From positions 1,245 through 65,244 of the forward strand of contig CACKRG010000005.1 of NCBI GenBank assembly GCA_902602515.1: DNA of 64,000 nt. The letters run 5' to 3'. Every line of letters starts with the position of its first letter. Positions within the stretch are counted from its first letter, which is position 1. A program made the translations under genes and the position numbers. Under the pieces are notes generated by a model. The model saw nothing but the letters and a program-made list of their open reading frames with translations. It was not told the origin of the DNA and made no database searches. Shown here piece by piece: positions 1 through 64,000 of the stretch. The DNA comes from an uncultured Alphaproteobacteria bacterium. Its GTDB lineage: Bacteria; Pseudomonadota; Alphaproteobacteria; HIMB59; GCA-002718135.

Positions 1-14
1 ATTTATTTAACTTT

Positions 15-89
15 GGGTGTGTAGCTCAGCGGTAGAGCACTGCCTCGACACGGCAGGGGTCACAGGTTCAATCCCTGTCACACCCACCA
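15..89 (+). tRNA. tRNA-Val (anticodon GAC), 75 nt including encoded CCA
   Basis: Hand-folded cloverleaf. Acceptor GGGTGTG/CACACCC, D arm GCTC-AGCGGTA-GAGC, anticodon stem CTGCC/GGCAG with loop TCGACAC (GAC at 47-49), variable GGGTC, T arm ACAGG-TTCAATC-CCTGT, discriminator A plus CCA. Confidence 0.85.
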
Positions 90-142
90 ACAATCCTAAT
101 ATATATTCTTGAAAAATTATAATTTAATATATCTATATAATT

Positions 143-556
143 ATGATTAAATGTCTTTTAGTTGCTACTATTTTAGCTTCGTTTATTTTTTTAATAATAG
201 ATGTAATTTGGTTATCTTTTGCCACAAAATCATTTTATAGGCCTTTAATAGGCAATTTATTAACTGATAAGCCAGTAATGTGGGCTGCCGCTCTTTTTTA
301 CATAATTTATGTTATGGGTATGGCTTTAGTGGTTATTCAGCCATGTATCAGTTCAGAAAATATTTTCAAAACTCTTTATATTGGATTTATATTTGGTTTA
401 GTTGCATATGGCACGTATAATTTAACCAATATGGCTGTTCTTAAGGGATGGTCCCCGATAGTAACTTTTGTTGATATGTTCTGGGGAGGTAGTTTGACCG
501 CCGTCTCTGCAACAACTGGTTTATATTTAGCAAAAAAAATCGTACATTATTCCTAA
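143..556 (+). CDS. small integral membrane protein, DUF2177-like
   Basis: 137-aa ORF with about four hydrophobic helices. The N-terminal pattern (IDVIWLSF...FYRPLIG) resembles the DUF2177 family from memory. No search was possible. Confidence 0.6.
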   Translation: MIKCLLVATILASFIFLIIDVIWLSFATKSFYRPLIGNLLTDKPVMWAAALFYIIYVMGMALVVIQPCISSENIFKTLYIGFIFGLVAYGTYNLTNMAVLKGWSPIVTFVDMFWGGSLTAVSATTGLYLAKKIVHYS

Positions 557-1434
557 TTTATTCTTTTTATTCCAAATTCTAGAAGCTTTATAAGCTGAGG
601 GTTCTTATAAAATCTTTTTTTATGTTTATTTGTAAAATAATTAACCTTGTTCTTACAAAAACTTATAATTTGTCTTTCACCAATTAATCCTAATAAAGTG
701 CTTTTACCCTGCTCGACATCCTTCCCTGGAGTTTTACCTATTTTTTTGAACGTACCTATTTCGTCAATTAAGTCATCAATAACTTGAAAAATTTGACCAA
801 ATAACATACCGAATTCTCTAGCAAATCTAATATCGCTCTCACTTTTAACTTTTAAAATAAAAGGTGCAGAAAAAGAATATTCAAATAATTTGCCAGTTTT
901 TCTTGAATACATGTTTAAAATTTTATTTTTTGAAAGTTTTTTATTCTCAAATTCTAAATCTAGACTCTGACCAAGTGCCAATCCTTTATGCCCAATACAA
1001 TGAGAAAGATAATTAATTAATCTTAGTTTAGATTTGTAATTATTATTAATAAGACTACCAGAAATTAATTCAAAAGCCATGTCATGTAAAGCATCGCCAG
1101 CTAAAATTGCAGTTGCTTCATTAAATTTTTTATGAGTACTTAATTTTCCTCTTCTAAAATCATCATTATCCATTGATGGCAAATCATCATGAATTAATGA
1201 GTATGAATGTATGCATTCAATACTTGAAGCAATGACAAAAGCTTCAGACTTTGATAAGTTAGCTATTTTAGCAGACTCCATAACTAAAAATGGCCTTAAT
1301 CTTTTTCCACCGTTAAAACATCCATAATACATTGCTTTTGATAGAATCGATTTGTCTAGCTTTTTATTTAGTAAACTCTTAAACTTCTTATCAAACTGTT
1401 TTTTATTATTATTTATTAACGTTTTTAAATTCAT
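553..1434 (-). CDS. ispA: polyprenyl (farnesyl/geranylgeranyl) diphosphate synthase
   Basis: 293 aa with both aspartate-rich motifs of trans-prenyltransferases (LIHDDLPSMDNDDFRRGK and QVIDDLID). Confidence 0.9.
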   Translation of the reverse strand: MNLKTLINNNKKQFDKKFKSLLNKKLDKSILSKAMYYGCFNGGKRLRPFLVMESAKIANLSKSEAFVIASSIECIHSYSLIHDDLPSMDNDDFRRGKLSTHKKFNEATAILAGDALHDMAFELISGSLINNNYKSKLRLINYLSHCIGHKGLALGQSLDLEFENKKLSKNKILNMYSRKTGKLFEYSFSAPFILKVKSESDIRFAREFGMLFGQIFQVIDDLIDEIGTFKKIGKTPGKDVEQGKSTLLGLIGERQIISFCKNKVNYFTNKHKKRFYKNPQLIKLLEFGIKRIN

Positions 1435-1494
1435 GCCTTGTTTTTATATTTGAGTTTATGTTTAAATTAATTAATAGAATAAAGCGAATATATT

Positions 1495-2532
1495 ATGAGA
1501 ATAGAAGAAGAAATAAAACTTGATTATTCAGATGTTCTTTTTAGACCAAAAAGAAGTACATTAAAAAGCAGAAAGGACGTTGACTTGAATCGCTCCTATG
1601 TTTTCAAACATTCTAAATATAAATGGAAGGGAACTCCTATTATTGCATCAAATATGGATGGCGTGGGTGAAATTAATCTAGCAAAAAAACTTTTACAATA
1701 TAAATTAATGACTGCTTTAACAAAACAGCATTCTATTAAAGAAATTGGTACAATAAATAATAATAAAGATTTCCATAATTTTGTTGCACTTAGTTGTGGA
1801 ACAGGATTAGAAAGTTATAACAGACTTAAACAACTTATTAAAAAATATCCAAAATTTCAATTTATATGTATAGATGTTGCAAATGGATATTCAGAAAATT
1901 TTAGCCACTTTGTTTCTGACGTTAGAAAAAAATATCCAAAAAAAACTATTATAGCTGGTAATGTTGTTACGGCAGATATGACTCAAGAACTTGTATTAAG
2001 TGGAGCAGATATTGTTAAAGTTGGTATTGGCCCAGGCAGTGTTTGTACTACAAGAATTCAAACAGGTGTTGGTTACCCTCAGCTAAGTGCAGTTATGGAA
2101 TGTGCAGATGCTGCTCATGGTCTGGGTGCTCATATAATTGCAGATGGTGGGTGCACTTGTCCAGGTGATGTTGCAAAAGGTTTTGGAGCAGGAGCAGATT
2201 TTGTAATGCTTGGTGGAATGCTCGCAGGTCACAAAGAAGGTGGCGGAAGCATTATAGAAGATGATGGGAATCAATATATTGAGTTTTATGGATCAAGTTC
2301 TGAAGAAGCTAATGAAAAACATTATGGTGGACTGGCAAATTATAGGTCCTCTGAAGGAAAAAAAGTAAAATTACTTCTAAAAAAATCTCTTGATAAAACT
2401 ATTAGGGACATTTTAGGAGGTGTGAGAAGTAGTTGTACTTATGTAGGGGCACCTTCATTAAAACAACTAAGTAAGTGCACTACTTTTGTAAGAGTGAATA
2501 ATCAATACAATGATACTTTTGGAAAAATATAA
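1495..2532 (+). CDS. guaC: GMP reductase
   Basis: 345 aa. The N-terminus [29 protein letters not shown] is almost identical to enterobacterial GuaC. It has the IMPDH/GMPR TIM-barrel motifs ([11 protein letters not shown]). Confidence 0.92.
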
Positions 2533-2533
2533 T

Positions 2534-4120
2534 TTAATAACCAATTGCCATTCCATCTTTTCTTGAGTCTGATCCCCCAATCAAAATTCCATTTTTTCTG
2601 TCAATCTTAATACACTGACCTCCACCTATAGCATTTTTCATTGTTTTAACTTTATGACCAATTGATTTAAGACTTTCTACAATTTTTGGATCTAAGGATT
2701 TTTCTACTTTTAATTCACCATCTAATGCAAACGCTCTAGGTAGGTCTAAAGCTTCTTGAATGCTCATATTATAATCAATTATATTTTGTAAAACATGGCT
2801 TTGACCAATAGGTTGATATTGACCACCCATTACACCATACGATAGAATTGTTTCATTATTTTGATTTGTTAATAATCCAGGAATAATTGTATGCAGCGGC
2901 CTTTTTCCTCCTTTAATTCCATTTGGATGATTTTCTTCCAATCTAAAATTAACCCCTCTATTCTGAAAAAGAATTCCACTATTTTTAGTAGATATACAGC
3001 TTCCAAATCCATGACATATTGAATTAATAAATGATACAGCATTTAAATCCCTATCTACAACAGATAAATATACAGTTTCTGGGTTGGATGTTACGAATAA
3101 GTTTTTTGATGTATATATATTGCTCATATTAATTTTCTTACATAATTTTTTAACAGATTTATCACCTAGTAATTCTTCATAATTAATGTCATTAAATCCT
3201 GGATCACCTAAAACTGTTTCTTTTATTTCATAACATACTTTAGTAATTTCAGCTTGTAGATGATATCTTTCAAAACTGTATGATTGATATTGACTTGAAT
3301 TTAATTTTTCATTTATAGCCATCATTAGTAAAACAACAATACCAGGCCCATTCAAGGGACATTGGTGTATTTTTAAATTCTTGTAAACATTTGATATAGT
3401 CGATGAAAAAATTGTGTCTTGAGAATGAAAATCTTCTTCTGTATGCAACCCCCCAAGTTCATTAAGACTTTTAACCATATCTTTAGTTATTTCACTATTA
3501 TAAAAACCATTAATATTTTTTTTTGCTATAAGTTTTAAGGTATTTGAAAGTGGGATGTTTTTAAATTTCTCACCAAACTTATAACTTTTATTATTTTTTA
3601 AAAAAAGTTCTTTACTGTTTTGATTCTTAATTAAAAAATTTTCCTTTTCTTGCCACGACTGTGCTTCAACTTCATAAACAGGAAATCCATTACGTGCATA
3701 ATTTTCAGCGCCTTTAAGAATTTCCTCTAGATCAAGACTTCCATATTTTTCATGCATCGAACACCAAGCATGAACAGAACCTGGAATTGTTACTGAGTGA
3801 GGACTTGTTAATCCAATTTTATTTATTTCATTTTTAATAAAAAAATCTAGATTGGCTTTTTTTGGTGCAGTACCAGAGCCATTAACTGCAATAGGTTTTT
3901 TTCCATTTAATGAAATAATAGCAAAACAATCGCCACCTAAACCTGTTGCACTTGGACACACTACAGATTGCACAGCACTAGCTGCAATAGCGGCATCTAC
4001 AGCGTTTCCACCTTTTTGAAGAATATTTATTGCTTCAATTGAGCTTAATGGATTTGATGTTGCCACCATACCATTTTGTGCTAAAACATTTGATCTTCCT
4101 GGAAATGACAATTCTCTCAT
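2534..4120 (-). CDS. ggt: gamma-glutamyltransferase family protein with no obvious signal peptide
   Basis: 528 aa with GGT-family blocks (GGDCFAI, TVYLSVVD around the expected nucleophile Thr, GKRPLHTIIPG, GGSDSRKDG). Confidence 0.85.
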   Translation of the reverse strand: MRELSFPGRSNVLAQNGMVATSNPLSSIEAINILQKGGNAVDAAIAASAVQSVVCPSATGLGGDCFAIISLNGKKPIAVNGSGTAPKKANLDFFIKNEINKIGLTSPHSVTIPGSVHAWCSMHEKYGSLDLEEILKGAENYARNGFPVYEVEAQSWQEKENFLIKNQNSKELFLKNNKSYKFGEKFKNIPLSNTLKLIAKKNINGFYNSEITKDMVKSLNELGGLHTEEDFHSQDTIFSSTISNVYKNLKIHQCPLNGPGIVVLLMMAINEKLNSSQYQSYSFERYHLQAEITKVCYEIKETVLGDPGFNDINYEELLGDKSVKKLCKKINMSNIYTSKNLFVTSNPETVYLSVVDRDLNAVSFINSICHGFGSCISTKNSGILFQNRGVNFRLEENHPNGIKGGKRPLHTIIPGLLTNQNNETILSYGVMGGQYQPIGQSHVLQNIIDYNMSIQEALDLPRAFALDGELKVEKSLDPKIVESLKSIGHKVKTMKNAIGGGQCIKIDRKNGILIGGSDSRKDGMAIGY

Positions 4121-4180
4121 AATTACATATTACTATTATATGTTTGACAAAACAAATCCTAGAATTTAAAGGACTTTTTT

Positions 4181-4306
4181 ATGAAAGTTAAATGTTCATT
4201 AAAGTCTGCAAAAACTAGAGATAAGGATTGTAAACTGGTAAGAAGAAAAGGAAGAGTTTACGTAATAAATAAAAAAAATCCTAGAATGAAAGCACGACAG
4301 GGTTAA
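4181..4306 (+). CDS. rpmJ: 50S ribosomal protein L36 (non-zinc type)
   Basis: Not in the ORF track because it is too short. Hand translation gives [41 protein letters not shown], which matches the alphaproteobacterial L36 pattern (..[19 protein letters not shown]). The stop overlaps the trxB stop by 4 nt in convergent orientation. Confidence 0.9.
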
Positions 4307-5244
4307 TTATTTTCAGCAATAAATTTTTCTGCTTCTAAAGCAGCCATACAACCCATACCAGCAGCAGTCACAGCCTGTCTATAGATTTTATCTTTTACAT
4401 CGCCTGCAGCAAAAACACCTTTAATACTAGTTTCAGTACTATCATTTTTTGTAATAATATAATTTTCACTATCCATATCAATTTTTCCCTTGAATAAAGA
4501 GGTTGCAGGATCGTGTCCAATTGCAATAAATGCACCACTTATTTTGATTTTAGAAGTTTTACCGTTTTTTGTATTTTCTAATAATACTTCTTTTAATGAT
4601 TGTGGATTATCTTCCCCAATAAATTCTTTAACTTTACTTTCCCAAATTATTTCAATTTTATTATTTTTGAAAAGTCTATCTTGTAATATTTTTTCTGCTC
4701 TTAATGAATCCCTTCTGTGAATAAGAATTACTTTAGAAGCAAATTTTGTAAGAAATAAGGCTTCTTCTACTGCACTATTTCCTCCACCAACCACAATAAC
4801 AATTTGATCTTTAAAAAAAAATCCATCACAAGTGGCACATGCTGATATTCCAAAACCTTTAAACTTATTTTCACTTTCTAAATTTAGCCATCTTGCTTGA
4901 GCCCCAGTTGCAATTATTACTGCCTTTGAAATAAATTCTTTGCCTGATTCAGTATTTGATATGAATGGATTATTATCAAAATTTACAGAAGTAACGATAT
5001 CATTATGGAATATTGTGCCTACATTTAGAGCTTGCTTTTTCATTTCTTCCATCAACCAAGGTCCTTGAATTACATCTCCGAAACCAGGGTAATTTTCTAC
5101 ATCAGTGGTAATAGTAAGTTGACCACCAGGCTCTAAGCCAGATACTAAATGTGGTTTAAGATTTGCGCGAGCTGCATAAATTGCAGCGGTATAACCTGCT
5201 GGTCCAGATCCAATTATAAGAACATTATTTTCAATTTTACTCAT
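4303..5244 (-). CDS. trxB: thioredoxin-disulfide reductase
   Basis: 313 aa with FAD motif [10 protein letters not shown], redox-active CATCDG and NADPH motif [10 protein letters not shown]. Confidence 0.95.
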
Positions 5245-5270
5245 TAATTATATTAATCTCAAATAATATG

Positions 5271-5891
5271 TTAGTTAATATTTTCAACAGGCCAATCTGT
5301 TTTAAAAGAAACATAGTTTACTTGAATACATCGTCTTTCTTTCTTTATTTCTTTAAGTTCAAGACCATGCCAGGTATCTTCACCAGAAGAAAAAAAGTAT
5401 CCACAATTATGAACATACTCTAATGTTTTTACTAATTTAAAATTTTTATCATATAAATCTGTACCTAAATCAGAAGACTCATTAAAAGGGTTAGCCCATA
5501 TCATCATAGTCATTAATTTTTCTGGAATATCTTTATGAGGTTTAAGCCAAAAACCTTTTTTATCTCCTATAACTTCTAATCTAACATACGATTTTGATAA
5601 ATCTTTATTAATAAGTTTTGAAATCTTATTTGCTAAGTATTTAGATTGTAATGAGCTTATCAGTTTTGTAAGGTGGGGAAAATTTTTATGATTTTCTTTA
5701 GTAATAAATAGTCTCAACTTACCATCTTTTCCTTGACCGGTATGATCAGCAGCTCTAGTTCCGTCATATGCTCTTTCACCATTCGGAATTGTAGAATAAG
5801 CTATTTCATTGAGGCAATTCTCATCCAAGCAATTATCAAATTGCCAATGATTGAATGGAAAGTCAGAATGAATTATATTATCAAGATTCAT
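5271..5891 (-). CDS. hypothetical protein, possible 2OG-Fe(II) oxygenase-like fold
   Basis: 206 aa. It has an HxD (LKPHKD) and a distal His (DTWHGLE) spaced as in a facial triad, followed by a basic RR. Assignment rests on motifs only. It overlaps the upstream gene by 11 nt. Confidence 0.45.
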   Translation of the reverse strand: MNLDNIIHSDFPFNHWQFDNCLDENCLNEIAYSTIPNGERAYDGTRAADHTGQGKDGKLRLFITKENHKNFPHLTKLISSLQSKYLANKISKLINKDLSKSYVRLEVIGDKKGFWLKPHKDIPEKLMTMMIWANPFNESSDLGTDLYDKNFKLVKTLEYVHNCGYFFSSGEDTWHGLELKEIKKERRCIQVNYVSFKTDWPVENIN

Positions 5892-6837
5892 TAATTCCTT
5901 CTAATATTCTTTCTTTTATAATTCCAGCAATTCTTTTACTTTCCTCTAATTTATTATAAGACCATTTTTCTAATATATTTGTTGACGGCAAATCTCTAGT
6001 TATATTTAAGCTTCTAAACTCATCATGGAATCTTTCGAACCTTATACTTTTTCTTTTAAAAGGAAGTTGATATATATAAACAGGCATACCAGATATTGAT
6101 GCTTCTGAAATCATAGATGTTGAGTCTGAAGTTATTATAAAAAAACTTGAGTTATATAATGAGTACTCATAAGGGTTTTCTCCATAACCTAACCACAAAT
6201 CAGCTGTTGAATTTAATTCACTTTTAATTAAGTTTTTAATCTCATCACTAGTTCTTCTTGATGTAATAATTAAAAATTTAAATGTATTATTTTTTTCTTT
6301 TAATTTTTTAATTTTGTTACATAATCCCATTGCTTCTTCAATTGTAAACAAATAGTGATTATTTTCTCCTCCAATAATGCATGAAACTAATTTTTGATTA
6401 TTGATATTAAATTTTTTTATAGAATTTTTATTTTTTTTAAAACTATGTAAAGCTCCTATTGAATTAATAATATTTTTACCCTTCAGATTGTCATGATTTG
6501 GCACAATTAAATAAGAAAAATTTTTTGAAGATATTTTGGGATTTTGAATGTGAATATTAATTATTTTATTATATTTTTTTTTAAGAAATCTAGACAAATA
6601 AATACTTTTTCTTCCACAACTAATTACGATATCTGGAATAGAATTTGGAATCTTATTTTTAAAAATCCAATTAAAAACTGGTAATAAACCTGGCTGTATT
6701 TTACTCCATGGAAATCTGATTTCTGTTTTGATTTCAGTAATATCTTCACTTAGTTCAAATGCTAAGCCTTTTGTTTGACTTATCATTCCTTGAGAACCAT
6801 CAGTTAATGTCCAGATTTTTAAATTATTAATATTCAA
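5881..6837 (-). CDS. ELM1/DUF1022-family protein (GT-B-like, function unknown)
   Basis: 318 aa. The N-terminus KIWTLTDGSQGMISQTKGLAFEL resembles the alphaproteobacterial ELM1/DUF1022 family from memory. It overlaps greA by 4 nt. Confidence 0.6.
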   Translation of the reverse strand: MNINNLKIWTLTDGSQGMISQTKGLAFELSEDITEIKTEIRFPWSKIQPGLLPVFNWIFKNKIPNSIPDIVISCGRKSIYLSRFLKKKYNKIINIHIQNPKISSKNFSYLIVPNHDNLKGKNIINSIGALHSFKKNKNSIKKFNINNQKLVSCIIGGENNHYLFTIEEAMGLCNKIKKLKEKNNTFKFLIITSRRTSDEIKNLIKSELNSTADLWLGYGENPYEYSLYNSSFFIITSDSTSMISEASISGMPVYIYQLPFKRKSIRFERFHDEFRSLNITRDLPSTNILEKWSYNKLEESKRIAGIIKERILEGINES

Positions 6838-7307
6838 ATGTATTTGACGGATATTACTGTGTAACTTTTTATACCCTTAGGACTATTTATTTCCACATTA
6901 TCATTTTTTGATTTACCAATCAAACCTCTTGCAAGTGGACTATTTATAGATAGTTTTTTATTTTCAATATCTGATTCGTATTCTCCCACAATTTGGTACT
7001 TTTGTTTTTTTCCTGTTTCATCGTCCTCTATTTCTACAGTAGCTCCAAATTTGATATCATTTCCAGTCATGTTTTTAATATCAATTACTTCAGCTCTACT
7101 GATATTACTTTCTAAATCAGATATTCTGCCCTCAATAAGACTTTGTTGTTCTTTTGCATATTGATATTCAGCATTTTCGGATAAATCTCCATGACCCCTA
7201 GCCTCAGCAATAGCTGCTATAATATTAGGTCTATCTTCTGAGGTTAATTTTTTCAATTCATCTTGTATTTTTGAATATCCTTCAGCAGTCATAGGTATTT
7301 TATTCAT
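6834..7307 (-). CDS. greA: transcription elongation factor GreA
   Basis: 157 aa with the GreA coiled-coil N-domain (AREHGDLSENAEY-type motif: ARGHGDLSENAEYQYAKEQQ) and C-terminal domain. Confidence 0.95.
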   Translation of the reverse strand: MNKIPMTAEGYSKIQDELKKLTSEDRPNIIAAIAEARGHGDLSENAEYQYAKEQQSLIEGRISDLESNISRAEVIDIKNMTGNDIKFGATVEIEDDETGKKQKYQIVGEYESDIENKKLSINSPLARGLIGKSKNDNVEINSPKGIKSYTVISVKYI

Positions 7308-7347
7308 AGACTCATGATGTTTTATTTATATTTTTAAGTCAACAAAA

Positions 7348-10300
7348 TTAATTTGGAGATTGCAGACTTTTAATTTTAAAACCATTTTTTTCCATATGTT
7401 CTATTGCGTCAACTGCAATTTTCGCACCAGCTATAGTAGTGTAATATGGTATATTATACATTAATGATGTTCTTCTTATGCTGTAACTATCTTTTATAGA
7501 GGATTGAGATTTAGTTGTATTTATTACGAGATCAATTTTATTATTTATTAATGAGTCAACTATATGAGGACTTCCTTCTTTAACCTTATTTATTTGTTGA
7601 GCTTTTATATTATTGTCATTGAGATATTTTGCTGTACCTTTTGTAGCAATCAAATTGAATTTCATATCTAATAACTTTCTTGCTGTAGAAATAATACCTT
7701 CCTTATTGCCATCATCAATTGAAATAAATACATTCCCCTTTGATGGTAATATATTTCCACATGCAATCTGACTTTTTATGTAAGACGACAAAAATGTTTC
7801 ATCTATACCCATTACCTCACCTGTGGATTTCATTTCAGGCCCCAATATTAAATCAACACCGTCTAATTTGTTAAAAGGAAAAACTGATTCTTTTACATTG
7901 AAGTTTGATAATTGTTTTATTTGATAATTTTTTAAAATTTCTTTTAGACTATCACCCACCATTATTTTTGCAGCAATTTTTGCAATAGGTATTCCCCTAG
8001 CTTTTGCTACAAAAGGAACTGTTCTACTAGCTCTGGGATTGACTTCTAATACATAAATATTATTATCTTTAATTGCTAACTGAGTATTCATAAGGCCTAT
8101 TACATTAATTTTATTTGCAATTTCGCTAACCCAATCTATTATTTTATTTTGGATCTCTTTATTAATTGAATATGGTGGTAAGGAGCAGGCACTGTCACCT
8201 GAGTGTATTCCCGCTTCTTCAATATGTTCCATAATACCAGCAATGAAAATTTCACCATTTTGATCTCTAATTAAATCTAAATCTATTTCTTTGGCATTCT
8301 CTAAATATTGATCAATTAAGATTGTGTTATTGGCTGATACATTCATTGCTTCTTTAGCAAATGATTTTAAGTTTTCTTTATCATAAGCAATTTGCATTGC
8401 TCTTCCCCCAAGAACATATGATGGTCTTATAAGTACAGGAAAGCCAATACTTTCAGCTATCTTAATTGTTTCATCAATAGATTTTGCAAAACCATTTTTA
8501 GGCTGATTTATATTTAGTTTATTTAAAACTTCACTAAACCTATCTCTATCCTCTGCAAGATCAATTGCATTAGTAGATGTCCCAATAATTTTTATACCTG
8601 CTGACTCTATTTCTTTTGCAATCTTTAATGGAGTTTGTCCACCAAATTGAACAAATACCCCAATTACTTTACCATTTGATGACTCTTTGTTATAAATTTC
8701 AATTACACTTTCAGCAGATAGTGGTTCAAAATATAATCTGTCAGCAGTGTCATAATCAGTAGAAACTGTCTCTGGATTGCAATTAATCATTATTGTTTCT
8801 ATCCCCTTTTCTTGAAGTGCATAAACAGCGTGCACACAGCAATAGTCAAATTCTATTCCTTGACCAATTCTATTTGGTCCGCCACCTAAAATAATAACTT
8901 TATTTTTATTAGTGGGATTGGACTCACAGTATTTTTTATTCTCAAATTCCCAATCATAAGTTGAATATAAATATGGTGTTTTTGATTTAAATTCTCCTGC
9001 GCAAGTATCTACTAATCTATAAACTGGATTTATATTATGTTTGTTTCTAAATTTTCTTACTTCTATTTCTTGTAATTTTAATAATGTGGAAATTTTTTTA
9101 TCAGAAAAACCATTTTTTTTTGCGAGTAAAACTAAGTTTTTTTCTAATTTACTATTTGATAAATACTTTTCTAATTCTATTAAGTAATTAATTTGATTAA
9201 TAAACCATTTATCATACTTGGTTGCATTATAAATTTCATCAACAGATTTACCTTTTCTTAGTGCTTCACCTACTAATAATAATCTTTGTGATGATTGCAA
9301 TTTTAGTTCTTCAATTATATCTGAATTGAATTTATCAACATTTTGAGGTGTATCTAGCCCATTAAGCCCATATTCAAGTGAGCTAAAACCTTTTTGTAAA
9401 GATTCGTTAAAAGATCTTCCAATACTCATAGCTTCACCAACAGATTTCATTGATGTTGTTAAATAGGAGTCTGAACCATCAAATTTTTCAAATGTAAACC
9501 TTGGAATTTTTGTAACAACATAATCAATTGTTGGCTCAAAACTTGCAGGGGTTGTTGTAGTTATATCATTTTGTAATTCATCTAAAGTATATCCGACAGC
9601 AAGTTTTGCAGCTATTTTAGCAATTGGAAAACCAGTTGCCTTAGATGCTAGAGCAGATGATCGACTTACTCTGGGATTCATCTCTATAACATTTATTTCC
9701 CCATTAATTGGATTGATTGCAAACTGAACGTTTGATCCACCAGTATCAACTCCAATTTTTCTTAGTACTTTAATACTGTCATTTCTTAATATTTGGTATT
9801 CTTTATCAGTTAGTGTTAATGATGGCGCAACTGTGATACTATCTCCGGTGTGAACACCCATTGGGTCTACATTTTCAATTGAACAAACAATTATGCAGTT
9901 ATCTTTATTGTCTCGAACAACTTCCATTTCAAATTCTTTCCAGCCAGATACAGATTTCTCAACTAATATTTGATTTGTTGGACTTGCATTTAAACCTCGT
10001 TCAGATAGTTCTCTAAATTCTTTATCAGTATATGCAACCCCACCACCTGTACCCCCTAAAGTAAAACTAGGCCTAATAACAAGAGGTAGTTTCAATTCAT
10101 ATTTTACTTCCTCAGCTTTGTTTATATTATCAACTACATAACTTTTAGGACAACTTAATCCTATTTCTTTCATAGCATCTTTAAATTTTTGTCTATCCTC
10201 GGCAAGTTCAATAGCTTTTGGATTGGCTCCAATCATCTTTACATTGTATTTATTTAAAATACCTTCATTAAATAATTCCATCGAGACATTTAGTGCAGTT

Positions 10301-10578
10301 TGACCTCCCATAGTTGGAAGAAGTGCATCTGGTTTTTCGATGATAATTATTTTTTCAACAAATTCTTTAGTTATTGGTTCTATGTATGTTTGATCAGCTA
10401 ATTCGGGGTCAGTCATTATAGTAGCTGGATTTGAATTTATTAAAATTATCTCATAACCTTCATCTTTTAAAGATTTACATGCTTGTGCACCTGAGTAATC
10501 AAACTCACAAGCTTGACCTATAACTATAGGCCCTGCACCTATAATTAAAATTTTTTTGATATCAGTTCTTTTTGGCAT
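7348..10578 (-). CDS. carB: carbamoyl-phosphate synthase large subunit
   Basis: 1076 aa with duplicated ATP-grasp halves, each starting (I)GAGPI(V)IGQ(A/G)(C/I)EFDYSG/CC, and a C-terminal MGS-like domain. Confidence 0.97.
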
Positions 10579-11767
10579 TTTTATTTATGAGATTGTAAAA
10601 TTCTTTGAATAGATAATGACTGTCATGAGGTCCAGGAGATGCTTCAGGGTGATATTGGACACTAAATACAGGGAGGTCTCTATGTTTTAAACCTTCGTTT
10701 GTTCCATCAAATAATGATATGTGTGTTTCTATAATATCTTTTGAAAAACTTTCCCTATCAACTTCGAAACCATGATTTTGAGATGTTATTTCAACAAAAT
10801 TATTAATCAAATTTTTAACTGGATGATTTGATCCTCTATGACCCTGAAACATTTTTTTTGTTTTTGCACCTAAAGCCATGCTTAATATTTGATGGCCTAA
10901 GCAAATTCCAAATATTGGTATTTCAATTTCTATCAATTTTTTTAAATTATTAATTATTTTTTCACCTGTAGCATGCGGATCTCCAGGTCCATTTGAAAGG
11001 AATATTCCATCTGGCTTAGTTTCTATTATTTCATCAAAACTAGTAGATAAATTTAATACAGTGGGACTTAAGTTATATTCATGAAGATTTCTAAGAATGT
11101 TATGTTTTATACCGAAGTCTAAACAAGTTACTCTATAATTAATATCAAAGTTCTTTATTTCTTTATTATGCCATGTTGGCTTTGCCCATTTGTAATTTTG
11201 ATTTGTTGAAACAACTGATGCTAAATCTAAATTTTCTAACCCATTCCAATTTTCAATTTCTTTATTAAATTTTTCCAAAGATTCTTTTTTAGATCCAAAA
11301 TTTATTAGGGCAGCATTCATTGCACCTTCATCTGCAAGTTTTTTTGTTAGGTATCTTGTATCTATTCCATACACACATGGAATTTTATTTTTTATAAAGA
11401 AGGTATCCAAATCATCATTAGCTCTCCAATTGGAGTAAAAGTTTGTATGTTGATTAATTATGCATCCATCGGCATGAATTTTATTTGATTCTTGATCATC
11501 AGGATTAGTTCCAACTATTCCAATATGTGGAAAAGTAAAAGTAATTATTTGTTTAGTGTAGGATGGATCTGTTAAAGCCTCTTGATAGCCTGTTTGAGAA
11601 GTATTAAAACATAGCTCACCAACAACACCTTTTTCTACTCCAAGACCATATCCCCATAAAACTTCACCATTTTCCAATACCAAAGCTGCTGTTTTATTAT
11701 TTCGAAGATGATTTTTTTTTATAACTTCCATTATTTTCAGTGAAGCAAAATGATGTTTACTAGGCAT
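10562..11767 (-). CDS. carA: carbamoyl-phosphate synthase small (glutaminase) subunit
   Basis: 401 aa with GATase-1 motifs (GICLGHQ, HGFEV..., [11 protein letters not shown]). It overlaps carB by 17 nt. The start is ambiguous: Met1 at 11767 or Met13 at 11731. Confidence 0.93.
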
Positions 11768-11863
11768 TTATACTTATCTAGTCAAGGATTAGTTGAAAAT
11801 AATAGCTAGAATTATATTAGTATATTTATTATTAAATTTTTAAATTAGGAGTAAATAAATCAA

Positions 11864-12319
11864 ATGAAATTGATAGATGAAATTGACAAAAAATATAAAA
11901 TCTCAATCAAAGAAAAGGACAGCAATTCAATAAATACTTTGAGACTTATTAGAAGTAATATTAAGGATAAACAAATTTCTCTAAGAGGGAAGCAAGAAAT
12001 GCTTTCTGATGGAGATGTATTATCTTTATTGCAAAATATGGTAAAACAGCGAAAAGACTCGATAGAAGCTTTCGAGAAAGCGAATCGACAAGACTTAATC
12101 GATAAAGAAAAGGCAGAAATTAATATTATTGAAATATTCTTACCAAAGCAAAAGAATCAGGATGAGACGCAAAATATTATTGAAAACATAATTAGAGAAA
12201 ATAATTTTTCAACTATTAAAGATATGGGAAAATTGATGAATATAATTAAAGCAGATTATGCTGGAGTCATTGACATGGGCGTAGCAGGAAAAATTGCTAA
12301 GAATAATTTAGGAAAATAA
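11864..12319 (+). CDS. GatB/YqeY domain-containing protein
   Basis: 151 aa with YqeY-like motifs (LRLIRSNIKDKQI..., DSIEAFEKANRQDLIDKEKAEI). Its position upstream of dnaG is typical. Confidence 0.8.
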   Translation: MKLIDEIDKKYKISIKEKDSNSINTLRLIRSNIKDKQISLRGKQEMLSDGDVLSLLQNMVKQRKDSIEAFEKANRQDLIDKEKAEINIIEIFLPKQKNQDETQNIIENIIRENNFSTIKDMGKLMNIIKADYAGVIDMGVAGKIAKNNLGK

Positions 12320-14061
12320 TGTCTTTTTCAAAATATGATCTAGACACAATCAAATCCAAAATTCAACTTTCTACTGAAATAGAAAAAAAAGTTAAAGTCA
12401 TAAAAAAAGGAAATGATTATTGGTGTTGTTGCCCTTTTCACAATGAAAAAACTCCATCTTGTAAAATAAATGATGATCAAGGTAGTTATTATTGTTTTGG
12501 GTGTGGAGCAAAAGGAGATATATTTACAATATATACTGATCTTTATAATTATTCGTTTCCTGATGCAGTCAAAGAACTAGCACAGAGAGTTGGAGTCAAT
12601 ATTATTGATAATAACATTAAAAAAGGTCTAAATAAAGATGATAAAATTTTTGAGATTATAGAGCTGGCAACTGAATGGTATCAAGATAATTTTTTATCCA
12701 ATATTGATTGTCAAAAATATTTAGAAAAAAGATTAATATCACAAAATACTATAAAAGAATTTAGGATTGGATATTCTTACAATTCAAAATCATCTCTTTA
12801 TCAATATTTAAAAAAAATGAATTATAAAGATGAAGATATATTAAAAAGCAATCTTGTGAAAATTGATAAAAATAACAATTTTAGAGATTTTTTTTATAAA
12901 AGATTAATATTTCCAATTGCAAATGAACAAAATCGTATTGTTGGATTTGGGGGCAGAGTTCTTGATAACTCCAATCCAAAATATATTAATTCACCTGAAA
13001 GTTATTTCTTTAAAAAAAGAAGTTTACTTTATAATCTTAATAAAGCTAAAAAAAATATAAGAGCAAAAAAAAATGTTTTAATTTGTGAAGGGTATATGGA
13101 TGTAATAAGTCTTTATGAACGTAATATAAAAACTGCAGTAGCGCCACTCGGCACTGCATTAACAGAAACTCAGCTATTCTTATCTTGGAAATATGTTGAT
13201 AGGCCCACTATAATGTTTGATGGTGATAATGCAGGTTTGATGGCTTCTTATAAAAGTGCATTAATGGCGTTACCTCATCTATCGCCAAACAAATATTTAC
13301 AATTTATAAAATTACCTTTTAATTATGATCCAGATAGCTATATAATGAAACACTCCATTAAACAATTTGCTGAAATACTAAAAAAACCAGAACCAATAAT
13401 CAACTTTATATTTAATCAATCTTCATCTTCAATTGATTTCACTAGAGCAGATAACAAAATATCATTTGATAAATATATTGATGATTTAGTTCTAACTATA
13501 AAAGATAAAAAGGTTCAGTATTTTTATAAAAATGAATTTAAGAAATTATTTTTTGATAAACTCAAATCATCTAATAAAAAAAAATCTTTTGAAATCAAAA
13601 ATAATTATAATTTTGAACCACTTATTGAAAAACAGATAAACTCTTTTTTGTTATCATATATTAATCATACTAAAATTAGAGATGATTTAGTTGAGCTATT
13701 TGACAAGGTAGAATTGATTGATGCTAATCAACAAAAATTTATCAACTATTTACATAAATCTGATCTCAATTTTAAAAATATTGAAGAAATTAGCAAACAG
13801 AAGTTACCTGAAGAAGTATCAAATATATTAAAAAAGCTTCAAGAAAATACATATTTTCAACTATTTCCTTACTCTAATGAGGATTATGATTCTGAGAAAA
13901 CTCTAGAGGAAATAACAGAATCTGCAAAAAATTTGAATACAAGACTTTCAAATTTGAAAAAAATAAATAAAAGCCTAAATGAATTTGGTGATGATTTTAC
14001 TTCACTTAATTGGGAAGATTTAAAGAGTATTTCTTTTGAGTTTAAAGGTAACAAAGACTAA
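12319..14061 (+). CDS. dnaG: DNA primase
   Basis: 580 aa with a zinc ribbon (CCCPFHNEKTPSCKIN...YYCFGCGAKGD) and a TOPRIM domain (ICEGYMDVIS, FDGDNAG). The start shares TAATG with the upstream stop. Confidence 0.93.
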   Translation: MSFSKYDLDTIKSKIQLSTEIEKKVKVIKKGNDYWCCCPFHNEKTPSCKINDDQGSYYCFGCGAKGDIFTIYTDLYNYSFPDAVKELAQRVGVNIIDNNIKKGLNKDDKIFEIIELATEWYQDNFLSNIDCQKYLEKRLISQNTIKEFRIGYSYNSKSSLYQYLKKMNYKDEDILKSNLVKIDKNNNFRDFFYKRLIFPIANEQNRIVGFGGRVLDNSNPKYINSPESYFFKKRSLLYNLNKAKKNIRAKKNVLICEGYMDVISLYERNIKTAVAPLGTALTETQLFLSWKYVDRPTIMFDGDNAGLMASYKSALMALPHLSPNKYLQFIKLPFNYDPDSYIMKHSIKQFAEILKKPEPIINFIFNQSSSSIDFTRADNKISFDKYIDDLVLTIKDKKVQYFYKNEFKKLFFDKLKSSNKKKSFEIKNNYNFEPLIEKQINSFLLSYINHTKIRDDLVELFDKVELIDANQQKFINYLHKSDLNFKNIEEISKQKLPEEVSNILKKLQENTYFQLFPYSNEDYDSEKTLEEITESAKNLNTRLSNLKKINKSLNEFGDDFTSLNWEDLKSISFEFKGNKD

Positions 14062-14073
14062 AAAAGGTTATTT

Positions 14074-16230
14074 ATGAAAAAAGCTAAAAAAAAGATTACA
14101 AAGAAAAAAGTAGTCAAAAAAGCTTTAAGTAAAACAAAGAAGAAACAGAGTAAAAAAACTACATCTTCAATAAAGAAAAAAACCTCTAAATCAAAAAAAC
14201 AATTATCTTCAACTAAGAAAAAAACAAAAAAGAATAGTCCAAAAGATCTAAAAAAAGCTGTCAATAAAGTAAAAAAAAGTGATGCAAAGACTAAGCCAAA
14301 GAAACCTAAAATAACTTTTGATGATAAAATTAAAGAAATATTTGAAAAACTAATAAATAAATACAAGATCGATGGCGTATACACATTAAAAATAATAGAA
14401 AAATCAATACCAAAAAAATTTAGAGAATTAGAAAATATAAATAAATTAAAAGAATTAGTAATTAAATCTAGTATTAAAATATATTCAGAGGAAGAAGCAA
14501 AAGAACTACTTAATCTTTCTAAAGATGACTCAAATAAATCAGATGAAACTTCTGAAGGTGAGGAAAAAAAACAAACAGGAAAAACAGATGATCCCGTTAG
14601 GCTTTATTTACGAGATATGGGAGCTGTAGAGCTACTTAGTCGTGAGGGTGAAATTGCTATTGCTAAGAGAATTGAAGCTGGAAGAGAAAAAATGATTGGA
14701 GCTATATGTGAAAGCCCCATGACGATAAGATCTATAATTAATTGGAAGGACTCAATTAAAGATGGGACTATGCTACTTAGAGATATAGTTGATTTAGAGG
14801 CAACATACGATATGTCTGATATATCTGATAACAAACTTGAGGACACATTAAAGCTTATCGAAGGTTCATCTGAAAAAGATGATAAAAATGAAAAAAATAA
14901 AGACGATTCCTCAGCAGACAACGATGATCAAAACTCAGAAGAAGAGGAAGAAGAAGGCTTAAATGTTTCACTTGCTGCTATGGAAGAAAAACTTAAACCA
15001 AAAGTACTTAATGATTTTAATGAAATTACCAAGTTATTCAAAAAGTTACAAAAATATAGTAATGAGTTAATTAATACTGATAAAAAAGATATCAAAAATT
15101 ATTCTTCTCAAGAAAAAAAATATAAAAAAATTCAAAAAGAAATGGTTTCAGCAATGAAAGCTGTACATTTTAATTCATCTACAATTGAAGCATTAATGGA
15201 AGCTCTCTATGAGTTAAATAAAAAACTTCTATTAAGAGAAGGTAAAATGCTCAGATTGGCCACTAGTTGTGGTGTAAAAAGAGAAGACTTTATTGAACAA
15301 TATTTAAATTTCAATTTTGAGAAAAATTGGATACAAACTCTACTTTCTACTAAAGAAAAAAATTGGGAAAAATTTATCAATAGAAATCATATAGAAATAA
15401 ATAAATTAGTTGAGGAAATTAAAGAAATTCAGACAGCATCTGAACTACCTTTGCCAGAATTTAGAAGAATTGTTAGCACTGTTCAAAATGGTGAAAGATC
15501 TGCAAATAGAGCAAAAAAGGAAATGATTGAATCAAATCTTAGACTAGTAATATCAATTGCCAAAAAATATACCAATAGAGGCCTGCAATTTTTAGATCTA
15601 ATTCAAGAGGGTAATATTGGATTAATGAAAGCTGTTGATAAATTTGAATATAGAAGGGGGTATAAATTCTCTACCTACGCAACCTGGTGGATAAGACAAG
15701 CAATTACTAGATCAATTGCGGACCAAGCTAGAACAATAAGAATACCTGTTCATATGATAGAAACTATTAATAAAATTGTTAGAACCACAAGACAAATAAT
15801 GTCAGAAATTGGAAGAGAGCCAACACCCAATGAACTTGCTGATAGATTGCATATGCCATTAGATAAAGTTAAAAAAGTTTTAAAAATAGCAAAAGAACCC
15901 ATAAGTCTTGAAACTCCTGTGGGTGATGAAGAGGATAGCTCACTTGGAGATTTTATAGAGGATAAAAATGCACTTATACCAATAGATGCAGCTGTTAAAA
16001 GCTCCTTAAGAGATACAACTACAAGAATATTATCATCTCTTACTCCTAGAGAAGAAAGAGTTCTAAGAATGAGGTTTGGTATAGGTATGAATAGTGATCA
16101 CACTTTAGAAGAAGTTGGGCAGCAATTTAGTGTTACTAGAGAAAGAATTAGACAAATTGAAGCTAAAGCACTTAGAAAACTAAAACATCCCACTAGAGCA
16201 CGAAAACTTAAAACATTTCTTGATGAATAA
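14074..16230 (+). CDS. rpoD: RNA polymerase sigma-70 factor RpoD, with a ~80-aa lysine-rich N-terminal extension
   Basis: 718 aa with canonical regions 1.2-4.2 ([71 protein letters not shown]). Confidence 0.96.
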
Positions 16231-17058
16231 ATGGAGTTAACACTCCTTGGAACTGGTTGTCCCAAAGTTGATTTTAAAAGGTTTGGACCCTCTAATTTAA
16301 TTCAAACTAAAAAAACAAAAATATTAGTTGATTGTGGTTCTGGAGTAACTCAAAGATTAGATCAAATTAAAATCTCATCTGCTGATATTGATGCATTGTT
16401 TTTAACTCATTTACATTCAGATCACGTAATAGATTTTTATCAGCTAATTATATCATCTTGGCATTCTTATAGAATAAAACCTTGGAAAATCTATGGCCCA
16501 ATAGGAACAAAAAAATTTGTTTCAAAAATTATGGATGCTTGGAAAGAGGAGAGAGATTTGAGAATAAAATATGAATCCAGAGCATCAGCTAAAGCATTTA
16601 AAATTATTGTTCAAGAATTTAAAGCTCATGGTAAAATTAAAATCAACGACTTTAATGTTGAATATTTTGAAGTTGATCACAAACCAGTAAAGTATGCCTA
16701 TGGTTTTAATTTTTTCAATAAAAATAAAAAGCTTACTATTAGTGGAGACACAAGACCATGTGAAAATTTAATGCGGTATGCACAACAAGCTGACGTCTTA
16801 CTACATGAAGTTTTTATAGATGGGGAGTTTAAGCAAACTACTAAAATGAGAACTAAAAAAACATTGCATAATGTTAGAAGCTATCATACACCATCTTCGA
16901 TTGTCGGAAAAGTTGCTCTAATAACAAAATGTAAAAAATTAGTATTAACTCATTTAGTTCCAACTAAATTTAATGAAGATAATCTCAAAAGAACTGTAAA
17001 GAAAGATTTTGGGAAAAATCCTGTTATAGGTAAAGATCTATTAAAAATAAGGATATGA
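16231..17058 (+). CDS. MBL-fold metallo-hydrolase (RNase Z/BN-like)
   Basis: 275 aa with the HxHxDH motif (THLHSDHV) and distal His/Asp residues. The ATG directly abuts the rpoD stop. Confidence 0.75.
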   Translation: MELTLLGTGCPKVDFKRFGPSNLIQTKKTKILVDCGSGVTQRLDQIKISSADIDALFLTHLHSDHVIDFYQLIISSWHSYRIKPWKIYGPIGTKKFVSKIMDAWKEERDLRIKYESRASAKAFKIIVQEFKAHGKIKINDFNVEYFEVDHKPVKYAYGFNFFNKNKKLTISGDTRPCENLMRYAQQADVLLHEVFIDGEFKQTTKMRTKKTLHNVRSYHTPSSIVGKVALITKCKKLVLTHLVPTKFNEDNLKRTVKKDFGKNPVIGKDLLKIRI

Positions 17059-17106
17059 TATAATTTGATTGAAAGTTATAAATTTGAAATGTATTAGCAC
17101 ATTTTA

Positions 17107-17183
17107 GGGCTCTTAGCTCAGTTGGTTAGAGCGCCCCGCTCATAACGGGGTGGTCCGGGGTTCAAGTCCCTGAGGGCCCACCA
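17107..17183 (+). tRNA. tRNA with CAT anticodon (elongator Met, or Ile2 if lysidine-modified)
   Basis: Hand fold: acceptor GGGCTCT/AGGGCCC, anticodon stem CCCCG/CGGGG with loop CTCATAA, T arm CCGGGGTTCAAGTCCCTGA.., CCA encoded. The first pair is G-C, so it is not an initiator. Confidence 0.88.
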
Positions 17184-17214
17184 AATTTCCTAAAAATTAC
17201 TAAAATTAGGTGTT

Positions 17215-17220
17215 TATAAT
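17215..17220 (+). promoter_or_regulatory. possible -10 hexamer (TATAAT) for the transporter operon
   Basis: A perfect TATAAT lies 47 nt upstream of the preferred ATG (17267). No convincing -35 is visible. It falls inside the ORF-track N-terminal extension, which argues against the 17210 start. Confidence 0.3.
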
Positions 17221-17266
17221 GTACCTCGATATGCTACTAAAACATATTAATTTTTTGGGAGGAAAA

Positions 17267-18487
17267 ATGAAAAAATTATTAACTTTAGTAATTTTATTTA
17301 CCTCAACTATAGTTTCTGCAGGCACGCTGGTTGTTAACTCTAACCAATCTGGAGAACCTTCTAAATCTGCTTTTGATGCATATGTAGCTGCATTCAGTGA
17401 AGCTCATCCAGAAGTAACAGTTGTTGTAAATGAATTTGAACATGAAGCATATAAAACTGCTATTAGAAACTTTTTGACTGCTGAAGCACCAGATGTTGCA
17501 ATTTGGTTTGCTGGTAACAGAATGAAGTTTTTTGTTGATCAAAATTTATTTCAAGATGTAAGTGATGTATGGGCAGATGCCGATCTTAATGACTCAATGG
17601 CTTCTAGCAAAGGCTCTCTTACAGTTGATGGTAAACAATATGGTGTTCCATGGGGTTACTATCAATGGGGTGTATATTACAGAAAAGATTTATTTGACCA
17701 ACTTGGTTTAAATGTTCCACGTGACTGGGATGAATTTAAATGGGTTTGTGCTATGCTTAAGAAGAATGGAATTACTCCAATCACTATTGGTACTAAGTTT
17801 TTATGGACCGCTGGTGGATGGTTTGATTATCTAAATCTTAGAATTAATGGTTATCAATTTCACATGGATTTAACAGCAGGTAAAGTAAGCTACGAAGATC
17901 CAAGACTTGATGCTGTATTTGATCATTGGAGAGAATTAATTGATCCAGGATATTTCCTTGAGGATCATGCTTCTTTCTCATGGCAGGATGCACAAGCTCC
18001 ACAAATCAATGGTGAAGCAGCAATGTATTTAATTGGTAATTTTTATGTACCAACTTTTGAAGCAGCAGGTATTGGTGATCAAATGGATTTCTTCCAATTC
18101 CCTACAATCTATGAGGGCGTAGGTGTTGCTGAAGATGCTCCAACTGATACAATGCATATTCCTAGTGGCGCTAAAAATGTTGAGGATGCAAAAAAATTCT
18201 TAGCATTTATGTCAAACAAAGAAGCTGCTACTAATTGGGCTAAAATGGGCGGTATGCTAAGTCCAAATAAATATGCTGATAAACCAACAAATAGATTCTC
18301 AATAATGGGGGCTAAGATGCTCGCAGCTGCAGATGATATTGCACAATTCTGGGATAGAGACGCTAACCCGGATATGGCTGGTGCAGCAATGGAAGGTTTC
18401 CAAGAATTTATGGTTAAGCCTGACCGTGAAGACAAAATTAGAGCACGTCTCGAAAAAGAGAGAGCTAGAATTCACGGAGCTTTATAA
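17267..18487 (+). CDS. ABC transporter substrate-binding protein, family 1 (CUT1 sugar type)
   Basis: Start moved to MKKLLTLVILFTSTIVSAG, a signal peptide preceded by the GGGAGG Shine-Dalgarno at 17257-17262. Overall it looks like an extracellular solute-binding family 1 protein. Confidence 0.88.
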   Translation: MKKLLTLVILFTSTIVSAGTLVVNSNQSGEPSKSAFDAYVAAFSEAHPEVTVVVNEFEHEAYKTAIRNFLTAEAPDVAIWFAGNRMKFFVDQNLFQDVSDVWADADLNDSMASSKGSLTVDGKQYGVPWGYYQWGVYYRKDLFDQLGLNVPRDWDEFKWVCAMLKKNGITPITIGTKFLWTAGGWFDYLNLRINGYQFHMDLTAGKVSYEDPRLDAVFDHWRELIDPGYFLEDHASFSWQDAQAPQINGEAAMYLIGNFYVPTFEAAGIGDQMDFFQFPTIYEGVGVAEDAPTDTMHIPSGAKNVEDAKKFLAFMSNKEAATNWAKMGGMLSPNKYADKPTNRFSIMGAKMLAAADDIAQFWDRDANPDMAGAAMEGFQEFMVKPDREDKIRARLEKERARIHGAL

Positions 18488-18501
18488 TTTTAATCTTAAA
18501 T

Positions 18502-18530
18502 AGGGGTGTAATTTTACACCTCTATTCTTT
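18502..18530 (+). terminator. intra-operon hairpin and T-rich tail after the binding-protein gene
   Basis: AGGGGTGT-aatttt-ACACCTCT forms 8 bp with one G-U, followed by ATTCTTTTATT. It lies 15 nt after the stop codon. Confidence 0.5.
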
Positions 18531-18582
18531 TATTATTCAAATTAAATATTATAAATAAAATTATAGAGAGATATTATATTAA

Positions 18583-19497
18583 ATGACTTTTTGGGAGCGT
18601 AATCAGTTAAAATTAGCACCCTTCATTTTTCTTGCTCCAGCAATTCTTGTTTTTCTAATATATGTAATCTATCCTATTTTTGACTCGATATGGGTGAGTT
18701 TCCATGAATGGAATGGAATGGATAAAAGTGGAATAAGAGGTAATGGAAAACCAAACTGGGAGTTTGTTGGTTTTAAAAATTATATTACCTTATTTACAGA
18801 TGATGATGAATTTTATGTTTCTCTATTTAATAATATCAGATGGTTAATCTTTAGCTTATTAGCTGTTCCAATTGGATTAGCTTTAGCTCTTTTTGTTAAC
18901 CAAAAAATTTTAGGTATCAGATATATAAAATCATTATTTTATTTCCCCTTTGTTATAAATGCCGTTGTTATAGGGGTAATATTTACGTGGTTTTACAATC
19001 CCAAATACGGTGCCTTAAGTCTTGTGCTAGGTTTTTTTGGTTTAGATCCTATCCCAATGTTAGCAGATGAAAATTTAGCAACATATGGAATTATTATAGC
19101 ATCATTTTTCCCAGGTATAGCGTACACAATGATATTGTATATTACTGGATTGACAGGTGTAAGTAGAGAAATGATTGAAGCTGGAAGGATAGATGGGGCA
19201 TCTGGATTTACAATGTTATGGCATGTTGTTTTACCTCAATTGAGACCAGCAACACTCATTGCTGTAGTTGTGACATTAGTTGGTGCACTTAGAGCATTTG
19301 ACTTAATAGCAGTTATGACAGCTGGAGGCCCATGGGGCAGTTCTGAAGTTTTGGCTTATAAAATGTATCAAGAGGCATTATTTAATTTTAGAATGGGTTA
19401 TGGAGCTGCGATTGCCACTATTCTTTTCCTAATCATGGATATTTACATCGCTTGGTTTTTATATCGTTTATTTAAGAACGAAAGGTCTGAAAAATAA
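18583..19497 (+). CDS. sugar ABC transporter permease (MalF/UgpA-like)
   Basis: 304 aa with six hydrophobic segments and an EAA loop (EAGRIDGASGFTMLWHVVLPQLRP). Confidence 0.9.
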   Translation: MTFWERNQLKLAPFIFLAPAILVFLIYVIYPIFDSIWVSFHEWNGMDKSGIRGNGKPNWEFVGFKNYITLFTDDDEFYVSLFNNIRWLIFSLLAVPIGLALALFVNQKILGIRYIKSLFYFPFVINAVVIGVIFTWFYNPKYGALSLVLGFFGLDPIPMLADENLATYGIIIASFFPGIAYTMILYITGLTGVSREMIEAGRIDGASGFTMLWHVVLPQLRPATLIAVVVTLVGALRAFDLIAVMTAGGPWGSSEVLAYKMYQEALFNFRMGYGAAIATILFLIMDIYIAWFLYRLFKNERSEK

Positions 19498-20348
19498 TGT
19501 TTCCAACTCCAATTCAAAATTATTCTTTAAAAATAAATATTGGTTACAGGGTTTTACTTGTTTTCACACTTATAATTTGGTTGTTACCACTGATAGCTGT
19601 TATGCTTACTTCAATTAGAACCTTTGATGACGTTCTTGCAGGTAATTATTGGACATTTCCAGAAGAAACAGCTCTAGTCTCTAATTATGTTGCGGTATTT
19701 GCAGATGGAAAAATGGCAGGTTTTTTTCTTAATAGTCTAATCATTACTATTCCAACAGTAATAGGCACACTATTTTTAAGTTCTCTAGCAGGTTATTCTC
19801 TTGCAATGCATAGATTTAAATTAAATTTATTAGTATTTGCGATGTTCATAGCAGGAAATTTTGTTCCATATCAAATATTAATGATACCGGTACGTAATAT
19901 ATCAATTGAATTAGGTATGTATAATAGTCATTTAGGATTAATTATTTTTCATATTGCTTTTCAAACTGGTTTTTGTACTTTTTTTCTAAGAAACTTTATT
20001 AAAGAATTACCATTTGAGCTTATTGAAGCAGCTAGGGCTGATGGTGCAACTGAATGGACGATATATAGAAAAATAATAATTCCACTTACAATACCCGCAC
20101 TTGCAGCACTCGGTGTTTTAGAGTTTACTTTTATATGGAATGATTATTTTTGGGCATTAATTTTAACACAAGGTGATACTGTTAAACCAATTACAGTTGG
20201 TTTAGATGTTTTAAGAGGTCAATGGACAACAGCTTGGAATTTAGTTTCAGCAGGATCTGTTGTGGCAGCCTTACCACCAGTAATAATGTTTTTTATTTTA
20301 CAAAGACAATTTATTCACGGATTAACGTTTGGAGCAGTTAAAGGATAA
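19497..20348 (+). CDS. sugar ABC transporter permease (MalG/UgpE-like)
   Basis: 283 aa with an EAA loop (EAARADGATEWTIYRKIIIPLTIPA). The ATG overlaps the upstream stop (TAATG). Confidence 0.9.
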   Translation: MFPTPIQNYSLKINIGYRVLLVFTLIIWLLPLIAVMLTSIRTFDDVLAGNYWTFPEETALVSNYVAVFADGKMAGFFLNSLIITIPTVIGTLFLSSLAGYSLAMHRFKLNLLVFAMFIAGNFVPYQILMIPVRNISIELGMYNSHLGLIIFHIAFQTGFCTFFLRNFIKELPFELIEAARADGATEWTIYRKIIIPLTIPALAALGVLEFTFIWNDYFWALILTQGDTVKPITVGLDVLRGQWTTAWNLVSAGSVVAALPPVIMFFILQRQFIHGLTFGAVKG

Positions 20349-20385
20349 TGTTTGCAAATAAGATAGTAAAATATAAAAGACATTC

Positions 20386-21450
20386 ATGCCTTTAATATCA
20401 CTTAGACAACTTTTAGACCACGCAGCTGAAAACAACTACGGAGTTCCTGCATTTAATGTTAACAATTTAGAGCAAATTAGAGCAATTATGGAAGGTGCGG
20501 AAGATCTTAACAGCCCAGTTATAATTCAGGCATCTAAATCAGCTAGAAAATATGCTGGTCCTATATTTTTGAAAAATATGGTGCAAGCAGCTACGGAAGA
20601 ATTTTCAAATATTCCTGTTGTTCTTCATCAAGATCATGGTGGCTCACCTGAGGATTGTAAAAGTTGTATTGAATTAGGTTTTACTTCAGTAATGATGGAT
20701 GGCTCATTAAGAGAGGATCAAAAAACACCCTCTGATTTTAAGTATAATGTTGAAGTAACAAAAAAAACTGTTGATATGGCTCATTATTTAGGGGTTTCTG
20801 TAGAAGGTGAATTAGGTTGTCTTGGATCACTTGAAACAGGAACTGGCGAAAAAGAAGATGGTGTTGGTGCAGAAGGCATATTAACTCAAGACCAATTACT
20901 AACTGATCCTGATGAAGCTTCAACGTTTGTCAGTCAAACAAAAGTAGATGCTCTTGCAATTGCAATTGGAACAAGTCACGGAGCATATAAATTTTCTAAA
21001 CCACCCACCGGCGAAACACTTGCTATGGAAAGAATAAGACAAATTCATTCCAAAATACCAAATACTCACTTAGTTATGCATGGATCTTCTAGTGTACCCA
21101 AAAACTTAATTGCTGATATAAACAAATATGGCGGAGAAATAAAAGAGACCTATGGTGTACCGCTTGAGGAAATTAAAGAAGGAATTAAAAATGGAGTTAG
21201 AAAGGTAAACGTGGACACTGACTTAAGATTAGCATCAACTGCTGCAATAAGAAAATATTTTTTTGAAAATCCATCTGAGTTTGATCCTAGAAAATACCTT
21301 TCACTCTCAAAAGATGCAATGAAAGAAGTTGTTAAAAATAAATTAGAGGAATTTGGAGCTGCTGGAAATGCATCAAAAATAAAACCTTCATCATTATCAA
21401 TTATGGCCTCCAGGTATCAATCTGGAGAGTTGAGTTCGATAATAAATTAA
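20386..21450 (+). CDS. fba: class II fructose/ketose-bisphosphate aldolase
   Basis: 354 aa. The N-terminus [25 protein letters not shown], the HQDHG metal site and GTSHGAYKF are typical of the class II (FbaA/CbbA-type) family. Confidence 0.9.
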
Positions 21451-22488
21451 ATGAATAAAATACGTTGGGGTATAATTGGTCCAGGTTCAATTGCAAACAA
21501 TTTTGCAGACGCTCTCTTACAAACATATTCTGCAGAGTTAACTGCAGTTGCAAGTTTTAATGATGAAAGAAGAAAAGTTTTTGGAGATAAATATAATATT
21601 TCAAACAATCTAAGATTCGAAAACTATGATTCATTATTAAATTGTGAATTAGTTGATGCTGTTTACATATCAACACCACATACACTTCATGCTGACTTAT
21701 CAATTAAAGCGGCCGGAAAAGGTAAGCATATTCTGTGTGAAAAACCAGCTGCAGTAAACTTTAAACAAGGGGAGAAAGTAATAAAAGCAGTTCAGGATGC
21801 AGGTGTTTTTTATAAAGAGGGATTTATGTACAGATGCCATCCTCAAATCCCAGCTTTATTAGAATTATTAAAAAATAAGACTATAGGTGATGTAACTAAA
21901 ATTATATCTTCTTTTGGTTTTGATATGACCAAAGTAATACCTGAACATAGACTTTTTAATAAAAATTTAGCAGGTGGAGCTATTTTGGATGTTGGTTTAT
22001 ATCCTGTTTCACTTTCTAGAATGATCGCAGGAGTACAATCAGGTAGAAAATTTGTGAATCCAATTAAATTATCAGCTGAAGCACAAATCGGACAAACAGG
22101 TGTAGATGAAATATCATCAGCTATAATGGAATTTGATAATGGAATAACAGCTAAAGCAGATACAGCAATTATGAAAAATATGGATAACAACGCAATTATT
22201 GAAGGTTCAGATGGTAAAATTATTATTGATAATCCATGGATGCCAGGAAGAGATGGCGGTCCATATCATTCCAATATAAGAATAATAAAAAATGGTCATG
22301 AAGAAATTAGAGAATTTAAAGGACCAGAGCATCTATTTTTTTTTGAAGCCGAGCTTTCTAGCCAATCAATTTTAAAAGAAAAACAGCAGGTACCACACCC
22401 AGGAATGACATGGGAAGATACACTTGGCAATCTAAAAGTTTTAGATCAATGGAGACAAAAAATTAATTACAAACTAAATGAAGATTAA
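21451..22488 (+). CDS. Gfo/Idh/MocA-family NAD(P)-dependent oxidoreductase
   Basis: 345 aa with an N-terminal Rossmann motif (WGIIGPGSIA) and the EKP motif (LCEKPAA). The start abuts the fba stop. Confidence 0.85.
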   Translation: MNKIRWGIIGPGSIANNFADALLQTYSAELTAVASFNDERRKVFGDKYNISNNLRFENYDSLLNCELVDAVYISTPHTLHADLSIKAAGKGKHILCEKPAAVNFKQGEKVIKAVQDAGVFYKEGFMYRCHPQIPALLELLKNKTIGDVTKIISSFGFDMTKVIPEHRLFNKNLAGGAILDVGLYPVSLSRMIAGVQSGRKFVNPIKLSAEAQIGQTGVDEISSAIMEFDNGITAKADTAIMKNMDNNAIIEGSDGKIIIDNPWMPGRDGGPYHSNIRIIKNGHEEIREFKGPEHLFFFEAELSSQSILKEKQQVPHPGMTWEDTLGNLKVLDQWRQKINYKLNED

Positions 22489-22490
22489 TT

Positions 22491-23456
22491 ATGCAATATG
22501 ATAACATAAATGGTTTAGAAAAAAGTATATCAAAACTTATTATGGGTAATGATAACCAAACTGATTATGATGAAGCTGCTAAATTATGGGATCACTGGGT
22601 AGAGGTAGGAGGAAATGCATTTGATAATGCGCATATTTATGGTGGAGGCTCTATGGAGACCCTCTTGGGGAAATGGCATAAATCAAGAAATAATTTAAAC
22701 GATCTTGTAATAATTGCAAAAGGAGCACATACACCAAATTGCAATCCACAAAGTATCACAATACAACTTAGTGAGTCATTGGATAGACTAAAATGTGAAA
22801 GTGCTGATATTTATATAATGCACAGAGACAATACCGAGATCCCTGTTAGTGAGTTTATTGATGTTTTGAATGAAGAAAAACAAAAAGGAAGAATAAAGAT
22901 ATTTGGTGCTTCAAACTGGACTTTACAACGCTTTCAAGAAGCTAATGAGTGGGCAAAAAAAAATAATAAATTTGGTTTTAGTATTTTAAATAATAATTTA
23001 GCACTTTGTAAAATGATTAAACCTCTTTGGTCAGGATGTATTTCATCAAATAACAAAAAAATTTTAGACTACCTTGAAAGTACAAATACAGCACACCTAT
23101 CATGGTCGAGTCAAGGCAGGGGTTATTTTCTTCCTGATCAAATTACAAAAAAAATTGAAGATCAGATTACTAAGGATGAAACTTGGAGAAAACAAGGAGA
23201 GCACTCCAGTGGACCTCTTAGTTGCTTCGAAAGTGAAGATAATCGTGAAAGAAAAAAAAGAGCTAAATCACTCGCAATAAAAAAGAATACAACTGCACAG
23301 AATATTGCAGGAGCATGGCCAATAAATTTAAATTTTCCATCATTTGCCTTAATCGGCCCACGTAAAATTCAAGAAATAGATTCTAGTTTAAACAATTTGA
23401 AAATTAATTTAAGTAGTGAAGAAATTAATTGGTTAAATCTGATGGAGAAATTTTAA
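22491..23456 (+). CDS. aldo/keto reductase family oxidoreductase
   Basis: 321 aa with an AKR-like N-terminal block (GGNAFDNAHIYGGGSMETLLGKW) and IFGASNW. Confidence 0.75.
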   Translation: MQYDNINGLEKSISKLIMGNDNQTDYDEAAKLWDHWVEVGGNAFDNAHIYGGGSMETLLGKWHKSRNNLNDLVIIAKGAHTPNCNPQSITIQLSESLDRLKCESADIYIMHRDNTEIPVSEFIDVLNEEKQKGRIKIFGASNWTLQRFQEANEWAKKNNKFGFSILNNNLALCKMIKPLWSGCISSNNKKILDYLESTNTAHLSWSSQGRGYFLPDQITKKIEDQITKDETWRKQGEHSSGPLSCFESEDNRERKKRAKSLAIKKNTTAQNIAGAWPINLNFPSFALIGPRKIQEIDSSLNNLKINLSSEEINWLNLMEKF

Positions 23457-23457
23457 C

Positions 23458-24228
23458 ATGAATAAGGTTGATATTTCATTTCAACTATATACTGCAAGAA
23501 AATTTGAACCTTATAAAAATGTATTAGAGTATATTACATCAACAGGAATTAAAAATGTAGAATTATTTGCATTATCAGATTTTGATGAAAAGGAATTACA
23601 TGATTTACTACAACAAAATAATTTAACAGCATTATCTGCTCATATAAGTTTTGAAAGTTTTGAAAATCTAAAGGATACTATAAAAAAAATTAAATATTTA
23701 AATATTAGACATGCAATAATACCTGCTCCGAAAGCAATACCAAGTAAAGATTTTCAGGAATCTTTTAATTTAAATGAAAGTGAATGGGTACAATTTGGCA
23801 AAGAAATTTCAGAGTATATTAAAATTTTTCAGGATCAAGGCTTAACACTTGGTTATCATAATCATTCATTTGAATTTTTGAAGCTTCCTAATGGAAAATA
23901 TCCAATGGAATTAATTTTAGATCAAGACGAAAATTTAAAATTTGAAATTGATTTAGGATGGACAACTGCTGGTAAAACTAATCCTATTGATTGGATTGAT
24001 AAATATAAAAATCGAATCATTGCTTGTCATTTAAAAGATTTTTATTCTAATAAGGACATGCTTAATCATTCAAATCAATGTCCAATTGGAGAGGGGTTTA
24101 TTAATTGGAAAGAATTATTAAGTAAAATATCAGATACACCTTGTGAAGTTATTGCAATAGAGCACGATGACCCAAATGATTATAAAGAATATATTAATAA
24201 ATCACTAAAATATTTAACTAAAATTTAA
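23458..24228 (+). CDS. sugar phosphate isomerase/epimerase (xylose-isomerase-like TIM barrel)
   Basis: 256 aa with family-typical blocks (GYHNHSFEF, EIDLGW, HLKDF, IEHDD). Confidence 0.8.
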   Translation: MNKVDISFQLYTARKFEPYKNVLEYITSTGIKNVELFALSDFDEKELHDLLQQNNLTALSAHISFESFENLKDTIKKIKYLNIRHAIIPAPKAIPSKDFQESFNLNESEWVQFGKEISEYIKIFQDQGLTLGYHNHSFEFLKLPNGKYPMELILDQDENLKFEIDLGWTTAGKTNPIDWIDKYKNRIIACHLKDFYSNKDMLNHSNQCPIGEGFINWKELLSKISDTPCEVIAIEHDDPNDYKEYINKSLKYLTKI

Positions 24229-24229
24229 A

Positions 24230-25354
24230 ATGAATATTGGTATAATTGGATGTGGAAATATCTCTGATACATATTTTGATTCCCAGCAAATTTTCAATAA
24301 TATTAATATAATAGGATGTTCTGACATATTACAAGGTTTAGCTGATAGCAAAGCAGAAAAATATCAAATAAAGTCTTATTCTGTAGAAGGTTTACTAAAG
24401 AATAAAAATATAGATATTATACTTAATTTAACAACTCCAAATGTTCATAAAGATATTATTATTAAATCGCTTAAAAATGGGAAACATTGTTTTAGTGAAA
24501 AACCTCTAGCAACTAATTTTATGGATGGATTAGAAATAGAAGAAACTGCAAAAATAAATAATTTACAAGTCGGTTGTGCACCTGATACATTTTTAGGAGC
24601 TGCAGGTCAAAAGGCAAGATCTTTAATTGAAAATCAAGAAATAGGTAAAGTTGTATTAGGAACATTCAATATTATGTCTCATGGTATGGAAGACTGGCAT
24701 CCAAACCCCGAATTTTTCTTTAAACCAGGTGCAGGCCCAGTTTTTGATCTAGGCGTATATTATTTAACTCAATTAATTAATCTTAATGGCCCAATTAGAA
24801 GTGTAACTGCTTCTAGTTCTACTGTTCAACAAAAAAGAATTATATCAAGCAAGCCGAGATTTGGAGATAAAATAACTGTAGAAACTCCTACAACTTTAAT
24901 GGGAATATTAGAGTTTCATAATGAAGCAAAAATACAATTTAATTGTTCATGGGATATTTGGAAACACTCTCATACGAATATGGAACTGTATGGTTTAGAT
25001 GGATCTATGATAATACCTGACCCAAATTTCTTTAGTGGTAGTATTTTAGTTTCAAATAAAAATAATAAATGGAAGGACGTGAATAATGATGGAATGCTCT
25101 TAGGTATACCCAATACTACTGATAATAATGGAAAAAAAATAGCTAATTATAGAGGTATAGGCTTATCAGATATGATTAATTCTATTTTAAAAAATAAAAA
25201 ACCAAGATGTTCATTAGACCTTTCACTTCATGTATTGGAAGTAATGGAAAGCATAATTACTTCATCAGAAAAAGAAAATAAAATTTATTTAAAGACTAAA
25301 CCTCAAAAACCTGAAATTTTAACTGAAAGCGAAATTAGCTTATTAAAAATTTAA
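24230..25354 (+). CDS. Gfo/Idh/MocA-family oxidoreductase (second copy)
   Basis: 374 aa with IGIIGCGNIS and FSEKPLA motifs. It is the last gene of the tightly packed operon. Confidence 0.85.
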   Translation: MNIGIIGCGNISDTYFDSQQIFNNINIIGCSDILQGLADSKAEKYQIKSYSVEGLLKNKNIDIILNLTTPNVHKDIIIKSLKNGKHCFSEKPLATNFMDGLEIEETAKINNLQVGCAPDTFLGAAGQKARSLIENQEIGKVVLGTFNIMSHGMEDWHPNPEFFFKPGAGPVFDLGVYYLTQLINLNGPIRSVTASSSTVQQKRIISSKPRFGDKITVETPTTLMGILEFHNEAKIQFNCSWDIWKHSHTNMELYGLDGSMIIPDPNFFSGSILVSNKNNKWKDVNNDGMLLGIPNTTDNNGKKIANYRGIGLSDMINSILKNKKPRCSLDLSLHVLEVMESIITSSEKENKIYLKTKPQKPEILTESEISLLKI

Positions 25355-25956
25355 TTAATAATCTTTTGATAGCTTTCATTATTTTGATTAAACAAAATTT
25401 CATTAAATTTTGATAAGTTATAATCTACATTTTTTAACATAGAATTAAATTCAGATCTTTTTGTTACAACAAGTGATATATCAGCAACAATTAGATCTAT
25501 AACAAAAAATCTATCCTTAGACTTCTTAACCCTCCAAGTTACTACTAAAGAACCCGTTTCAGAAAAAATTTCCATATCAATTAAAATTATTTTATTTTTT
25601 TTATCTATTTTTGATTCAGATAACTGATATTTTTGATTAGAATAACCTTGCATCATAGACGCAATATTGAGAGCTAAATGGCGTTTGAAGTTTTTAACAT
25701 ATTCTTTTTTTGTATCTTTAGATGCCTTGTTCCAAGCTTCACCAGCTACAAATTTTGCTATACCTGTACCTGCGAAGTTATTATTAATAGTTTGCTCAAT
25801 CATTAGGAATCTATTTTCATTTGGAAGATCGACATTTTGATATGAGATTAAAATTTTATCTATTTCTTCTTTTAGCCAATCAGCAGAATCATCTCCAAAC
25901 GCCAAATTAATATTAAGAAAAAAGGTAAAAAAAATACATAAAAAGGTATTCTTCAT
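25351..25956 (-). CDS. mlaC: MlaC/Ttg2D-like phospholipid-binding periplasmic protein
   Basis: 201 aa with a signal peptide and toluene-tolerance Ttg2D-like blocks (FVAGEAWNKAS...KEYVKNFKRHL). It is adjacent to mlaA. Confidence 0.65.
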   Translation of the reverse strand: MKNTFLCIFFTFFLNINLAFGDDSADWLKEEIDKILISYQNVDLPNENRFLMIEQTINNNFAGTGIAKFVAGEAWNKASKDTKKEYVKNFKRHLALNIASMMQGYSNQKYQLSESKIDKKNKIILIDMEIFSETGSLVVTWRVKKSKDRFFVIDLIVADISLVVTKRSEFNSMLKNVDYNLSKFNEILFNQNNESYQKIIN

Positions 25957-26741
25957 TAATCAAATTCAATACTTATTAGAGGTAATGGTGTTAATTCACT
26001 ATCATCAATATTATTAATTGCTGCTTTTCTATTTTGATAATAAGAGCTTCTTACAGCTGCATAGTAATCAACTGAATTATCCCTTAATGCATTAACTTCA
26101 TCTATAATTTTAGATCTTTGATCAACTGCATTTGCTGCTGTTCTCATTGGTACAAACCAGGCTTCACCCTCACTTAATGCATAAGCATTGATCGGATCTG
26201 TCATCATTGTCATGACCATTCCGGTAGTATCTCTTAAATTTGAAGGACCAAATAAAGGTAACACTAAATAAAAACCATCACCTATTCCCCAAGTTGCAAG
26301 AGTTTGTCCAAAATCTTCTTCTTTTTCTTCTAATCCAACTTTTTCTGCTACATCTATCAAACCAAATATTCCAATTGTTGAGTTTAAAACAAACCTGCCT
26401 GATGACTGTACTGCATTTTCTCCTTGACCTTGAAGTAACTGATTTACTACAACTAATGGAGTTCTTAAATTACTAAGGAAATTACTAATTCCACTTTGTA
26501 ATGGAGAGGGTAATTTTTTATATCCTTTTGCTATTGGTTCTAAAATAATTTTATCTGCAGCATTATTAAAACTGAATATCGCGCGGTTAATAGGTTCTAT
26601 GGGATCATATATTTCATCATCAATTTTTGTTGTTTCATAATCATCTGGTTCAGCGGTTACTTGATCAGAAGCTGATCCATATAAATTAAATGAAATTAAT
26701 GTAATTAAGACAAGAATTAGAGAGTAGTATTTACTTTTCAT
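25956..26741 (-). CDS. mlaA: MlaA/VacJ-family outer-membrane lipoprotein
   Basis: 261 aa with the VacJ signature EPINRAIFSFNNAADKIILEPIAKGY...FLSNLRTP...NQLLQG. Confidence 0.85.
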   Translation of the reverse strand: MKSKYYSLILVLITLISFNLYGSASDQVTAEPDDYETTKIDDEIYDPIEPINRAIFSFNNAADKIILEPIAKGYKKLPSPLQSGISNFLSNLRTPLVVVNQLLQGQGENAVQSSGRFVLNSTIGIFGLIDVAEKVGLEEKEEDFGQTLATWGIGDGFYLVLPLFGPSNLRDTTGMVMTMMTDPINAYALSEGEAWFVPMRTAANAVDQRSKIIDEVNALRDNSVDYYAAVRSSYYQNRKAAINNIDDSELTPLPLISIEFD

Positions 26742-26810
26742 GTTATATTTATAATTTGATATAGTTATAATTGTTTATAAATCACAATATAATTATATTA
26801 TAGCAAAAAA

Positions 26811-31053
<4,243 letters not shown>

Positions 31054-31851
31054 TTAAAAAATCTTTGTTAATTTATCAAGAATAGAATTATTATTTTTTA
31101 TTTTTTTAACCAAGTTATAGCTATAACGATACCATTTTGTATCTGGATAATTGTGTCCTAACACTGCTGCTATTTCTATGCTTTCTTGTATCATACCCAT
31201 TTCATAATATGCTTCAACCATTCTATGCAAAGCTTCTGGTGTAAATTTAGTCATTGAATAATCTTGAACTACTATCTTAAATCTATTCAGTGCCGCCGTA
31301 TATTTTTTTTCTTTGAGATAAAATCTTCCTATATCCATATGTTTCGCAGCTTTATTAGATTTTATTAATATTATTTTTTGTAAACTATCTTTAGTGTATT
31401 CACTCTCGGGAAATCTGGCTATAACCTGATTAAAGCTCTCTAAAGCTATTTCATTAAATTGACCATCTAATTCAAAATGATTGATTTGTTCATAATTATT
31501 GACCGCTATCATATAATAAGCATAATCTAAGTTATTATGAGATGGATACTTAAGTATAAATTTTTTAAATTTAGATATTGAGCTATCATAATCCATTTGT
31601 AGATACTTTATAAATCCAACCATAACTTCACTTTGAATAGATTCATTTGAAAGGGGATAAAGTTTTTGTAAATTTTTAAATTCTTCTTCTGCCAATAAAA
31701 AATTTTGGTTATCAAAAAAATTCATTCCGGAGACATATATTTCTTCTGGACTTCTAAGGTTTATAGTATCGTTAGTACTTGTTTTTTTTAATGATGAACA
31801 TCCTAAAAAAAGTGGTAAAATGAAAATAATTGATAAAATTATTTTATGCAT
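31054..31851 (-). CDS. bamD: outer-membrane protein assembly factor BamD (YfiO-like TPR lipoprotein)
   Basis: 265 aa with a lipobox (LFLGCSS), TPR-like repeats and a BamD-like motif (YPxSxY..A). Confidence 0.75.
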   Translation of the reverse strand: MHKIILSIIFILPLFLGCSSLKKTSTNDTINLRSPEEIYVSGMNFFDNQNFLLAEEEFKNLQKLYPLSNESIQSEVMVGFIKYLQMDYDSSISKFKKFILKYPSHNNLDYAYYMIAVNNYEQINHFELDGQFNEIALESFNQVIARFPESEYTKDSLQKIILIKSNKAAKHMDIGRFYLKEKKYTAALNRFKIVVQDYSMTKFTPEALHRMVEAYYEMGMIQESIEIAAVLGHNYPDTKWYRYSYNLVKKIKNNNSILDKLTKIF

Positions 31852-31885
31852 ACAATATATATATATCTTCTAGACTTAAATTTGA

Positions 31886-32632
31886 ATGAAATTAATTAAA
31901 AATTATCAATCACCTAATTTTAATAATAGAAAAAGAGGGAAGCCTGTATATATTATAATACATTATACAGCTTTAAAAAATTATAAAGAGGCACTATTGT
32001 ATTTATGCGATAAAAGAAAAAAAGTGAGTTCTCATTTTTTAATCAATCAAAATGGATATATTTATAATTTAGTCAATTTAAACAAAAGAGCTTGGCATGC
32101 TGGAACTTCATATTGGGAAGGTAACAGAGATATTAATTCGATGTCTATAGGAATTGAATTAGATTTTAGTTCAAATAAAGATAACAATAACTTTTCTAAA
32201 AAAATGATTAAATCTTTAATAATTATTTTAAAAAAATTAAAAAAAAAATATAAAATTAAAAGCCAAAATATACTTGCTCACTCAGATATAGCCCCTCTCA
32301 GAAAAAAAGACCCTGGAGTAAAATTTCCATGGAAAAAATTAAATAAAAATAATTTAGTTTATTATCCAAATGAAAAAATTAGATTTAATGTTAAATTAAT
32401 CAAAAAATGGTTTACTAAAAATAAATTAGTTACAAGAAAAAAAATGTGTTTATTTATGCTTGGTGTAATTGGATACAATACAATTGATATTAATAGTAAT
32501 TATTCATATGGTAAATTAGTTAGAGCTTATCAAATGCATTATCTTCAATCAAACATGTCTGGAAAATTTGATGAAATAACACTAAAATTTATGATAAAAC
32601 ATTTTTTAAATATATTGTTGACGAAAAATTAA
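31886..32632 (+). CDS. N-acetylmuramoyl-L-alanine amidase (Amidase_2/AmpD-like) with a C-terminal peptidoglycan-binding-like domain
   Basis: 248 aa with IIIHYTA, SSHFLINQNGYIY, RAWHAG.S.W, SIGIEL and AHSDIAP.RK.DPG. Confidence 0.85.
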   Translation: MKLIKNYQSPNFNNRKRGKPVYIIIHYTALKNYKEALLYLCDKRKKVSSHFLINQNGYIYNLVNLNKRAWHAGTSYWEGNRDINSMSIGIELDFSSNKDNNNFSKKMIKSLIIILKKLKKKYKIKSQNILAHSDIAPLRKKDPGVKFPWKKLNKNNLVYYPNEKIRFNVKLIKKWFTKNKLVTRKKMCLFMLGVIGYNTIDINSNYSYGKLVRAYQMHYLQSNMSGKFDEITLKFMIKHFLNILLTKN

Positions 32633-32651
32633 AAAAAATTAAAAGTGTATC

Positions 32652-32989
32652 GATGGTGCGATGATCGCTTGAGAAATCAAGAGGAAAGTCCGGGCTCCAC
32701 TGGAAAGAAAACCAGGTAACTCCTGGCAAGTGAAAGCTTAGGGAAAGTGCAGCAGAAAGTAAACCGCCTTTGAAAGGTAAGGGTGAAAAGGTAAGGTAAG
32801 AGCTTACCGCTTTTTTGGTAACAAAAAAGGCAAGGCAAACCCTTTTTTGGAGCAAGGTCAAATAGGAATAACAATCAGTTCCAGCTGTGTTATTCGGGTA
32901 GACTGCTTGAAACAAATGGTGACATTTGTTCTAGATTAATGATCATCAATTTATTTAATTAAATTACAGAACCCGGCTTATGCACCATC
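32652..32989 (+). ncRNA. rnpB: RNase P RNA, bacterial type A
   Basis: It has the universally conserved GAGGAAAGTCCGGGCTCC (32681-32698) and the 3' conserved ACAGAACCCGGCTTAT (32967-32982). P1 is formed by GATGGTGC (32652-59) and GCACCATC (32982-89). The ends are approximate. Confidence 0.9.
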
Positions 32990-33036
32990 TTTATTTTTAA
33001 AGAACATTTAAAGAACATTTGGTATATTATCATATA

Positions 33037-33070
33037 CCCATTGACGCCCATATATTCCCATGATAACCCA
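33037..33070 (-). promoter_or_regulatory. four phased TGGGN repeats (putative MraZ operator) in the mraZ leader
   Basis: CCCA occurs at 33037-40, 33047-50, 33057-60 and 33067-70, exactly 10 nt apart. On the minus strand this reads TGGGT/TGGGA/TGGGC/TGGGT, each followed by a 5-nt spacer. An extended -10-like TGgTATATT sits at 33020-33028. Confidence 0.5.
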
Positions 33071-33076
33071 CATTGT

Positions 33077-33535
33077 ATGGATTTATTTATTTCTAAATAT
33101 TTCAATAAGATAGACAAAAAGGGTAGAGTTTCTCTTCCATCAAACTTCAGGAACGCTCTTCCTAAAAATAACAAAAATGAAATTATTTTATACAAGTCCA
33201 TTAAAACAAAATCTATTGAAGGATGTGGAGTTGGAAGACTTAAAGAAATTTCAAAAAGAATTAATAATTTAGATTTTTTTTCAGAAGACTATGATGATTT
33301 CTCAACATCAATATTTTCTGAAATTATTACAACGAATGTTGATAAAGAGGGAAGATTTTTAATACCAGAAGATTTAAAGTTATATGCTGGCATTCAAACA
33401 GATGCAGCTTTTTTTGGTCAGGGATATTTTTTTCAAATATGGGAGCCTAAAAAAGGTTTAAAAAATATAGAAGCTTCAAGAAAAAGACTACTAGAAGAAA
33501 AAAAATCATTACGCTTGATGTTAACACAAAAATAA
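33077..33535 (+). CDS. mraZ: transcriptional regulator MraZ
   Basis: Start moved to MDLFISKYFNKIDKKGRVSLPSNFR, the canonical MraZ N-terminus. There are two SpoVT/AbrB-like halves (second half: VDKEGRFLIPEDL). The track start at 33041 would put the operator-like repeats inside the coding sequence. Confidence 0.88.
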   Translation: MDLFISKYFNKIDKKGRVSLPSNFRNALPKNNKNEIILYKSIKTKSIEGCGVGRLKEISKRINNLDFFSEDYDDFSTSIFSEIITTNVDKEGRFLIPEDLKLYAGIQTDAAFFGQGYFFQIWEPKKGLKNIEASRKRLLEEKKSLRLMLTQK

Positions 33536-33539
33536 TAAT

Positions 33540-34478
33540 ATGGAAAATTCACATAAACCAGTAATGATAAATGAAATAATATCTTTTTTACCAACAGAAA
33601 AATCAATAAATGTTATGGATGCAACTTTTGGTGGTGGTGGATACTCAAAGACTATTCTAGAAAAACTGAAAGTAAATCAGTTATTAGCTATAGATCGAGA
33701 CCCAATTTCAAAAATTTTTTCTAAAGAAATAGAATCTGAATATTCAAATTTTAATCTTATTAACGATAAGTTTAGTAGAATTGAACAAATAGTTAATAGT
33801 ATGAATTTTAAAGATAAAAAATTTGATATTATACTTTTTGACTTAGGCCTAAGTTCTAATCAATTAAATAATCCAAAAAGAGGTTTTTCATTCAATAATG
33901 ATGGACCTTTAGATATGAGAATGGGTCTTTCTAATAAAAATGCATATGACATAATAAATAATTACGAAGAAAAAAATTTGGCAGATATAATTTATAAATA
34001 CGGTGAAGAAAGATATTCAAGAGTTATAGCAAAGGAGATAGTCAAAAATAGAAAAATAAGATTTATTAGTAATACAATAGAATTATCAAATATTGTTAAA
34101 AAATGCGTACCAAAAAAAAATAAATTAAAAAACAATATTCATCCAGCTACAAAAACATTTCAGGCAATCAGAATTTATGTAAATGATGAAATAAATGAGC
34201 TTAGAAATTGCTTGAATAAGACTTTAAATATTTTAAAAAAAGATGGCTTGATTTTAGTAGTTTCTTTCCAAAGTCTAGAAGATAGAATTGTGAAAGATTT
34301 TTTTAACCACAATAGTGGTAAACGATGGCGTTCCTCCCGCCACTACCCGGAGTTACCTGATAAGCTGGTAACTCAACTAAAGATAATCACCAAAAAACCA
34401 TTAGTCCCATCAGCTTCTGAGATTAATTCAAATCCCAGATCCAGATCAGCAAAACTTCGGGTAGCTCAGAAAATCTAA
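33540..34478 (+). CDS. rsmH: 16S rRNA (cytosine1402-N4)-methyltransferase
   Basis: 312 aa with HKPVM, DATFGGGGYS, FDLGLSS.Q, ERGFSF-like RGFSF, PATKTFQAIRI and NPRSRSAKLR. Confidence 0.95.
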   Translation: MENSHKPVMINEIISFLPTEKSINVMDATFGGGGYSKTILEKLKVNQLLAIDRDPISKIFSKEIESEYSNFNLINDKFSRIEQIVNSMNFKDKKFDIILFDLGLSSNQLNNPKRGFSFNNDGPLDMRMGLSNKNAYDIINNYEEKNLADIIYKYGEERYSRVIAKEIVKNRKIRFISNTIELSNIVKKCVPKKNKLKNNIHPATKTFQAIRIYVNDEINELRNCLNKTLNILKKDGLILVVSFQSLEDRIVKDFFNHNSGKRWRSSRHYPELPDKLVTQLKIITKKPLVPSASEINSNPRSRSAKLRVAQKI

Positions 34479-34480
34479 AA

Positions 34481-34795
34481 ATGAAATACACTAAATTAAT
34501 TTTTTCTTTTTTAATTCTTAATTTGTTTCTTGTTTTCTCAATGATATTTGTTGCTAACAATACAAGAGAAATTGAAAAAAATAATCATAATCTAAAAATA
34601 AAAATATCTGAGATTTCAGAAAATTTAAAAATCAATAAGATTGAGCTAGCTACTCACAAAAATGCTTCTTATTTAAATAAACTTTACAAATTATATTTTT
34701 TTGAAGTTCCAAATTCGAATATTCCCCAAATTGTAAAAATCGAAGAACTCTCAATGCAAAATAAAAATATTAAACTAGTTAGTTCAAACAATTAA
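34481..34795 (+). CDS. ftsL: cell division protein FtsL-like
   Basis: 104 aa with a single N-terminal TM helix followed by a coiled-coil-like region. Its position between rsmH and ftsI is conserved. Confidence 0.7.
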   Translation: MKYTKLIFSFLILNLFLVFSMIFVANNTREIEKNNHNLKIKISEISENLKINKIELATHKNASYLNKLYKLYFFEVPNSNIPQIVKIEELSMQNKNIKLVSSNN

Positions 34796-34798
34796 TGG

Positions 34799-36451
34799 AT
34801 GTTAAGTAGATTAAAATTATTTGACAGTGACTCATTAAAATTACTGCATAGAAGAGTTTTTTTTTCAATTACAATTTTTATTTTTGTTTATTTTATTTCT
34901 ATCTATAGGATCTCATCAATAATGCTTTTTCCTGATTTTGCAGATGAAAAAATTAGTAATCTAAAAAAAGAAATTAGAGGGAGCATCTATGATAGAAATG
35001 GAAATATAATTGCAACTTCAATTAAAAGTATTTCTTTATCAACTAATCCTAACAAGATAATTGATAAAAAAGATCTCGCAAATAAATTAGGATTAATTCT
35101 TGATTTAGATATACAAAAAATAGAAAAAAAATTATTATCAAAGAGTAAATTTGTATGGATTAAAAGAAATATTTCTCCAATTGAACACCAAAAAATTATT
35201 AATTTGGGTGAAATAAATATTAGGACTCATAATGAAATTAAAAGAATTTATCCTTATAAAAATGTTGTGTCACATGTTGTTGGATACGTAGATATTGATC
35301 AAAATGGACAAAGTGGAATTGAAAGGTATTTTGAAAATGAACTTTCAAAATCACAAGATATATCAATTAGTATTGATGTAAATTTACAGCAGTTAGTTAG
35401 AAACAGTCTCTCAAAAACTATTAATAAATATAAAGCAGAATCAGGTTTAGCTATAGTTATGGATATAAATAATGGAGAAATTTTATCTTCAGTAAGTTTG
35501 CCTGATTTTAATCCTCAGAATAAGTCAACATTTAATCAGAACAATCTAATAAATCGAGTTTTTCAGTCTAATTATGAGATGGGTTCAACATTCAAACCAA
35601 TTACTGCTACAATTGCATATGATTTAGATATAATTGATACAGATATGACCTTTGATGTTAAAAATAAATATTTGAACATTGGAGATCATAATAAATACAA
35701 GGAAAATGGTATTTATAATATTGATAAAATAATCGTTGAATCTTCAAATATTGGAACAGCTCAGATAGCTACATTGATAGGTAAAGAGAACCAAATTAAA
35801 TTTTTTGAAAAAATTGGTTTCAATAAAAAAATTAATATTGAAAATAGAGAAAGAGCAGCACCTTTAGGAAATAAAAATAACTGGGGTAAAAAAGAAACTG
35901 CTACTATCGGATTTGGTCATGGATTTGCAATAACACCTCTACATTTAGTAAAAGCTTATGCAACATTATCAAATAATGGGAATGAAGTTTTTCCAACACT
36001 CCAATTAAATCAACAATTTGAAAAGAAGCAAATTCTTAATAATAGAGAATCTTCTAAATTTTTTATAAATCTACTTAATTCTGTTGTTCTTAAAACCGAA
36101 TATACTGGACCAAGAGTGAAAGTAGAAGGTTATTCGGTAGGAGGAAAGACTGGAACATCAGAGCTACTAAATCCCAAAGGTGGATACTTTAAGGATGATA
36201 GAAATCTAACTTCTTTTATTGGAGTATTCCCAATAAACAAACCAAAATATGTGATTTATACTGCAGTTGAGTATCCAAAAAAAGAACCGGGTAGTAAGCA
36301 AAGAATGACCGGTGCCAGAGTAAATGCTCCTCTTGTAAAAGAAATTATAATCAATATTATTAGCCTCTTTAATATTCCCAAAGATAAAAGTAAGGAACTT
36401 CTAAAAGTAGACACAAATTTTTTATATAGAAAAATAAATGCTACTATCTAA
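34799..36451 (+). CDS. ftsI: peptidoglycan D,D-transpeptidase FtsI (PBP3)
   Basis: 550 aa with a TM anchor, a PBP dimer domain and transpeptidase motifs STFK (GSTFKP), SSN (ESSNIG) and KTG (GGKTGT). Confidence 0.92.
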   Translation: MLSRLKLFDSDSLKLLHRRVFFSITIFIFVYFISIYRISSIMLFPDFADEKISNLKKEIRGSIYDRNGNIIATSIKSISLSTNPNKIIDKKDLANKLGLILDLDIQKIEKKLLSKSKFVWIKRNISPIEHQKIINLGEINIRTHNEIKRIYPYKNVVSHVVGYVDIDQNGQSGIERYFENELSKSQDISISIDVNLQQLVRNSLSKTINKYKAESGLAIVMDINNGEILSSVSLPDFNPQNKSTFNQNNLINRVFQSNYEMGSTFKPITATIAYDLDIIDTDMTFDVKNKYLNIGDHNKYKENGIYNIDKIIVESSNIGTAQIATLIGKENQIKFFEKIGFNKKINIENRERAAPLGNKNNWGKKETATIGFGHGFAITPLHLVKAYATLSNNGNEVFPTLQLNQQFEKKQILNNRESSKFFINLLNSVVLKTEYTGPRVKVEGYSVGGKTGTSELLNPKGGYFKDDRNLTSFIGVFPINKPKYVIYTAVEYPKKEPGSKQRMTGARVNAPLVKEIIINIISLFNIPKDKSKELLKVDTNFLYRKINATI

Positions 36452-37856
36452 TTTATCAAAAGTAATAAATATTAAAAAAACTTATAACTTCAAAAAAAAT
36501 AAATTTTTTTCTTCAATTACTTCTAATTCAAAATTTACAAATAATAACACATTGTTTATTTATGATAAAAACACCAAAGTAAAAAAAATTTATTTAGATG
36601 AAGCAATAAGAAATAAAACACCAGCAATAATTTCTAATATATATTTTGATTATATTAAAATACCTCAATTCATTGTTTCTAAAATTGACTTATCAACTCA
36701 TTCTTTGTTAAAAAACCTTTACACAAACTCCCCTTTTAAGACATTAGCAATTACTGGTACAAATGGAAAAACATCTGTTGTTTGGTATATTTCAAAAATT
36801 CTTAATGCATTAGAATATAATAATACTACATTAGGAACCTTAGGACATTTTATAAATGGGAAAAAAATAAATAACATAAACTTGACTACACCATGCTTTG
36901 AGGAAATTTTTAAATACGGTTCCTCAAATAAAAGAAAAAAAAATATTTATATTTTTGAAGCATCAAGTCATGCACTAGAACAAAATAGATTAAGAAATTA
37001 CCCAATTAATATTGCAGCTATTACAAATATTTCTTACGATCATCTCGATTACCACAAAACATTTACAAGATATAAAAAATCTAAAATGAAACTTTTTACC
37101 AATCATTTAGAAAACGGAGGTTTTGCTATAATCAATTCAAGGTTAAAGAACTTATCAAAATTTAAAAAAAATTTGATTAAAAAAGATATCCAATTAAAAT
37201 ATTTTGGGAATAATTACTTAAGTTTAAAAAAAATTAAAGATACTGTACATTTAGTAATTAATAAAAATTGTTATAATTTAAAAAATTTAAAGCTTAATAC
37301 AGATATAGAACTGGAAAACTTGGAATGTGCTATAACATGTTGCTTAGCACTTAATATAAGTGTAATTAAAATTATAAAAGTATTATCAAAAGTAAATAAT
37401 CCACCTGGTCGCTTTGAGATAATTGAATATAAAAAAAGGAATTCCAAGATTATTATCGATTATGCCCACACACCAGATGCTTTAAAAAAAATACTTAATG
37501 CTTATAAAATTAAAAGAAAGAAACCAGCAATTTTATTTGGTTGTGGGGGTGATAGAGATAAAAGCAAAAGAAAAACAATGGGGCTAATTGCAAATAAATA
37601 TGCTAGTAGAATTTATATAACTGATGATAATCCTAGAAATGAAAATCCATCTAGTATAAGGAAAAATATTCTAAAATATTGCCCGAGAGCTACTGAAATT
37701 TCTGATAGAAAAAAAGCAATAAAATTAGCTATTAAACAAATAAAAATGAATGAAATTTTAATAGTAGCAGGTAAAGGTCATGAAAAAATACAAATTATAG
37801 AAAATAAAAAATTAAAGTTTGATGATTACAAAGTTGTAAAAGAATTAATTAACTAA
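36438..37856 (+). CDS. murE: UDP-N-acetylmuramoyl-L-alanyl-D-glutamate--2,6-diaminopimelate ligase
   Basis: 472 aa with a Mur ligase P-loop (ITGTNGKTS) and the DNPR motif (DDNPRNE) that specifies mDAP. It is in the dcw position. Confidence 0.9.
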   Translation: MLLSNLSKVINIKKTYNFKKNKFFSSITSNSKFTNNNTLFIYDKNTKVKKIYLDEAIRNKTPAIISNIYFDYIKIPQFIVSKIDLSTHSLLKNLYTNSPFKTLAITGTNGKTSVVWYISKILNALEYNNTTLGTLGHFINGKKINNINLTTPCFEEIFKYGSSNKRKKNIYIFEASSHALEQNRLRNYPINIAAITNISYDHLDYHKTFTRYKKSKMKLFTNHLENGGFAIINSRLKNLSKFKKNLIKKDIQLKYFGNNYLSLKKIKDTVHLVINKNCYNLKNLKLNTDIELENLECAITCCLALNISVIKIIKVLSKVNNPPGRFEIIEYKKRNSKIIIDYAHTPDALKKILNAYKIKRKKPAILFGCGGDRDKSKRKTMGLIANKYASRIYITDDNPRNENPSSIRKNILKYCPRATEISDRKKAIKLAIKQIKMNEILIVAGKGHEKIQIIENKKLKFDDYKVVKELIN

Positions 37857-39220
37857 TGGTAGAATTAAATAAATTTGAAAAATATATAATTTCTAAAAAG
37901 GATAAAGTTCGTATCTCAAGTAAGGACATAAAAAACGGTGATATATTTTTAGCATTAAGAGGTAAAAAATTTCATGGAAACAAATTTATAAATGAGGCAA
38001 TAAATAAAGGTGCAAGATTTTGTTTAACTGATAATAAGGACTATAATCAGAACAAAAAAATTTTATATGTTAAAAATATTTATAAATATTTAACTATTGT
38101 TGCAAAAAGAAAAAGAGATTTATACAATGGCAAAGTTATAGGTATAACTGGAAGTGCTGGTAAAACAACATTAAAAGAAACTTTAGCTTTTTTTTTAAAA
38201 AAGGATCAAGTCATTTCTTTTTCTAAAAAAAGTTATAATAATGAGTTAGGCATATTAATATCTTTGCTAAATTTAGATCTAAATTCAAATTTTGCAATTT
38301 TTGAAATTGGGACAAACAATTTTGGTGAAATAAAATTTCTTACAAATTTAGTTAAACCATCTGAAGTATTTATTACTAATATTCAATCTACCCATCTTGA
38401 AAATTTTAAAACTAAAGATAACATTGCAAGAGAAAAAGCTGATATATTTCTTTCAAAATATAATAATAAAAGAAAAAAATTATATATTAATGCTTCTTCA
38501 AAATCAGAAAATATTTTAATTACAAAGGCAAGAAAACAAAAAAATCTAAAAATTGTTCGTATTGATACTTCATCTAAAAAATATTTAATTAAAAAAATAT
38601 CTCCTTATAAAAAGTCTTACAAAGTAACTTTTTCAATTAATAAAAAGCAAATAAATATCAATACTAAATCTATAATTATGCATAGATTAAATAATTTATT
38701 ATTTTGTCTTGCATTTTATAGTGAAAACTTTTTAAATATTAAATCCATTGCAAATAGGTATAAGTTTTTGAAACCAGTTCAAGGAAGAGGACTAATTCAT
38801 AAAATTATTTTAAATAAAAAAAAATTAAGCATTATAGATGAATCTTATAATGCAAATCCTGATACTATGTTACAAAGTATTAAATACTTTAAAGGTATAA
38901 AATCAAAAAATAATAAAAAAATAATAATTTTAGGCACAATGAATGAAATGGGAAAGACCTCTTTAAAAGCCCATTATAATTTATTAAAACAATTAGATGA
39001 AACTATTTTTAAATTTGTAATTTTATGTGGCGAATTCTTTGAAACATCTATAAAAAAATTTATAAATCCAAAAAATGAATTTATCTATTTTAAGAATAAA
39101 AATAAAATTATGCAATTTTTAGAAAGTAAAGTTCATAATAATGACATAATATTAATTAAATGTTCGAATGCGACAGAAATAAATGAATTTGCAAAAAAAT
39201 TATTAAAGCTGGGAAATTGA
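37856..39220 (+). CDS. murF: UDP-N-acetylmuramoyl-tripeptide--D-alanyl-D-alanine ligase
   Basis: 454 aa with the P-loop ITGSAGKTT and IDESYNANP. It is in the dcw position. Confidence 0.9.
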   Translation: MVELNKFEKYIISKKDKVRISSKDIKNGDIFLALRGKKFHGNKFINEAINKGARFCLTDNKDYNQNKKILYVKNIYKYLTIVAKRKRDLYNGKVIGITGSAGKTTLKETLAFFLKKDQVISFSKKSYNNELGILISLLNLDLNSNFAIFEIGTNNFGEIKFLTNLVKPSEVFITNIQSTHLENFKTKDNIAREKADIFLSKYNNKRKKLYINASSKSENILITKARKQKNLKIVRIDTSSKKYLIKKISPYKKSYKVTFSINKKQININTKSIIMHRLNNLLFCLAFYSENFLNIKSIANRYKFLKPVQGRGLIHKIILNKKKLSIIDESYNANPDTMLQSIKYFKGIKSKNNKKIIILGTMNEMGKTSLKAHYNLLKQLDETIFKFVILCGEFFETSIKKFINPKNEFIYFKNKNKIMQFLESKVHNNDIILIKCSNATEINEFAKKLLKLGN

Positions 39221-39221
39221 T

Positions 39222-40310
39222 TTGATTAAATATATAGCCTTTGAGTACCAATATTTATTTAGTTTTCTGAATATATTTAGTTATATAACATTTAGAGCTG
39301 GTGCATCTATCCTCACAAGTTTATTTTTCTCTCTAATATTTGGAAATTATATTATTAATAAATTATCAAATATTCAACCATCCGGTCAACCTATAAGAGA
39401 TGATGGACCCGAGTCACATATTATTGCAAAAAAAGGCACACCTACAATGGGAGGATTATTGATAATATTAAGTGTTTTTATTTCTACAATTATTTGGGCT
39501 GACTTAAAAAATAAATTTATATGGATTTTACTTTTAACTATATTCATTTTTGGGTCTATTGGCTTCGCAGATGATTATAAAAAAATAAGATCGAATACTA
39601 GTAAAGGTATTTCATCAAAGATAAGAATTTTTTTTCAAATTATTTTTTCTTTATTAATAACTTACTTAATTCTTACAAATTTAGATTCTAATATAAGCAA
39701 GTCAATGACATTCCCATTTTTCAAAAATTTTATTATTGATTTTGGTTTATTTTACTTTGTTATTTCAATATTTATTATTATTGGAGCAGCTAACGCAGTA
39801 AACCTAACAGATGGTTTAGATGGCTTAGCTATTGTCCCTGTAATGATAGTTGCAATGTCTTTTGCTTTCATAAGTTATATTTCTGGAAATATTGTTTTTT
39901 CAAAATATTTACTTATTCAATATATTCCAGGGACTGGAGAATTAGCAGTTTTTTGTGGTTCTTTGATTGGAGCTGCTTTAGGATTTTTATGGTTTAATGC
40001 TCCACCAGCTAAAGTTTTTATGGGTGATACAGGATCACTAGCTTTGGGCGCCTCTTTAGGTTCGATAGCAATAATATGTAAACATGAAATACTTCTTGCA
40101 ATTATAGGAGGTTTATTTGTTTTAGAGACTCTATCTGTTGTAATACAAGTATTTATTTTTAAAATGACCGGTAAAAGGGTTTTTTTAATGGCCCCATTAC
40201 ATCATCATTTTGAAAAAAAAGGATGGCACGAATCAACAATAGTTATTCGTTTTTGGATTATTACTATTATTTTGGCATTGATTGGTCTTGCAACTTTAAG
40301 AATCAGATAA
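39222..40310 (+). CDS. mraY: phospho-N-acetylmuramoyl-pentapeptide transferase
   Basis: 362 aa with a TTG start, a polytopic membrane topology and MraY motifs (KKGTPTMGG, NAVNLTDGLDGLA, MGDTGSLALG, APLHHHFE). Confidence 0.94.
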   Translation: MIKYIAFEYQYLFSFLNIFSYITFRAGASILTSLFFSLIFGNYIINKLSNIQPSGQPIRDDGPESHIIAKKGTPTMGGLLIILSVFISTIIWADLKNKFIWILLLTIFIFGSIGFADDYKKIRSNTSKGISSKIRIFFQIIFSLLITYLILTNLDSNISKSMTFPFFKNFIIDFGLFYFVISIFIIIGAANAVNLTDGLDGLAIVPVMIVAMSFAFISYISGNIVFSKYLLIQYIPGTGELAVFCGSLIGAALGFLWFNAPPAKVFMGDTGSLALGASLGSIAIICKHEILLAIIGGLFVLETLSVVIQVFIFKMTGKRVFLMAPLHHHFEKKGWHESTIVIRFWIITIILALIGLATLRIR

Positions 40311-41626
40311 TGTATTTAATTTATGGAATTCAAAAATCGGGACTTTCAATAATAAATTATTGTCAAAATAATAAGATTAAATTTAAAATTTGGGATGACA
40401 ACCCAATTGTAAGAAAAAATATAAAAAAAAATTATAATAATCATTATTTTTTTAATAGAAAAAAAAATAATTTAAATGATTTTGAAAAAATATTTCTTAG
40501 TCCAGGAATATCTTTAAGAGATAAAAAATTTTTAAAAAAAAACGTATCTAAAAAAATAAATAGAGATTTAAATCTATATATTTCGAATTTAACTAATCAA
40601 ACTATTATTGCTGTAACTGGAACAAATGGAAAATCTACAACAACTAAATTAATAGGAGATATTTTAAAAAAAAATAAAATTAAAACTTTCGTTGGTGGTA
40701 ATATTGGAGATCCATTATGTAATGCTTTTCTTAAAAATAAAAAATCTAATTTTCACGTTATAGAGCTTAGTTCCTTTCAGTTAGAAACTGTAAAATCAAT
40801 TGAAACCAGAATTTCAATAATTACAAATTTATCTAGTGATCATTTAGATAGGTATAGCGGTATGAATGATTATGTTAATCAGAAAAAAAATATTATTTCT
40901 AAAAATGGAATCAATTTATTCTCTCTTGATGATATTTATTCAAGAAAGATTTATAATCAAAAAAAAATAAAAAATAAAATTAGTTTTTCCTTAGTTGATA
41001 AATCAGCTGATTTTTATGCAAATGAAAAATATATTTTAGATAATTACTTTAAAAAAGGGAGAAGACTATATATTAAAAAAATTTCAGACGATTTAGAAGG
41101 TCATTTTAATAATCAAAATATTTTAATAGCATATATATGTTGTAAAATATTAAAATTTTCAGAAACAAATTTTCTTAAAATTATAAAATCATTTAAAGGA
41201 CTTCCATTTAGGTCGTCTATAATTTTTAAAAATAATAAATTAAAAATAATAAACAATAGTAAATCAACTAATTTAAATTCTACAATAAACTCAATCAAAA
41301 ATTATAATAATATTTACTTAATATTGGGCGGTATTGCTAAGGAGAACAATTTTGAAATTCTTTCTGAATACAAAGAAAAACTTAATTGTGTTTATACATT
41401 TGGAAAGTCAGGATTATTTATTCAAAAAAAATTGAAAAGAGAGTTATTTGTTAAAAGATTACCAAATTTAAAAATATTAATAAAAAAAGTTTTTGAAGAT
41501 ATTAAAAAAAATAAAAATAAATCAACTATATTATTTGCACCAGCTTGCGCTTCATATGATCAATATAAAAATTTTGAAGAAAGAGGAATTCATTTTAATA
41601 ATTTAATTCGAAATTTTTTAAAGTAA
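40310..41626 (+). CDS. murD: UDP-N-acetylmuramoylalanine--D-glutamate ligase
   Basis: Start moved to the ATG sharing TAATG with the mraY stop (MYLIYGIQKSG...). The track start at 40223 would overlap mraY by 88 nt. P-loop VTGTNGKST. Confidence 0.88.
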   Translation: MYLIYGIQKSGLSIINYCQNNKIKFKIWDDNPIVRKNIKKNYNNHYFFNRKKNNLNDFEKIFLSPGISLRDKKFLKKNVSKKINRDLNLYISNLTNQTIIAVTGTNGKSTTTKLIGDILKKNKIKTFVGGNIGDPLCNAFLKNKKSNFHVIELSSFQLETVKSIETRISIITNLSSDHLDRYSGMNDYVNQKKNIISKNGINLFSLDDIYSRKIYNQKKIKNKISFSLVDKSADFYANEKYILDNYFKKGRRLYIKKISDDLEGHFNNQNILIAYICCKILKFSETNFLKIIKSFKGLPFRSSIIFKNNKLKIINNSKSTNLNSTINSIKNYNNIYLILGGIAKENNFEILSEYKEKLNCVYTFGKSGLFIQKKLKRELFVKRLPNLKILIKKVFEDIKKNKNKSTILFAPACASYDQYKNFEERGIHFNNLIRNFLK

Positions 41627-41628
41627 TT

Positions 41629-42690
41629 ATGGGAATATTTAATAATTGGTGGAGCTCAATTGATAGAGTCAATATAATATTAATATTATCATTGGGTTTT
41701 ACTGGATTAATACTTTCATTTTCTATTGATGAATATTTATCTATAAACAGACATGCAATTTTTTTTCTATTTTCAATTATTTTACTCTTTATGGTATCTG
41801 CATTAGATAGTAAAAATGTAAGAAGAATATCATTATTTTTATTTATAATTTTATTAACACTAATAATATTAATACTATTCCTAGACTATGAGGTCAAAGG
41901 AGCCAAAAGATGGATTCAAGTATTTAACTTTACTTTCCAACCTTCTGAAATAATTAAACCTATTTTTGTAATACTGACTGCATGGTGTATAAGCAAGTCC
42001 ATAGAAGATAAAAAATTTTATCTACCGATATTGTTTATTTTTTTCTTTTTACTTTTAGCTTTAATACTAATGCAACCTGATTTAGGAATGACAATCTTAT
42101 TATCAGCAACTTTTTTTTGTCAGTTATTTGTTGCGGGATTATCTATTTTTTTAGTATTAGTTGCTATTCTATTTATATTAGGAATTTCAATTTTTTCATA
42201 CTTTATTTTTGATCATGTACAATCAAGAATAAATTCATTTCTTGGTGGACTAGGAGGATCAGATACATATCAAATAGATTTAAGTATTAAGGCTTTTAAA
42301 AATGGTGGTTTATTTGGAAAAGGTCCAGGTCAGGGGATTTTAAAAGAAAAAATTCCCGACGCTAACACAGATTTTATTTTTGCAGTAGCTGGAGAAGAGT
42401 TAGGTTTTATTTTTTGCTTAATAATAATTTTTATAATTCTATCTATTATAGTAAGAAGTTTATTAAAGGTTCTACAGCTTGAAGATCCATTTAAAATTAT
42501 AGCTATTAGTGGTTTAATTTGCTCATTTGGATTGCAATGCCTAATCAATATTTTTAGCTCTCTAGGTCTTATGCCAACAAAAGGCATGACTTTACCATTT
42601 GTAAGCTATGGAGGGTCTTCTATGATTTCAATAGCAATTTTATTTGGATTTTTATTATCACTCACAAATAAAAAAAATCAAGAATTATGA
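41629..42690 (+). CDS. ftsW: SEDS-family peptidoglycan polymerase FtsW
   Basis: 353 aa, polytopic, with QPSE (FQPSEIIKP), TDFIFA and LPFVSYGGSS. Confidence 0.92.
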   Translation: MGIFNNWWSSIDRVNIILILSLGFTGLILSFSIDEYLSINRHAIFFLFSIILLFMVSALDSKNVRRISLFLFIILLTLIILILFLDYEVKGAKRWIQVFNFTFQPSEIIKPIFVILTAWCISKSIEDKKFYLPILFIFFFLLLALILMQPDLGMTILLSATFFCQLFVAGLSIFLVLVAILFILGISIFSYFIFDHVQSRINSFLGGLGGSDTYQIDLSIKAFKNGGLFGKGPGQGILKEKIPDANTDFIFAVAGEELGFIFCLIIIFIILSIIVRSLLKVLQLEDPFKIIAISGLICSFGLQCLINIFSSLGLMPTKGMTLPFVSYGGSSMISIAILFGFLLSLTNKKNQEL

Positions 42691-43772
42691 AAAAAAATTT
42701 TTTATTAATTACAGGTGGAACAGGTGGGCATGTTATACCAGCAAAAAATTTCGCTAATTATTTATCTAATAAAAATGTAAATTGTACAATTATAACTGAC
42801 AAAAGAGGCTATAAATACTTTGATAATTATAATGGAAAAATTTATATTGTTAGTTCGTCAAATTTAAATAGTAAAAATATATATAAAATCTTTGGTATAT
42901 TTCAAATTTTATTAGGATTAATTCAGTCATTTATTATTATATTTTTATTAAAACCATCCCACTCTATTTCTTTTGGAAGTTATGCCTCGTTTTCTCCAAT
43001 GTTATCATGTGTGTTATTAAAACCATTCTATAAAGTTAAGCTTTATATACATGAACAAAATTCAATAATTGGAAGAACGAACAAATATTTTCTGAATTTT
43101 ACAAATAAAATATTTTTAAATTTTGATATTAAATCTAAAATTAATTCAAAGTTTAAAGATAAAATATTTGTAGTAGGCTCACCAGAAAATAATTTTAAAA
43201 AAAATATTAATGTAAGCAATAAAAATTCTGAGAGTAACTTTACAATTTTTATTTCCGGTGGAAGTCAAGGATCAGAATTTGTATCAAACTTTGCAACAAA
43301 TCTAATTAAAATTATAGATAATGAAAGAATTATAAAAGCAAAATTTATATTTCAGTGCTCTAAAAATTTGATAAAAAAACAAGAAGAAAAATTAAGAAAT
43401 ATTGAATCAACAGTCATTTTGAAAGATTTTTTTATTAATGTAGATGAAATACTTAATAATGCTAATTTAGCAATATGTAGAGCTGGAGCAGGCACAATTG
43501 TTGATTTAATTAACTTTAAACTTCCCTCGATATTAATTCCATTACCTTCCTCAAAAGATAACCATCAATTTTTTAATGCTAAAATATTAGCTAAACATGA
43601 CTTAGCCATAATTATTGATCAAAATAGTGATGATTTAGACAAAGCAAAAAGATATATTTATGAAACATATAATAATTCAAAAAAATTAGAATCAATTAAT
43701 AAAAAATTTGATATGATTAAAGTTAAAAACTCTAACACTTTAATTTATAAATTAATACTAAATGAAAATTAA
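42687..43772 (+). CDS. murG: UDP-N-acetylglucosamine--N-acetylmuramyl-(pentapeptide) pyrophosphoryl-undecaprenol GlcNAc transferase
   Basis: 361 aa with an N-terminal GGTGGH motif and C-terminal ICRAGAGT..., HQ..NA. It is in the dcw position. Confidence 0.9.
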   Translation: MKKNFLLITGGTGGHVIPAKNFANYLSNKNVNCTIITDKRGYKYFDNYNGKIYIVSSSNLNSKNIYKIFGIFQILLGLIQSFIIIFLLKPSHSISFGSYASFSPMLSCVLLKPFYKVKLYIHEQNSIIGRTNKYFLNFTNKIFLNFDIKSKINSKFKDKIFVVGSPENNFKKNINVSNKNSESNFTIFISGGSQGSEFVSNFATNLIKIIDNERIIKAKFIFQCSKNLIKKQEEKLRNIESTVILKDFFINVDEILNNANLAICRAGAGTIVDLINFKLPSILIPLPSSKDNHQFFNAKILAKHDLAIIIDQNSDDLDKAKRYIYETYNNSKKLESINKKFDMIKVKNSNTLIYKLILNEN

Positions 43773-45132
43773 TAGTAAAATTCATTTTATAGGTATTTCA
43801 GGAATAGGAATGTCTGGTATTGCTGAATTAATGTTAGATAAAGGATATTCTATTCAGGGTAGTGATATATCAGTAAACGACAATACAAAAAGATTAAAGA
43901 AAAAAGGTATAAAATTTTTTTTAGGACATAATAAAAAAAATATTAAATATGCCCATGCTGTTGTTTATTCATCAGCTATAAAAAAAAATAATCCTGAAAT
44001 AAGAGAGGCATATATTAAAAAAATACCAGTTCTTTCTAGAGCTGATATGCTTTCAGAATTAATGAAAAATAAAAAATCTATTGCCATAGCTGGATCTCAT
44101 GGGAAAACTACTACTACTAGTTTGGTAGGAAATATTTTCAATGTAGCAGGTTTAGATCCTACTATTGTAAATGGCGGTATTATAAATTCTTTTTCTAATA
44201 ATAATCGCTATGGAAAAGGTGAATGGATGATTGTTGAAGCAGACGAAAGTGATGGTACCTTTTTAAAGCTCCCACATCAAATGTCAATTATTACTAATTT
44301 AGATATTGAACACATGGATTTTTATAAATCAAAAAAAAATTTAATTAATACATTTGAAAAATTTATAAACTTGCTTCCATTCTATGGAACCACAATAATG
44401 TGTTATGATGATAAGAACCTTAAATTACTAATTAACAAAATAAAAACTAGAAATATTTTAACTTATTCAATAAAAAATAAAAAAGCAGATGTATTAATCT
44501 TTGACATTATACAAAACAAACTAAAAACTTCTTTTAAATTAAAAATTAACAATAAAATTATTCATTCTTCTAATTATAAATTTACTATCAATGCAATTGG
44601 CAATCATAATATTTTAAATGCAACTGCAAGTATTATTGCAGCCAAACTAAATGGAATTAAAAATAAAGATATTAATAACGCATTGACTAATTATGTAGGT
44701 GTAAAAAGAAGATTCTCTTTTATTGGAAAAAAAAATAAATCCTTTGTGTACGATGATTATGCACATCATCCAACAGAAATTGCAGCTACATTAAGTGCAG
44801 CTAAAAGTCTAAAAAATAAAGTAATAGTTGTTTTTCAACCACACAGATACACTAGAACTAAAATACTAATTAGAGAATTTATAAAAGTTTTATCTAAAGT
44901 TGATTATTTATTTTTATTAGAAACTTATTCAGCTGGAGAAAAGATTATCAAGGGTGCAACTTCAAATGACATATATTCTAAAATATTAAAAAAAAATAAA
45001 AATACTACATATTTAAAAAATATAGGTGATTTAAATAAATTAATGAAACCTCATACAATGTATCAAAATACCATTGTTTTTATGGGCGCAGGTTCAATAT
45101 CAAGTATTGCAAAAAAATATTTGAATAACTAA
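43762..45132 (+). CDS. murC: UDP-N-acetylmuramate--L-alanine ligase
   Basis: 456 aa with IHFIGISGIGMSGIAE, GSHGKTTTT and DDYAHHPTEI. Confidence 0.94.
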   Translation: MKINSKIHFIGISGIGMSGIAELMLDKGYSIQGSDISVNDNTKRLKKKGIKFFLGHNKKNIKYAHAVVYSSAIKKNNPEIREAYIKKIPVLSRADMLSELMKNKKSIAIAGSHGKTTTTSLVGNIFNVAGLDPTIVNGGIINSFSNNNRYGKGEWMIVEADESDGTFLKLPHQMSIITNLDIEHMDFYKSKKNLINTFEKFINLLPFYGTTIMCYDDKNLKLLINKIKTRNILTYSIKNKKADVLIFDIIQNKLKTSFKLKINNKIIHSSNYKFTINAIGNHNILNATASIIAAKLNGIKNKDINNALTNYVGVKRRFSFIGKKNKSFVYDDYAHHPTEIAATLSAAKSLKNKVIVVFQPHRYTRTKILIREFIKVLSKVDYLFLLETYSAGEKIIKGATSNDIYSKILKKNKNTTYLKNIGDLNKLMKPHTMYQNTIVFMGAGSISSIAKKYLNN

Positions 45133-46025
45133 TGTCAAAAAAAATTATAGAATTAGCTGATAAACTTAAAAGTAAAATCTACTTTGATTATAATGCTGGT
45201 AAACATACTTGGTTTAGAACAGGAGGTAATGCAAAAATATTTGCAATAGTAGAAGATAATTTAGAGTTAGAAATTATATTAAATGAAATAAATAATGAAA
45301 ATTTTTATATAATAGGTTCTGGTTCAAATCTTTTAATTAGAGATAATGGCTATAATGGAACTCTTATAAAATTAAGCAAAGGTTTTAATACTATTAAAAT
45401 TAATGATAACAAACTTGAAGTTGGCGCTAGTATTTTAGATATTAATTTATCAAATTATGCATTGAGACAAAATATAGAGGGTTTTGAATTTTATAGTGGT
45501 ATTCCAGGATCAATAGGTGGAGCAGTTAAAATGAATGCTGGCTGTTATGGTTCGGAAACTGTAGATGTTATAAATAGTATAGAAATTTGTGATAATTTTG
45601 GTCAAAGAAAAATAATTACAAAAGATAAACTAAATCTAAAATATAGATCTTCAAATATAAATAATACAGATATAGTTACAAAAGCTATATTTAATTTTAA
45701 TTATGGCGATCAAAATTTAATAAAAGATAAGATTAATGAAATAAAGAATAAACGTTTAGAATCTCAGCCAATAAAAAATAAAACTTCTGGTAGTACTTTT
45801 AAAAATCCTGAAAATCTTCATGCGGCAAAACTAATTGAGGAAGCTGGATGTAAAGGTACCAATTTTGGAGATGCATATGTGAGTGATAAACATGCAAATT
45901 TTTTAATTAATAGGGGAAGTGCTTCAGCAACTGATATAGAAAACTTAGGTAAAAGTATTGTTGAGAAAGTATATGCCAAATTCAATGTAAAATTGGAATG
46001 GGAGGTAAAAATAATAGGTGAGTAA
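45132..46025 (+). CDS. murB: UDP-N-acetylenolpyruvoylglucosamine reductase
   Basis: 297 aa with an FAD-binding PCMH domain (GGNAKIF..., GSGSNLL, GIPGSIGGAVKMNAG), SGSTFKNP and HANFLIN. Confidence 0.93.
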   Translation: MSKKIIELADKLKSKIYFDYNAGKHTWFRTGGNAKIFAIVEDNLELEIILNEINNENFYIIGSGSNLLIRDNGYNGTLIKLSKGFNTIKINDNKLEVGASILDINLSNYALRQNIEGFEFYSGIPGSIGGAVKMNAGCYGSETVDVINSIEICDNFGQRKIITKDKLNLKYRSSNINNTDIVTKAIFNFNYGDQNLIKDKINEIKNKRLESQPIKNKTSGSTFKNPENLHAAKLIEEAGCKGTNFGDAYVSDKHANFLINRGSASATDIENLGKSIVEKVYAKFNVKLEWEVKIIGE

Positions 46026-46968
46026 TAAAAAAATTTTAATTTTAGAAGGTGGTAATAATGAAGAGCATGATGTATCTTTAGTAACCTCTAGAGAAATTCA
46101 AAAAGTTCTTAATCAAAATAAATTGAAGTTTAAGACTTTAAGAGTTAATCCAAAAAACTTTCATAAAAAAATAATTAATTATAAAAATTTTGTTTGTATT
46201 AATGCTTTACATGGGCCCTTTGGTGAAGATGGACAAACTCAAAAAATTTTAAAAAAAAATAAGATTCCTTTTTCTCATTCAAATATAAAATCATCTAATC
46301 TATGTTTTAATAAATCTGCCTCTAAGAAAGAAATTATTAAAAATAAATTAATGTCTCCAAAATATTATCTTTTAAATATAAATGATTTAAATGAGAAGAA
46401 ATTAATTAATATCAAAAGTAAGCTAAAAAAATTTGTTATTAAGCCCAATAGAAGTGGTTCAAGTTTTGGTATAAAAATAATAAAAAATCAAAAAGAATTT
46501 GATATTTTAATTGCTAATTTAGAAGGTTTTAAAAAGGAACTTAATAATCATAAAGAAATCTTAATTGAAGAGTATATATCTGGAAGGGAGCTTACAGTTT
46601 CAACTATTAAATTAGATAAAAAAATTCACGCACTCGCTGTTACAGAGATAAAATCAAAAAATAATTTCTTCGATTATAAAGCGAAGTATTCAAAAGGTTA
46701 CGCTAAACATATTTTGCCAGCTAAGTTAAATAAAACAAATTATGCTAAATGTCTTAAATTTGCAACTAAAGCTCATAAACTCTTAGGTTGTAATTCACTC
46801 GCAAGAACTGATTTTATTTTTGATACAAAAAAAAATAAAATTTTCTTTTTAGAAACAAATACTCAACCTGGACTTACTCCTATATCTCTATTACCCGAAC
46901 AAGCTAATTATAAAGGTTTACCTTTTTCAGAAATTATTTTTATTTTAGTTAAAAATTTGAATTATTAA
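46018..46968 (+). CDS. ddl: D-alanine--D-alanine ligase
   Basis: 316 aa with a GTG start and an ATP-grasp fold (HGPFGEDG, GSSFGI, RTDF, LETNTQPG). Confidence 0.9.
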   Translation: MSNKKILILEGGNNEEHDVSLVTSREIQKVLNQNKLKFKTLRVNPKNFHKKIINYKNFVCINALHGPFGEDGQTQKILKKNKIPFSHSNIKSSNLCFNKSASKKEIIKNKLMSPKYYLLNINDLNEKKLINIKSKLKKFVIKPNRSGSSFGIKIIKNQKEFDILIANLEGFKKELNNHKEILIEEYISGRELTVSTIKLDKKIHALAVTEIKSKNNFFDYKAKYSKGYAKHILPAKLNKTNYAKCLKFATKAHKLLGCNSLARTDFIFDTKKNKIFFLETNTQPGLTPISLLPEQANYKGLPFSEIIFILVKNLNY

Positions 46969-46972
46969 TAAT

Positions 46973-47746
46973 ATGAAAAATATTAACAGAAGAAAGTATA
47001 TTATAAATTTAAAAACATATATTTACATATTTTTTTGTTTATTTTTTATCACTCTTTCATTACTTATATATACTAATAAAAACTATTTTTTTTTTGTTTC
47101 TAAAAATATAATTGAAACTTTTTCAGAAAAATTTGAATATCAATTATCTTTATTTGATATTTCAGGTTTAGATAGAGTAGAATCAAAATATGTGTCAAAA
47201 AAGTTACAAAAATACATGAAAACTTCAATATTTTTATTACCACTTGACCAAATCAATGATTCTATTAAAGAAAATAATTGGGTTAAAGAAATCTATTTAA
47301 ATACAAATTATAAAGACACGTTATTTATTAAAATAGTAGAACATAAACCTATAGGTATTTATTTTTTTAATGAAAAATACTTTTTTTTTAATAATAATGG
47401 AAAAATTATAGATGAAACAAATTATAAGGATCTTTTCAATCAGCCACTTCTAATATTTAAGGGCAATTCCTCAAACTTAAAAGCAAATTCAATAATAAAT
47501 ATATTACGAAATAATGATTTTATAAAAAAATACAAAATTGAGACTTTAGAATATGTTAATAATAGAAGATGGGATATAAATTTACGAAATAATGTAAAAT
47601 TAATGCTTTCAGAAGATGATCCAGATAAATCTATTGATAATTTTATTTTGATACAAAATAAACTTAGCGAAACAGATATGATTAATATAAAAGCATATGA
47701 TTTAAGAGATTTGACAAAAACAATCTTAATTAATGTAAATGATTAA
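46973..47746 (+). CDS. ftsQ: cell division protein FtsQ
   Basis: 257 aa with an N-terminal TM helix followed by a POTRA-like domain. Its position between ddl and ftsA is conserved. Sequence conservation is weak. Confidence 0.75.
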   Translation: MKNINRRKYIINLKTYIYIFFCLFFITLSLLIYTNKNYFFFVSKNIIETFSEKFEYQLSLFDISGLDRVESKYVSKKLQKYMKTSIFLLPLDQINDSIKENNWVKEIYLNTNYKDTLFIKIVEHKPIGIYFFNEKYFFFNNNGKIIDETNYKDLFNQPLLIFKGNSSNLKANSIINILRNNDFIKKYKIETLEYVNNRRWDINLRNNVKLMLSEDDPDKSIDNFILIQNKLSETDMINIKAYDLRDLTKTILINVND

Positions 47747-48959
47747 AGCTGGTCTAGATATTGGTAATTCTAAAATATCATGTGTAGTAGCAGATTATAA
47801 GAATCCAGAAAATATAAAAATTTTATCATTACTAAGTGTTCCTACAACAAACATAAAAAAAAATATTGTATTAAATTATGATAATTTATACGAACAAACT
47901 AAACAACTCATCTTAGAAACTGAAAAGCAATCTCAAACAAAATTAAATTCTATTAATTTAAATTTTTCTCTTCTAAATTCATCATCTTATTATTATGATT
48001 CAGAAATTGATTTAAATAATGAGAAAATATCTGAATTACACATCAAGAAAATAATAAATAAATCTGAATTCTTTAATACTTCTTCAAATGAGTTTGAACT
48101 TATGAATAATATAATTTCATATGATCTTGATAGTAATCAATATTATACTGCTCCATTAGGAAATTATTCTGATAAGGTTAAAATTAATTTTTATAAAATT
48201 TTAACTCAAAAAAAATATATAGATAATTTATCCAATATGATTACACAATTAAAATTGAATATTGAAAATTATATTCCTTCTCCTTTATCTTCATCTCTTT
48301 CATCTTTAAATAATGATGAAAAAGAACTTGGAACCATATGTATAAATTTAGGACATTCAACTTCATCTGTTGCAATTTTTGAAAACAATAAATTTATTTT
48401 TGGAGATACAATTGGTATTGGAAGTAATAATGTAACCTTAGATATTGCAAGAGGAGTTTCAACTACGATATCGAGTGCCGAAAGACTGAAGAGTTTATAT
48501 GGATCACTACTTTCGTCTCCAAGCGATGAACATGAAATAATTGAAATACCTATATTATCTGATAAAAAAAATAATTTTAAACAAATAACCAGATCGTATC
48601 TAAATGCAATTATAAAACCTAGAATTGAGGAAACTCTTGAAATATTATGGCAAAAAATAAAAGATAATAATTTTAATAATAGAAAATTAAATAATGTCGT
48701 TATAACTGGAGGGGGCGCTCAACTTGATAATATTGAGGAATATGTCAGTGCAATTTTTGCAAGTGGGGTAAGAGTTGCTAATCCTCTAGATTTCCTTGAA
48801 ATTAAAAAAGAGTATAATAAACCAAATTTTTGCGATGTAATTGGATCTATAATTTATGATCCAAAGTATTATAAGGTAAATTTCCTTGAAAAAAGACAGA
48901 ATACTGGGAAAAAAAATGGTATTTCTGGTTTTTTTTCTTGGCTTGATCAATATATTTAG
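47739..48959 (+). CDS. ftsA: cell division protein FtsA
   Basis: 406 aa with the actin-like ATPase fold (GLDIGNSKISCVV, VITGGGAQL) and a C-terminal amphipathic tail (GFFSWLDQYI). Confidence 0.9.
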   Translation: MIKAGLDIGNSKISCVVADYKNPENIKILSLLSVPTTNIKKNIVLNYDNLYEQTKQLILETEKQSQTKLNSINLNFSLLNSSSYYYDSEIDLNNEKISELHIKKIINKSEFFNTSSNEFELMNNIISYDLDSNQYYTAPLGNYSDKVKINFYKILTQKKYIDNLSNMITQLKLNIENYIPSPLSSSLSSLNNDEKELGTICINLGHSTSSVAIFENNKFIFGDTIGIGSNNVTLDIARGVSTTISSAERLKSLYGSLLSSPSDEHEIIEIPILSDKKNNFKQITRSYLNAIIKPRIEETLEILWQKIKDNNFNNRKLNNVVITGGGAQLDNIEEYVSAIFASGVRVANPLDFLEIKKEYNKPNFCDVIGSIIYDPKYYKVNFLEKRQNTGKKNGISGFFSWLDQYI

Positions 48960-48984
48960 ATACTACTATATGTAGTGAAATTTG

Positions 48985-49014
48985 TTGACGGTTTCGATTG
49001 AAAATCGTTAAAAT
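48985..49014 (+). promoter_or_regulatory. sigma-70-like promoter upstream of ftsZ
   Basis: TTGACG (48985-90), an 18-nt spacer and TAAAAT (49009-14). The spacer contains the small palindrome CGATT-gaa-AATCG. A GGCGGAG Shine-Dalgarno lies upstream of the ftsZ ATG. Confidence 0.4.
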
Positions 49015-49039
49015 TGATAAAAAAACGGCGGAGATTTAA

Positions 49040-50674
49040 ATGACTATTAATATTTCAATACAAGATGTAGCTCACAATTTACATCCTAAAATAACTGTTT
49101 TAGGAGTAGGTGGATCAGGTGGAAATGCAGTTAATAATATGATTAATGCAAATTTAGAAGGTGTTGACTTCTTAATTGCAAATACTGATGCACAAGCATT
49201 ACAAATTTCAAATTGCCCAAACAAAATACAATTAGGTATAAATAGCACAAAAGGTTTAGGTGCTGGAATGCGACCTGATATAGGTAGGCAAGCAGCTGAA
49301 GAGGCAATACAGGATTTAAATGAGAAATTTGAAGGTAGTCATATGTTGTTTATAGCTGCAGGTATGGGCGGTGGTACTGGAACTGGTGCAGCTCCGGTAA
49401 TTGCAAAGCTAGCAAGAGAAAAGGGAATTTTAACTGTTGGAGTAGTTACAAAACCATTTCATTTTGAAGGATCAAGAAGAATGAAACTTGCTGAAAAAGG
49501 AATAGAAGATCTTCAACAACATGTAGACACATTATTAACAATACCTAATCAAAATCTATTTAGAATAGCAAATGAAAAAACGACATTTGCAGATGCTTTT
49601 AAAATGGCTGATGATGTTCTCTATGCAGGAGTTAGAGGGGTAACTGATTTAATGGTTCAGCCCGGAATGATCAATTTAGATTTTTCAGATATAAAGACTG
49701 TAATGTCAGAAATGGGTAAGGCTATGATGGGTACCGGGGAAGCTCAAGGTGAAGGAAGATCAATAGCTGCTGCTGAAGCTGCAATAGCAAATCCATTAAT
49801 AGATGATGTATCATTAAAAGGCGCTAAAGGACTTATTATAAATATTACTGGTGGAAAAGATATCACACTTTATGAAGTAGATGAGGCTGCTAATAGAATT
49901 AAGCAAGAAATAGATGAAGAAGCAAATATTATATATGGAACTACTTGTGATGAAAGACTTGAAGGTGTTGTTAGAGTTAGCATTGTTGCTACGGGTATAG
50001 ATGCAAATATTAATACCTCAGTGAATCCTATTGATAATTATGGTCAGATAAAAATTAATAATGATATTTATAAAAAAGATCAAATTAAAGCTGATGAAGT
50101 AAGTATCAATTCACATTCAGTTTCTAGTCTAGATACAGAGAATTCTGAAAATGAAACTGCAAATGTATTCTCAAAAACAACACAAGATTTAGAAGAAAAT
50201 AATATTTCTTCAGAAATAGAATCAGATACTTTGTTGAATGAAAATAGTATAGATGAAACATCAGAATTTTTAGAAGAAGAAACTGAAGAAGAAGAAACTG
50301 CAGAGGAAATTATATCTGACAAATCTGATAAAAATATTGTAACTGATGAAAAATATGAAGAATTAGCTAATAATACAGTTGAAACAACTGTAAGAAGATT
50401 AAGCTTATTTGATACTTTACCGTCAGAAAATAGTGAAACTATTACCAATTCTGATTCTTCTTCAGATAAATCTGAGCCAGTTCTGAGCTCTAAAGAAGAT
50501 GCAGATAATAGTTCTAAAATAGTAGAAGATAATAATGATAATGATAATGCAATACATCAAAGTGAGTTTGATCCGGAAGAGAGTAATTTGTCAGAATTAG
50601 ATGACGAATTTAACCAAGAATCTGAGGAAGAACTGTTAGATATACCTACATTTTTAAGGAGACAGGCTAATTAA
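49040..50674 (+). CDS. ftsZ: cell division GTPase FtsZ with a long acidic C-terminal linker
   Basis: 544 aa with the tubulin signature [11 protein letters not shown]. The core ends near residue 321. A linker of about 210 aa rich in D/E/S/N follows, then the conserved C-terminal peptide [12 protein letters not shown]. Confidence 0.97.
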
Positions 50675-50748
50675 AGTATTTAAATAATTATCTGAAATAC
50701 TTTGAAATATTAGGTTAATTGTTAAAACCGAAAAAAATATGTATCCAC

Positions 50749-50773
50749 AAAAGTGCTGAATTCAGCACTTTTT
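50749..50773 (+). terminator. perfect palindromic (bidirectional) rho-independent terminator between ftsZ and lpxC
   Basis: AAAAGTGCTGAATTCAGCACTTTT(T): a 6-bp GC-containing stem (GTGCTG/CAGCAC), an AATT loop, and A and T tracts on the two sides. Confidence 0.6.
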
Positions 50774-50776
50774 ATT

Positions 50777-51649
50777 ATGATTGATACTTCGAATAACAAT
50801 ACAAATCAACAAACTTTATCTGAACCATTACTAATTAAAGGTATTGGACTTCATTCGGGTATTGAAGTTTCTATGAAGCTTATTCCAGCAGAAGAAAACT
50901 TTGGAATAAAATTTTATAGAACTGATTTAAAAGAAAATAATGAAATAGATGCCTTATGGTCTAATGTTAGTAACACGCAGCTAAGCACTACTATTAGTAA
51001 CAAGTATGGAGCTAAAGTTTCCACTATTGAACATTTAATGAGTGCTTTATCAGGTTTGCATATTGATAATCTTAAAATAGAAATTGATGGCCCAGAAGTT
51101 CCAATAATGGATGGCAGTTCGAAAGATTTTGTAGATTTAATAGATTCAATACCTATTAAAAATATCAATAAAAAAAGAAAAATTATTGTAATTAAAAAAA
51201 ATATTAAAGTAACAAACGATATTGGAAAAGTTGAATTAAAGCCAAACAATCAATTTTCAATTGATTTTGAGATAGATTTTCCAAGTAAAATTATAAGTAA
51301 ACAATCATGCCAATTGCAACTTATTAATGGTAATTATAAAACTGATATTGCATCTGCTCGTACTTTTGGCTTTGAAAGAGATGTAGATAAACTTAGATCG
51401 AGTGGTTTGGCTTTAGGTGGATCACTTGAAAACGCCGTAGTAGTTGGAGAAAATAAAATACTAAACCAAGAAGGCTTAAGATTTAAAGATGAATTTGTAA
51501 GACATAAAATTTTGGACTCAATAGGAGATTTATATCTAGCAGGAGCTCCAATTCAAGGATATTTTTTAGGAAGTAAATCTGGACATTATTTAAACAATTT
51601 ATTGCTTAAGTCTTTATTCTCTGATGAAAATAATTATGAATATATATAG
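50777..51649 (+). CDS. lpxC: UDP-3-O-acyl-N-acetylglucosamine deacetylase
   Basis: Start moved to the ATG after the hairpin (MIDTSNNN...TLSEPLLIKGIGLHSG). LpxC motifs are present (STIEHLMSAL, HKILDSIGDL). The track's GTG start lies inside the terminator stem. Confidence 0.9.
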   Translation: MIDTSNNNTNQQTLSEPLLIKGIGLHSGIEVSMKLIPAEENFGIKFYRTDLKENNEIDALWSNVSNTQLSTTISNKYGAKVSTIEHLMSALSGLHIDNLKIEIDGPEVPIMDGSSKDFVDLIDSIPIKNINKKRKIIVIKKNIKVTNDIGKVELKPNNQFSIDFEIDFPSKIISKQSCQLQLINGNYKTDIASARTFGFERDVDKLRSSGLALGGSLENAVVVGENKILNQEGLRFKDEFVRHKILDSIGDLYLAGAPIQGYFLGSKSGHYLNNLLLKSLFSDENNYEYI

Positions 51650-53035
51650 CTAAATCATTTTTTTTGGATCAACAATTCTATCAAAATCATCTTCACTAAT
51701 TAAATTTAATTTGATTGCAGCATCACGTAAACTTATATTATCTTGATAAGCTTTTTTTGCAATCTTTGCTGAATTGTCGTAACCAATAAATTTATTTAAT
51801 GCTGTAACTAACATCAAAGAATTCTTTAAATGATCAGATATATTTTTTTTATTTGGTTTAATTCCTTTTAAACAATTTTTATTAAAACTATTTATTCCAT
51901 CACTTAGTAAATTTATACTTTGAATAATATTGTAAGCAATAACAGGTTTATAAGTATTTAATTGGAAATGACCATTTGCACCTCCAATGTCTACAGTCGT
52001 ACCATTGCCTATCACTTGAGCACATACCATGCTTAGAGCTTCAATTTGAGTAGGATTTATCTTACCGGGCATAATTGATGAGCCAGGTTCATTTGCTGGA
52101 ATTAATAATTCCCCAATACCTGATCTTGGACCAGAAGATAAAAAGCGAATATCATTTAATATTTTAATTAATGATATTGATAAAGTTTTAAGGCTATTTG
52201 AAAAATTAACTAGCGGATCATGAGAGGAGATTGCTTTAAATTTATTTTTGGATGGCTTATATATATTTTTTGTAATTTTATTTATGTGTTTGCAGAAAAT
52301 TTTATCAAAGTTTTTTGGAGAGTTGATTCCACTGCCAACAGCTGTGCCTCCTTGGGCTAAAAAACTTAATTCCTTTTTTGCTATTAGTATTCTGTCTAAA
52401 CATGAATTTATTTGAGAATAAAATGCAGAAAATTCGTTTCCTAATGTTATAGGTGTAGCGTCTTGAGTATGAGTTCTTCCTATTTTAATAATATTTTTAA
52501 ATTTATTTTCTTTTACTTTTAGTTCTTTCTTTAAGTTTTTAATAGTTGGTATAAGTTTATTTAAAGTTAGTTCATTAATAGCAATATGCATAATTGTCGG
52601 AAAGGTATCATTTGATGATTGAGATAAATTGACATGATCATTAGGATGTATTGGATGTTTACTTCCGATTTTACCTTTTATTTTTTTTATTACATAATTA
52701 CTTATAACTTCATTTGCATTCATATTTGTTTGCGTCCCAGATCCAGTTTGCCATACTGATAACGGAAATTCATTAATTAGTTTTAAACTAATTATCTGGT
52801 TACATGCATCGATGATATAATTTCCAAATTTTTTGTTTAATAATCCAAGCTCAATATTAGCTTGGGCAGCAGCTTTTTTTTGCTGACCTAAAGCTACAAT
52901 GATTTCAGTAGGAATTCTTTCATGACCAATTTTAAAATTTTCAAAAGATCTTTGAGTTTGAGCACCCCATAATCTATCTATATCAATTTTTTTTGTACCT
53001 AAACTATCTGATTCTATTCTTTTTTTATTAGTCAT
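51650..53035 (-). CDS. fumC: class II fumarate hydratase
   Basis: 461 aa with GAQTQRS, the GSSIMPGKINPTQ signature loop and the general lyase_1 family architecture. Confidence 0.93.
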   Translation of the reverse strand: MTNKKRIESDSLGTKKIDIDRLWGAQTQRSFENFKIGHERIPTEIIVALGQQKKAAAQANIELGLLNKKFGNYIIDACNQIISLKLINEFPLSVWQTGSGTQTNMNANEVISNYVIKKIKGKIGSKHPIHPNDHVNLSQSSNDTFPTIMHIAINELTLNKLIPTIKNLKKELKVKENKFKNIIKIGRTHTQDATPITLGNEFSAFYSQINSCLDRILIAKKELSFLAQGGTAVGSGINSPKNFDKIFCKHINKITKNIYKPSKNKFKAISSHDPLVNFSNSLKTLSISLIKILNDIRFLSSGPRSGIGELLIPANEPGSSIMPGKINPTQIEALSMVCAQVIGNGTTVDIGGANGHFQLNTYKPVIAYNIIQSINLLSDGINSFNKNCLKGIKPNKKNISDHLKNSLMLVTALNKFIGYDNSAKIAKKAYQDNISLRDAAIKLNLISEDDFDRIVDPKKMI

Positions 53036-53076
53036 TATTTGTTATTAAAGTAATTATAACATATTATTTTTAACAT

Positions 53077-53706
53077 ATGAATAAACTTGTTTTACTAAGG
53101 CACGGTCAAAGCCAATGGAATCTTGAAAACAGATTTACAGGTTGGAAAAACGTTCCTCTGACAGAAAAAGGAATTAATGAAGCTAAAAATGCAGGATATT
53201 TAATAAAAAAAAATAATATTAAATTTGATAAAATTTTTAGCAGTGTTTTAGAAAGAGCAAATAAAACTGCTGAAATTGCTATTAAAGCTGCAAATATGAA
53301 TGAATTCCTAAATAATAATGAGTTAATTTACATAAGAAATAAAAGCTTAAATGAAAGAGATTATGGTGATTTAGTTGGCTTAAATAAATCTGAAACTGCA
53401 AAAAAATTTGGCAAGGATCAAGTTCATATATGGAGGAGATCTTATGATATCCCTCCACCTAATGGAGAAAGTTTAAAAGATGTTGTTAATAGAGTGTCTC
53501 CTTACTTTAGTGCCGAAATTGAACCACTAATTAATGAAAATAAAAATATTCTAATTGCAGCACATGGAAATTCATTAAGAGCAATTATGATAAAGGTTGG
53601 ACTGTACAAGCCTGAAGAAATATCGTCTATTGAACTACCCACTGGCAGTCCATTGTGTTTAGAATATAATAACGGTAAATTAATCAATCATTATTATTTA
53701 AATTAA
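53077..53706 (+). CDS. gpmA: 2,3-bisphosphoglycerate-dependent phosphoglycerate mutase (short alphaproteobacterial form)
   Basis: 209 aa with LVLLRHGQSQWNLENRFTGW and a distal catalytic His (AAHGNSLRA). Confidence 0.92.
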   Translation: MNKLVLLRHGQSQWNLENRFTGWKNVPLTEKGINEAKNAGYLIKKNNIKFDKIFSSVLERANKTAEIAIKAANMNEFLNNNELIYIRNKSLNERDYGDLVGLNKSETAKKFGKDQVHIWRRSYDIPPPNGESLKDVVNRVSPYFSAEIEPLINENKNILIAAHGNSLRAIMIKVGLYKPEEISSIELPTGSPLCLEYNNGKLINHYYLN

Positions 53707-54134
53707 TTTTTTTTAAAATTAGAAAATTCAATAACATTATCTAATTTTGTTTTATTTTTCTTTCTTACGTGCATTTTTTTTTCTATTTTTGATTCTTTTA
53801 ATCTTAAACCAAAATTAGCAGAAGGATCTGCAAAAGAAATTATGGCATCAAAACCAATTTTAAGATCAGTTTTTACATTATTAAATGAAAGGGTAATTTC
53901 AAATGAATTATTTCTTATGTTAATATTATAATATTCATATTGAATTATAATTGTCATTTCTTCAGGATATTTTTCAAGAAGCCATTTTGGAATTTTAACA
54001 TTTTTATTTTTTGTTTCAAATGTTATGTATAAATGGTTTCCATCTGATAATCCTTCATTTTTAATATTGTTTAAAATATCTTTAAAAACATTAAGCATGT
54101 TTTGATTTAGAATATTTTTATAATCAATACTCAT
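53703..54134 (-). CDS. sspB: ClpXP adaptor SspB (alphaproteobacterial type)
   Basis: 143 aa with the pattern HLYITF.T....V.IP.WL.EKYPEEMTIIIQYEY....I....F...LSF......L.I.F.AI..FADPS..FGL, as in SspB-alpha. Assignment is from memory only. Confidence 0.7.
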   Translation of the reverse strand: MSIDYKNILNQNMLNVFKDILNNIKNEGLSDGNHLYITFETKNKNVKIPKWLLEKYPEEMTIIIQYEYYNINIRNNSFEITLSFNNVKTDLKIGFDAIISFADPSANFGLRLKESKIEKKMHVRKKNKTKLDNVIEFSNFKKN

Positions 54135-54150
54135 AATTACAAAAACAAAA

Positions 54151-54516
54151 TTATTTTTTTAGCTTTTCCCACTCAGCCATACCACCGGAAATATTTTTAA
54201 CGTTTTTAATGCCCATGTCTTGCATTGTTTTAGTTGCTAAAGTACCTTGTCCGCCAACACCACAAAATACAACATATTCTTTTTCTGGGTTATTTTTAAA
54301 AAATTCATTTTCTAAGGGACTTCCGTCAGCTAAATAAAACTCAAGAAACGCTTTATCTAAGTGAATTGCGTTTCCAATTGTACCTTTTTCAAAACTATCT
54401 TTATCTCTAACATCAATAAATTGAACATTTGGGTCATTTAACTTTTCTTTAGCTTCTGAAGCAGTTATATTTATAATTTCATCTTTTACACTCATTAAAT
54501 CTTCAAATTTTTTCAT
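54151..54516 (-). CDS. rhodanese-like domain protein
   Basis: 121 aa with a single rhodanese-fold pattern (FIDVRD...F..G.I..A, active-site-loop Cys in FCGVGGQG, ...GG...W). AAAGGAG Shine-Dalgarno upstream. Confidence 0.75.
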   Translation of the reverse strand: MKKFEDLMSVKDEIINITASEAKEKLNDPNVQFIDVRDKDSFEKGTIGNAIHLDKAFLEFYLADGSPLENEFFKNNPEKEYVVFCGVGGQGTLATKTMQDMGIKNVKNISGGMAEWEKLKK

Positions 54517-54538
54517 ATTACTCCTTTTTAATTTTGTT

Positions 54539-54552
54539 TGGGGCGTTCTGTT
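54539..54552. repeat. distal copy of the ssrA 3'-end 14-mer (attL/attR-like)
   Basis: TGGGGCGTTCTGTT is identical to 55076-55089. It lies 22 nt upstream of the rhodanese start codon. Confidence 0.8.
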
Positions 54553-54598
54553 TCCTCAACTAACTTGCCCAAGTCGCAGTATACAATGATTTTCTGCG

Positions 54599-54666
54599 TC
54601 TGTGTGCTTTTTCTGTGTGCTCTGATTTTGTGTTTTTGATGAATTTGCGACTTTTGTCTGTGTGCT
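54599..54666 (+). repeat. three direct copies of (T)CTGTGTGCT
   Basis: Copies at 54600-54608, 54613-54621 and 54658-54666. An 8-bp inverted repeat, AAGTCGCA (54571-78) and TGCGACTT (54646-53), brackets the first two. Confidence 0.85.
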
Positions 54667-54724
54667 ATCTTAAAATAGATGTAATTATTATGTAAAATAT
54701 TAATTAAAAATAGGGAGAATTAAA

Positions 54725-54940
54725 ATGACTATAGACCAATATACAAAGTTTTTACTTACGTTGATTGCAGTTGGCATACTTGGACTCAACTTTCATCTTT
54801 ATAAGGGTAGTATCATTAAGAATGCGTTTGCAGCAAACGAACAAATACATAAAATTGCGATTTGCAACGAGCAAGGAACAAAATGTGCAGGTGTTTCTGA
54901 AAATGGAAATCATTTTAGAATAATAGTAACACCACGATGA
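54725..54940 (+). CDS. hypothetical small membrane-anchored protein (71 aa)
   Basis: A strong AGGGAG Shine-Dalgarno lies 8 nt upstream of the ATG. There is one N-terminal TM helix (FLLTLIAVGILGLNF) and a ~40-aa tail with two Cys (CNEQGTKC). I recognise no family. Confidence 0.5.
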   Translation: MTIDQYTKFLLTLIAVGILGLNFHLYKGSIIKNAFAANEQIHKIAICNEQGTKCAGVSENGNHFRIIVTPR

Positions 54941-54996
54941 TTAATTAATTTCAATACGATTCATCACATAGAAAATGGGAACCTTTTGATTTTTAT

Positions 54997-55028
54997 CTGT
55001 GTGCTTTCTGTGTGCTCAACTGTGTGCT
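54997..55028 (+). repeat. three further direct copies of CTGTGTGCT
   Basis: Copies at 54997-55005, 55008-55016 and 55020-55028, spaced 11-12 nt apart and in the same orientation as the first trio. Confidence 0.85.
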
Positions 55029-55075
55029 CTTTAATTTTACAAAAACAAGAGGAAGCAAAGGGAATTTATAAAAGT

Positions 55076-55324
55076 GGGGCGTTCTGTTGCTCGGTGCCCC
55101 TGACCGCGCTCACCTAGAATCTAGGCAGCAAGTGCTAATCTATTATCGTTAGCGTTTATAAAATAGCCCGATAACGGTGGTACAATGCCGGATAAAGTCT
55201 TTGTCTTTCAATTACCGTCGATCCTATTTCGTCCCCATATTTATGGTGGAGACGCCGGGTACCGCCCCCGGGTCCGAATAACTTATTTCACAAAGCATTT
55301 ATTATCTTAGTTGATAAATCAACA
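55076..55324 (-). ncRNA. ssrA: two-piece (circularly permuted) tmRNA: acceptor piece about 55245-55324, 7-nt spacer, coding piece 55076-55237
   Basis: On the minus strand the order is ...UAUUCGGAC, the T arm [CCGGG]GGCGGUA[CCCGG], then CGUCUCC-ACCA, then UAAAUAU, then GGGGACGAAAUAGGAUCGACGG.... Acceptor pairing GGGGACG/CGUCUCC includes a G3-U wobble, the AlaRS identity element. The tag ORF GCT AAC GAT AAT AGA TTA GCA CTT GCT GCC TAG encodes ANDNRLALAA*. The CCA end precedes the GGGG 5' end, which is the alphaproteobacterial permuted arrangement. The 5' end of the acceptor piece is uncertain. Confidence 0.85.
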
Positions 55325-55330
55325 TAATAA

Positions 55331-55336
55331 TTATAC
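55331..55336 (-). promoter_or_regulatory. possible -10 hexamer (TATAAT on the minus strand) for ssrA
   Basis: The minus strand reads GGGGTATAATTATT about 80-90 nt upstream of the CCA end. No clear -35 is visible. Confidence 0.3.
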
Positions 55337-55431
55337 CCCAAACAAGCGTTCCATAAAAGATTTGTCTTAAATTATATTATTTAATTAAAATAATTGTTAC
55401 AATTTAATTAAAAAAAATAGATAAAAAACTT

Positions 55432-55920
55432 ATGATTAAAGCAATAATAGCAGTAGATGATAAAGGCGGTATTAGTAAAGGACAAAGTATGCCATGGCCA
55501 AAAAATTCTATAGATTTAAAATGGTTTAAGAAAAATACGTTAAATAATATAGTAATTATGGGTAGAAAAACATGGGATGATCCATTTATGCCTACTCCTT
55601 TGAAATCAAGAATAAATATTTTAATAACTAATAAAGATCCCCAAATGTATCAAGGTGCTGACTATTATCTCTCTGGAAGTATCAAAGATAAAATTATAAA
55701 TATTCAAAAGAAATATAATAATAAGGATATATTTATAATAGGTGGTTCGGAAATAATAAATCTTACATTTGAATTAATTCAAGAATTTTATCTAACAAGA
55801 ATCTACGGTAATTATAATTGTGAAAAATTTATAAATATTTCTATGGTAGAAAATAGTATGACTATGATTAAAAAGATTGATGGTGACACATCATGTCATT
55901 TTGAAATTTGGAGAAAATGA
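55432..55920 (+). CDS. folA: dihydrofolate reductase
   Basis: 162 aa with IIAVDDKGGISKGQSMPW....D.KWFK..T and VIMGRKTW motifs, plus IIGG near the C-terminal third. It overlaps thyA by 13 nt. Confidence 0.85.
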   Translation: MIKAIIAVDDKGGISKGQSMPWPKNSIDLKWFKKNTLNNIVIMGRKTWDDPFMPTPLKSRINILITNKDPQMYQGADYYLSGSIKDKIINIQKKYNNKDIFIIGGSEIINLTFELIQEFYLTRIYGNYNCEKFINISMVENSMTMIKKIDGDTSCHFEIWRK

Positions 55921-56747
55921 AACAATATTTAAAAGCTCTAAAACATTGTTTTGACACAGGAGTGGATGTTGAAAGTAGAGCAGGTAAGGTAAGAAAAAGT
56001 TTTGGATACCAAATGCATTTTGATCTTTCTGTCGGCTTTCCTGCAATAACAACTAAGAAATTAGCATGGAAGTCAGTTGTTTCAGAACTATTATGGTTTA
56101 TTGAAGGCTCTAATGATGAACGAAGATTAGCTGAAATCTTATATGGAGATAAAAGGGATAATATAAAAGATAAAAAAACAATATGGACTCAAAATGCTGA
56201 AGCAGATTATTGGAAACCTAAAGCAATGTTTAAGGGTGATGTCGGTAAGATTTATGGGGTCCAATGGAGAAATTTTAATGGAGAAGATCAGTTAAAGAAT
56301 TTAATACTTAGTCTAAAAAATGACCCTAATGGAAGAAGACACATAATATCATCTTGGAATCCACCTGAATTAAAAAATATGTCACTTCCTGCTTGTCATG
56401 TTTTTTCTCAATTTTTTATTTCGCATGGTAAATTAAGCTGTCAACTTTATCAAAGATCTTGCGATATGTTTTTAGGCGTACCTTTTAATATAGCAAGTTA
56501 TAGTTTATTTACTCACATGCTAGCACGAGAGTGCAATTTAAGTGTAGGACACTTTATTCATTCATTAGGAGATTTTCACATATATGAAGAACATTTTGAT
56601 CAAGTAAAAATTCAATTAGAAAGATCCCCAAAAAAACTTCCAAATCTCGATTTTAAAACAAAAAATTTTTTTAAGTATGAAGTAAATGACTTTAAATTAG
56701 TAAATTATGAGTATCATCCAAAGATTATAGCAAAAATGAATGTTTAA
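55908..56747 (+). CDS. thyA: thymidylate synthase ThyA (long, 279-aa subclass)
   Basis: TTKKLAWKSVVSELLWFIEGS, YGVQWRNF, RRHIISSWNP, active-site LPACH, YQRSCDMFLGVPFNIASYSL and GDFHIY. The insertion after the LWF..GS block matches the T4 td / phi3T ThyP3 / B. subtilis ThyA subclass from memory. Confidence 0.93.
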   Translation: MEKMKQYLKALKHCFDTGVDVESRAGKVRKSFGYQMHFDLSVGFPAITTKKLAWKSVVSELLWFIEGSNDERRLAEILYGDKRDNIKDKKTIWTQNAEADYWKPKAMFKGDVGKIYGVQWRNFNGEDQLKNLILSLKNDPNGRRHIISSWNPPELKNMSLPACHVFSQFFISHGKLSCQLYQRSCDMFLGVPFNIASYSLFTHMLARECNLSVGHFIHSLGDFHIYEEHFDQVKIQLERSPKKLPNLDFKTKNFFKYEVNDFKLVNYEYHPKIIAKMNV

Positions 56748-56783
56748 TCCTTAAGACTATGATTATTAATTATCAAAACAATT

Positions 56784-57818
56784 TCACCCTTGTAGGCCAA
56801 GATCAACTTTTTTTGCTATTGAAATATATTTTTCAGATATTTCTCCATTTGGATCGTCAATAATTGATGGACGTCCTTCGTCAGATTGCTTCCTCAACTT
56901 TTTATCTAGGGGTATGTTTCCCAAATAGGGAATCTTAAAATTTTCAGATTCTTTTTTCACTCCATCTTTAGAAAAGATAAAATGTTTTTGATTACAATTA
57001 TCACATACGAAGTAGCTCATATTTTCAACAATTCCTAAAATCTTTACATCAACTTTCTTAAACATATTAATACCTTTTCTAGCGTCAGTTAATGCAATTT
57101 CTTGAGGTGTTGAAATAACAATTGATCCTGATAATTTAGAATTTTGTGCTAAACTAAGTTGTGCATCACCGGTGCCAGGAGGTAAATCTATAATAAGGTA
57201 ATCTAAATTACCCCATTCAACACCGTTAAACATTTGTTCCAAAGCTTTCATTACCATTGGACCTCTCCAAATTGTAGGGGCTTCATTATCTAATATAAAT
57301 CCTATTGACATGCATTTTACGCCATAATTTTCGACTGGAATAAGTTTTTTCTCATTATTCATTTCTGGTTTTTCTGAAATACCCATCATGCGCGGAATGC
57401 TTGGCCCATAAATATCAGCATCAAGTAATCCGACCTTTTTACCTATTGATTTAAGCGCTATAGTTAGATTCACAGAAAAAGTTGATTTTCCAACACCTCC
57501 CTTGCCACTAGCAATTGCAATAATATTTTTTGCATCAATCTTAAATTTTTTTTCAGGTTTTTCGTTATTTTTATCAGATGTTAAGGCTATATTAACAGAC
57601 AACACTCCAGGTATCTGTGCAATATTATTTTTTAAAAGTTTTAAAATGTCTTTATAAATATAAGATTCATTCCCAGTAACTTGAAGGAAAATATTAACAT
57701 TTCCATCTTTAACTATGGCAGAAATATTGTTATTTTGACGCTCAAAGGGTAAATTTGTTTTTGGATCACTAAATTTCTTTGAAAAAGTATAAATTAAAGA
57801 TAAAATTTTATCAGACAT
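56784..57818 (-). CDS. apbC: Mrp/ApbC-family Fe-S cluster carrier ATPase
   Basis: 344 aa with an N-terminal DUF59-like domain, a deviant Walker A (ASGKGGVGKST) and a CxxC (CDNC). Confidence 0.9.
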   Translation of the reverse strand: MSDKILSLIYTFSKKFSDPKTNLPFERQNNNISAIVKDGNVNIFLQVTGNESYIYKDILKLLKNNIAQIPGVLSVNIALTSDKNNEKPEKKFKIDAKNIIAIASGKGGVGKSTFSVNLTIALKSIGKKVGLLDADIYGPSIPRMMGISEKPEMNNEKKLIPVENYGVKCMSIGFILDNEAPTIWRGPMVMKALEQMFNGVEWGNLDYLIIDLPPGTGDAQLSLAQNSKLSGSIVISTPQEIALTDARKGINMFKKVDVKILGIVENMSYFVCDNCNQKHFIFSKDGVKKESENFKIPYLGNIPLDKKLRKQSDEGRPSIIDDPNGEISEKYISIAKKVDLGLQG

Positions 57819-57905
57819 ACTTGATTTTTAGAGAATTACTCAAATATTAGTTATTAATTAATTTAATTAATGTTAGTAGATAGAACCTTATTTTGCAAAT
57901 AATAT

Positions 57906-59003
57906 ATGAATTTGAATAAAAATAATAATGATAACAATCCATGGGGATCTGGAAATAATAACCCATGGGGATCTGGTAATGGCGGGTCTAATAGGCAAGA
58001 TTTTGAAGAGTCTATCAAAAAAGCCAAAGATAGGTTTGGAAGATTTAAGTTTGGAGGAAAAAGAAATTTCTCAATATTTGCAATAATTGCTATTCTTTTT
58101 TGGTTAGCAACAGGTTTTTATAGAGTTGAGCCAGATGAACAAGGTGTTGAATTGTTATTTGGTAAATGGAATGGCCAAACTACTCAGCCTGGACTACACT
58201 ATTTTTTTCCTACACCTATTGGAAAAACAATAACCCCAAAAGTTGAAGTTATTAGAAAAATTAACGTAGGCTTTAGAAGTGCAAGTGATTTAGGTTTTGG
58301 CTCAACCTCTAGTGCAGAAAGAAAAGTTATTGAAGAAAGTTTAATGTTAACTGGAGACCAAAATATAGCTGATGTTGCATTTACAGTTTTATATAAGATT
58401 AAAGATGCAGGAAATTTTTTATTTCAGCTTAGAAACCCCGAACTCACTGTTAAAGACATGTCTGAAAGTGTTGTACGTGAAGTTGTTGGTCAAAGAGATT
58501 TACAATTTTTATTAACAGAAGGTCGTCAAGAAGTAGAACAAGTGGTTAGAAATGAATTACAATTAGTTTTAGATTCATATGAAAGCGGTGTTCTTGTTCA
58601 ATCTGTCCAACTTCAAAGTGTTGATCCACCTGATCAAGTTATTGATGCTTTTGATGAAGTACAAAGAGCAAGACAGGATAAAGAAAGATTAGTAAATGAG
58701 GCTAATACATACTTAAACAGAATCGTTCCTAATGCTCGTGGTGAAGCTGCTAAACTTGTAGAAGCTGCTACTGCATATAAAGAACAAGTTGTTAAGCAAG
58801 CAGAGGGTGTCGCTCAAAACTTTATTGATGTTTATAATAGTTACAAAGATGCAAAAGAAGTTACAAAAAGAAGAATTTATTTAGAAACCTTAAGAGAAGT
58901 ATTAGAAGGTAAAAATAAAATAATATTAGATGACACTGGAAATGGACAAGGAGTGGTCCCATATCTTCCACTAAATGAACTGAAGAAATCGGGAACTAAT
59001 TAG
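57906..59003 (+). CDS. hflK: FtsH protease modulator HflK
   Basis: 365 aa with an N-terminal N/G-rich repeat (NNPWGSGN x2), a TM helix and an SPFH/band-7 domain. It is followed by hflC. Confidence 0.9.
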   Translation: MNLNKNNNDNNPWGSGNNNPWGSGNGGSNRQDFEESIKKAKDRFGRFKFGGKRNFSIFAIIAILFWLATGFYRVEPDEQGVELLFGKWNGQTTQPGLHYFFPTPIGKTITPKVEVIRKINVGFRSASDLGFGSTSSAERKVIEESLMLTGDQNIADVAFTVLYKIKDAGNFLFQLRNPELTVKDMSESVVREVVGQRDLQFLLTEGRQEVEQVVRNELQLVLDSYESGVLVQSVQLQSVDPPDQVIDAFDEVQRARQDKERLVNEANTYLNRIVPNARGEAAKLVEAATAYKEQVVKQAEGVAQNFIDVYNSYKDAKEVTKRRIYLETLREVLEGKNKIILDDTGNGQGVVPYLPLNELKKSGTN

Positions 59004-59004
59004 C

Positions 59005-59880
59005 ATGAAATTTAGCGCACGAAATTTGTTAGTTCTTTTGGTTCTTTTTATTTTATTTCTTACGTTTACCGGTGCATTTTTTATCGTTAATGAAACAAAA
59101 CAAGCACTAGTTCTTCAATTTGGTGATCCGAGAAAAGTTGTAACAAAACCAGGTCTTCAATTTAAGATACCTTTCATACAAGACGCTGTTTTTATTGATT
59201 CAAGGTTGTTAAATTTAGATCCTCAACCTGAAGAAATGATATTATCTGATCAAAAAAGAATTATAGTTGATTCTTTTGCAAGATACAGAATTGTTGATCC
59301 ACTAAAATTCTTTCAAACAGTAAGAAATGAAACCACATTTTCTGATAGATTTGGAAGAATTATTAATGCTGCAGTTAGGGGTGTGATCGCACAATATTCA
59401 TTAACTTCTTTACTTAGCGATGAACGTATAAACATAATGAATGAAATTGAAAAACAAATTAAAGTAAATGAAAATTCTTTTGGAGTTGAAATTGTTGATA
59501 TTAGAATTGGCAGAACTGATTTAACAGAACAAGTATCAAATAACGTTTATCAACGAATGCGTTCAGAACGTGAAAAAGAAGCTAACCTTTTAAGAGCTGA
59601 GGGAGAAGAATTATCTAAAGAAATAGTTGCTTCTGCAGACAGACAACAAACAGTTATTTTAGCAGAAGCAGAAAGAACATCCTCAATACTCAGAGGAGAA
59701 GGGGATGCCGCAAAAAATAGAATACTAGGTGATGCATATAGTCTTGACGAAGAATTTTTCGATTTTTTAAGAACAATGCAAGCTTGTAAGGATACTTTTG
59801 GAGATACCGAAATGTCAATGGTTATTGCGCCTGGCGAAGTTTGTGAAAAGTTTTTTGGTGAAATTGATATTCAAAACTAA
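59005..59880 (+). CDS. hflC: FtsH protease modulator HflC
   Basis: 291 aa with a TM helix and an SPFH domain (V.E....LVLQFG...). Confidence 0.9.
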   Translation: MKFSARNLLVLLVLFILFLTFTGAFFIVNETKQALVLQFGDPRKVVTKPGLQFKIPFIQDAVFIDSRLLNLDPQPEEMILSDQKRIIVDSFARYRIVDPLKFFQTVRNETTFSDRFGRIINAAVRGVIAQYSLTSLLSDERINIMNEIEKQIKVNENSFGVEIVDIRIGRTDLTEQVSNNVYQRMRSEREKEANLLRAEGEELSKEIVASADRQQTVILAEAERTSSILRGEGDAAKNRILGDAYSLDEEFFDFLRTMQACKDTFGDTEMSMVIAPGEVCEKFFGEIDIQN

Positions 59881-60080
59881 TGTCTGAAATTTTACTTCTA
59901 AGCATTGGTGTTGTGCTTATTATTGAGGGACTTTTTTATTTTTTTTTGGCCAATAACATGAAGAAATTTATTAATATTTTAAGTTTAGTTAATCCAAAAA
60001 TTATTAAAAATATTAGTGCAGCCTGTTCATTAATTGGATTATGCCTTATTTATTTCACTTTCAAATTCTATAACAATTAA
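59880..60080 (+). CDS. small membrane protein, DUF2065-like
   Basis: 66 aa with two hydrophobic helices. Its position after hflKC is conserved in proteobacteria. The start overlaps the hflC stop (TAATG). Confidence 0.6.
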   Translation: MSEILLLSIGVVLIIEGLFYFFLANNMKKFINILSLVNPKIIKNISAACSLIGLCLIYFTFKFYNN

Positions 60081-60081
60081 T

Positions 60082-61443
60082 ATGAAATTAAAATTTCTAC
60101 TTCTGATTACTATTTTTTTTTCTAAACCCTTATTTGCTGTACCCGAAAGTTTTGCGGATTTAGTTGAAGAACTATCACCAGCAGTTGTCAGTATTGCTTC
60201 TACTACAATAGTTGAAAGTAATAACCAAAATCAAATACCACAATTTCCAGAAGGGTCTCCATTTGATGAATTTTTTAAAGAATATTTCGATCGTGATCAA
60301 AGAAGATCTCAAAGACCAATGACAGGACTTGGTTCCGGATTTATAATAAGTGAAGATGGTATTGTCGTAACAAATAATCATGTAATTGAAGGAGCTGACG
60401 AAATCACTGTTATTTTAAATGATGAAACAGAGTTTACCGCTGAGTTACTTGGCAGAGATCCAAAAGCAGACATTGCTGTACTAAAAATTGAACCTCAAAA
60501 TAAAAAACTTACTTATGTTGGTTGGGGAGACTCTGATAAGATGAGAGTTGGAGATTGGTCAATTGCGATTGGGAACCCTCTTGGATTAGGCGGTACTGTA
60601 ACAGCTGGTATTATATCTGCAATTTCAAGAGATTTAGGAAGTGGACCATACGTAAAATTTTTACAAACTGATGCATCTATTAATAGGGGTAATTCAGGTG
60701 GACCATTATTTAATTTAGACGGACAGGTAATAGGAATTAATACTGCCATTGTCTCTCAAACAGGCGGAAGTATTGGTTTAGGATTTGCAATACCAGCAAA
60801 TAGCGCAAAAAAAATAGTTCAACAATTAAAGGATTTTGGAAAAACAAAGAGAGGTTGGTTGGGTGTTCAGATTCAGCCAGTAACAAAAGACTTTGCTGAA
60901 AGTCTAGGATTACCAGACCAGAAAGGTGCATTTATATCAAACGTTAATCCTAATGGCCCCTCTAAAATAGCTGGATTAGAACCTGGTGATGTTATTTTAA
61001 AATTTAATAACATTGAAATAAAAAAAATGGGTGACTTGCCAAGAGTTGTAGCAGAGTCAGATGTTGGCTCAAAAGCTATATTAGAAGTTTGGAGAAAAAA
61101 TAAAAAAATCAATATAGAGGTTATATTAGGAGAATTACCAGGAGAAGTAATTACAGAAAGAAAGACAACCTCAAATATTGAAAATAATCTAAAAATAGAG
61201 TCATTAGGAATTACTATTCAAAATAATGATAAAGGAGTCCAGGTTGTTTCAATAGATGATGTAAATATTAGTTTACAAATAGATGATATAATTACTGAAG
61301 TTAATAGAGAAACTATAGACAATATAGATTCATTTGATCAGCTAGTAAAGTCTTTAGAAAAAACAGGCAGATCTTCTCTATTACTAAAAATAATTAGAGA
61401 TGATGAGCAAAGTTGGGTAACAATTAAATTTAAAAATAATTGA
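60082..61443 (+). CDS. degP: periplasmic serine endoprotease, DegP/DegQ (HtrA) family
   Basis: Start moved to MKLKFLLLITIFFSKPLFA, a signal peptide. Trypsin-like catalytic residues are present (TNNHV, D in DIAVLK, GNSGGPL), plus two PDZ domains. Confidence 0.92.
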   Translation: MKLKFLLLITIFFSKPLFAVPESFADLVEELSPAVVSIASTTIVESNNQNQIPQFPEGSPFDEFFKEYFDRDQRRSQRPMTGLGSGFIISEDGIVVTNNHVIEGADEITVILNDETEFTAELLGRDPKADIAVLKIEPQNKKLTYVGWGDSDKMRVGDWSIAIGNPLGLGGTVTAGIISAISRDLGSGPYVKFLQTDASINRGNSGGPLFNLDGQVIGINTAIVSQTGGSIGLGFAIPANSAKKIVQQLKDFGKTKRGWLGVQIQPVTKDFAESLGLPDQKGAFISNVNPNGPSKIAGLEPGDVILKFNNIEIKKMGDLPRVVAESDVGSKAILEVWRKNKKINIEVILGELPGEVITERKTTSNIENNLKIESLGITIQNNDKGVQVVSIDDVNISLQIDDIITEVNRETIDNIDSFDQLVKSLEKTGRSSLLLKIIRDDEQSWVTIKFKNN

Positions 61444-62363
61444 AAACTCAAATCTATTTTATATTAGGTCCAACAGCATCAGGAAAATCAAAATTTGCAT
61501 TAAGTTTAGCTGATAAATTAAACGGTGAAATTATAAATGCTGATAGTATGCAAATTTATACTGAATTAAAGATATTAACTGCTAGACCAACAATAATAGA
61601 TCAAAAAAAAATAAATCATCATTTATATGGTTTTGTTAAAGGTGATATTAGGTTTAATGTTCAAAGATGGTGTGAAGAGGCGTCAAAAAAAATTAATTTC
61701 TTATTAGATAAAAATAAAACGCCTATTTTAGTAGGTGGTACTGGTCTTTATATAGAATCTCTAATTAATGGAATAATTGCAATTCCATCTATTCCAGAAA
61801 ATATAAAAATTGAATCAGATAAAATTATTTCAAAAATTGGCAAGAGTAATTTTTTTAATTTAGTAAAAGAGCTTGATAGTGAAGCAATGAAGAATATTTC
61901 ACCTAATGATATTCAAAGAATAAGAAGAATTTGGGAAGTTAATTTTTTTACTAAGAAAAAGTTTACTGACTGGAAAAAAAATAAAAACAATAATTTTATT
62001 AATTTAAACAATTACAGAATTTTATTATTTCTTCCAGACAGAAATGAAAATTATAATAGAGTAGACCATAGGACACATACAATGTTTCAAGAAGGTGCAA
62101 TAGCAGAAGTAGAAAATTTACTTAAACTAAAATACAATAATAGTTTACCTATAATGAAAGCACATGGAGTTCCTGAAATTAAATCTTATCTAAATAATGA
62201 AGTTTCAATAGAAGAATGTATTTCTAAAATTCAACAGGTTACTAGAAATTATGTGAAGAGACAGCATACCTGGTGGAGATCGTCAAATCTTAAAATATTT
62301 AAAAAATTTGATCAATTTCCTGATAAAATTGACATAAAATCCATTAATTTAGACCTAAATTAA
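61440..62363 (+). CDS. miaA: tRNA dimethylallyltransferase
   Basis: 307 aa with a TTG start overlapping the degP stop, the P-loop GPTASGKS, DSMQIY and GGTGLY. Confidence 0.9.
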   Translation: MKTQIYFILGPTASGKSKFALSLADKLNGEIINADSMQIYTELKILTARPTIIDQKKINHHLYGFVKGDIRFNVQRWCEEASKKINFLLDKNKTPILVGGTGLYIESLINGIIAIPSIPENIKIESDKIISKIGKSNFFNLVKELDSEAMKNISPNDIQRIRRIWEVNFFTKKKFTDWKKNKNNNFINLNNYRILLFLPDRNENYNRVDHRTHTMFQEGAIAEVENLLKLKYNNSLPIMKAHGVPEIKSYLNNEVSIEECISKIQQVTRNYVKRQHTWWRSSNLKIFKKFDQFPDKIDIKSINLDLN

Positions 62364-62410
62364 ACTAATTTATTGATTTTATTTTATCCACAGCCTAAGA
62401 GCTAAATTCA

Positions 62411-64000
62411 ATGAAAAATGAAATAACAGGCGCTGAAATAGTATTAAAAAGCTTGGCTGAACAAGGTGTAGAAGTCGTATTTGGATATCCTGGTGGAGCA
62501 GTATTACCAATATACGACACTTTGTTTAAACAGAATTCAATTAAGCACGTATTAGTTAGACAAGAGGGTGGAGCTATACATGCTGCTGAAGGTTATGCCA
62601 GATCTACAGGCAAAACTGGAGTTGTTCTTGTAACATCAGGACCTGGTGCAACAAATGTTGTAACTGGATTAACTGATGCAATGATGGATAGTGTTCCTAT
62701 CGTTTGTATAACTGGACAAGTTCCACAACACTTAATTGGTAGTGATGCTTTTCAAGAATGTGATACAACAGGTATAACAAGACCTTGCACCAAACATAAT
62801 TATTTAGTTAAAGATGTTAATAAATTATCTTCTGTATTTCATGAAGCATTTACAATTGCTCAAAATGGAAGACCAGGACCTGTATTAATTGATATACCAA
62901 AAGATGTTCAATTCGCTTCTGGAAACTATGAAGAAAAAAATAAAATTATTATACCTTCTCATAGATTATTTGAGCCAAGTCCTGACTTTGAAAAAAACAA
63001 AATAGAAGAAGCAGTAGAATTAATTTCAAAGGCTAAAAAACCAATTTTTTATATTGGTGGTGGATGTATTAATTCTGGTCCAGAAGCCTCAAAATTAGTT
63101 AGAGAATTTATCAATATAGTTGGATCACCTGTAACAATGACATTAATGGGCCTTGGTGTAATAGGTTCATCAGATAAAAATTCACTTGGAATGTTAGGTA
63201 TGCACGGAATGTATGAAGCTAATATGGCAATGCATGAATGTGATGTTATGATTAATATTGGAGCAAGATTTGATGATAGAGTTACTGGAAGACTCGATGC
63301 TTTTTCTCCAAATTCAAAAAAGATCCATGTTGATATTGATGAAAGTAATATCAATAAAACAATAAATGTTGATGTTCCAATAATAGGTGATGTCAAACAA
63401 GTTGTTGAAAAAATGATTTCAGTTTGGAAAGAAAAAAAATATAAAATAGATAATGAATCATTAAAATTATGGTGGAATAAAATTAATAAATGGAAAGAAA
63501 TAGATTGTCTTAACTATAATAATAAAGGAAAGCAGATCAAACCTCAGTATGCTGTTCAAAGACTCTATGAGCTAACAAAAAATACAAAGACATTTATAAC
63601 AACTGAAGTAGGTCAGCATCAAATGTGGGCTGCTCAATTCTATAAATTTGAGGAACCAAACAGATGGCTTACATCAGGTGGTTTAGGAACCATGGGTTAT
63701 GGATTTCCTGCTGCAATAGGAGCGCAAGTTGGGCATCCAGATGCTTTAGTTGTCGATATCGCTGGAGATGCTTCTATACTTATGAATATCCAAGAAATGA
63801 GCACTGCCATTCAATATAGACTTCCTGTAAAAATATTTATTTTGAACAATGAATATATGGGAATGGTAAGACAATGGCAGGAACTTTTACATGGAGGAAG
63901 ATATTCAGAAAGTTATACTGATAGTTTACCAGATTTTGTAAAATTAGCAGAAAGTTATAAAGCAGTTGGGTTAAGAGCAAAAACTACTGATGAACTTGAT
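62411..64000 (+). CDS. ilvB: acetolactate synthase (acetohydroxy-acid synthase) large subunit, 5' partial (runs off the window)
   Basis: Not in the ORF track because there is no stop in the window. Hand translation gives MKNEITGAEIVLKSLAEQGVEVVFGYPGGAVLPIYD.... The frame was spot-checked at 63002 (IEEAVELISKAKKPIFYIGG) and 63962 (AVGLRAKTTDELD). It is ThDP-enzyme like. Confidence 0.92.
   Translation, partial: MKNEITGAEIVLKSLAEQGVEVVFGYPGGAVLPIYDTLFKQNSIKHVLVRQEGGAIHAAEGYARSTGKTGVVLVTSGPGATNVVTGLTDAMMDSVPIVCITGQVPQHLIGSDAFQECDTTGITRPCTKHNYLVKDVNKLSSVFHEAFTIAQNGRPGPVLIDIPKDVQFASGNYEEKNKIIIPSHRLFEPSPDFEKNKIEEAVELISKAKKPIFYIGGGCINSGPEASKLVREFINIVGSPVTMTLMGLGVIGSSDKNSLGMLGMHGMYEANMAMHECDVMINIGARFDDRVTGRLDAFSPNSKKIHVDIDESNINKTINVDVPIIGDVKQVVEKMISVWKEKKYKIDNESLKLWWNKINKWKEIDCLNYNNKGKQIKPQYAVQRLYELTKNTKTFITTEVGQHQMWAAQFYKFEEPNRWLTSGGLGTMGYGFPAAIGAQVGHPDALVVDIAGDASILMNIQEMSTAIQYRLPVKIFILNNEYMGMVRQWQELLHGGRYSESYTDSLPDFVKLAESYKAVGLRAKTTDELD

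Follow-up and report, generated by a model that had tools for sequence, protein, structure and literature searches.

A carbohydrate hot spot in a HIMB59/AEGEAN-169 genome carries a candidate module for non-hydrolytic glycoside cleavage

The logic of pathways that split glycosides through oxidation, elimination and reduction has been published (PMC10628242, PMC7676230), and the Lgd pathway employs two Gfo/Idh/MocA enzymes and TIM barrels (PMC7676230). Among the lyases most relevant here are AtOGE and two '3-keto-beta-glucopyranoside-1,2-lyases', AL1 from Alistipes and BT1 from B. thetaiotaomicron. In AtOGE, H132, D163, H189 and E233 are metal ligands and H134 is the catalytic base. The same enzyme families form an oxidise-epimerise-reduce route in E. 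coli, that of YcjQRS, whose genes lie beside a CUT1 importer. Here, we describe a locus with related gene content from an abundant open-ocean bacterium. The source genome (G000) is that of a member of HIMB59/AEGEAN-169 (SAR11 'subclade V'), outside Pelagibacteraceae proper, so that the comparison drawn previously with the SAR11 'glycolysis operon' is not directly applicable.

Organization of the locus

In the window, i.e. the whole stretch of 64,000 nucleotides that was analysed, eight open reading frames follow tRNA-Met(CAT), all in the same direction. The original prediction had located all eight genes and the tRNA correctly and each of its family assignments holds: according to Pfam and NCBIfam, the products are, in order, SBP_bac_1, two BPD_transp_1, class II fructose-1,6-bisphosphate (FBP) aldolase, GFO_IDH_MocA, Aldo_ket_red, AP_endonuc_2 (a xylose-isomerase-like TIM barrel) and GFO_IDH_MocA. 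The features are the following:

17107..17183, +, tRNA-Met(CAT) (ARAGORN); upstream border of the carbohydrate hot spot
17267..18487, +, CUT1 (family 1) periplasmic sugar-binding protein of importer cassette A (PF01547, 1.1e-38)
18499..18526, +, terminator-like 12-bp hairpin, T-rich tail; lies between the genes for the binding protein and the permeases
18583..19497, +, ABC permease 1, MalF/UgpA type (PF00528; best NCBIfam matches UgpA and GlcT, both below cut-off)
19497..20348, +, ABC permease 2, MalG/UgpE/GlcU type (PF00528; GlcU, 153 bits, below cut-off)
20386..21450, +, class II fructose-1,6-bisphosphate aldolase, fba (TIGR01521 equivalog, 584 bits versus a cut-off of 496)
21451..22488, +, Gfo/Idh/MocA oxidoreductase 1, gfo1, putative NADP(H)-dependent keto-sugar reductase (PF01408, PF22725)
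22491..23456, +, aldo/keto reductase, akr (PF00248, 1.4e-40)
23458..24228, +, xylose-isomerase-like TIM barrel, tim, putative Mn2+-dependent 3-keto-glycoside 1,2-lyase (beta-eliminase) of the AtOGE type
24230..25354, +, Gfo/Idh/MocA oxidoreductase 2, gfo2, long subfamily, putative NAD+-dependent glycoside (pyranoside) 3-dehydrogenase

Seven of the reading frames coincide with the genes listed, and that of the binding protein is open from 17210 (17210-18487). The start of the latter is most likely ATG 17267, located downstream of a GGGAGG Shine-Dalgarno sequence, rather than GTG 17210, and the signal peptide then reads MKKLLTLVILFTSTIVSA. The hairpin (RNA fold centroid of -15.2 kcal/mol, z-score of -2.27) probably either terminates transcription partially or stabilises the mRNA. 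From the aldolase onwards, the intergenic spacers are 0, 2, 1 and 1 nt, and the block contains no ABC ATPase, kinase or regulator, both as originally described. The G+C content is slightly higher over 17-23 kb (0.32-0.35 versus about 0.25-0.30 in the flanks). The tRNA shows no integration signature, and a search of the window that allowed up to three mismatches found its 3' 25 nt only once. The same tRNA occupies this site in G094, G114 and G001.

Rather than a single pathway, the block is a set of three modules, namely, the importer, fba and the enzyme quartet gfo1-akr-tim-gfo2, which lie side by side in a carbohydrate hot spot bounded by rnz/tRNA-Met and mlaC. The aldolase gene is clearly a housekeeping resident of the site. 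No other FBP aldolase at the equivalog level was detected in the assembly, which is 86% complete, and the gene occupies this position even in genus g7, where the oxidoreductases are absent; hence, the aldolase is not pathway-specific, despite its initial inclusion in the sugar module. The one other class II aldolase of the genome is 30% identical and is encoded beside iolC and iolB. Fba would thus be an ordinary glycolytic and gluconeogenic enzyme, its co-transcription with the quartet reflecting long residence at the site.

Of the solved proteins, AcbH (196 bits), which is galactose-specific, is closest to the binding protein of cassette A. A GH4 alpha-galactosidase gene adjoins the cassette in 11 of the 17 sister loci that carry it, and both GH4 and galK are found elsewhere in the source genome. 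None of these 17 loci includes a MalK-type gene, whereas the genome encodes at least four MalK-type ATPases (OB_MalK matches), each within or beside another transporter cluster, which is consistent with the expectation that the ATPase is borrowed. Cassette A would bring a small sugar, most likely galactose or an alpha-galactoside, into the cytoplasm, energised by a MalK/MsiK-type ATPase encoded elsewhere in the genome.

The TIM barrel and its candidate partners

By sequence and predicted fold, tim is closest to the 3-keto-glycoside 1,2-lyases AtOGE, AL1 and BT1, and no other homologue of AtOGE is encoded in the genome. The best PDB sequence match is AtOGE itself (8BVK; 96 bits, E 2e-26, residues 5-254, full length), followed by 8TCS, 8TCD and 8TCT. 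All six AtOGE residues compared are kept in tim and invariant in ten orthologues: H134, H136, E163, D165, H191 and E235 correspond to H132, H134, E161, D163, H189 and E233. The structure model is confident (pLDDT 92.6), and Foldseek places AtOGE at ranks 1-2, the uncharacterised 3OBE at rank 3 and the AL1 and BT1 lyases next, followed at a distance by IolE (12), AtHYD (24) and YcjR (39). Counting against a lyase assignment, tim is only ~27% identical to AtOGE. The E/D/H/E metal site occurs throughout the xylose-isomerase-like superfamily, and the only lyase-specific pointers are the H-x-H motif and the ranking of the matches.

A close orthologue of AtHYD, the 2-hydroxy-3-keto-glucal hydratase (8RO4; 533 bits, E 3e-159), is encoded at G000:C1:285704-286759, on a contig other than that of the window and unlinked to the quartet. 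The orthologue is restricted to genera g1, g4 and g6, the same three that carry tim-gfo2, a co-occurrence that amounts to three versus five genera which are not phylogenetically independent. Moreover, G094 has the hydratase but not tim-gfo2, which counts against a coupling of the two.

Gfo2 contains the PF22725, PF01408 and PF02894 domains and has DgpA1 as its best PDB sequence match. The nearest folds, scyllo-inositol/L-glucose dehydrogenase, levoglucosan dehydrogenase and DgpA1, are non-discriminating, but the predicted fold would place Gfo2 in the levoglucosan dehydrogenase/DgpA subfamily. D32, D173/Y177 and the EKP motif do not vary, and an invariant Asp closing strand beta-2 suggests an NAD type. 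Scores fall far under the curated NCBIfam cut-offs for levoglucosan dehydrogenase, IolG and the BT_2158/BT_2159 3-dehydrogenases. Among solved proteins, Gfo1 is most similar to dimeric dihydrodiol dehydrogenase and to the sugar 3-ketoreductase KijD10 (3RBV/3RC1). All three have the EKP lysine, the D-x-G-x-Y-P tyrosine and the 'AVAS' end of strand beta-2, and the Gfo1 alignment to the 3-ketoreductase includes the catalytic Lys and Tyr. The AKR, always encoded directly after gfo1, matches its best solved relatives, DepB and IolS, weakly, and its role in the pathway is a guess.

We consider it moderately probable that the quartet, with a hydratase acting in trans and beside the separate modules cassette A and fba, encodes a cytoplasmic, non-hydrolytic glycoside-cleaving route. 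In this scheme, Gfo2 would oxidise the glycosyl ring at C3 with NAD+; the metal-dependent TIM barrel of the AtOGE type would take the C2 proton and expel the aglycone, yielding 2-hydroxy-3-keto-glucal; the AtHYD orthologue would hydrate this product to a 3-keto-sugar; and Gfo1 and/or the AKR, both presumably NADPH-type reductases, would convert the latter to a free hexose destined for glycolysis. Synteny, mosaicism, gene content, sequence homologies and residue conservation are what the analysis shows, whereas the catalytic roles, cofactor preferences, substrate and in-trans coupling that we infer all derive from homology. Of the original prediction, glycoside uptake followed by 3-keto-type oxidation, elimination and reduction is the best-supported part, given the closeness of tim to AtOGE, AL1 and BT1, the kept catalytic residues and the AtHYD orthologue.

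Alternatively, the quartet could interconvert free monosaccharides or keto-sugars without cleaving a glycosidic bond: Gfo2 would oxidise a hexose or glycoside at C3, tim would epimerise or isomerise the product in the manner of YcjR or ketose 3-epimerases, and a reduction by Gfo1 and the AKR would follow, turning a rare or imported sugar (e.g. galactose or one of guloside type) into glucose or fructose. The YcjQRS precedent, the galactose-like character of cassette A and the presence of gfo1-akr without tim-gfo2 in G094, implying an independent function for these reductases, speak for such a route, as does DepB, a 3-keto reductase active in an epimerisation and the closest solved relative of the AKR. 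However, BLASTP detects no sequence similarity between tim and YcjR (E 0.82), and the latter ranks only 39th by fold, with ketose 3-epimerases at rank 35 or lower; a separate epimerase-type TIM barrel is present on C1; and galK renders a galactose by-pass unnecessary. The close AtHYD orthologue, furthermore, implies a glucal-forming lyase, for which tim is the sole candidate of a known type. Interconversion thus appears unlikely.

The similarities of the oxidoreductases also bring anhydrosugars and cyclitols into consideration. For an anhydrosugar (levoglucosan, 1,5-anhydro-fructose or 1,5-anhydro-glucitol), processed in the fashion of LgdA/LgdB1/LgdB2/LgdC, the chemistry would be that of glycoside cleavage directed at an intramolecular glycosidic bond, in line with the enzyme set of the Lgd pathway, the levoglucosan dehydrogenase among the nearest folds of Gfo2 and the 1,5-anhydro-fructose reductase among the relatives of Gfo1. 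Yet the NCBIfam levoglucosan dehydrogenase model has a cut-off of 650 bits and scores 54-65, tim has O-glycoside lyases as its nearest characterised relatives, and the sister loci carry glycoside-type genes (beta-glucosidase, alpha-galactosidase, LacI), making this the least probable of the explanations considered. Cyclitols (myo-, scyllo- or D-chiro-inositol, methylated inositols), also proposed initially, are very improbable substrates. Gfo1 and Gfo2 would then be inositol/inosose dehydrogenases and tim an IolE- or IolI-like inosose dehydratase/isomerase, feeding iolD/B/C/J elsewhere. IolG is indeed among the best NCBIfam matches of both Gfo proteins (95 and 57 bits), IolE is the best for tim (46 bits), scyllo-inositol dehydrogenase is the top fold match of Gfo2, and IolS is a relative of the AKR; the source genome, moreover, encodes IolD, IolC and IolG, all above curated cut-offs, with IolB-like and IolJ-like genes beside that of IolC, and its assembly contains no IolE above the cut-off. 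Nevertheless, the Iol-family scores of the quartet are 4- to 7-fold under the curated cut-offs, a bona fide IolG (380 bits) is encoded elsewhere in the genome, and in 30 of the 37 genomes of the genus, the tim orthologue coexists with a bona fide IolE of about 378 bits encoded at another place. Both in sequence and in fold, tim is nearer to AtOGE, AL1 and BT1 than to IolE or IolI, and glycosidases and CUT1 sugar importers, not iol genes, are the neighbours in the sister loci.

Distribution and mosaicism of the enzyme pairs

The quartet is composed of two enzyme pairs, gfo1-akr and tim-gfo2. In all 72 of the loci with tim, the next gene is gfo2, and the two are also found in Sinorhizobium meliloti (45% and 33% identity), after a LacI-CUT1 transporter, and side by side in one Trueperaceae genome. 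G094 lacks tim-gfo2 as a unit while keeping gfo1-akr. In sister loci, tim-gfo2 has a glycoside-related neighbourhood, made up of a GH1 beta-glucosidase, a LacI repressor and all components of a complete CUT1 importer. The cluster had been viewed as accessory, but its enzyme backbone is near-core within the genus, although absent from five of the eight genera of the family; the varying part is the importer cassettes, which have been swapped and recombined between species.

Such mosaicism bears on the possibility that the genes have no functional unity, the hot spot gathering unrelated carbohydrate genes and the tight spacing being a product of genome streamlining. In its favour, streamlined genomes usually have spacers of 0-2 nt, the housekeeping nature of fba is clear, 45 loci have cassettes inserted between akr and tim, and the two pairs part company in G094. 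Against this stand the invariance of each pair, the fact that heavy recombination has left both at the site in about 75 species of the genus, and the families of the quartet, which are exactly those of the published four-step pathways. We therefore regard a lack of unity as quite improbable.

Comparison with known glycoside-cleaving systems

Given that the same backbone lies beside different importer cassettes in sister species, the glycoside-cleaving route proposed here is probably a broad-specificity module serving several imported glycosides. If so, surveys that count classical glycosidases alone would miss such splitting of small glycosides. AtOGE, AL1 and BT1 favour beta-glucosides, whereas the importer in the window is galactose- or alpha-galactoside-like, suggesting that the cleavage module and cassette A may be unrelated neighbours. 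In the A. tumefaciens operon, the Gfo enzyme is a reductase rather than an oxidase, and the roles assigned here to Gfo1 and Gfo2 could accordingly be swapped.

Gene content of the tRNA-Met block

The tRNA-Met(CAT) gene lies at 17107-17183 (ARAGORN) and is followed by eight co-directional ORFs, placed as in the original prediction. All family assignments made there were upheld by Pfam and NCBIfam: a family-1 solute-binding protein, two BPD_transp_1 permeases and a class II aldolase (fba) precede a quartet of oxidoreductase and TIM-barrel genes, namely, a Gfo/Idh/MocA gene (gfo1), an aldo/keto reductase gene (akr), a xylose-isomerase-like TIM-barrel gene (tim) and a second Gfo/Idh/MocA gene (gfo2). 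As also predicted, the spacers from the aldolase on measure 0, 2, 1 and 1 nt, and no ATPase, kinase or regulator is encoded within the block. It is flanked by dnaG-rpoD-rnz upstream and by an mlaC-like gene, mlaA and uvrD/pcrA downstream. Further features are as follows.

About 17214-17219: perfect TATAAT, between the tRNA and the binding-protein gene
17267: ATG, most likely the start of the binding-protein gene, after a GGGAGG Shine-Dalgarno sequence and before a typical predicted signal peptide (GTG 17210, where the ORF was called mechanically, is probably not the true start)
18499-18526: 12-bp hairpin with a T-rich tail, between the binding-protein and permease genes
25351-25354: 4-nt overlap of the 3' ends of gfo2 and the convergent mlaC-like gene, so that a terminator would not fit between the two

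A promoter scan returned sites no more numerous than in shuffled sequence, and inspection of the N-termini by eye revealed no signal peptide in any of the four quartet enzymes.

The closest relatives of the source genome (G000) derive from single cells and metagenomes and carry the labels MarineAlpha5, HIMB59-LRMED and AG-337-I02, and the host clade is HIMB59/AEGEAN-169, the SAR11 'subclade V', which is set apart from SAR11 metabolically by wider sugar transport and use (Getz et al., PMC10308909). The clade is widespread in oligotrophic surface oceans, and its known contrast with SAR11 rests on transporter and classical-pathway annotations. A comparison with the SAR11 'glycolysis operon' (Schwalbach 2010) was dropped given this placement of the genome; that literature concerns subclade Ia (PMC3448164).

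The binding-protein gene and both MalF/MalG-type permease genes make up a CUT1 importer lacking an ATPase (hereafter cassette A), and MalK-type ATPases are encoded elsewhere in the genome, at C1:355192, C8:40270, C2:223279, C1:288465 and C1:293384 (contig and position), all in or beside other transporter clusters. Any of these could be shared with cassette A; no orphan ATPase was identified in the genome. The ATPase on C8 is a candidate for sharing, as the nearest CUT1 permeases are about 8 kb away. It follows a pair of ThuA-like and ThuB-like (Gfo) genes (C8:38401-41376), the ThuA-like assignment having been made by eye and NCBIfam giving no match. ThuB is the Gfo-type enzyme that forms 3-keto-disaccharides in rhizobia, and the C8 pair is a possible source of such compounds here.

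Among solved structures, AcbH of Actinoplanes comes closest to the cassette A binding protein (196 bits), and we take AcbH to be a galactose-specific binder. This kinship, the recurrence of a GH4 gene next to the cassette (see below) and a galK gene in the genome that scores above its cut-off (261 bits) suggest that the cargo is galactose or alpha-galactosides. A raffinose/stachyose/melibiose-type transporter has been reported in the clade (Getz et al., PMC10308909) and may correspond to the cassette A importer.

The aldolase had been counted as part of the sugar module. However, it matches TIGR01521 (class II, type B) over model positions 1-347 of 347 with 584.4 bits against a cut-off of 496, and fba is kept at the site in genomes without the oxidoreductases; we therefore read it as a housekeeping enzyme. 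The equivalog score and synteny likewise rule out a pathway-specific aldolase of the IolJ or tagatose type. Just one other class II aldolase is encoded in the genome; it is 30% identical and adjoins iolC (304 bits, above the cut-off) and an iolB-like gene, for which reason it is probably IolJ. The modules of the block may be mere neighbours, a reading that we accept for fba and that may also apply to the importer.

Fixed backbone and exchangeable cassettes among relatives

The window proteins and extra proteins from relatives were mapped onto 72 related loci, the family being sampled by 116 species genomes from eight genera. The stretch from rnz/tRNA-Met to mlaC is a carbohydrate hot spot in which exchangeable cassettes surround a fixed backbone, consisting in the genus of tRNA-Met, fba, gfo1-akr and tim-gfo2. 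The gene gfo2 follows tim in 72/72 loci. At 21 loci, akr is immediately upstream of tim, and at 45, a complete importer (binding protein, two permeases and MalK-type ATPase, in many cases with a LacI repressor) lies between the two. Ten loci carry a GH1 beta-glucosidase gene (TIGR03356, 537 bits) after gfo2. Cassette A is present in 17 loci, in none of them with an ATPase (0/17), and is adjoined by a GH4 alpha-galactosidase gene (NF011657, 590 bits) in 11/17; the GH4 gene of the source genome itself is on contig C14, away from the cassette. In another genome of the genus, G094 (locus L118, G094:C2:104001-124000), cassette A, fba and gfo1-akr abut mlaC, with tim-gfo2 cleanly absent. In one genome of genus g7, the site holds only a GH1 gene and fba, and in one of genus g2, only an importer.

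Orthologues of the TIM barrel were found in about 75/105 genus genomes, most of which are 55-90% complete. Seven fairly complete genomes of the genus lack the orthologue, and six of these also lack mlaA, indicating that the region is unassembled there. Since the fraction of about 75/105 roughly matches genome completeness, and most of the exceptions are assembly gaps, the backbone is near-core in the genus. The presumed accessory nature of the block therefore holds for the set of cassettes but not for the backbone, which is also found in two further genera and is absent from five.

A PhyH-family gene (Fe/2-oxoglutarate dioxygenase-like) recurs beside Gfo genes, at L031 12370-13203 and, in the source genome, at C4:16443-17273 and C1:330004-330852; in many sister loci it stands between fba and gfo1, and on C1 it is next to a Gfo2 paralogue. 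In genomes with cassette C (loci L114, L116 and L117), the hot spot reaches upstream of tRNA-Met, where another GH4 gene, distantly related at 33% identity, is located along with two additional ABC ATPase genes (27-34% to the MalK-type query), so that the variable region is larger than the block of the window.

The nucleotide identity of the flanks to sister species is 76-80%, whereas within the locus it rises to 92-95% with G097 (17000-22900), 96-98% with G047 (21000-23000) and 88-96% with G015 and G102 (17000-20500). The breakpoints vary by partner species (window 17000-24500 against loci L017, L018, L020 and L031). This contrast between the locus (88-98%) and its flanks marks the locus as a mosaic of recent inter-species recombination tracts. 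The tRNA 3' end does not recur in the window, and no integrase is encoded among its genes; with both of these hallmarks missing, a tRNA-targeted integrative island was rejected, and the tRNA gene is a landmark rather than an integration site. Variation at the locus arises by cassette exchange and homologous recombination, and the importer cassettes plugged around a fixed enzyme backbone represent a clear case of gene-specific inter-species exchange in a streamlined genome.

The TIM barrel, the oxidoreductases and an unlinked hydratase

We regarded as AtOGE-type those xylose-isomerase-like TIM barrels of about 255-290 aa that lack a lid domain and are closest to the 3-keto-glycoside lyases AtOGE, AL1 and BT1. 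The TIM barrel of the locus, at 256 aa, is closest to these enzymes: its best sequence match in the PDB is AtOGE of Agrobacterium tumefaciens (8BVK; 96 bits, E 2e-26, end-to-end, at an identity of only about 27%), followed by 8TCS, 8TCD and 8TCT. A fold search with the predicted structure (pLDDT 92.6) ranked AtOGE first, followed by the uncharacterised 3OBE and then by AL1 (Alistipes) and BT1 (B. thetaiotaomicron), both in the top ten, with IolE at rank 12, the 2-hydroxy-3-keto-glucal hydratase AtHYD at 24 and YcjR at 39. In AtOGE, the metal is bound by H132, D163, H189 and E233, H134 is the catalytic base, and replacing H134 or H189 by alanine abolishes activity (Bitter et al. 2023, PMC10628242). 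When the Mn2+ ligands and the base are taken in AtOGE numbering, H134, D165, H191, E235 and H136 of the TIM barrel align to H132, D163, H189, E233 and H134, respectively, and are invariant in ten orthologues, as are E163, E35 and H62; the second-shell residue Asn52 is not conserved. The protein, the sole AtOGE homologue in the genome, is thus a putative AtOGE-type lyase, predicted from sequence and model to split 3-keto-glycosides into the aglycone and 2-hydroxy-3-keto-glucal. The quartet might instead epimerise keto-sugars in the manner of YcjQRS, but specific similarity is lacking and we consider this unlikely; for the TIM barrel itself, a YcjR-type epimerase was rejected given the low fold rank and the absence of any similarity to E. 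coli YcjR in BLASTP.

In Sinorhizobium meliloti, homologues of the TIM barrel (33%) and Gfo2 (45%) are adjacent, preceded by a LacI-regulated CUT1 importer and followed by an aldo/keto reductase gene; the ORFs that separate the ATPase gene from the TIM-barrel gene there gave zero family matches. In a Trueperaceae genome, the TIM-barrel gene is likewise the immediate neighbour of a gene for a Gfo2 homologue (35%), and this shared adjacency marks the pair as an old functional unit. Ocean metagenomes are rich in this family, whose clusters run to hundreds of members, and in a large protein search its public-database names were only 'sugar phosphate isomerase/epimerase' or 'hypothetical'.

In the published routes, the lyase must be followed by a hydratase, namely, AtHYD in Agrobacterium (PMC10628242) and LgdB2 in Bacillus smithii (PMC7676230). 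The locus encodes no 2-hydroxy-3-keto-glucal hydratase; a close AtHYD orthologue (8RO4, 533 bits, E 3e-159) is found at C1:285704-286759 of the source genome. It belongs to a second sugar island (C1:276.7-296 kb) with two Gfo genes, three other TIM barrels, DhaK/DhaL, a PfkB kinase, two SDRs, a CUT1 importer and two MalK-type ATPases; among the TIM barrels beside the hydratase, one is of the ketose-3-epimerase type and one is without solved relatives. The hydratase is restricted to genera g1, g4 and g6 of the family, the same ones that carry tim-gfo2, although this co-occurrence sets three genera against five in a small, phylogenetically dependent sample. Given that a glucal hydratase is sensible only with a glucal producer, the lyase reading draws its strongest indirect support from here, indirect because the hydratase is unlinked and G094 keeps it without tim-gfo2.

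The C3 oxidase of such a pathway may be an FAD GlycDH or a Gfo-type enzyme, as with LgdA, DgpA or BT_2158, and Gfo2 is the putative candidate for this step. It belongs to the long Gfo subfamily and displays an EKP motif, a D-x-x-x-Y pair and an invariant Asp closing strand beta-2, from which we read it as NAD type. Its nearest relative by sequence is DgpA1 and, by fold, scyllo-inositol/L-glucose dehydrogenase, levoglucosan dehydrogenase and DgpA1, the fold search providing no discrimination between substrates; against curated 3-dehydrogenase, levoglucosan dehydrogenase and IolG models, it scored only 20-57 bits (cut-offs 355-750). Gfo1 can be aligned to dimeric dihydrodiol dehydrogenase and to 3RBV/3RC1, a sugar 3-ketoreductase that is presumably KijD10. 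The catalytic Lys and Tyr are included in the alignment, as is an 'AVAS' motif that suggests an NADP type. The nearest solved relatives of the aldo/keto reductase, DepB and IolS, are both weak.

These scores bear on two substrates that had been proposed. Cyclitols are a very unlikely target of the quartet: the TIM barrel reaches 46.6 bits against the IolE cut-off of 290, Gfo1 and Gfo2 reach 95 and 57 bits against the IolG cut-off of 355, and bona fide IolG and IolD are encoded elsewhere in the genome. The TIM barrel was rejected as IolE, since 30/37 genus genomes have a dedicated IolE gene in addition to the tim orthologue; IolE was not found in the source assembly or in its close relative G047. 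The inositol genes of the source genome are scattered (C1:36513-37499, C1:342751-344574 and C6:46995-49656) and include IolG (380 bits), IolD (763 bits) and IolC, with the IolB-like protein and the IolJ-like aldolase. Processing of an anhydrosugar would share its chemistry with the glycoside cleavage that we favour, but it is highly improbable, as the curated levoglucosan dehydrogenase model (NF052479, cut-off 650 bits) was not reached by Gfo1 (64.9 bits) or Gfo2 (54.1 bits).

Proposed glycoside cleavage and its known counterparts

The original reading of the block as encoding uptake and 3-keto-type processing was partly supported, by the AtOGE-like TIM barrel and the AtHYD orthologue, its cyclitol option being weak. 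The best explanation, which we hold with moderate confidence, is that an importer and a housekeeping fba stand beside a quartet that, with the hydratase in trans, cleaves glycosides by oxidation, beta-elimination, hydration and reduction, in this order; the oxidation step would fall to an NAD-type Gfo enzyme in the cytoplasm. A broader proposal, in our view doubtful, is that the backbone and the unlinked hydratase constitute a generic hydrolase-free engine for opening glycosides, re-targeted by swaps of importer cassettes through inter-species recombination. In that case, one enzyme set would serve a streamlined oligotroph for many alpha- and beta-linked small glycosides (algal heterosides, laminarin or raffinose-type fragments), and a large part of marine glycoside turnover would escape surveys of glycoside hydrolase families. 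If the quartet is a route of 3-keto-glycoside cleavage, glycosides would be split without glycoside hydrolases, by a concrete set of five small soluble proteins, changing the carbohydrate niche inferred from the genome. Such a route came to light only in 2020-2024, through soil and gut bacteria, and our literature search retrieved no paper tying SAR11 or AEGEAN-169 to 3-keto-glycoside lyases.

Several characterised systems resemble the locus. The E. coli ycjM-V cluster (YcjS glucoside 3-dehydrogenase, YcjR 3-keto-glycoside 4-epimerase, YcjQ and the importer YcjNOP) shares the combination of a CUT1 importer, a Gfo enzyme, a TIM barrel and a second dehydrogenase; its ATPase gene, ycjV, is a pseudogene in K-12. 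By contrast, the identity of Gfo1 and Gfo2 to YcjS is only 23-25%, and neither a phosphorylase nor a beta-phosphoglucomutase is present here. MsiK-type ATPases are shared among CUT1 importers in Streptomyces and Thermus, and cassette A is like MsiK-dependent importers in that its operon has no ATPase of its own (17/17 loci) and MalK-type ATPases are encoded elsewhere.

Among characterised relatives of the TIM barrel, AL1 and BT1 (8TCD, 8TCR and 8TCT) come second, with 45 bits over a GYHNH...D..W...H.KD core and TM scores of 0.77-0.79, the sequence match spanning only about 70 residues. These lyases presumably are those of the 2024 study by Nasseri et al. on an 'alternative broad-specificity pathway for glycan breakdown', in which they are reportedly paired with NAD-dependent Gfo-type oxidoreductases, with modules interchangeable between organisms. 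Unlike in AL1 and BT1, the host here is a streamlined marine alphaproteobacterium, and the locus is tied to ABC importers rather than being of the Bacteroidetes type.

With LgdA/LgdB1/LgdB2/LgdC of Bacillus smithii (PMC7676230), the system has in common two Gfo/Idh/MocA enzymes (there an oxidase and a reductase, here putatively so) combined with xylose-isomerase-like TIM-barrel chemistry, which in the Lgd pathway amounts to a four-step net hydrolysis; it differs in having only one TIM barrel in the locus, Gfo scores far below the levoglucosan dehydrogenase model and neighbours suggestive of glycosides rather than anhydrosugars. The A. tumefaciens pathway (GlycDH, AtOGE, AtHYD and a Gfo reductase; Bitter et al. 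2023, PMC10628242; 8BVK, 8RO4) shares the H-x-H, E-x-D, H and E residues, the close AtHYD orthologue in the genome, Gfo/Idh/MocA reductase candidates and, as proposed here, the same four-step logic. Unlike in A. tumefaciens, an FAD-dependent periplasmic GlycDH and a TAT partner are both missing here, the hydratase is on another contig and an aldo/keto reductase has been added. Thus, the chemistry is known (2020-2024), and what would be new is the ecologically important host, the unlinked hydratase, the additional aldo/keto reductase and the cassette-swapping architecture.

Follow-up and report, generated by a model that had tools for sequence, protein, structure and literature searches.

The cis-mobilisable elements (CIMEs) of Streptococcus thermophilus, known from the accretion of ICEs, are flanked by attL and attR, lack a recombinase and lie in tandem with related integrase-bearing elements that are thought to mobilise them via the same site. 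The attP site of phage lambda is about 240 bp long; one of its arms has the arm-type sites P1 and P2, the other P'1 to P'3, and Int binds all of them through its N-terminal domain. No bacterial clade is more abundant in the surface ocean than SAR11. Mobile elements are usually said to be lacking from its genomes, so that the gain and loss of its flexible genes calls for an explanation. The idea of CIMEs has been proposed for the integrase-less ssrA islands of Dehalococcoides, in which the ssrA 3' end is followed by up to a dozen direct repeats downstream (PMC3146451). Additive flexible islands in streamlined plankton are known from Ca. Actinomarinales (PMC7771536), fGI-2 of Ca. Methylopumilus (PMC10872708) and the gMED islands of SAR11 (PMC11796062), and one SAR11 island had already been connected with the tmRNA gene. 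A further group comprises the tycheposons of Prochlorococcus (bioRxiv 10.1101/2020.12.28.424599) and, in Pelagibacter, the marine phage satellites named VEIMEs (PMC9618062). The elements of this group are small, integrate at tRNA and tmRNA genes of oligotrophic marine bacteria, and encode a tyrosine integrase along with a primase/helicase and AlpA/excisionase-like proteins; they accumulate in tandem, with a partial tRNA copy between neighbours, and their remnants persist in islands.

A mini cassette next to the tmRNA gene

The window analysed here is the whole stretch of 64 kb, and all coordinates refer to it. A two-piece (permuted) alphaproteobacterial tmRNA gene (ssrA) is located on the minus strand at 55073..55362 (Rfam RF01849, 227 bits, E 1.4e-64). 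The full-length model was aligned by Rfam (1-355 of 355), so that the RNA gene is intact beside the insert, and the tmRNA was also detected by ARAGORN, with the tag ANDNRLALAA. The conserved flank on the ssrA side is folA (DHFR; 55432..55920, plus strand), which served as anchor for the comparative loci, while the far-side chromosomal flank is a rhodanese gene on the minus strand (54151..54516; an ORF, with Pfam PF00581 obtained on an identical record).

The 14-mer TGGGGCGTTCTGTT occurs exactly, on the plus strand, at 54539-54552 and 55075-55088, and these are its only copies across the 64 kb even when up to two mismatches are tolerated (chance expectation 0.07). The tmRNA gene as placed by Rfam runs from 55362 to 55073 on the minus strand, so that the right copy forms its 3' end. 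This ssrA-proximal core (55075..55088, plus strand) corresponds to the last 14 nt of the gene and forms the junction between the cassette right arm and the ssrA body. The distal core (54539..54552, plus strand) is a displaced duplicate of the ssrA 3' end at the junction between the rhodanese leader and the cassette left arm. A preliminary description of this DNA had already reported an exact 14-nt direct repeat of the tmRNA 3' end; the repeat and its left copy stand, while the right copy had been set one position too far, at 55076-55089. The distance of 22 nt from the distal core to the rhodanese start codon, given in the same description, is confirmed by the ORF coordinates.

Chance recurrence of the repeat had been considered unlikely, and shuffling agreed with this. 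With the last 30 nt of ssrA held fixed and the 1 kb downstream dinucleotide-shuffled, none of 2000 shuffles shared a word of at least 14 nt with the ssrA tail (longest, 11 nt). An exact 14-nt direct repeat of any sequence arises in 2% of the shuffles of the AT-rich 1.4-kb region, and two other 16-nt ssrA words also recur in the window, inside coding genes. For these reasons the bare repeat is only suggestive; it is its position, taken together with the comparative data, that is decisive.

From the distal core inwards, the left arm starts with a spacer of 47 nt (54553..54599, plus strand), defined by comparison of type-C cassettes, in which about 20 hypervariable core-proximal nt are followed by the conserved motif GTCGCAGTATACAA. 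Next come the left-arm repeats (54600..54666, plus strand), namely a tandem pair of the 9-mer CTGTGTGCT starting at 54600 and 54613 and a single copy at 54658, with the conserved spacer CTGATTTTGTGTTTTTGATGAATTTGCGACTTTTGT between pair and single copy. The right arm carries a trio of the same 9-mer (54997..55028, plus strand; starts 54997, 55008 and 55020, period 11-12 nt), followed by a spacer of 46 nt (55029..55074, plus strand) which contains TTTACAAAAACAAGAGGAAGCAAAGGGAATTT and is conserved among type-C cassettes. All six exact CTGTGTGCT copies are on the plus strand and lie between the two cores; no further exact copy was found in the window. The copies in both arms are candidates, and most likely ones, for arm-type integrase binding sites. 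A weak promoter-like site was noticed after the third 9-mer.

The cargo consists of a 71-aa ORF (54725..54940, plus strand), flanked by three 9-mers on either side exactly as first described. The predicted product has an N-terminal hydrophobic helix and two invariant cysteines. It has 21 homologues with 51-100% identity (best non-self, 78%), one of them within a cassette bounded by tRNA-Gly repeats (L030), and no match to a Pfam family; a 13-sequence comparison gave 20 invariant columns, including C47 and C54. The absence of a recombinase, also stated in the preliminary description, was verified: the 71-aa ORF is the only sizeable ORF between the att sites, and an integrase-family HMM gave no match anywhere in the 64-kb window. 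The insert contains no phage genes, no Rfam match even at E <= 1, and none of the tycheposon/VEIME hallmark genes (tyrosine or large serine recombinase, primase/helicase, regulator).

Empty sites, other occupants and conserved arms in related SAR11 genomes

The locus was compared in 49 related SAR11 single-cell genomes (SAGs), with the loci anchored on folA. The synteny of ssrA and folA is kept in 49/49 loci. On the other side, rhodanese was undetected in 18/49 loci, some of which are cut short, and inverted in L066; the rhodanese gene itself is missing from many related genomes. In two of the 49 loci (L067 and L075) the rhodanese leader runs with base precision through a single core into ssrA, which is the empty site that an insertion, as originally envisaged, leads one to expect. 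All other loci contain one to six core copies in the same orientation. In the junction alignment, the window reads leader, core and left arm at one end and right arm, core and ssrA at the other. The ssrA 3' end is the integration target (attB).

Altogether 105 exact 12-mer cores were found in 51 sources, all oriented like ssrA except for one inverted copy (L066), and they delimit 57 cassettes of 120-3436 nt. At least two cores are present in 32/50 loci, and a single core in 17 loci, which nonetheless carry variable genes. Such an insert had at first been regarded as unusual for a streamlined genome; at this SAR11 locus it is rather the rule, and the window segment is an ordinary member of a very common cassette array and no one-off.

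In strains that agree fully in the rhodanese protein and in the 31-nt leader, the same junction is occupied by a 2.4-kb acyltransferase cassette or by other cargo, and in L401-L405 an identical leader and core are followed by different cassettes. The cassette of the window recurs in L046, where it follows another neighbour cassette; the two copies agree at 98.5% over 528 nt, and every difference between them falls in the left-arm spacer. Identity between type-A cassettes reaches 100% even where the folA-thyA flanks of the two genomes are only about 89% identical, and the identities of cassette and flank are uncorrelated (r = 0.06). Type-A cargo lies on the opposite strand, the arms being thus independent of cargo orientation, and cargo-less units of 134-166 nt exist. 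Among 50 representative array ORFs analysed with Pfam, the cargo included methyltransferases, glycosyl-, sulfo- and acyltransferases, a peptidase, a permease, nucleases, GNAT and others, and no recombinase (0/50). The CTGTGTGCT trio was further detected next to a core or ssrA in at least six metagenome contigs (L285, L313, L317, L339, L354 and L372). One of them, L285, is a hybrid cassette whose left and right arms carry differing repeats, which shows that other recombination can also reshuffle arms. Decay is seen in many cores and arms, and arm-like matches also occur without a recognisable core. The aligned loci show a discrete and precisely bounded insert, for which empty and alternative states of occupancy exist.

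The variation at the core edges allowed the exchange point to be placed. Core position 1 goes with the left-hand DNA and position 14 with the right-hand DNA, the latter being A in 26/26 type-A arms and T in 48/48 ssrA junctions; the exchange therefore lies inside the 12-mer core GGGGCGTTCTGT. The core flanks segregate independently, as is the case for exchange confined to the shared core.

The cassettes follow a common plan: core, spacer, short repeats 11-12 nt apart, cargo, repeats, spacer and core. An 8-mer common to both arms, with one mismatch allowed, was found in 50/53 cassettes of at least 400 nt; under an exact-match criterion the repeats agree within a cassette in 36/53 cases and across a core in only 3/20. 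Whatever their sequence, the arm repeats keep fixed distances from the core. Left-arm offsets of +46..50, +59..61 and +104..106 are common to type A and type C despite different repeats, and the right-arm trio geometry of the window is also present in type A and type C cassettes. Type B is unlike these, with its own arm layout (+28, +140, +151 / -68, -57) and a longer, 23-nt identity with ssrA. That the 9-mers sit where arm-type sites are expected, as first proposed, agrees well with these constant distances and with repeats which match within a cassette and not across a core. Exchange inside the 12-mer and conservation of the arm geometry are clearly visible in this set of sequences.

Integrases at the same core and searches for a cognate enzyme

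A tyrosine integrase was found in one core-bounded cassette (L076; Pfam PF00589, E 1.9e-27), where it is broken by a frameshift into two small ORFs; phmmer with an unrelated phage integrase as query retrieved it. L076 is the only integrase-bearing array locus among the 49 SAGs. The family to which this integrase belongs has at least 515 members, with at most about 32% identity to anything in IMG/VR. In L416 an intact member, accompanied by an excisionase-like gene, follows ssrA immediately. Another is encoded on a circular element of 5,811 nt (L427-L432) along with a DUF5906 gene and an attP. Its circularity follows from a 127-nt terminal overlap and five further contigs (99.4-99.8% identity), with three full-length permutations. 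The attP of the circle has the order right arm - core - left arm, and each of its halves aligns with one end of integrase-less type-B cassettes from the SAGs. Genes of the tycheposon/VEIME hallmark type are present both on the circle and in L416.

All integrase-bearing elements have type B arms. Three integrase variants go with three repeat sequences at the same positions (GTGCCGTTT, TTACGCGTCA and GTGTGCGATCC), and L047 has AAACGGCA repeats in common with the integrase-bearing L076 and L416; among the sequences compared, the repeat co-varies with the integrase. For the sister cassettes of type B, an integrase family and its circular attP are established. Occupied sites with an integrase, anticipated in the preliminary description, do exist at the same core (L076, L416 and the 5.8-kb circle), but none of them has CTGTGTGCT arms.

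In another SAR11 lineage, an intact family integrase lies directly after ssrA. The identical protein occurs in 154 indexed blocks, with 8/8 listed contexts alike, and no second core was found within at least 6 kb downstream of this integrase. The lineage of the window has no resident integrase beside ssrA, and an integrase flanking the array is absent in the window and in 48/49 SAG loci.

Searches for an integrase with CTGTGTGCT or any type A/C arms gave none in the 49 SAG loci, in 120 listed metagenome contigs and in IMG/VR. In the metagenome scan for the CTGTGTGCT trio, none of the at least six relevant contigs carried an integrase, and the other matches listed were mostly unrelated repeats. 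A second integrase at the end of L416 was discarded as type A/C candidate, as neither core nor arm lies between the two gene blocks. Two unrelated phage contigs (L015 and L021) encode tyrosine integrases with CTGTGTGCT pairs within about 200 nt at 11-12 nt spacing, and in L015 the pairs flank a tRNA-fragment core; in L007 the integrase is about 750 nt away from its CTGTGTGCT pair.

On the phage side, IMG/VR contained no match to the 22-mer ssrA end, to the type-A core plus arm or to the type-C right arm. The 65 IMG/VR matches to the 14-mer plus NC were attributed to chance, to other alphaproteobacterial ssrA genes and to low-GC myophage-like contigs with their own two-piece tmRNA (for such phage contigs, see PMC9004378), and none had att-like arms. 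Pairs of CTGTGTGCT in IMG/VR, taken as donor signal, were mostly microsatellites or coding repeats, and pairs of CTTCGTAG were too unspecific, L213 being a repeated coding N-terminus. A blastn search of INPHARED returned noise alone. No pelagiphage carrying the core with such arms was found in IMG/VR or INPHARED, so the suggestion that phages carry the 14-mer next to these repeats did not hold. With no phage genes in the insert and no phage with core plus arms in these databases, the segment does not qualify as a prophage or pelagiphage remnant. Mobilisation of the XerCD/dif type (IMEX, pdif module) was also put aside: the core is unlike the dif site by eye, and a dedicated integrase family exists.

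Origin of the cassette and relation to known systems

The segment 54539-55088 is one integrated mini cassette in a tandem array (additive genomic island) at the SAR11 tmRNA 3' end, probably trans-mobilised and CIME-like. The initial proposal of an attP-plus-cargo unit mobilised in trans is strengthened by the empty sites, the other occupants and the integrase-bearing relatives at the same core, and the comparison with CIMEs is apt. The cassette would derive from a circular DNA with an attP-like site made of three 9-mers, 46 nt, the GGGGCGTTCTGT core, 47 nt, two 9-mers, 36 nt and one 9-mer, which would also have carried the 71-aa cargo gene. Recombination of this circle with the identical core at the ssrA end would have regenerated the tmRNA 3' end and left the duplicate core beside rhodanese; the present arms at either end of the cassette would be the halves of the attP split in this step. 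Spaced by roughly one helical turn, the 9-mers most likely serve a lambda-like tyrosine integrase as arm-type sites. The enzyme would be supplied in trans by a related autonomous element. Elements of this kind do exist at the same core: small, circular or integrated, they carry an integrase and a primase/helicase or excisionase-like gene, their attP is built on the same principle, and their repeat varies with the integrase. Presumably an integrase recognises the CTGTGTGCT arms, and the window cassette may still be excisable; neither a circular junction nor an excised form of it was observed.

A more extensive model can be proposed tentatively. SAR11 could run a tmRNA-centred cassette exchange in which diversified tyrosine integrases on circles of about 5.8 kb (resident in some lineages), each with its own 8-11-nt arm repeats, shuttle attP-plus-one-gene or 134-nt cargo-less units through the 12-nt core; the window cassette would then be active and served by a not-yet-sequenced CTGTGTGCT-specific integrase. 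If true, this would amount to an integron-like sampling of accessory genes in a genome otherwise without mobile elements. The locus offers a concrete mechanism for flexible-gene turnover, with a 12-nt exchange site at the ssrA end, lambda-like split-attP cassettes including empty ones, an abundant integrase family, a circular 5.8-kb form and arm repeats which change with the protein. It makes gene flow into SAR11 islands directly testable and represents a natural set of integrase/arm-site specificity pairs.

The strongest competitor, although unlikely, is a fixed remnant of a larger integrase-bearing element after internal deletion, no longer excisable and spread only by homologous recombination in the flanks (ssrA/folA, sspB) that replaces the island wholly or partly. 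Such recombination via conserved flanks could explain horizontal transfer without ongoing site-specific activity, and the hybrid L285 does show recombination outside the core. A remnant would also fit the failure to find a cognate integrase for type A/C arms in the array loci and the window, the frameshift in the sole integrase of the 49 SAG arrays, the decay of many cores and arms, the 17 single-core loci still with variable genes and the published study PMC11796062, in which no canonical mobile elements are reported for SAR11 islands. However, neutral remnants are not expected to keep repeat number and spacing in both arms of dozens of cassettes with unrelated or no cargo. The base-precise junctions in near-identical backgrounds and the same cassette at different array positions argue in the same direction, and flank-mediated replacement would bring the flank along, whereas 100% identical type-A cassettes stand beside an 89% identical flank.

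Capture on an integron-like platform, with the ssrA 3' end as attI-like site, a resident chromosomal integrase and mobile cassettes with attC-like arm sets, is suggested by the mostly single-gene, recombinase-less cassettes, some of them empty, by the uniform orientation of the sites and by the lineage with an intact family integrase directly after ssrA. This origin is improbable: that integrase is not followed by a second core within at least 6 kb, the window's lineage has no resident integrase beside ssrA, and the sites are lambda-type arms and not attC hairpins. Moreover, the repeats differ between cassettes and co-vary with the integrases, which points to many element-borne integrases and not to one resident enzyme. 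Hardly any weight is left for chance or regulation, in which the rhodanese or ORF71 genes would use the 14-mer and the 9-mers as promoter, operator or terminator elements with no role in recombination. The exact 14-nt repeats in 2% of the AT-rich shuffles, the two 16-nt ssrA words recurring, apparently by chance, in coding genes of the window and the weak promoter-like site would suit it. Yet the ssrA tail was repeated in 0/2000 shuffles, the segment is missing with base precision from L067 and L075, the core occurs up to six times per locus and always at cassette boundaries, the arms do not depend on cargo orientation (type-A cargo on the opposite strand), and no Rfam family was found inside the segment. 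Judged on the compared sequences, this reading is already contradicted.

The mobilised mini cassette can thus be set beside the systems introduced above. The SAR11 units share with CIMEs their flanking att sites, the missing recombinase and the tandem arrangement with integrase-bearing relatives, but they are tiny (0.12-3.4 kb), often with one gene or none. In Dehalococcoides the enzyme is a CcrB-like serine recombinase (PMC3146451), whereas the SAR11 family consists of tyrosine recombinases with arm repeats. Unlike in both of these systems, the target in SAR11 is the end of the coding piece of a two-piece tmRNA, and integrase-bearing copies are very rare in the arrays (1/49 loci, frameshifted). 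Integrons likewise hold arrays of mostly single-gene, recombinase-less cassettes at one chromosomal site, in which empty cassettes occur. The SAR11 arrays differ from them by direct repeats of an RNA gene end in place of an attC hairpin site (the boundaries, on inspection, consist of such repeats with arm repeats and are no imperfect palindromes) and by the absence of an IntI-type integrase beside the array in the window's lineage.

In architecture, the cassette sites resemble the attP of lambda, with a short core and about 100 nt on each side carrying five or six short direct repeats, a contiguous trio on one arm and a pair on the other, to which the window cassette adds one further copy on the pair arm. 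The specificity of the repeats also appears to change with the integrase, as read from the sequences of SAR11 type B. Unlike in lambda, the site of the SAR11 cassette travels without its integrase and shows no recognised IHF or Xis sites, and its arm sites are predicted from sequence. The 5.8-kb circle and L416 fit the picture of tycheposons and VEIMEs; these elements may be members of that group, and not the window cassette, which differs in having no hallmark gene at all. According to the available text of the reports on plankton islands (PMC7771536, PMC10872708, PMC11796062), cassettes are there too added beside a tRNA or tmRNA gene, and a direct repeat of part of that gene marks each of them; the cargo differs between close strains and the integrase is usually missing from view. 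That text gives no account of tmRNA-end repeats inside a SAR11 island, of a conserved arm architecture, of cargo-less units or of a cognate integrase with its circle. The window cassette belongs with these known tRNA/tmRNA-linked additive islands, as a variant of them.

The insert beside ssrA and its empty sites

The alphaproteobacterial two-piece tmRNA gene (ssrA) was located at 55362..55073 on the minus strand (Rfam 227 bits), and ARAGORN concurred. The 14-mer TGGGGCGTTCTGTT occurs twice in exact form. The left copy is at 54539-54552 as given in the preliminary description, while the right copy, which had been placed one base off, is at 55075-55088 and forms the final 14 nt of the tmRNA gene. 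It was also correctly described that the left copy is located upstream of the rhodanese gene (ORF at 54151-54516, minus strand), 22 nt away from its start codon, and that six exact copies of CTGTGTGCT (54600, 54613, 54658, 54997, 55008 and 55020) are all located between both 14-mers. These copies are all on the plus strand, with no further copy in 64 kb, and the 71-aa ORF (ORF71) occupies positions 54725-54940.

A chance origin of the 14-mer had been considered unlikely. With the ssrA tail kept fixed and the downstream kilobase dinucleotide-shuffled, none of 2000 shuffles had a word of at least 14 nt in common with the ssrA tail, in line with that view. The 14-mer repeat alone is nevertheless no proof, since some exact 14-nt repeat arises in 2% of the shuffles of this AT-rich region and exact matches to two further 16-nt stretches of ssrA (CATATTTATGGTGGAG and CTTAGTTGATAAATCA) are present at window positions 22632-22647 and 40990-41005. 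Both 16-mers fall within long protein-coding ORFs and look like chance matches; two are above the number predicted by a simple estimate.

For comparison, 49 loci from other SAR11 single-cell genomes (SAGs), one per species, were fetched with folA as anchor. The ssrA-folA synteny is kept in 49 of 49 loci, and the rhodanese gene is between 22 nt and more than 6 kb away from the ssrA 3' end. Empty sites, which should be found if the segment is an insert, do exist: L067 and L075 read without interruption from the rhodanese leader through a single core (the ssrA 3'-end sequence bounding the insert) into the ssrA body. Aligned with this empty site, both window junctions complete a classic triad of attB and two junctions. 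Contigs encoding an identical rhodanese protein display an identical 31-nt leader and core with a different occupant. One of them (L401) shows the order rhodanese, core, 2.4-kb acyltransferase cassette, core and ssrA, and four others (L402-L405) carry another cargo again behind the same arm, i.e. the repeat-bearing cassette end. The window cassette was found in a Logan contig (L046) with 98.5% identity over 528 nt, the differences being confined to ~20 nt adjoining the core. Its neighbour there, instead of rhodanese, is a core-bounded module with a PD-(D/E)XK nuclease and a T5orf172 protein.

Cassette families, cargo and arm architecture

Cores were counted in 50 loci (49 SAGs and the window), allowing at most one mismatch per core. 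A single copy was detected in 17 loci, two in 16, three in 11, four in two, five in two and six in one; the remaining locus, where the contig is cut, has none. Core orientation is that of ssrA throughout, except for one inverted copy in L066. The cores delimit 57 cassettes of 120-3436 nt (median 801 nt). The 0.55-kb segment had been described as unusual for a genome this streamlined. That view does not hold: such arrays are very common, and the segment is an ordinary member of one.

The rhodanese gene itself is flexible, as it was undetected in 18 of the 49 related loci (some contigs being cut short), and in L066 it is inverted, with the inverted core copy beside it. The interval from rhodanese to sspB includes further variable genes; L072 and L093 have such genes beyond sspB as well. 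The rhodanese-sspB region contains arm-like sequences without recognisable core, suggesting that the array probably extends in decayed form as far as sspB.

Cassette families were assigned by their end sequences. Type A (~800 nt; e.g. L053 8853-9664) is the commonest cassette, present in 26 of 49 loci, and codes for a protein of 173-182 aa with no significant Pfam match. The gene has the position and orientation of the integrase in type-B elements, and the type-A cassette is usually the one closest to ssrA. Type B is identical to ssrA over 23 nt. The window cassette belongs to type C, the cargo of which is unrelated among members: ORF71 in the window, a 138-aa ORF in L069, a 117-aa ORF in L094, three ORFs with nucleases among them in L079, and no cargo in the 166-nt unit of L092. 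Across the array, the cargo includes methyl-, glycosyl-, sulfo-, acyl- and carbamoyltransferases, a peptidase, permeases and nucleases as well as a DNA methylase accompanied by a restriction-enzyme-like partner, which is typical flexible-genome content.

ORF71 belongs to a small conserved family (21 homologues) in which an N-terminal hydrophobic stretch and two cysteines are all invariant; no Pfam family matched. One homologue, preceded by a 121-aa ORF, was identified in a cassette (L030 85-960) with an intact tRNA-Gly at one boundary and a partial repeat of it (51 nt) at the other, indicating that the same cargo family travels at another RNA gene. A GGATTCA pair with 11 nt spacing lies downstream of that tRNA.

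One plan is common to all cassette families. On the distal side of types A and C, the core is followed by a ~47-nt spacer, two 8-11-nt repeats spaced 11-13 nt, a conserved ~35-nt spacer, a third repeat and the cargo. On the ssrA side, the cargo is followed by a repeat trio with a period of 11-12 nt, the final copy of which ends ~46-50 nt ahead of the next core. In type B, one side has repeats at +28, +140 and +151 and the opposite side at -68 and -57. The repeat sequence varies by cassette (CTGTGTGCT, GTGTGTGCA, GTGCGTGCT, CTTCGTAG, AAACGGCA, ATTACGCA, GGACGCGT and others) at constant positions. An 8-mer common to both arms was detected in 50 of the 53 cassettes of at least 400 nt when one mismatch was allowed. 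Using exact matches, repeats agree within the cassette in 36 of 53 cases and across the core in 3 of 20, all three of which are same-type tandems. Therefore, the core-to-core segment is the inherited unit, and both arms of a cassette descend from one contiguous site.

Variant bases of the core allowed the exchange point to be mapped. At position 14, all 26 cores preceding a type-A arm have A and all 48 preceding ssrA have T, and position 1 tracks the left flank, which places strand exchange within the 12-mer GGGGCGTTCTGT.

L285 190-1305 is a hybrid with CTTCGTGCA in the left arm and CTGTGTGCT in the right arm, indicating that arms can be reshuffled by other recombination. In L313 401-1085, a putative aminotransferase-like ORF runs directly into the core, followed by a cargo-less type-C unit. 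Both arrangements point to rearrangements bypassing the core.

An ssrA-associated integrase family and its circular form

Pfam analysis of 50 representative array ORFs revealed no recombinase. A phmmer search with an unrelated phage integrase as query gave a match in L076, where a type-B cassette (5417-8866) harbours a tyrosine integrase at its ssrA-proximal end (PF00589, E 1.9e-27). A -1 frameshift within a run of A interrupts the gene, which encodes 338 aa once repaired. At least 515 members of this family were found in marine data, some of them annotated as Pelagibacteraceae. One member, P0022 (94% identical), immediately follows an ssrA with a 3' region matching that of the window (L416), in the order core, 57 nt, two copies of GTGCCGTTT, P0022, an excisionase-like HTH_17 gene, a primosomal-like gene and a second integrase. 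The latter is a different tyrosine integrase at the far end of the element, read towards ssrA; no core was found between the two gene blocks of L416 3582-7246.

Another member, P0024 (82% identical), is encoded on a 5,811-nt circular element (metagenome contigs L427-L432, ENA/TARA). Circularity is indicated by a terminal overlap of 127 nt in L427 and by five contigs from other samples, which match it at 99.4-99.8% identity; three of these are circular permutations of full length and the remaining two are partial. Besides P0024, the circle encodes several small ORFs and a 719-aa DUF5906 protein, which we take to be a primase/helicase(-associated) protein. Its attP consists of two repeats, 57 nt, a core with 23-nt identity to the SAR11 ssrA 3' end, 28 nt, one repeat, ~100 nt and two repeats. 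The attP halves align to both ends of integrase-less SAG type-B cassettes (e.g. L094 5499-5670 and 6501-6588). The same layout was observed for P0031 (73% identical) with the repeat GTGTGCGATCC. These three variants thus combine three repeat sequences with the same positions, as expected of arm-type sites of the integrase N-terminal domain, for which the cassette repeats are candidates. The attP of phage lambda has five arm-type sites. The integrase-less cassette of L047 has the AAACGGCA repeats of the integrase-bearing L076 and L416, and its left arm is 81% identical.

In another SAR11 lineage (L419-L426 with P0057, L433 with P0039), an intact member of this integrase family (59% identical) lies ~100 nt past ssrA in the order thyA-folA-ssrA-int, with no second core copy after it. 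The identical protein is indexed in 154 blocks of the collection, with the same context in all of the 8 listed. It may be resident or domesticated.

The 9-mer CTGTGTGCT was also found in IMG/VR contigs. In two unrelated viral contigs from unrelated hosts (L015 3945-5210 and L021 3234-4416), a tyrosine integrase has CTGTGTGCT pairs within ~200 nt, spaced 11-12 nt; those of L015 surround a tRNA 3'-fragment core as in a textbook attP. In L007 (530-2411), the integrase is ~750 nt from its CTGTGTGCT pair. The 9-mer may therefore serve as arm-type site elsewhere too.

Mobility of the cassettes and known systems

Type-A cassettes share a mean identity of 96.2% between genomes, with 32 of 153 pairs at 98% or more and a maximum of 100%, even between genomes differing at species level. 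The adjoining folA-thyA flank averages 92.0% and never reaches 98%, and both identities are uncorrelated (r = 0.06). This indicates that the cassettes move horizontally.

The window cassette had been proposed to be a unit mobilised in trans by a related element or phage. An integrase with type A/C arms was found neither in the SAG loci, IMG/VR and the window nor among the 120 CTGTGTGCT-trio metagenome matches listed; likewise, no phage bearing core and arms was found, and no excised form of the cassette was seen. Together with the arm reshuffling in the L285 hybrid, this leaves two readings. The cassette could be a fixed remnant, now spread by homologous recombination only. It could also be a currently mobilisable unit resembling cis-mobilisable elements (CIMEs), and this reading is favoured over the remnant.

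Eight viral contigs of low GC content from IMG/VR (L124, L129, L132, L136, L141, L143, L152 and L159; GC 0.31-0.37) contain an alphaproteobacterial tmRNA 3'-end-like sequence terminating in the 14-mer of the SAR11 gene. It is probably an ssrA encoded by pelagimyophages or Melnitz-like phages; att-like arms and a nearby integrase were not seen in these contigs. For the known temperate pelagiphages, the integration sites reported are tRNA genes and do not include ssrA (PMC8477408; bioRxiv 410191).

Tandem islands bounded by ssrA 3' repeats have been described in Dehalococcoides, where integrase-less ones were proposed as CIMEs (PMC3146451). Those islands involve a serine recombinase, in contrast to the tyrosine integrase of the SAR11 ssrA elements. 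Prochlorococcus tycheposons are cassettes with partial tRNA repeats and include the tmRNA gene among their targets (bioRxiv 10.1101/2020.12.28.424599). Cassettes marked by partial tRNA repeats are also described for Ca. Actinomarinales (PMC7771536), Ca. Methylopumilus (PMC10872708) and four tRNA-linked islands of SAR11. The integrase-plus-primase elements resemble the Pelagibacter-associated VEIME satellites (PMC9618062), to which they may be linked. Within the searchable literature, several aspects of the SAR11 ssrA cassettes appear to be new: their regular architecture as a split attP, the existence of units with no cargo, the 12-mer to which the exchange was mapped, and the connection with one particular integrase family, which has a circular form and whose arm repeats co-vary.

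Follow-up and report, generated by a model that had tools for sequence, protein, structure and literature searches.

Six phased decamer repeats as probable arm-type sites of a tyrosine integrase on an integrase-less mini-cassette at a marine alphaproteobacterial tmRNA gene

Which protein, if any, reads six copies of one short word placed around a single small open reading frame (ORF) beside a tmRNA gene? The question is raised by a 64,000-nucleotide (nt) stretch of DNA from an uncultured alphaproteobacterium of the order HIMB59 (contig CACKRG010000005.1 of assembly GCA_902602515.1; this stretch is referred to here as the window, and all coordinates are those of the window), in which the 9-mer CTGTGTGCT starts at positions 54600, 54613, 54658, 54997, 55008, and 55020, every time on the plus strand. 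An earlier note, made from the letters of the window, had described six same-strand copies in a 3+3 arrangement, five of them preceded by T, with neighboring copies mostly 11 to 13 nt apart. A pattern match bore this description out: the 10-mer TCTGTGTGCT is the extended form of five of the six copies, and successive starts in the left trio are 13 and 45 nt apart, those in the right trio 11 and 12 nt. We refer to the extended copies as decamers L1 (54599 to 54608), L2 (54612 to 54621, 13 nt past L1), and L3 (54657 to 54666, with GCGACTTTTG directly before it) on the left and R1 (54996 to 55005), R2 (55007 to 55016, 11 nt past R1), and R3 (55019 to 55028, 12 nt past R2) on the right, all on the plus strand; the first five read TCTGTGTGCT, and R3 reads ACTGTGTGCT. 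The CTGTGTGCT copies of L3 and R1 are also contained in a 22-nt direct repeat (54649 to 54670 and 54988 to 55009; 86% identity) that lies on both sides of the ORF.

Shuffling of the window gave an expectation of 0.11 matches to CTGTGTGCT, and six matches were reached in 0 of 100 shuffles. The earlier note had noticed no full copies elsewhere in the window, and there are none even in the 1.43-Mb assembly. When all 34 contigs were scanned (1,431,626 bp, 29% GC, 86.5% complete), the 9-mer was found six times, every time inside the one cassette described below. It is therefore not a genome-wide repeat, and the many dispersed copies that characterize generic REP- or MITE-like elements were not seen.

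The cassette is delimited by a 13-mer core, GGGGCGTTCTGTT, of which the genome holds two copies and no others, a distal one at 54540 to 54552 and a proximal one at 55076 to 55088 (both on the plus strand), with 536 bp from the start of one to the start of the other. Read as its reverse complement, the core forms the last 13 bases, and so the 3′ end, of ssrA, an alphaproteobacterial tmRNA gene of the circularly permuted (two-piece) type located at 55073 to 55362 on the minus strand (Rfam RF01849, 227 bits, E = 6.7e-66) and likewise called as a permuted tmRNA by ARAGORN, which gives its tag as ANDNRLALAA. The proximal copy, on the attR side, is the genuine 3′ end of ssrA, and the distal copy is a duplicate of it and the presumed crossover region on the attL side; the same core bounds the cassettes of relatives. 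The two att-like 14-mers that the earlier note had placed next to the repeats correspond to TGGGGCGTTCTGTT at 54539 to 54552 and 55075 to 55088. Because the core is duplicated there only, the 536-bp stretch looks like an insert from site-specific recombination at the 3′ end of ssrA, with this tmRNA gene as the integration target.

Relative to this core, the left trio lies 47 to 105 nt inside the distal copy (L1 being 47 nt past it) and the right trio 56 to 79 nt before the proximal copy (the CTGTGTGCT of R3 starts 56 nt before it), so that one short motif, in three plus three copies, occupies both arms at a distance from a core shared with the target, as expected of arm-type sites. The cassette is flanked by a rhodanese-like gene on the left and, beyond ssrA, by folA-thyA on the right. 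Its sole ORF of plausible size (54725 to 54940, plus strand), which reads from the left arm to the right arm, encodes a protein of 71 amino acids with one hydrophobic helix that matched no Pfam family and had no homologue in any locus examined or elsewhere in the genome. No integrase is encoded in the cassette; it is bounded by the core at both ends and carries no recombination genes of its own, and in lacking an integration module it resembles cis-mobilizable elements (CIMEs).

To place the repeats within their arms, we aligned candidate arms taken from genomes and metagenomes, 34 left ones (about 30 of them of the window's type, type A) and 47 right ones (of which some three quarters are type A). 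In the window, the left arm (54553 to 54680, plus strand) consists of TCCT..GCCC, AAGTCGCAG, two decamers, TTTTTGATGAATTTGCGACTT, and the third decamer, and the right arm (54971 to 55075, plus strand) of GAAAATGGGAAC.., three decamers, and TTTACAAAAACAAGAGGAAGCAAAGGGAA..AAAGT. The type-A consensus reads core, TCCT..GCCC, AAGTCGCAG, two decamers, TTTTTGAyGAATTTGCGAC, and third decamer for the left arm and two to four decamers, TTTACAAAAAyAAGAGGAAGCAAAGG.., and core for the right arm. Across this alignment the scaffold is kept and the decamers stay at constant positions, with their sequence varying between cassettes; the variants are TCTGTGTGCT, AGTGTGTGCA, ACTGTATGCA, AGTGTATGCA, AGTGTCTGCT, AGTGTCTGCA, AGTGCGTGCT, and ACTCTATGCA. 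Of the 187 genomes of the order, 18 have the type-A scaffold (left-arm matches of 70 to 86% identity); they belong to three genera in two families. Eight metagenome contigs have it as well.

Conservation of the motif in close relatives was a condition on which the earlier note had made its interpretation depend. Relatives do keep the scaffold and the places of the repeats; the 9-mer itself recurs in the left arm of one genome of another genus (G133, 86% arm identity) and on four metagenome contigs (L190, L191, L194, and L195), these occurrences being either in the left arm or in both arms, the right arms of L190, L194, and L195 are near-identical to that of the window, and other cassettes have variant decamers in those places. 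Non-A scaffolds have motifs of their own at analogous positions (ACGCGTGA-like, CTTCGTAG, GTGTGTCA, and GTGTGTAGT).

A second motif accompanies the decamers. The 8-bp inverted repeat that the earlier note had reported is present, with AAGTCGCA at 54571 to 54578 as the inverted copy (invariant in most type-A arms) and TGCGACTT at 54646 to 54653 as the direct copy, both on the plus strand; yet the half-site AAGTCGCA is not a rare word, with 13 copies genome-wide. An RNA structure formed by the AAGTCGCA/TGCGACTT pair was considered and dropped because one-sided changes in relatives are uncompensated. TGCGACTT is also like the arm repeat beside one type of integrase (P0036; see below).

If the two arms were parts of one site that was split upon integration, they should carry the same repeat. 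A GC-containing 9-mer common to both arms was found in 29 of 54 cassettes but in only 5 of 29 pairs of neighboring arms that face each other across a junction (Fisher P = 0.002 against the within-cassette value) and in 9.7% of random pairs from different loci. Among type-A cassettes of more than 300 bp with decamers in both arms, the majority decamer was identical on the left and right in 12 of 19, compared with 4.1 expected from shuffled pairings (P of about 1e-5; full independence of these counts is not given, as there may be orthologous copies among the matched cassettes). Such matching is what the splitting of an attP site predicts, and it fits a circular site in the order right arm, core, left arm. 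The seven mismatched cassettes can be explained by deletion or by recombination between neighboring cassettes.

Cassettes of this kind form arrays at ssrA in the order. The exact core is present in 145 of 187 genomes, in two to six copies in about 57 of them; in the latter genomes the copies never differ in strand and rarely lie on more than one contig, and a reversed control pattern gave zero matches. About 35 arrays read from genomes and metagenome contigs contained 59 cassettes of 120 to 3,676 bp, and of 84 cargo ORFs, 68 run from the left arm toward the right arm. The cargo includes small exported or membrane proteins, trypsin-like proteases, DUF805 and Sel1 proteins, methyltransferases, EEP nucleases, HNH, GNAT, and PEBP proteins, a HAD hydrolase, and a bactofilin; no recombinase, excisionase, or transposase was among the relatives' 39 largest cargo proteins. 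Where the rhodanese and ssrA flanks are shared, close relatives have different cassettes between them, which is indirect evidence of excision; one relative has an ∼800-bp "type D" cassette at the place of the window's cassette. "Empty" cassettes of 120 to 197 bp look like deletions between the direct repeats that bracket the cargo. The nested arm order of one array is not a product of simple serial integration.

In 98 genomes, a tyrosine recombinase in or beside the arrays was found only once, carried by a cassette. This 3.4-kb cassette of genome G093, located within an ssrA array, encodes ArsR, an ArsP-type permease, and an integrase whose gene adjoins the right arm and is frameshifted in an A-run; AACGGCACA is repeated in both of its arms. 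The read-through G093 integrase has 445 relatives in ocean metagenomes, several of them named in their source as Pelagibacteraceae integrases; a search for further relatives gave none in IMG/VR and, in GTDB genomes, only two close ones. Two members of the family (P0001, 94% identical, and P0036, 59% identical) directly adjoin ssrA-folA-thyA. A third (P0003, 82% identical) lies on contigs of 5.8 to 5.9 kb from four samples that are circular permutations of each other, one with a terminal overlap of 127 nt. The P0003 element is thus circular (5.81 kb); it encodes Int and a DUF5906 protein, and it contains a free attP site in which two tandem copies of ATGACGCGTAA are followed, after about 60 nt, by the core, with a further copy at +28 and another two at about +135; the left side of this site consists of element DNA and not of ssrA. 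Free attP sites of the same layout were found for P0005, P0010, P0014, and P0024. From the contexts of G093, P0001, P0036, P0003, P0005, P0010, P0014, and P0024, we conclude that autonomous elements of this family have short repeats on both sides of the core, with the int start codon 20 to 40 nt past the right-arm repeats.

The integrases of this family are 60 to 94% identical over most of their length and differ sharply in their first ∼30 residues. In 12 integrase/arm pairs, all from relatives, the same or a near-identical N-terminal domain (N-domain) goes with the same repeat and a different N-domain with a different repeat. P0001/G093 and P0005, which have the same N-domain on different bodies, share the arm repeat AAACGGCACA, and P0003 and P0013, again with the same N-domain, share GACGCGTA. 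The remaining pairs are P0010 with GGATCGCACA, P0014 with ATTACGCG, P0024 with TTACGCTCA, P0018 with CGCCACA, P0036 with a TGCGACT-like repeat, L234 with GCTTCGGCA, P0029 with AGTGCACGCA, and P0023 with ACTGTACGCA and AGTGCACGCG. The repeats of P0023 and P0029 are one or two bases off type-A decamers, among them ACTGTATGCA and AGTGCGTGCT; they face the core in the same orientation as the copies of the window do, and the N-domains of these two integrases have the strand sequence RNH(H/Q)SISK(T/S)F in common. It is thus in the relatives that an element-specific repeat covaries with the putative arm-binding domain of an integrase.

AlphaFold models of residues 1 to 56 predict a three-stranded antiparallel sheet followed by a helix, with a pLDDT of about 90 over residues 1 to 40. 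For 6 of 12 N-terminal pieces the best Pfam match was PF14657 (Arm DNA-binding domain; best E = 0.001) and for 1 of 12 it was AP2, all below the curated cutoffs; a Foldseek search of the predicted fold against the PDB gave no significant match (best E = 0.5), nor did a PDB sequence profile search. Since the Pfam matches are subthreshold and significant fold matches in the PDB are lacking, the assignment of the modeled N-domain as an arm-binding fold is plausible, not proven.

Taken together, the six (T)CTGTGTGCT copies are probably arm-type sites for a tyrosine integrase, located at both ends of an integrase-less mini-cassette at ssrA, a reading derived from sequence comparison to which we assign a probability of roughly 0.7. 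The preference of the earlier note for arm-type integrase or excisionase sites over iterons or an operator thus gains support from three sides, namely, left/right matching, the comparable repeat layout of relatives, and the N-domain covariation. According to this model, the N-terminal domain of a tyrosine integrase would bind the decamers, and the mini-cassette would have entered the tmRNA gene by recombination at the 13-bp core of its 3′ end. In the excised circle, right arm, core, and left arm would join into an attP site of about 240 bp, and the integrase would bridge arm repeats and core in a lambda Int-like manner for synapsis with ssrA. Insertion may have been carried out in trans by an integrase of this ssrA-targeting family or a related one. 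As the cassette has no integrase, its movement would depend entirely on a cognate enzyme acting in trans, or else it would be a recent fossil; since all six copies are perfect, the cassette should be young or under selection.

We searched for such a cognate enzyme in the 187 genomes of the order, IMG/VR, a phage collection, and one metagenome scan, and no integrase adjoining a type-A scaffold or TCTGTGTGCT repeats was detected there. The autonomous relatives have the same core and analogous arms of other scaffolds, and none was found with the type-A scaffold. Integrases of G133, G135, G034, and G099 do not adjoin ssrA and were rejected as movers. The two tyrosine recombinases of the genome itself were also rejected: a 314-amino-acid integrase (contig C2) is a member of a family of tRNA-Gly islands, and CTGTGTGCT does not occur in its vicinity, and a 352-amino-acid recombinase (contig C10) is a conserved Xer-like core gene. 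A phage origin of the cassette was discarded after 50,697 phage records, searched by blastn and tblastn with the cassette and with its ORF, gave chance matches or nothing. Type-A arm patterns had no match in IMG/VR; matches there to two adjacent 9-mers were unrelated tandem repeats on contigs of other composition, and matches to the core were chance hits or phage-borne tmRNA genes instead of attP sites.

The decamers could also bind an accessory recombination protein, i.e., an excisionase (recombination directionality factor) or an architectural protein, with the integrase itself using the invariant TGCGACTT. Three TGCGACTT-type sites, conserved over all decamer variants, occur in type-A arms and are like the repeat adjoining the P0036-type integrase; because of this resemblance, the integrase could use either of the two motifs, leaving the remaining one as an accessory site. 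In addition, one integrase-bearing relative (L200) has an HTH_17 excisionase-like gene. However, lambda-type Xis sites are found in one arm only and the repeats considered here in both, the repeat tracks the integrase N-domain in integrase-bearing relatives, and integrase-less cassettes cannot encode an accessory protein specific for their variant. We therefore consider this assignment of roles unlikely and retain the decamers as the probable sites of the integrase.

It is quite improbable, in our view, that the repeats form an operator array for a transcription regulator acting on a left-arm promoter of the cargo and, where the element is autonomous, on a right-arm promoter of int. L3 is located just upstream of a weak promoter-like match (54670 to 54698) and of the ribosome-binding site and ATG of the cargo ORF, the right-arm repeats of integrase-bearing relatives are close upstream of the int start codon, and most cargo is read from left arm to right arm, all of which would suit an operator. 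Promoter-like matches are, however, no more frequent in this region than in shuffled sequence (7 versus 4.5), and regulation by itself accounts neither for the presence of repeats to the left and right of the core nor for their agreement inside one cassette, as opposed to between neighbors at a junction. An operator function would be compatible with autoregulation by the integrase, and the two functions are not truly exclusive.

That the copies are iterons of a small replicon origin, or tandem repeats made by slippage from one ancestral block with no sequence-specific function, is very improbable: they are phased direct repeats, the empty cassettes L195 (197 bp) and L067 (152 bp) show one contiguous block of four to five copies, left/right agreement might in part be common descent, and integrase-bearing relatives encode the primase-like DUF5906 protein, but the window's cassette has no rep gene, 9 to 10 bp is short for iterons, the relatives' repeats bracket the core beside int and not the DUF5906 gene, L1 and L2 are identical to L3 despite 45 nt of unique conserved sequence between them, and the N-domain covariation would be unexpected.

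We also weighed mechanisms of the integron and Xer/IMEX types and discarded them, given the asymmetry of the arms, a core unlike dif, and the lack of a resident recombinase next to the arrays. Like integron cassettes, the arrays are promoter proximal and consist mostly of single-gene, same-orientation units without a recombinase of their own; unlike them, they have no attC-type imperfect palindromes and no resident IntI, and each unit is bounded by duplicates of the 3′ end of ssrA, with arms that are asymmetric and built of direct repeats.

Arm-type sites are known from lambda-type (heterobivalent) tyrosine integrases, which recognize them through N-terminal arm-binding domains; examples are P1, P2, and P′1 to P′3 of lambda attP and the end repeats bound by the N-domain of Tn916 Int. 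The repeats of the window and its relatives are similar in that they are short, lie tens of base pairs from a short core in both arms of a predicted attP site of about 240 bp, and have adjacent copies about one helical turn apart; in the relatives, int adjoins one arm, and the integrase has a predicted small N-terminal domain with a three-stranded sheet. They differ in that the cassette of the window lacks an integrase, a two-piece tmRNA gene is targeted at the 3′ end of its coding piece, the arm sites are putative, and many interchangeable pairs of N-domain and repeat occur on an otherwise conserved integrase body. Most likely, the decamers represent a known kind of site in unusually small form at the tmRNA gene of a SAR11-type marine bacterium. 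The present analysis contributes the proposal that the decamers are this cassette family's arm repeats, the finding that they match between left and right arms, and the N-domain covariation in autonomous relatives.

Integration at ssrA without an integration module has a precedent in Dehalococcoides, where tandem ssrA-specific genomic islands, about half of them lacking an integration module, were proposed to be moved in cis or in trans (McMurdie et al. 2011, PMC3146451). Those islands are on a scale of about 10 kb and use the serine recombinase DsiB, and no arm repeats were described for them (PMC3146451); the ssrA cassettes studied here measure 0.12 to 3.7 kb, have tyrosine recombinases as their related integrases, and bear putative specificity repeats in their arms. 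Closer in habitat are three groups of elements for which we draw on selected passages of the respective reports: Pelagibacter VEIMEs, which are small integrase-bearing satellites (Eppley et al. 2022, PMC9618062), Prochlorococcus tycheposons, which use tmRNA (bioRxiv 10.1101/2020.12.28.424599), and flexible islands of SAR11 delimited by genes for tRNA or tmRNA, with one tmRNA-bounded island reported (PMC11796062). According to these passages, they resemble the relatives described here as small tyrosine-integrase elements of oligotrophic marine hosts with tRNA or tmRNA targets, and HNH endonucleases and serine proteases are among their cargo, just as they are in the ssrA arrays. Arm architecture, integrase-less mini-cassettes, and pairing of N-domain and arm repeat are not described in the passages searched, and the cassette of the window lacks the hallmark genes of these elements altogether.

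SAR11 is the most abundant bacterial group in the ocean, and its variable gene content is well documented. The mechanism behind this variability was described as unresolved, with "canonical mobility functions almost absent" (bioRxiv 10.64898/2026.10.07.757358). The ssrA locus offers concrete footprints of site-specific recombination, comprising att-bounded cassettes, recognizable arm sites, a matching integrase family, and a circular element in ocean metagenomes. A broader and tentative idea, more doubtful than the assignment of the six repeats themselves, is that the 3′ end of ssrA might serve as a population-wide gene capture platform in SAR11-type bacteria, with 10-bp "address labels" on the arms of mini-cassettes, each read by a swappable integrase N-domain supplied by small circular satellites. 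If so, orthogonal pairs of integrase and arm site would decide who moves which cassette, and such capture would take place in an organism widely described as having no mobile elements. The pairs of N-domain and arm repeat are ready natural specificity variants for binding and recombination assays and could explain which cassettes lineages can exchange. For annotation, the arm repeats mark cassette boundaries that gene callers miss.

A last observation concerns the tmRNA gene itself. The right arm forms the new downstream flank of ssrA and, on the tmRNA strand, provides the T-run behind the terminal hairpin; right arms always end in ..AAAAGT.

A circular element of 5.81 kb, on which the attP for the ssrA core is free (right arm, core and left arm joined as in an unintegrated element), is represented by four ENA/TARA contigs of 5.8 to 5.9 kb (L203 to L206); its circularity is indicated by a 127-nt terminal overlap in L203, of which the remaining contigs are circular permutations. 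It encodes an integrase, a DUF5906 protein of 719 amino acids, and small open reading frames (ORFs). Only one integrase was found inside any ssrA array, in the relative G093 (contig C6, L198 7494-8509), where it carries a frameshift in an A-run; intact counterparts of 336 amino acids occur in metagenomes (P0001, 94% identical). In type C free attP sites (L215, L216, L218, and L223), a second copy of GC(T/C)CGGTG, the sequence after the core in ssrA, closes the left arm, past the distal repeats.

Members of the window's genus encode a single conserved, atypical tyrosine recombinase of 352 to 365 amino acids (in the window's genome, G000:C10:27132-27713, corresponding to L042 1060-2118), and the XerC/XerD pair is absent from these genomes; the sister genus has an Xer-like pair of 329 and 286 amino acids. 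The window's genome also carries an accessory integrase of 314 amino acids with an arm-binding-like N terminus (G000:C2:114692-115633, corresponding to L041 1015-1959). Copies of this integrase in the genomes G032 and G051 (79% and 72% identical, respectively) adjoin a duplicated tRNA-Gly(GCC), the duplicates lying ∼6 kb apart. In the window's genome, the integrase has no tRNA gene within 10 kb.

Each of six IMG/VR phage contigs of 31 to 37% GC (L188, L130, L144, L162, L182, and L158) has an alpha-type tmRNA gene of its own, whose 3′ 13-mer is identical to the ssrA core. These genes are surrounded by phage genes, with ribonucleotide reductase genes adjoining, and none of the six has an integrase beside it.

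The cargo ORF of the window's cassette is flanked by a 22-nt direct repeat beginning GACTTTTGTCTGTGTGCT at 54649-54670 and GATTTTTATCTGTGTGCT at 54988-55009. Relatives contain empty cassettes of 120 to 197 bp (L195 55-252 and L067 4621-4773), which resemble what a deletion from one such repeat to the other would leave. Several genomes of the genus have, at the site between the rhodanese-like gene and ssrA, a cassette of ∼800 bp (L016, L018, L020, and L021) with the core variant GGGGCGTTCTGTA and repeats CTTCGTAG in both arms; in L025, L034, and L198, the arrays with ORFs read, cassettes of this type carry a conserved ORF of 173 to 175 amino acids on the minus strand. The array at L026 5131-7529 (G046:C5) has a nested arm order, running from a left arm bearing ACTGTATGCA through a right arm bearing AGTGTCTGCT, the core, and a left arm bearing AGTGTCTGCT to a right arm bearing ACTGTATGCA, an arrangement that simple serial integration does not yield.
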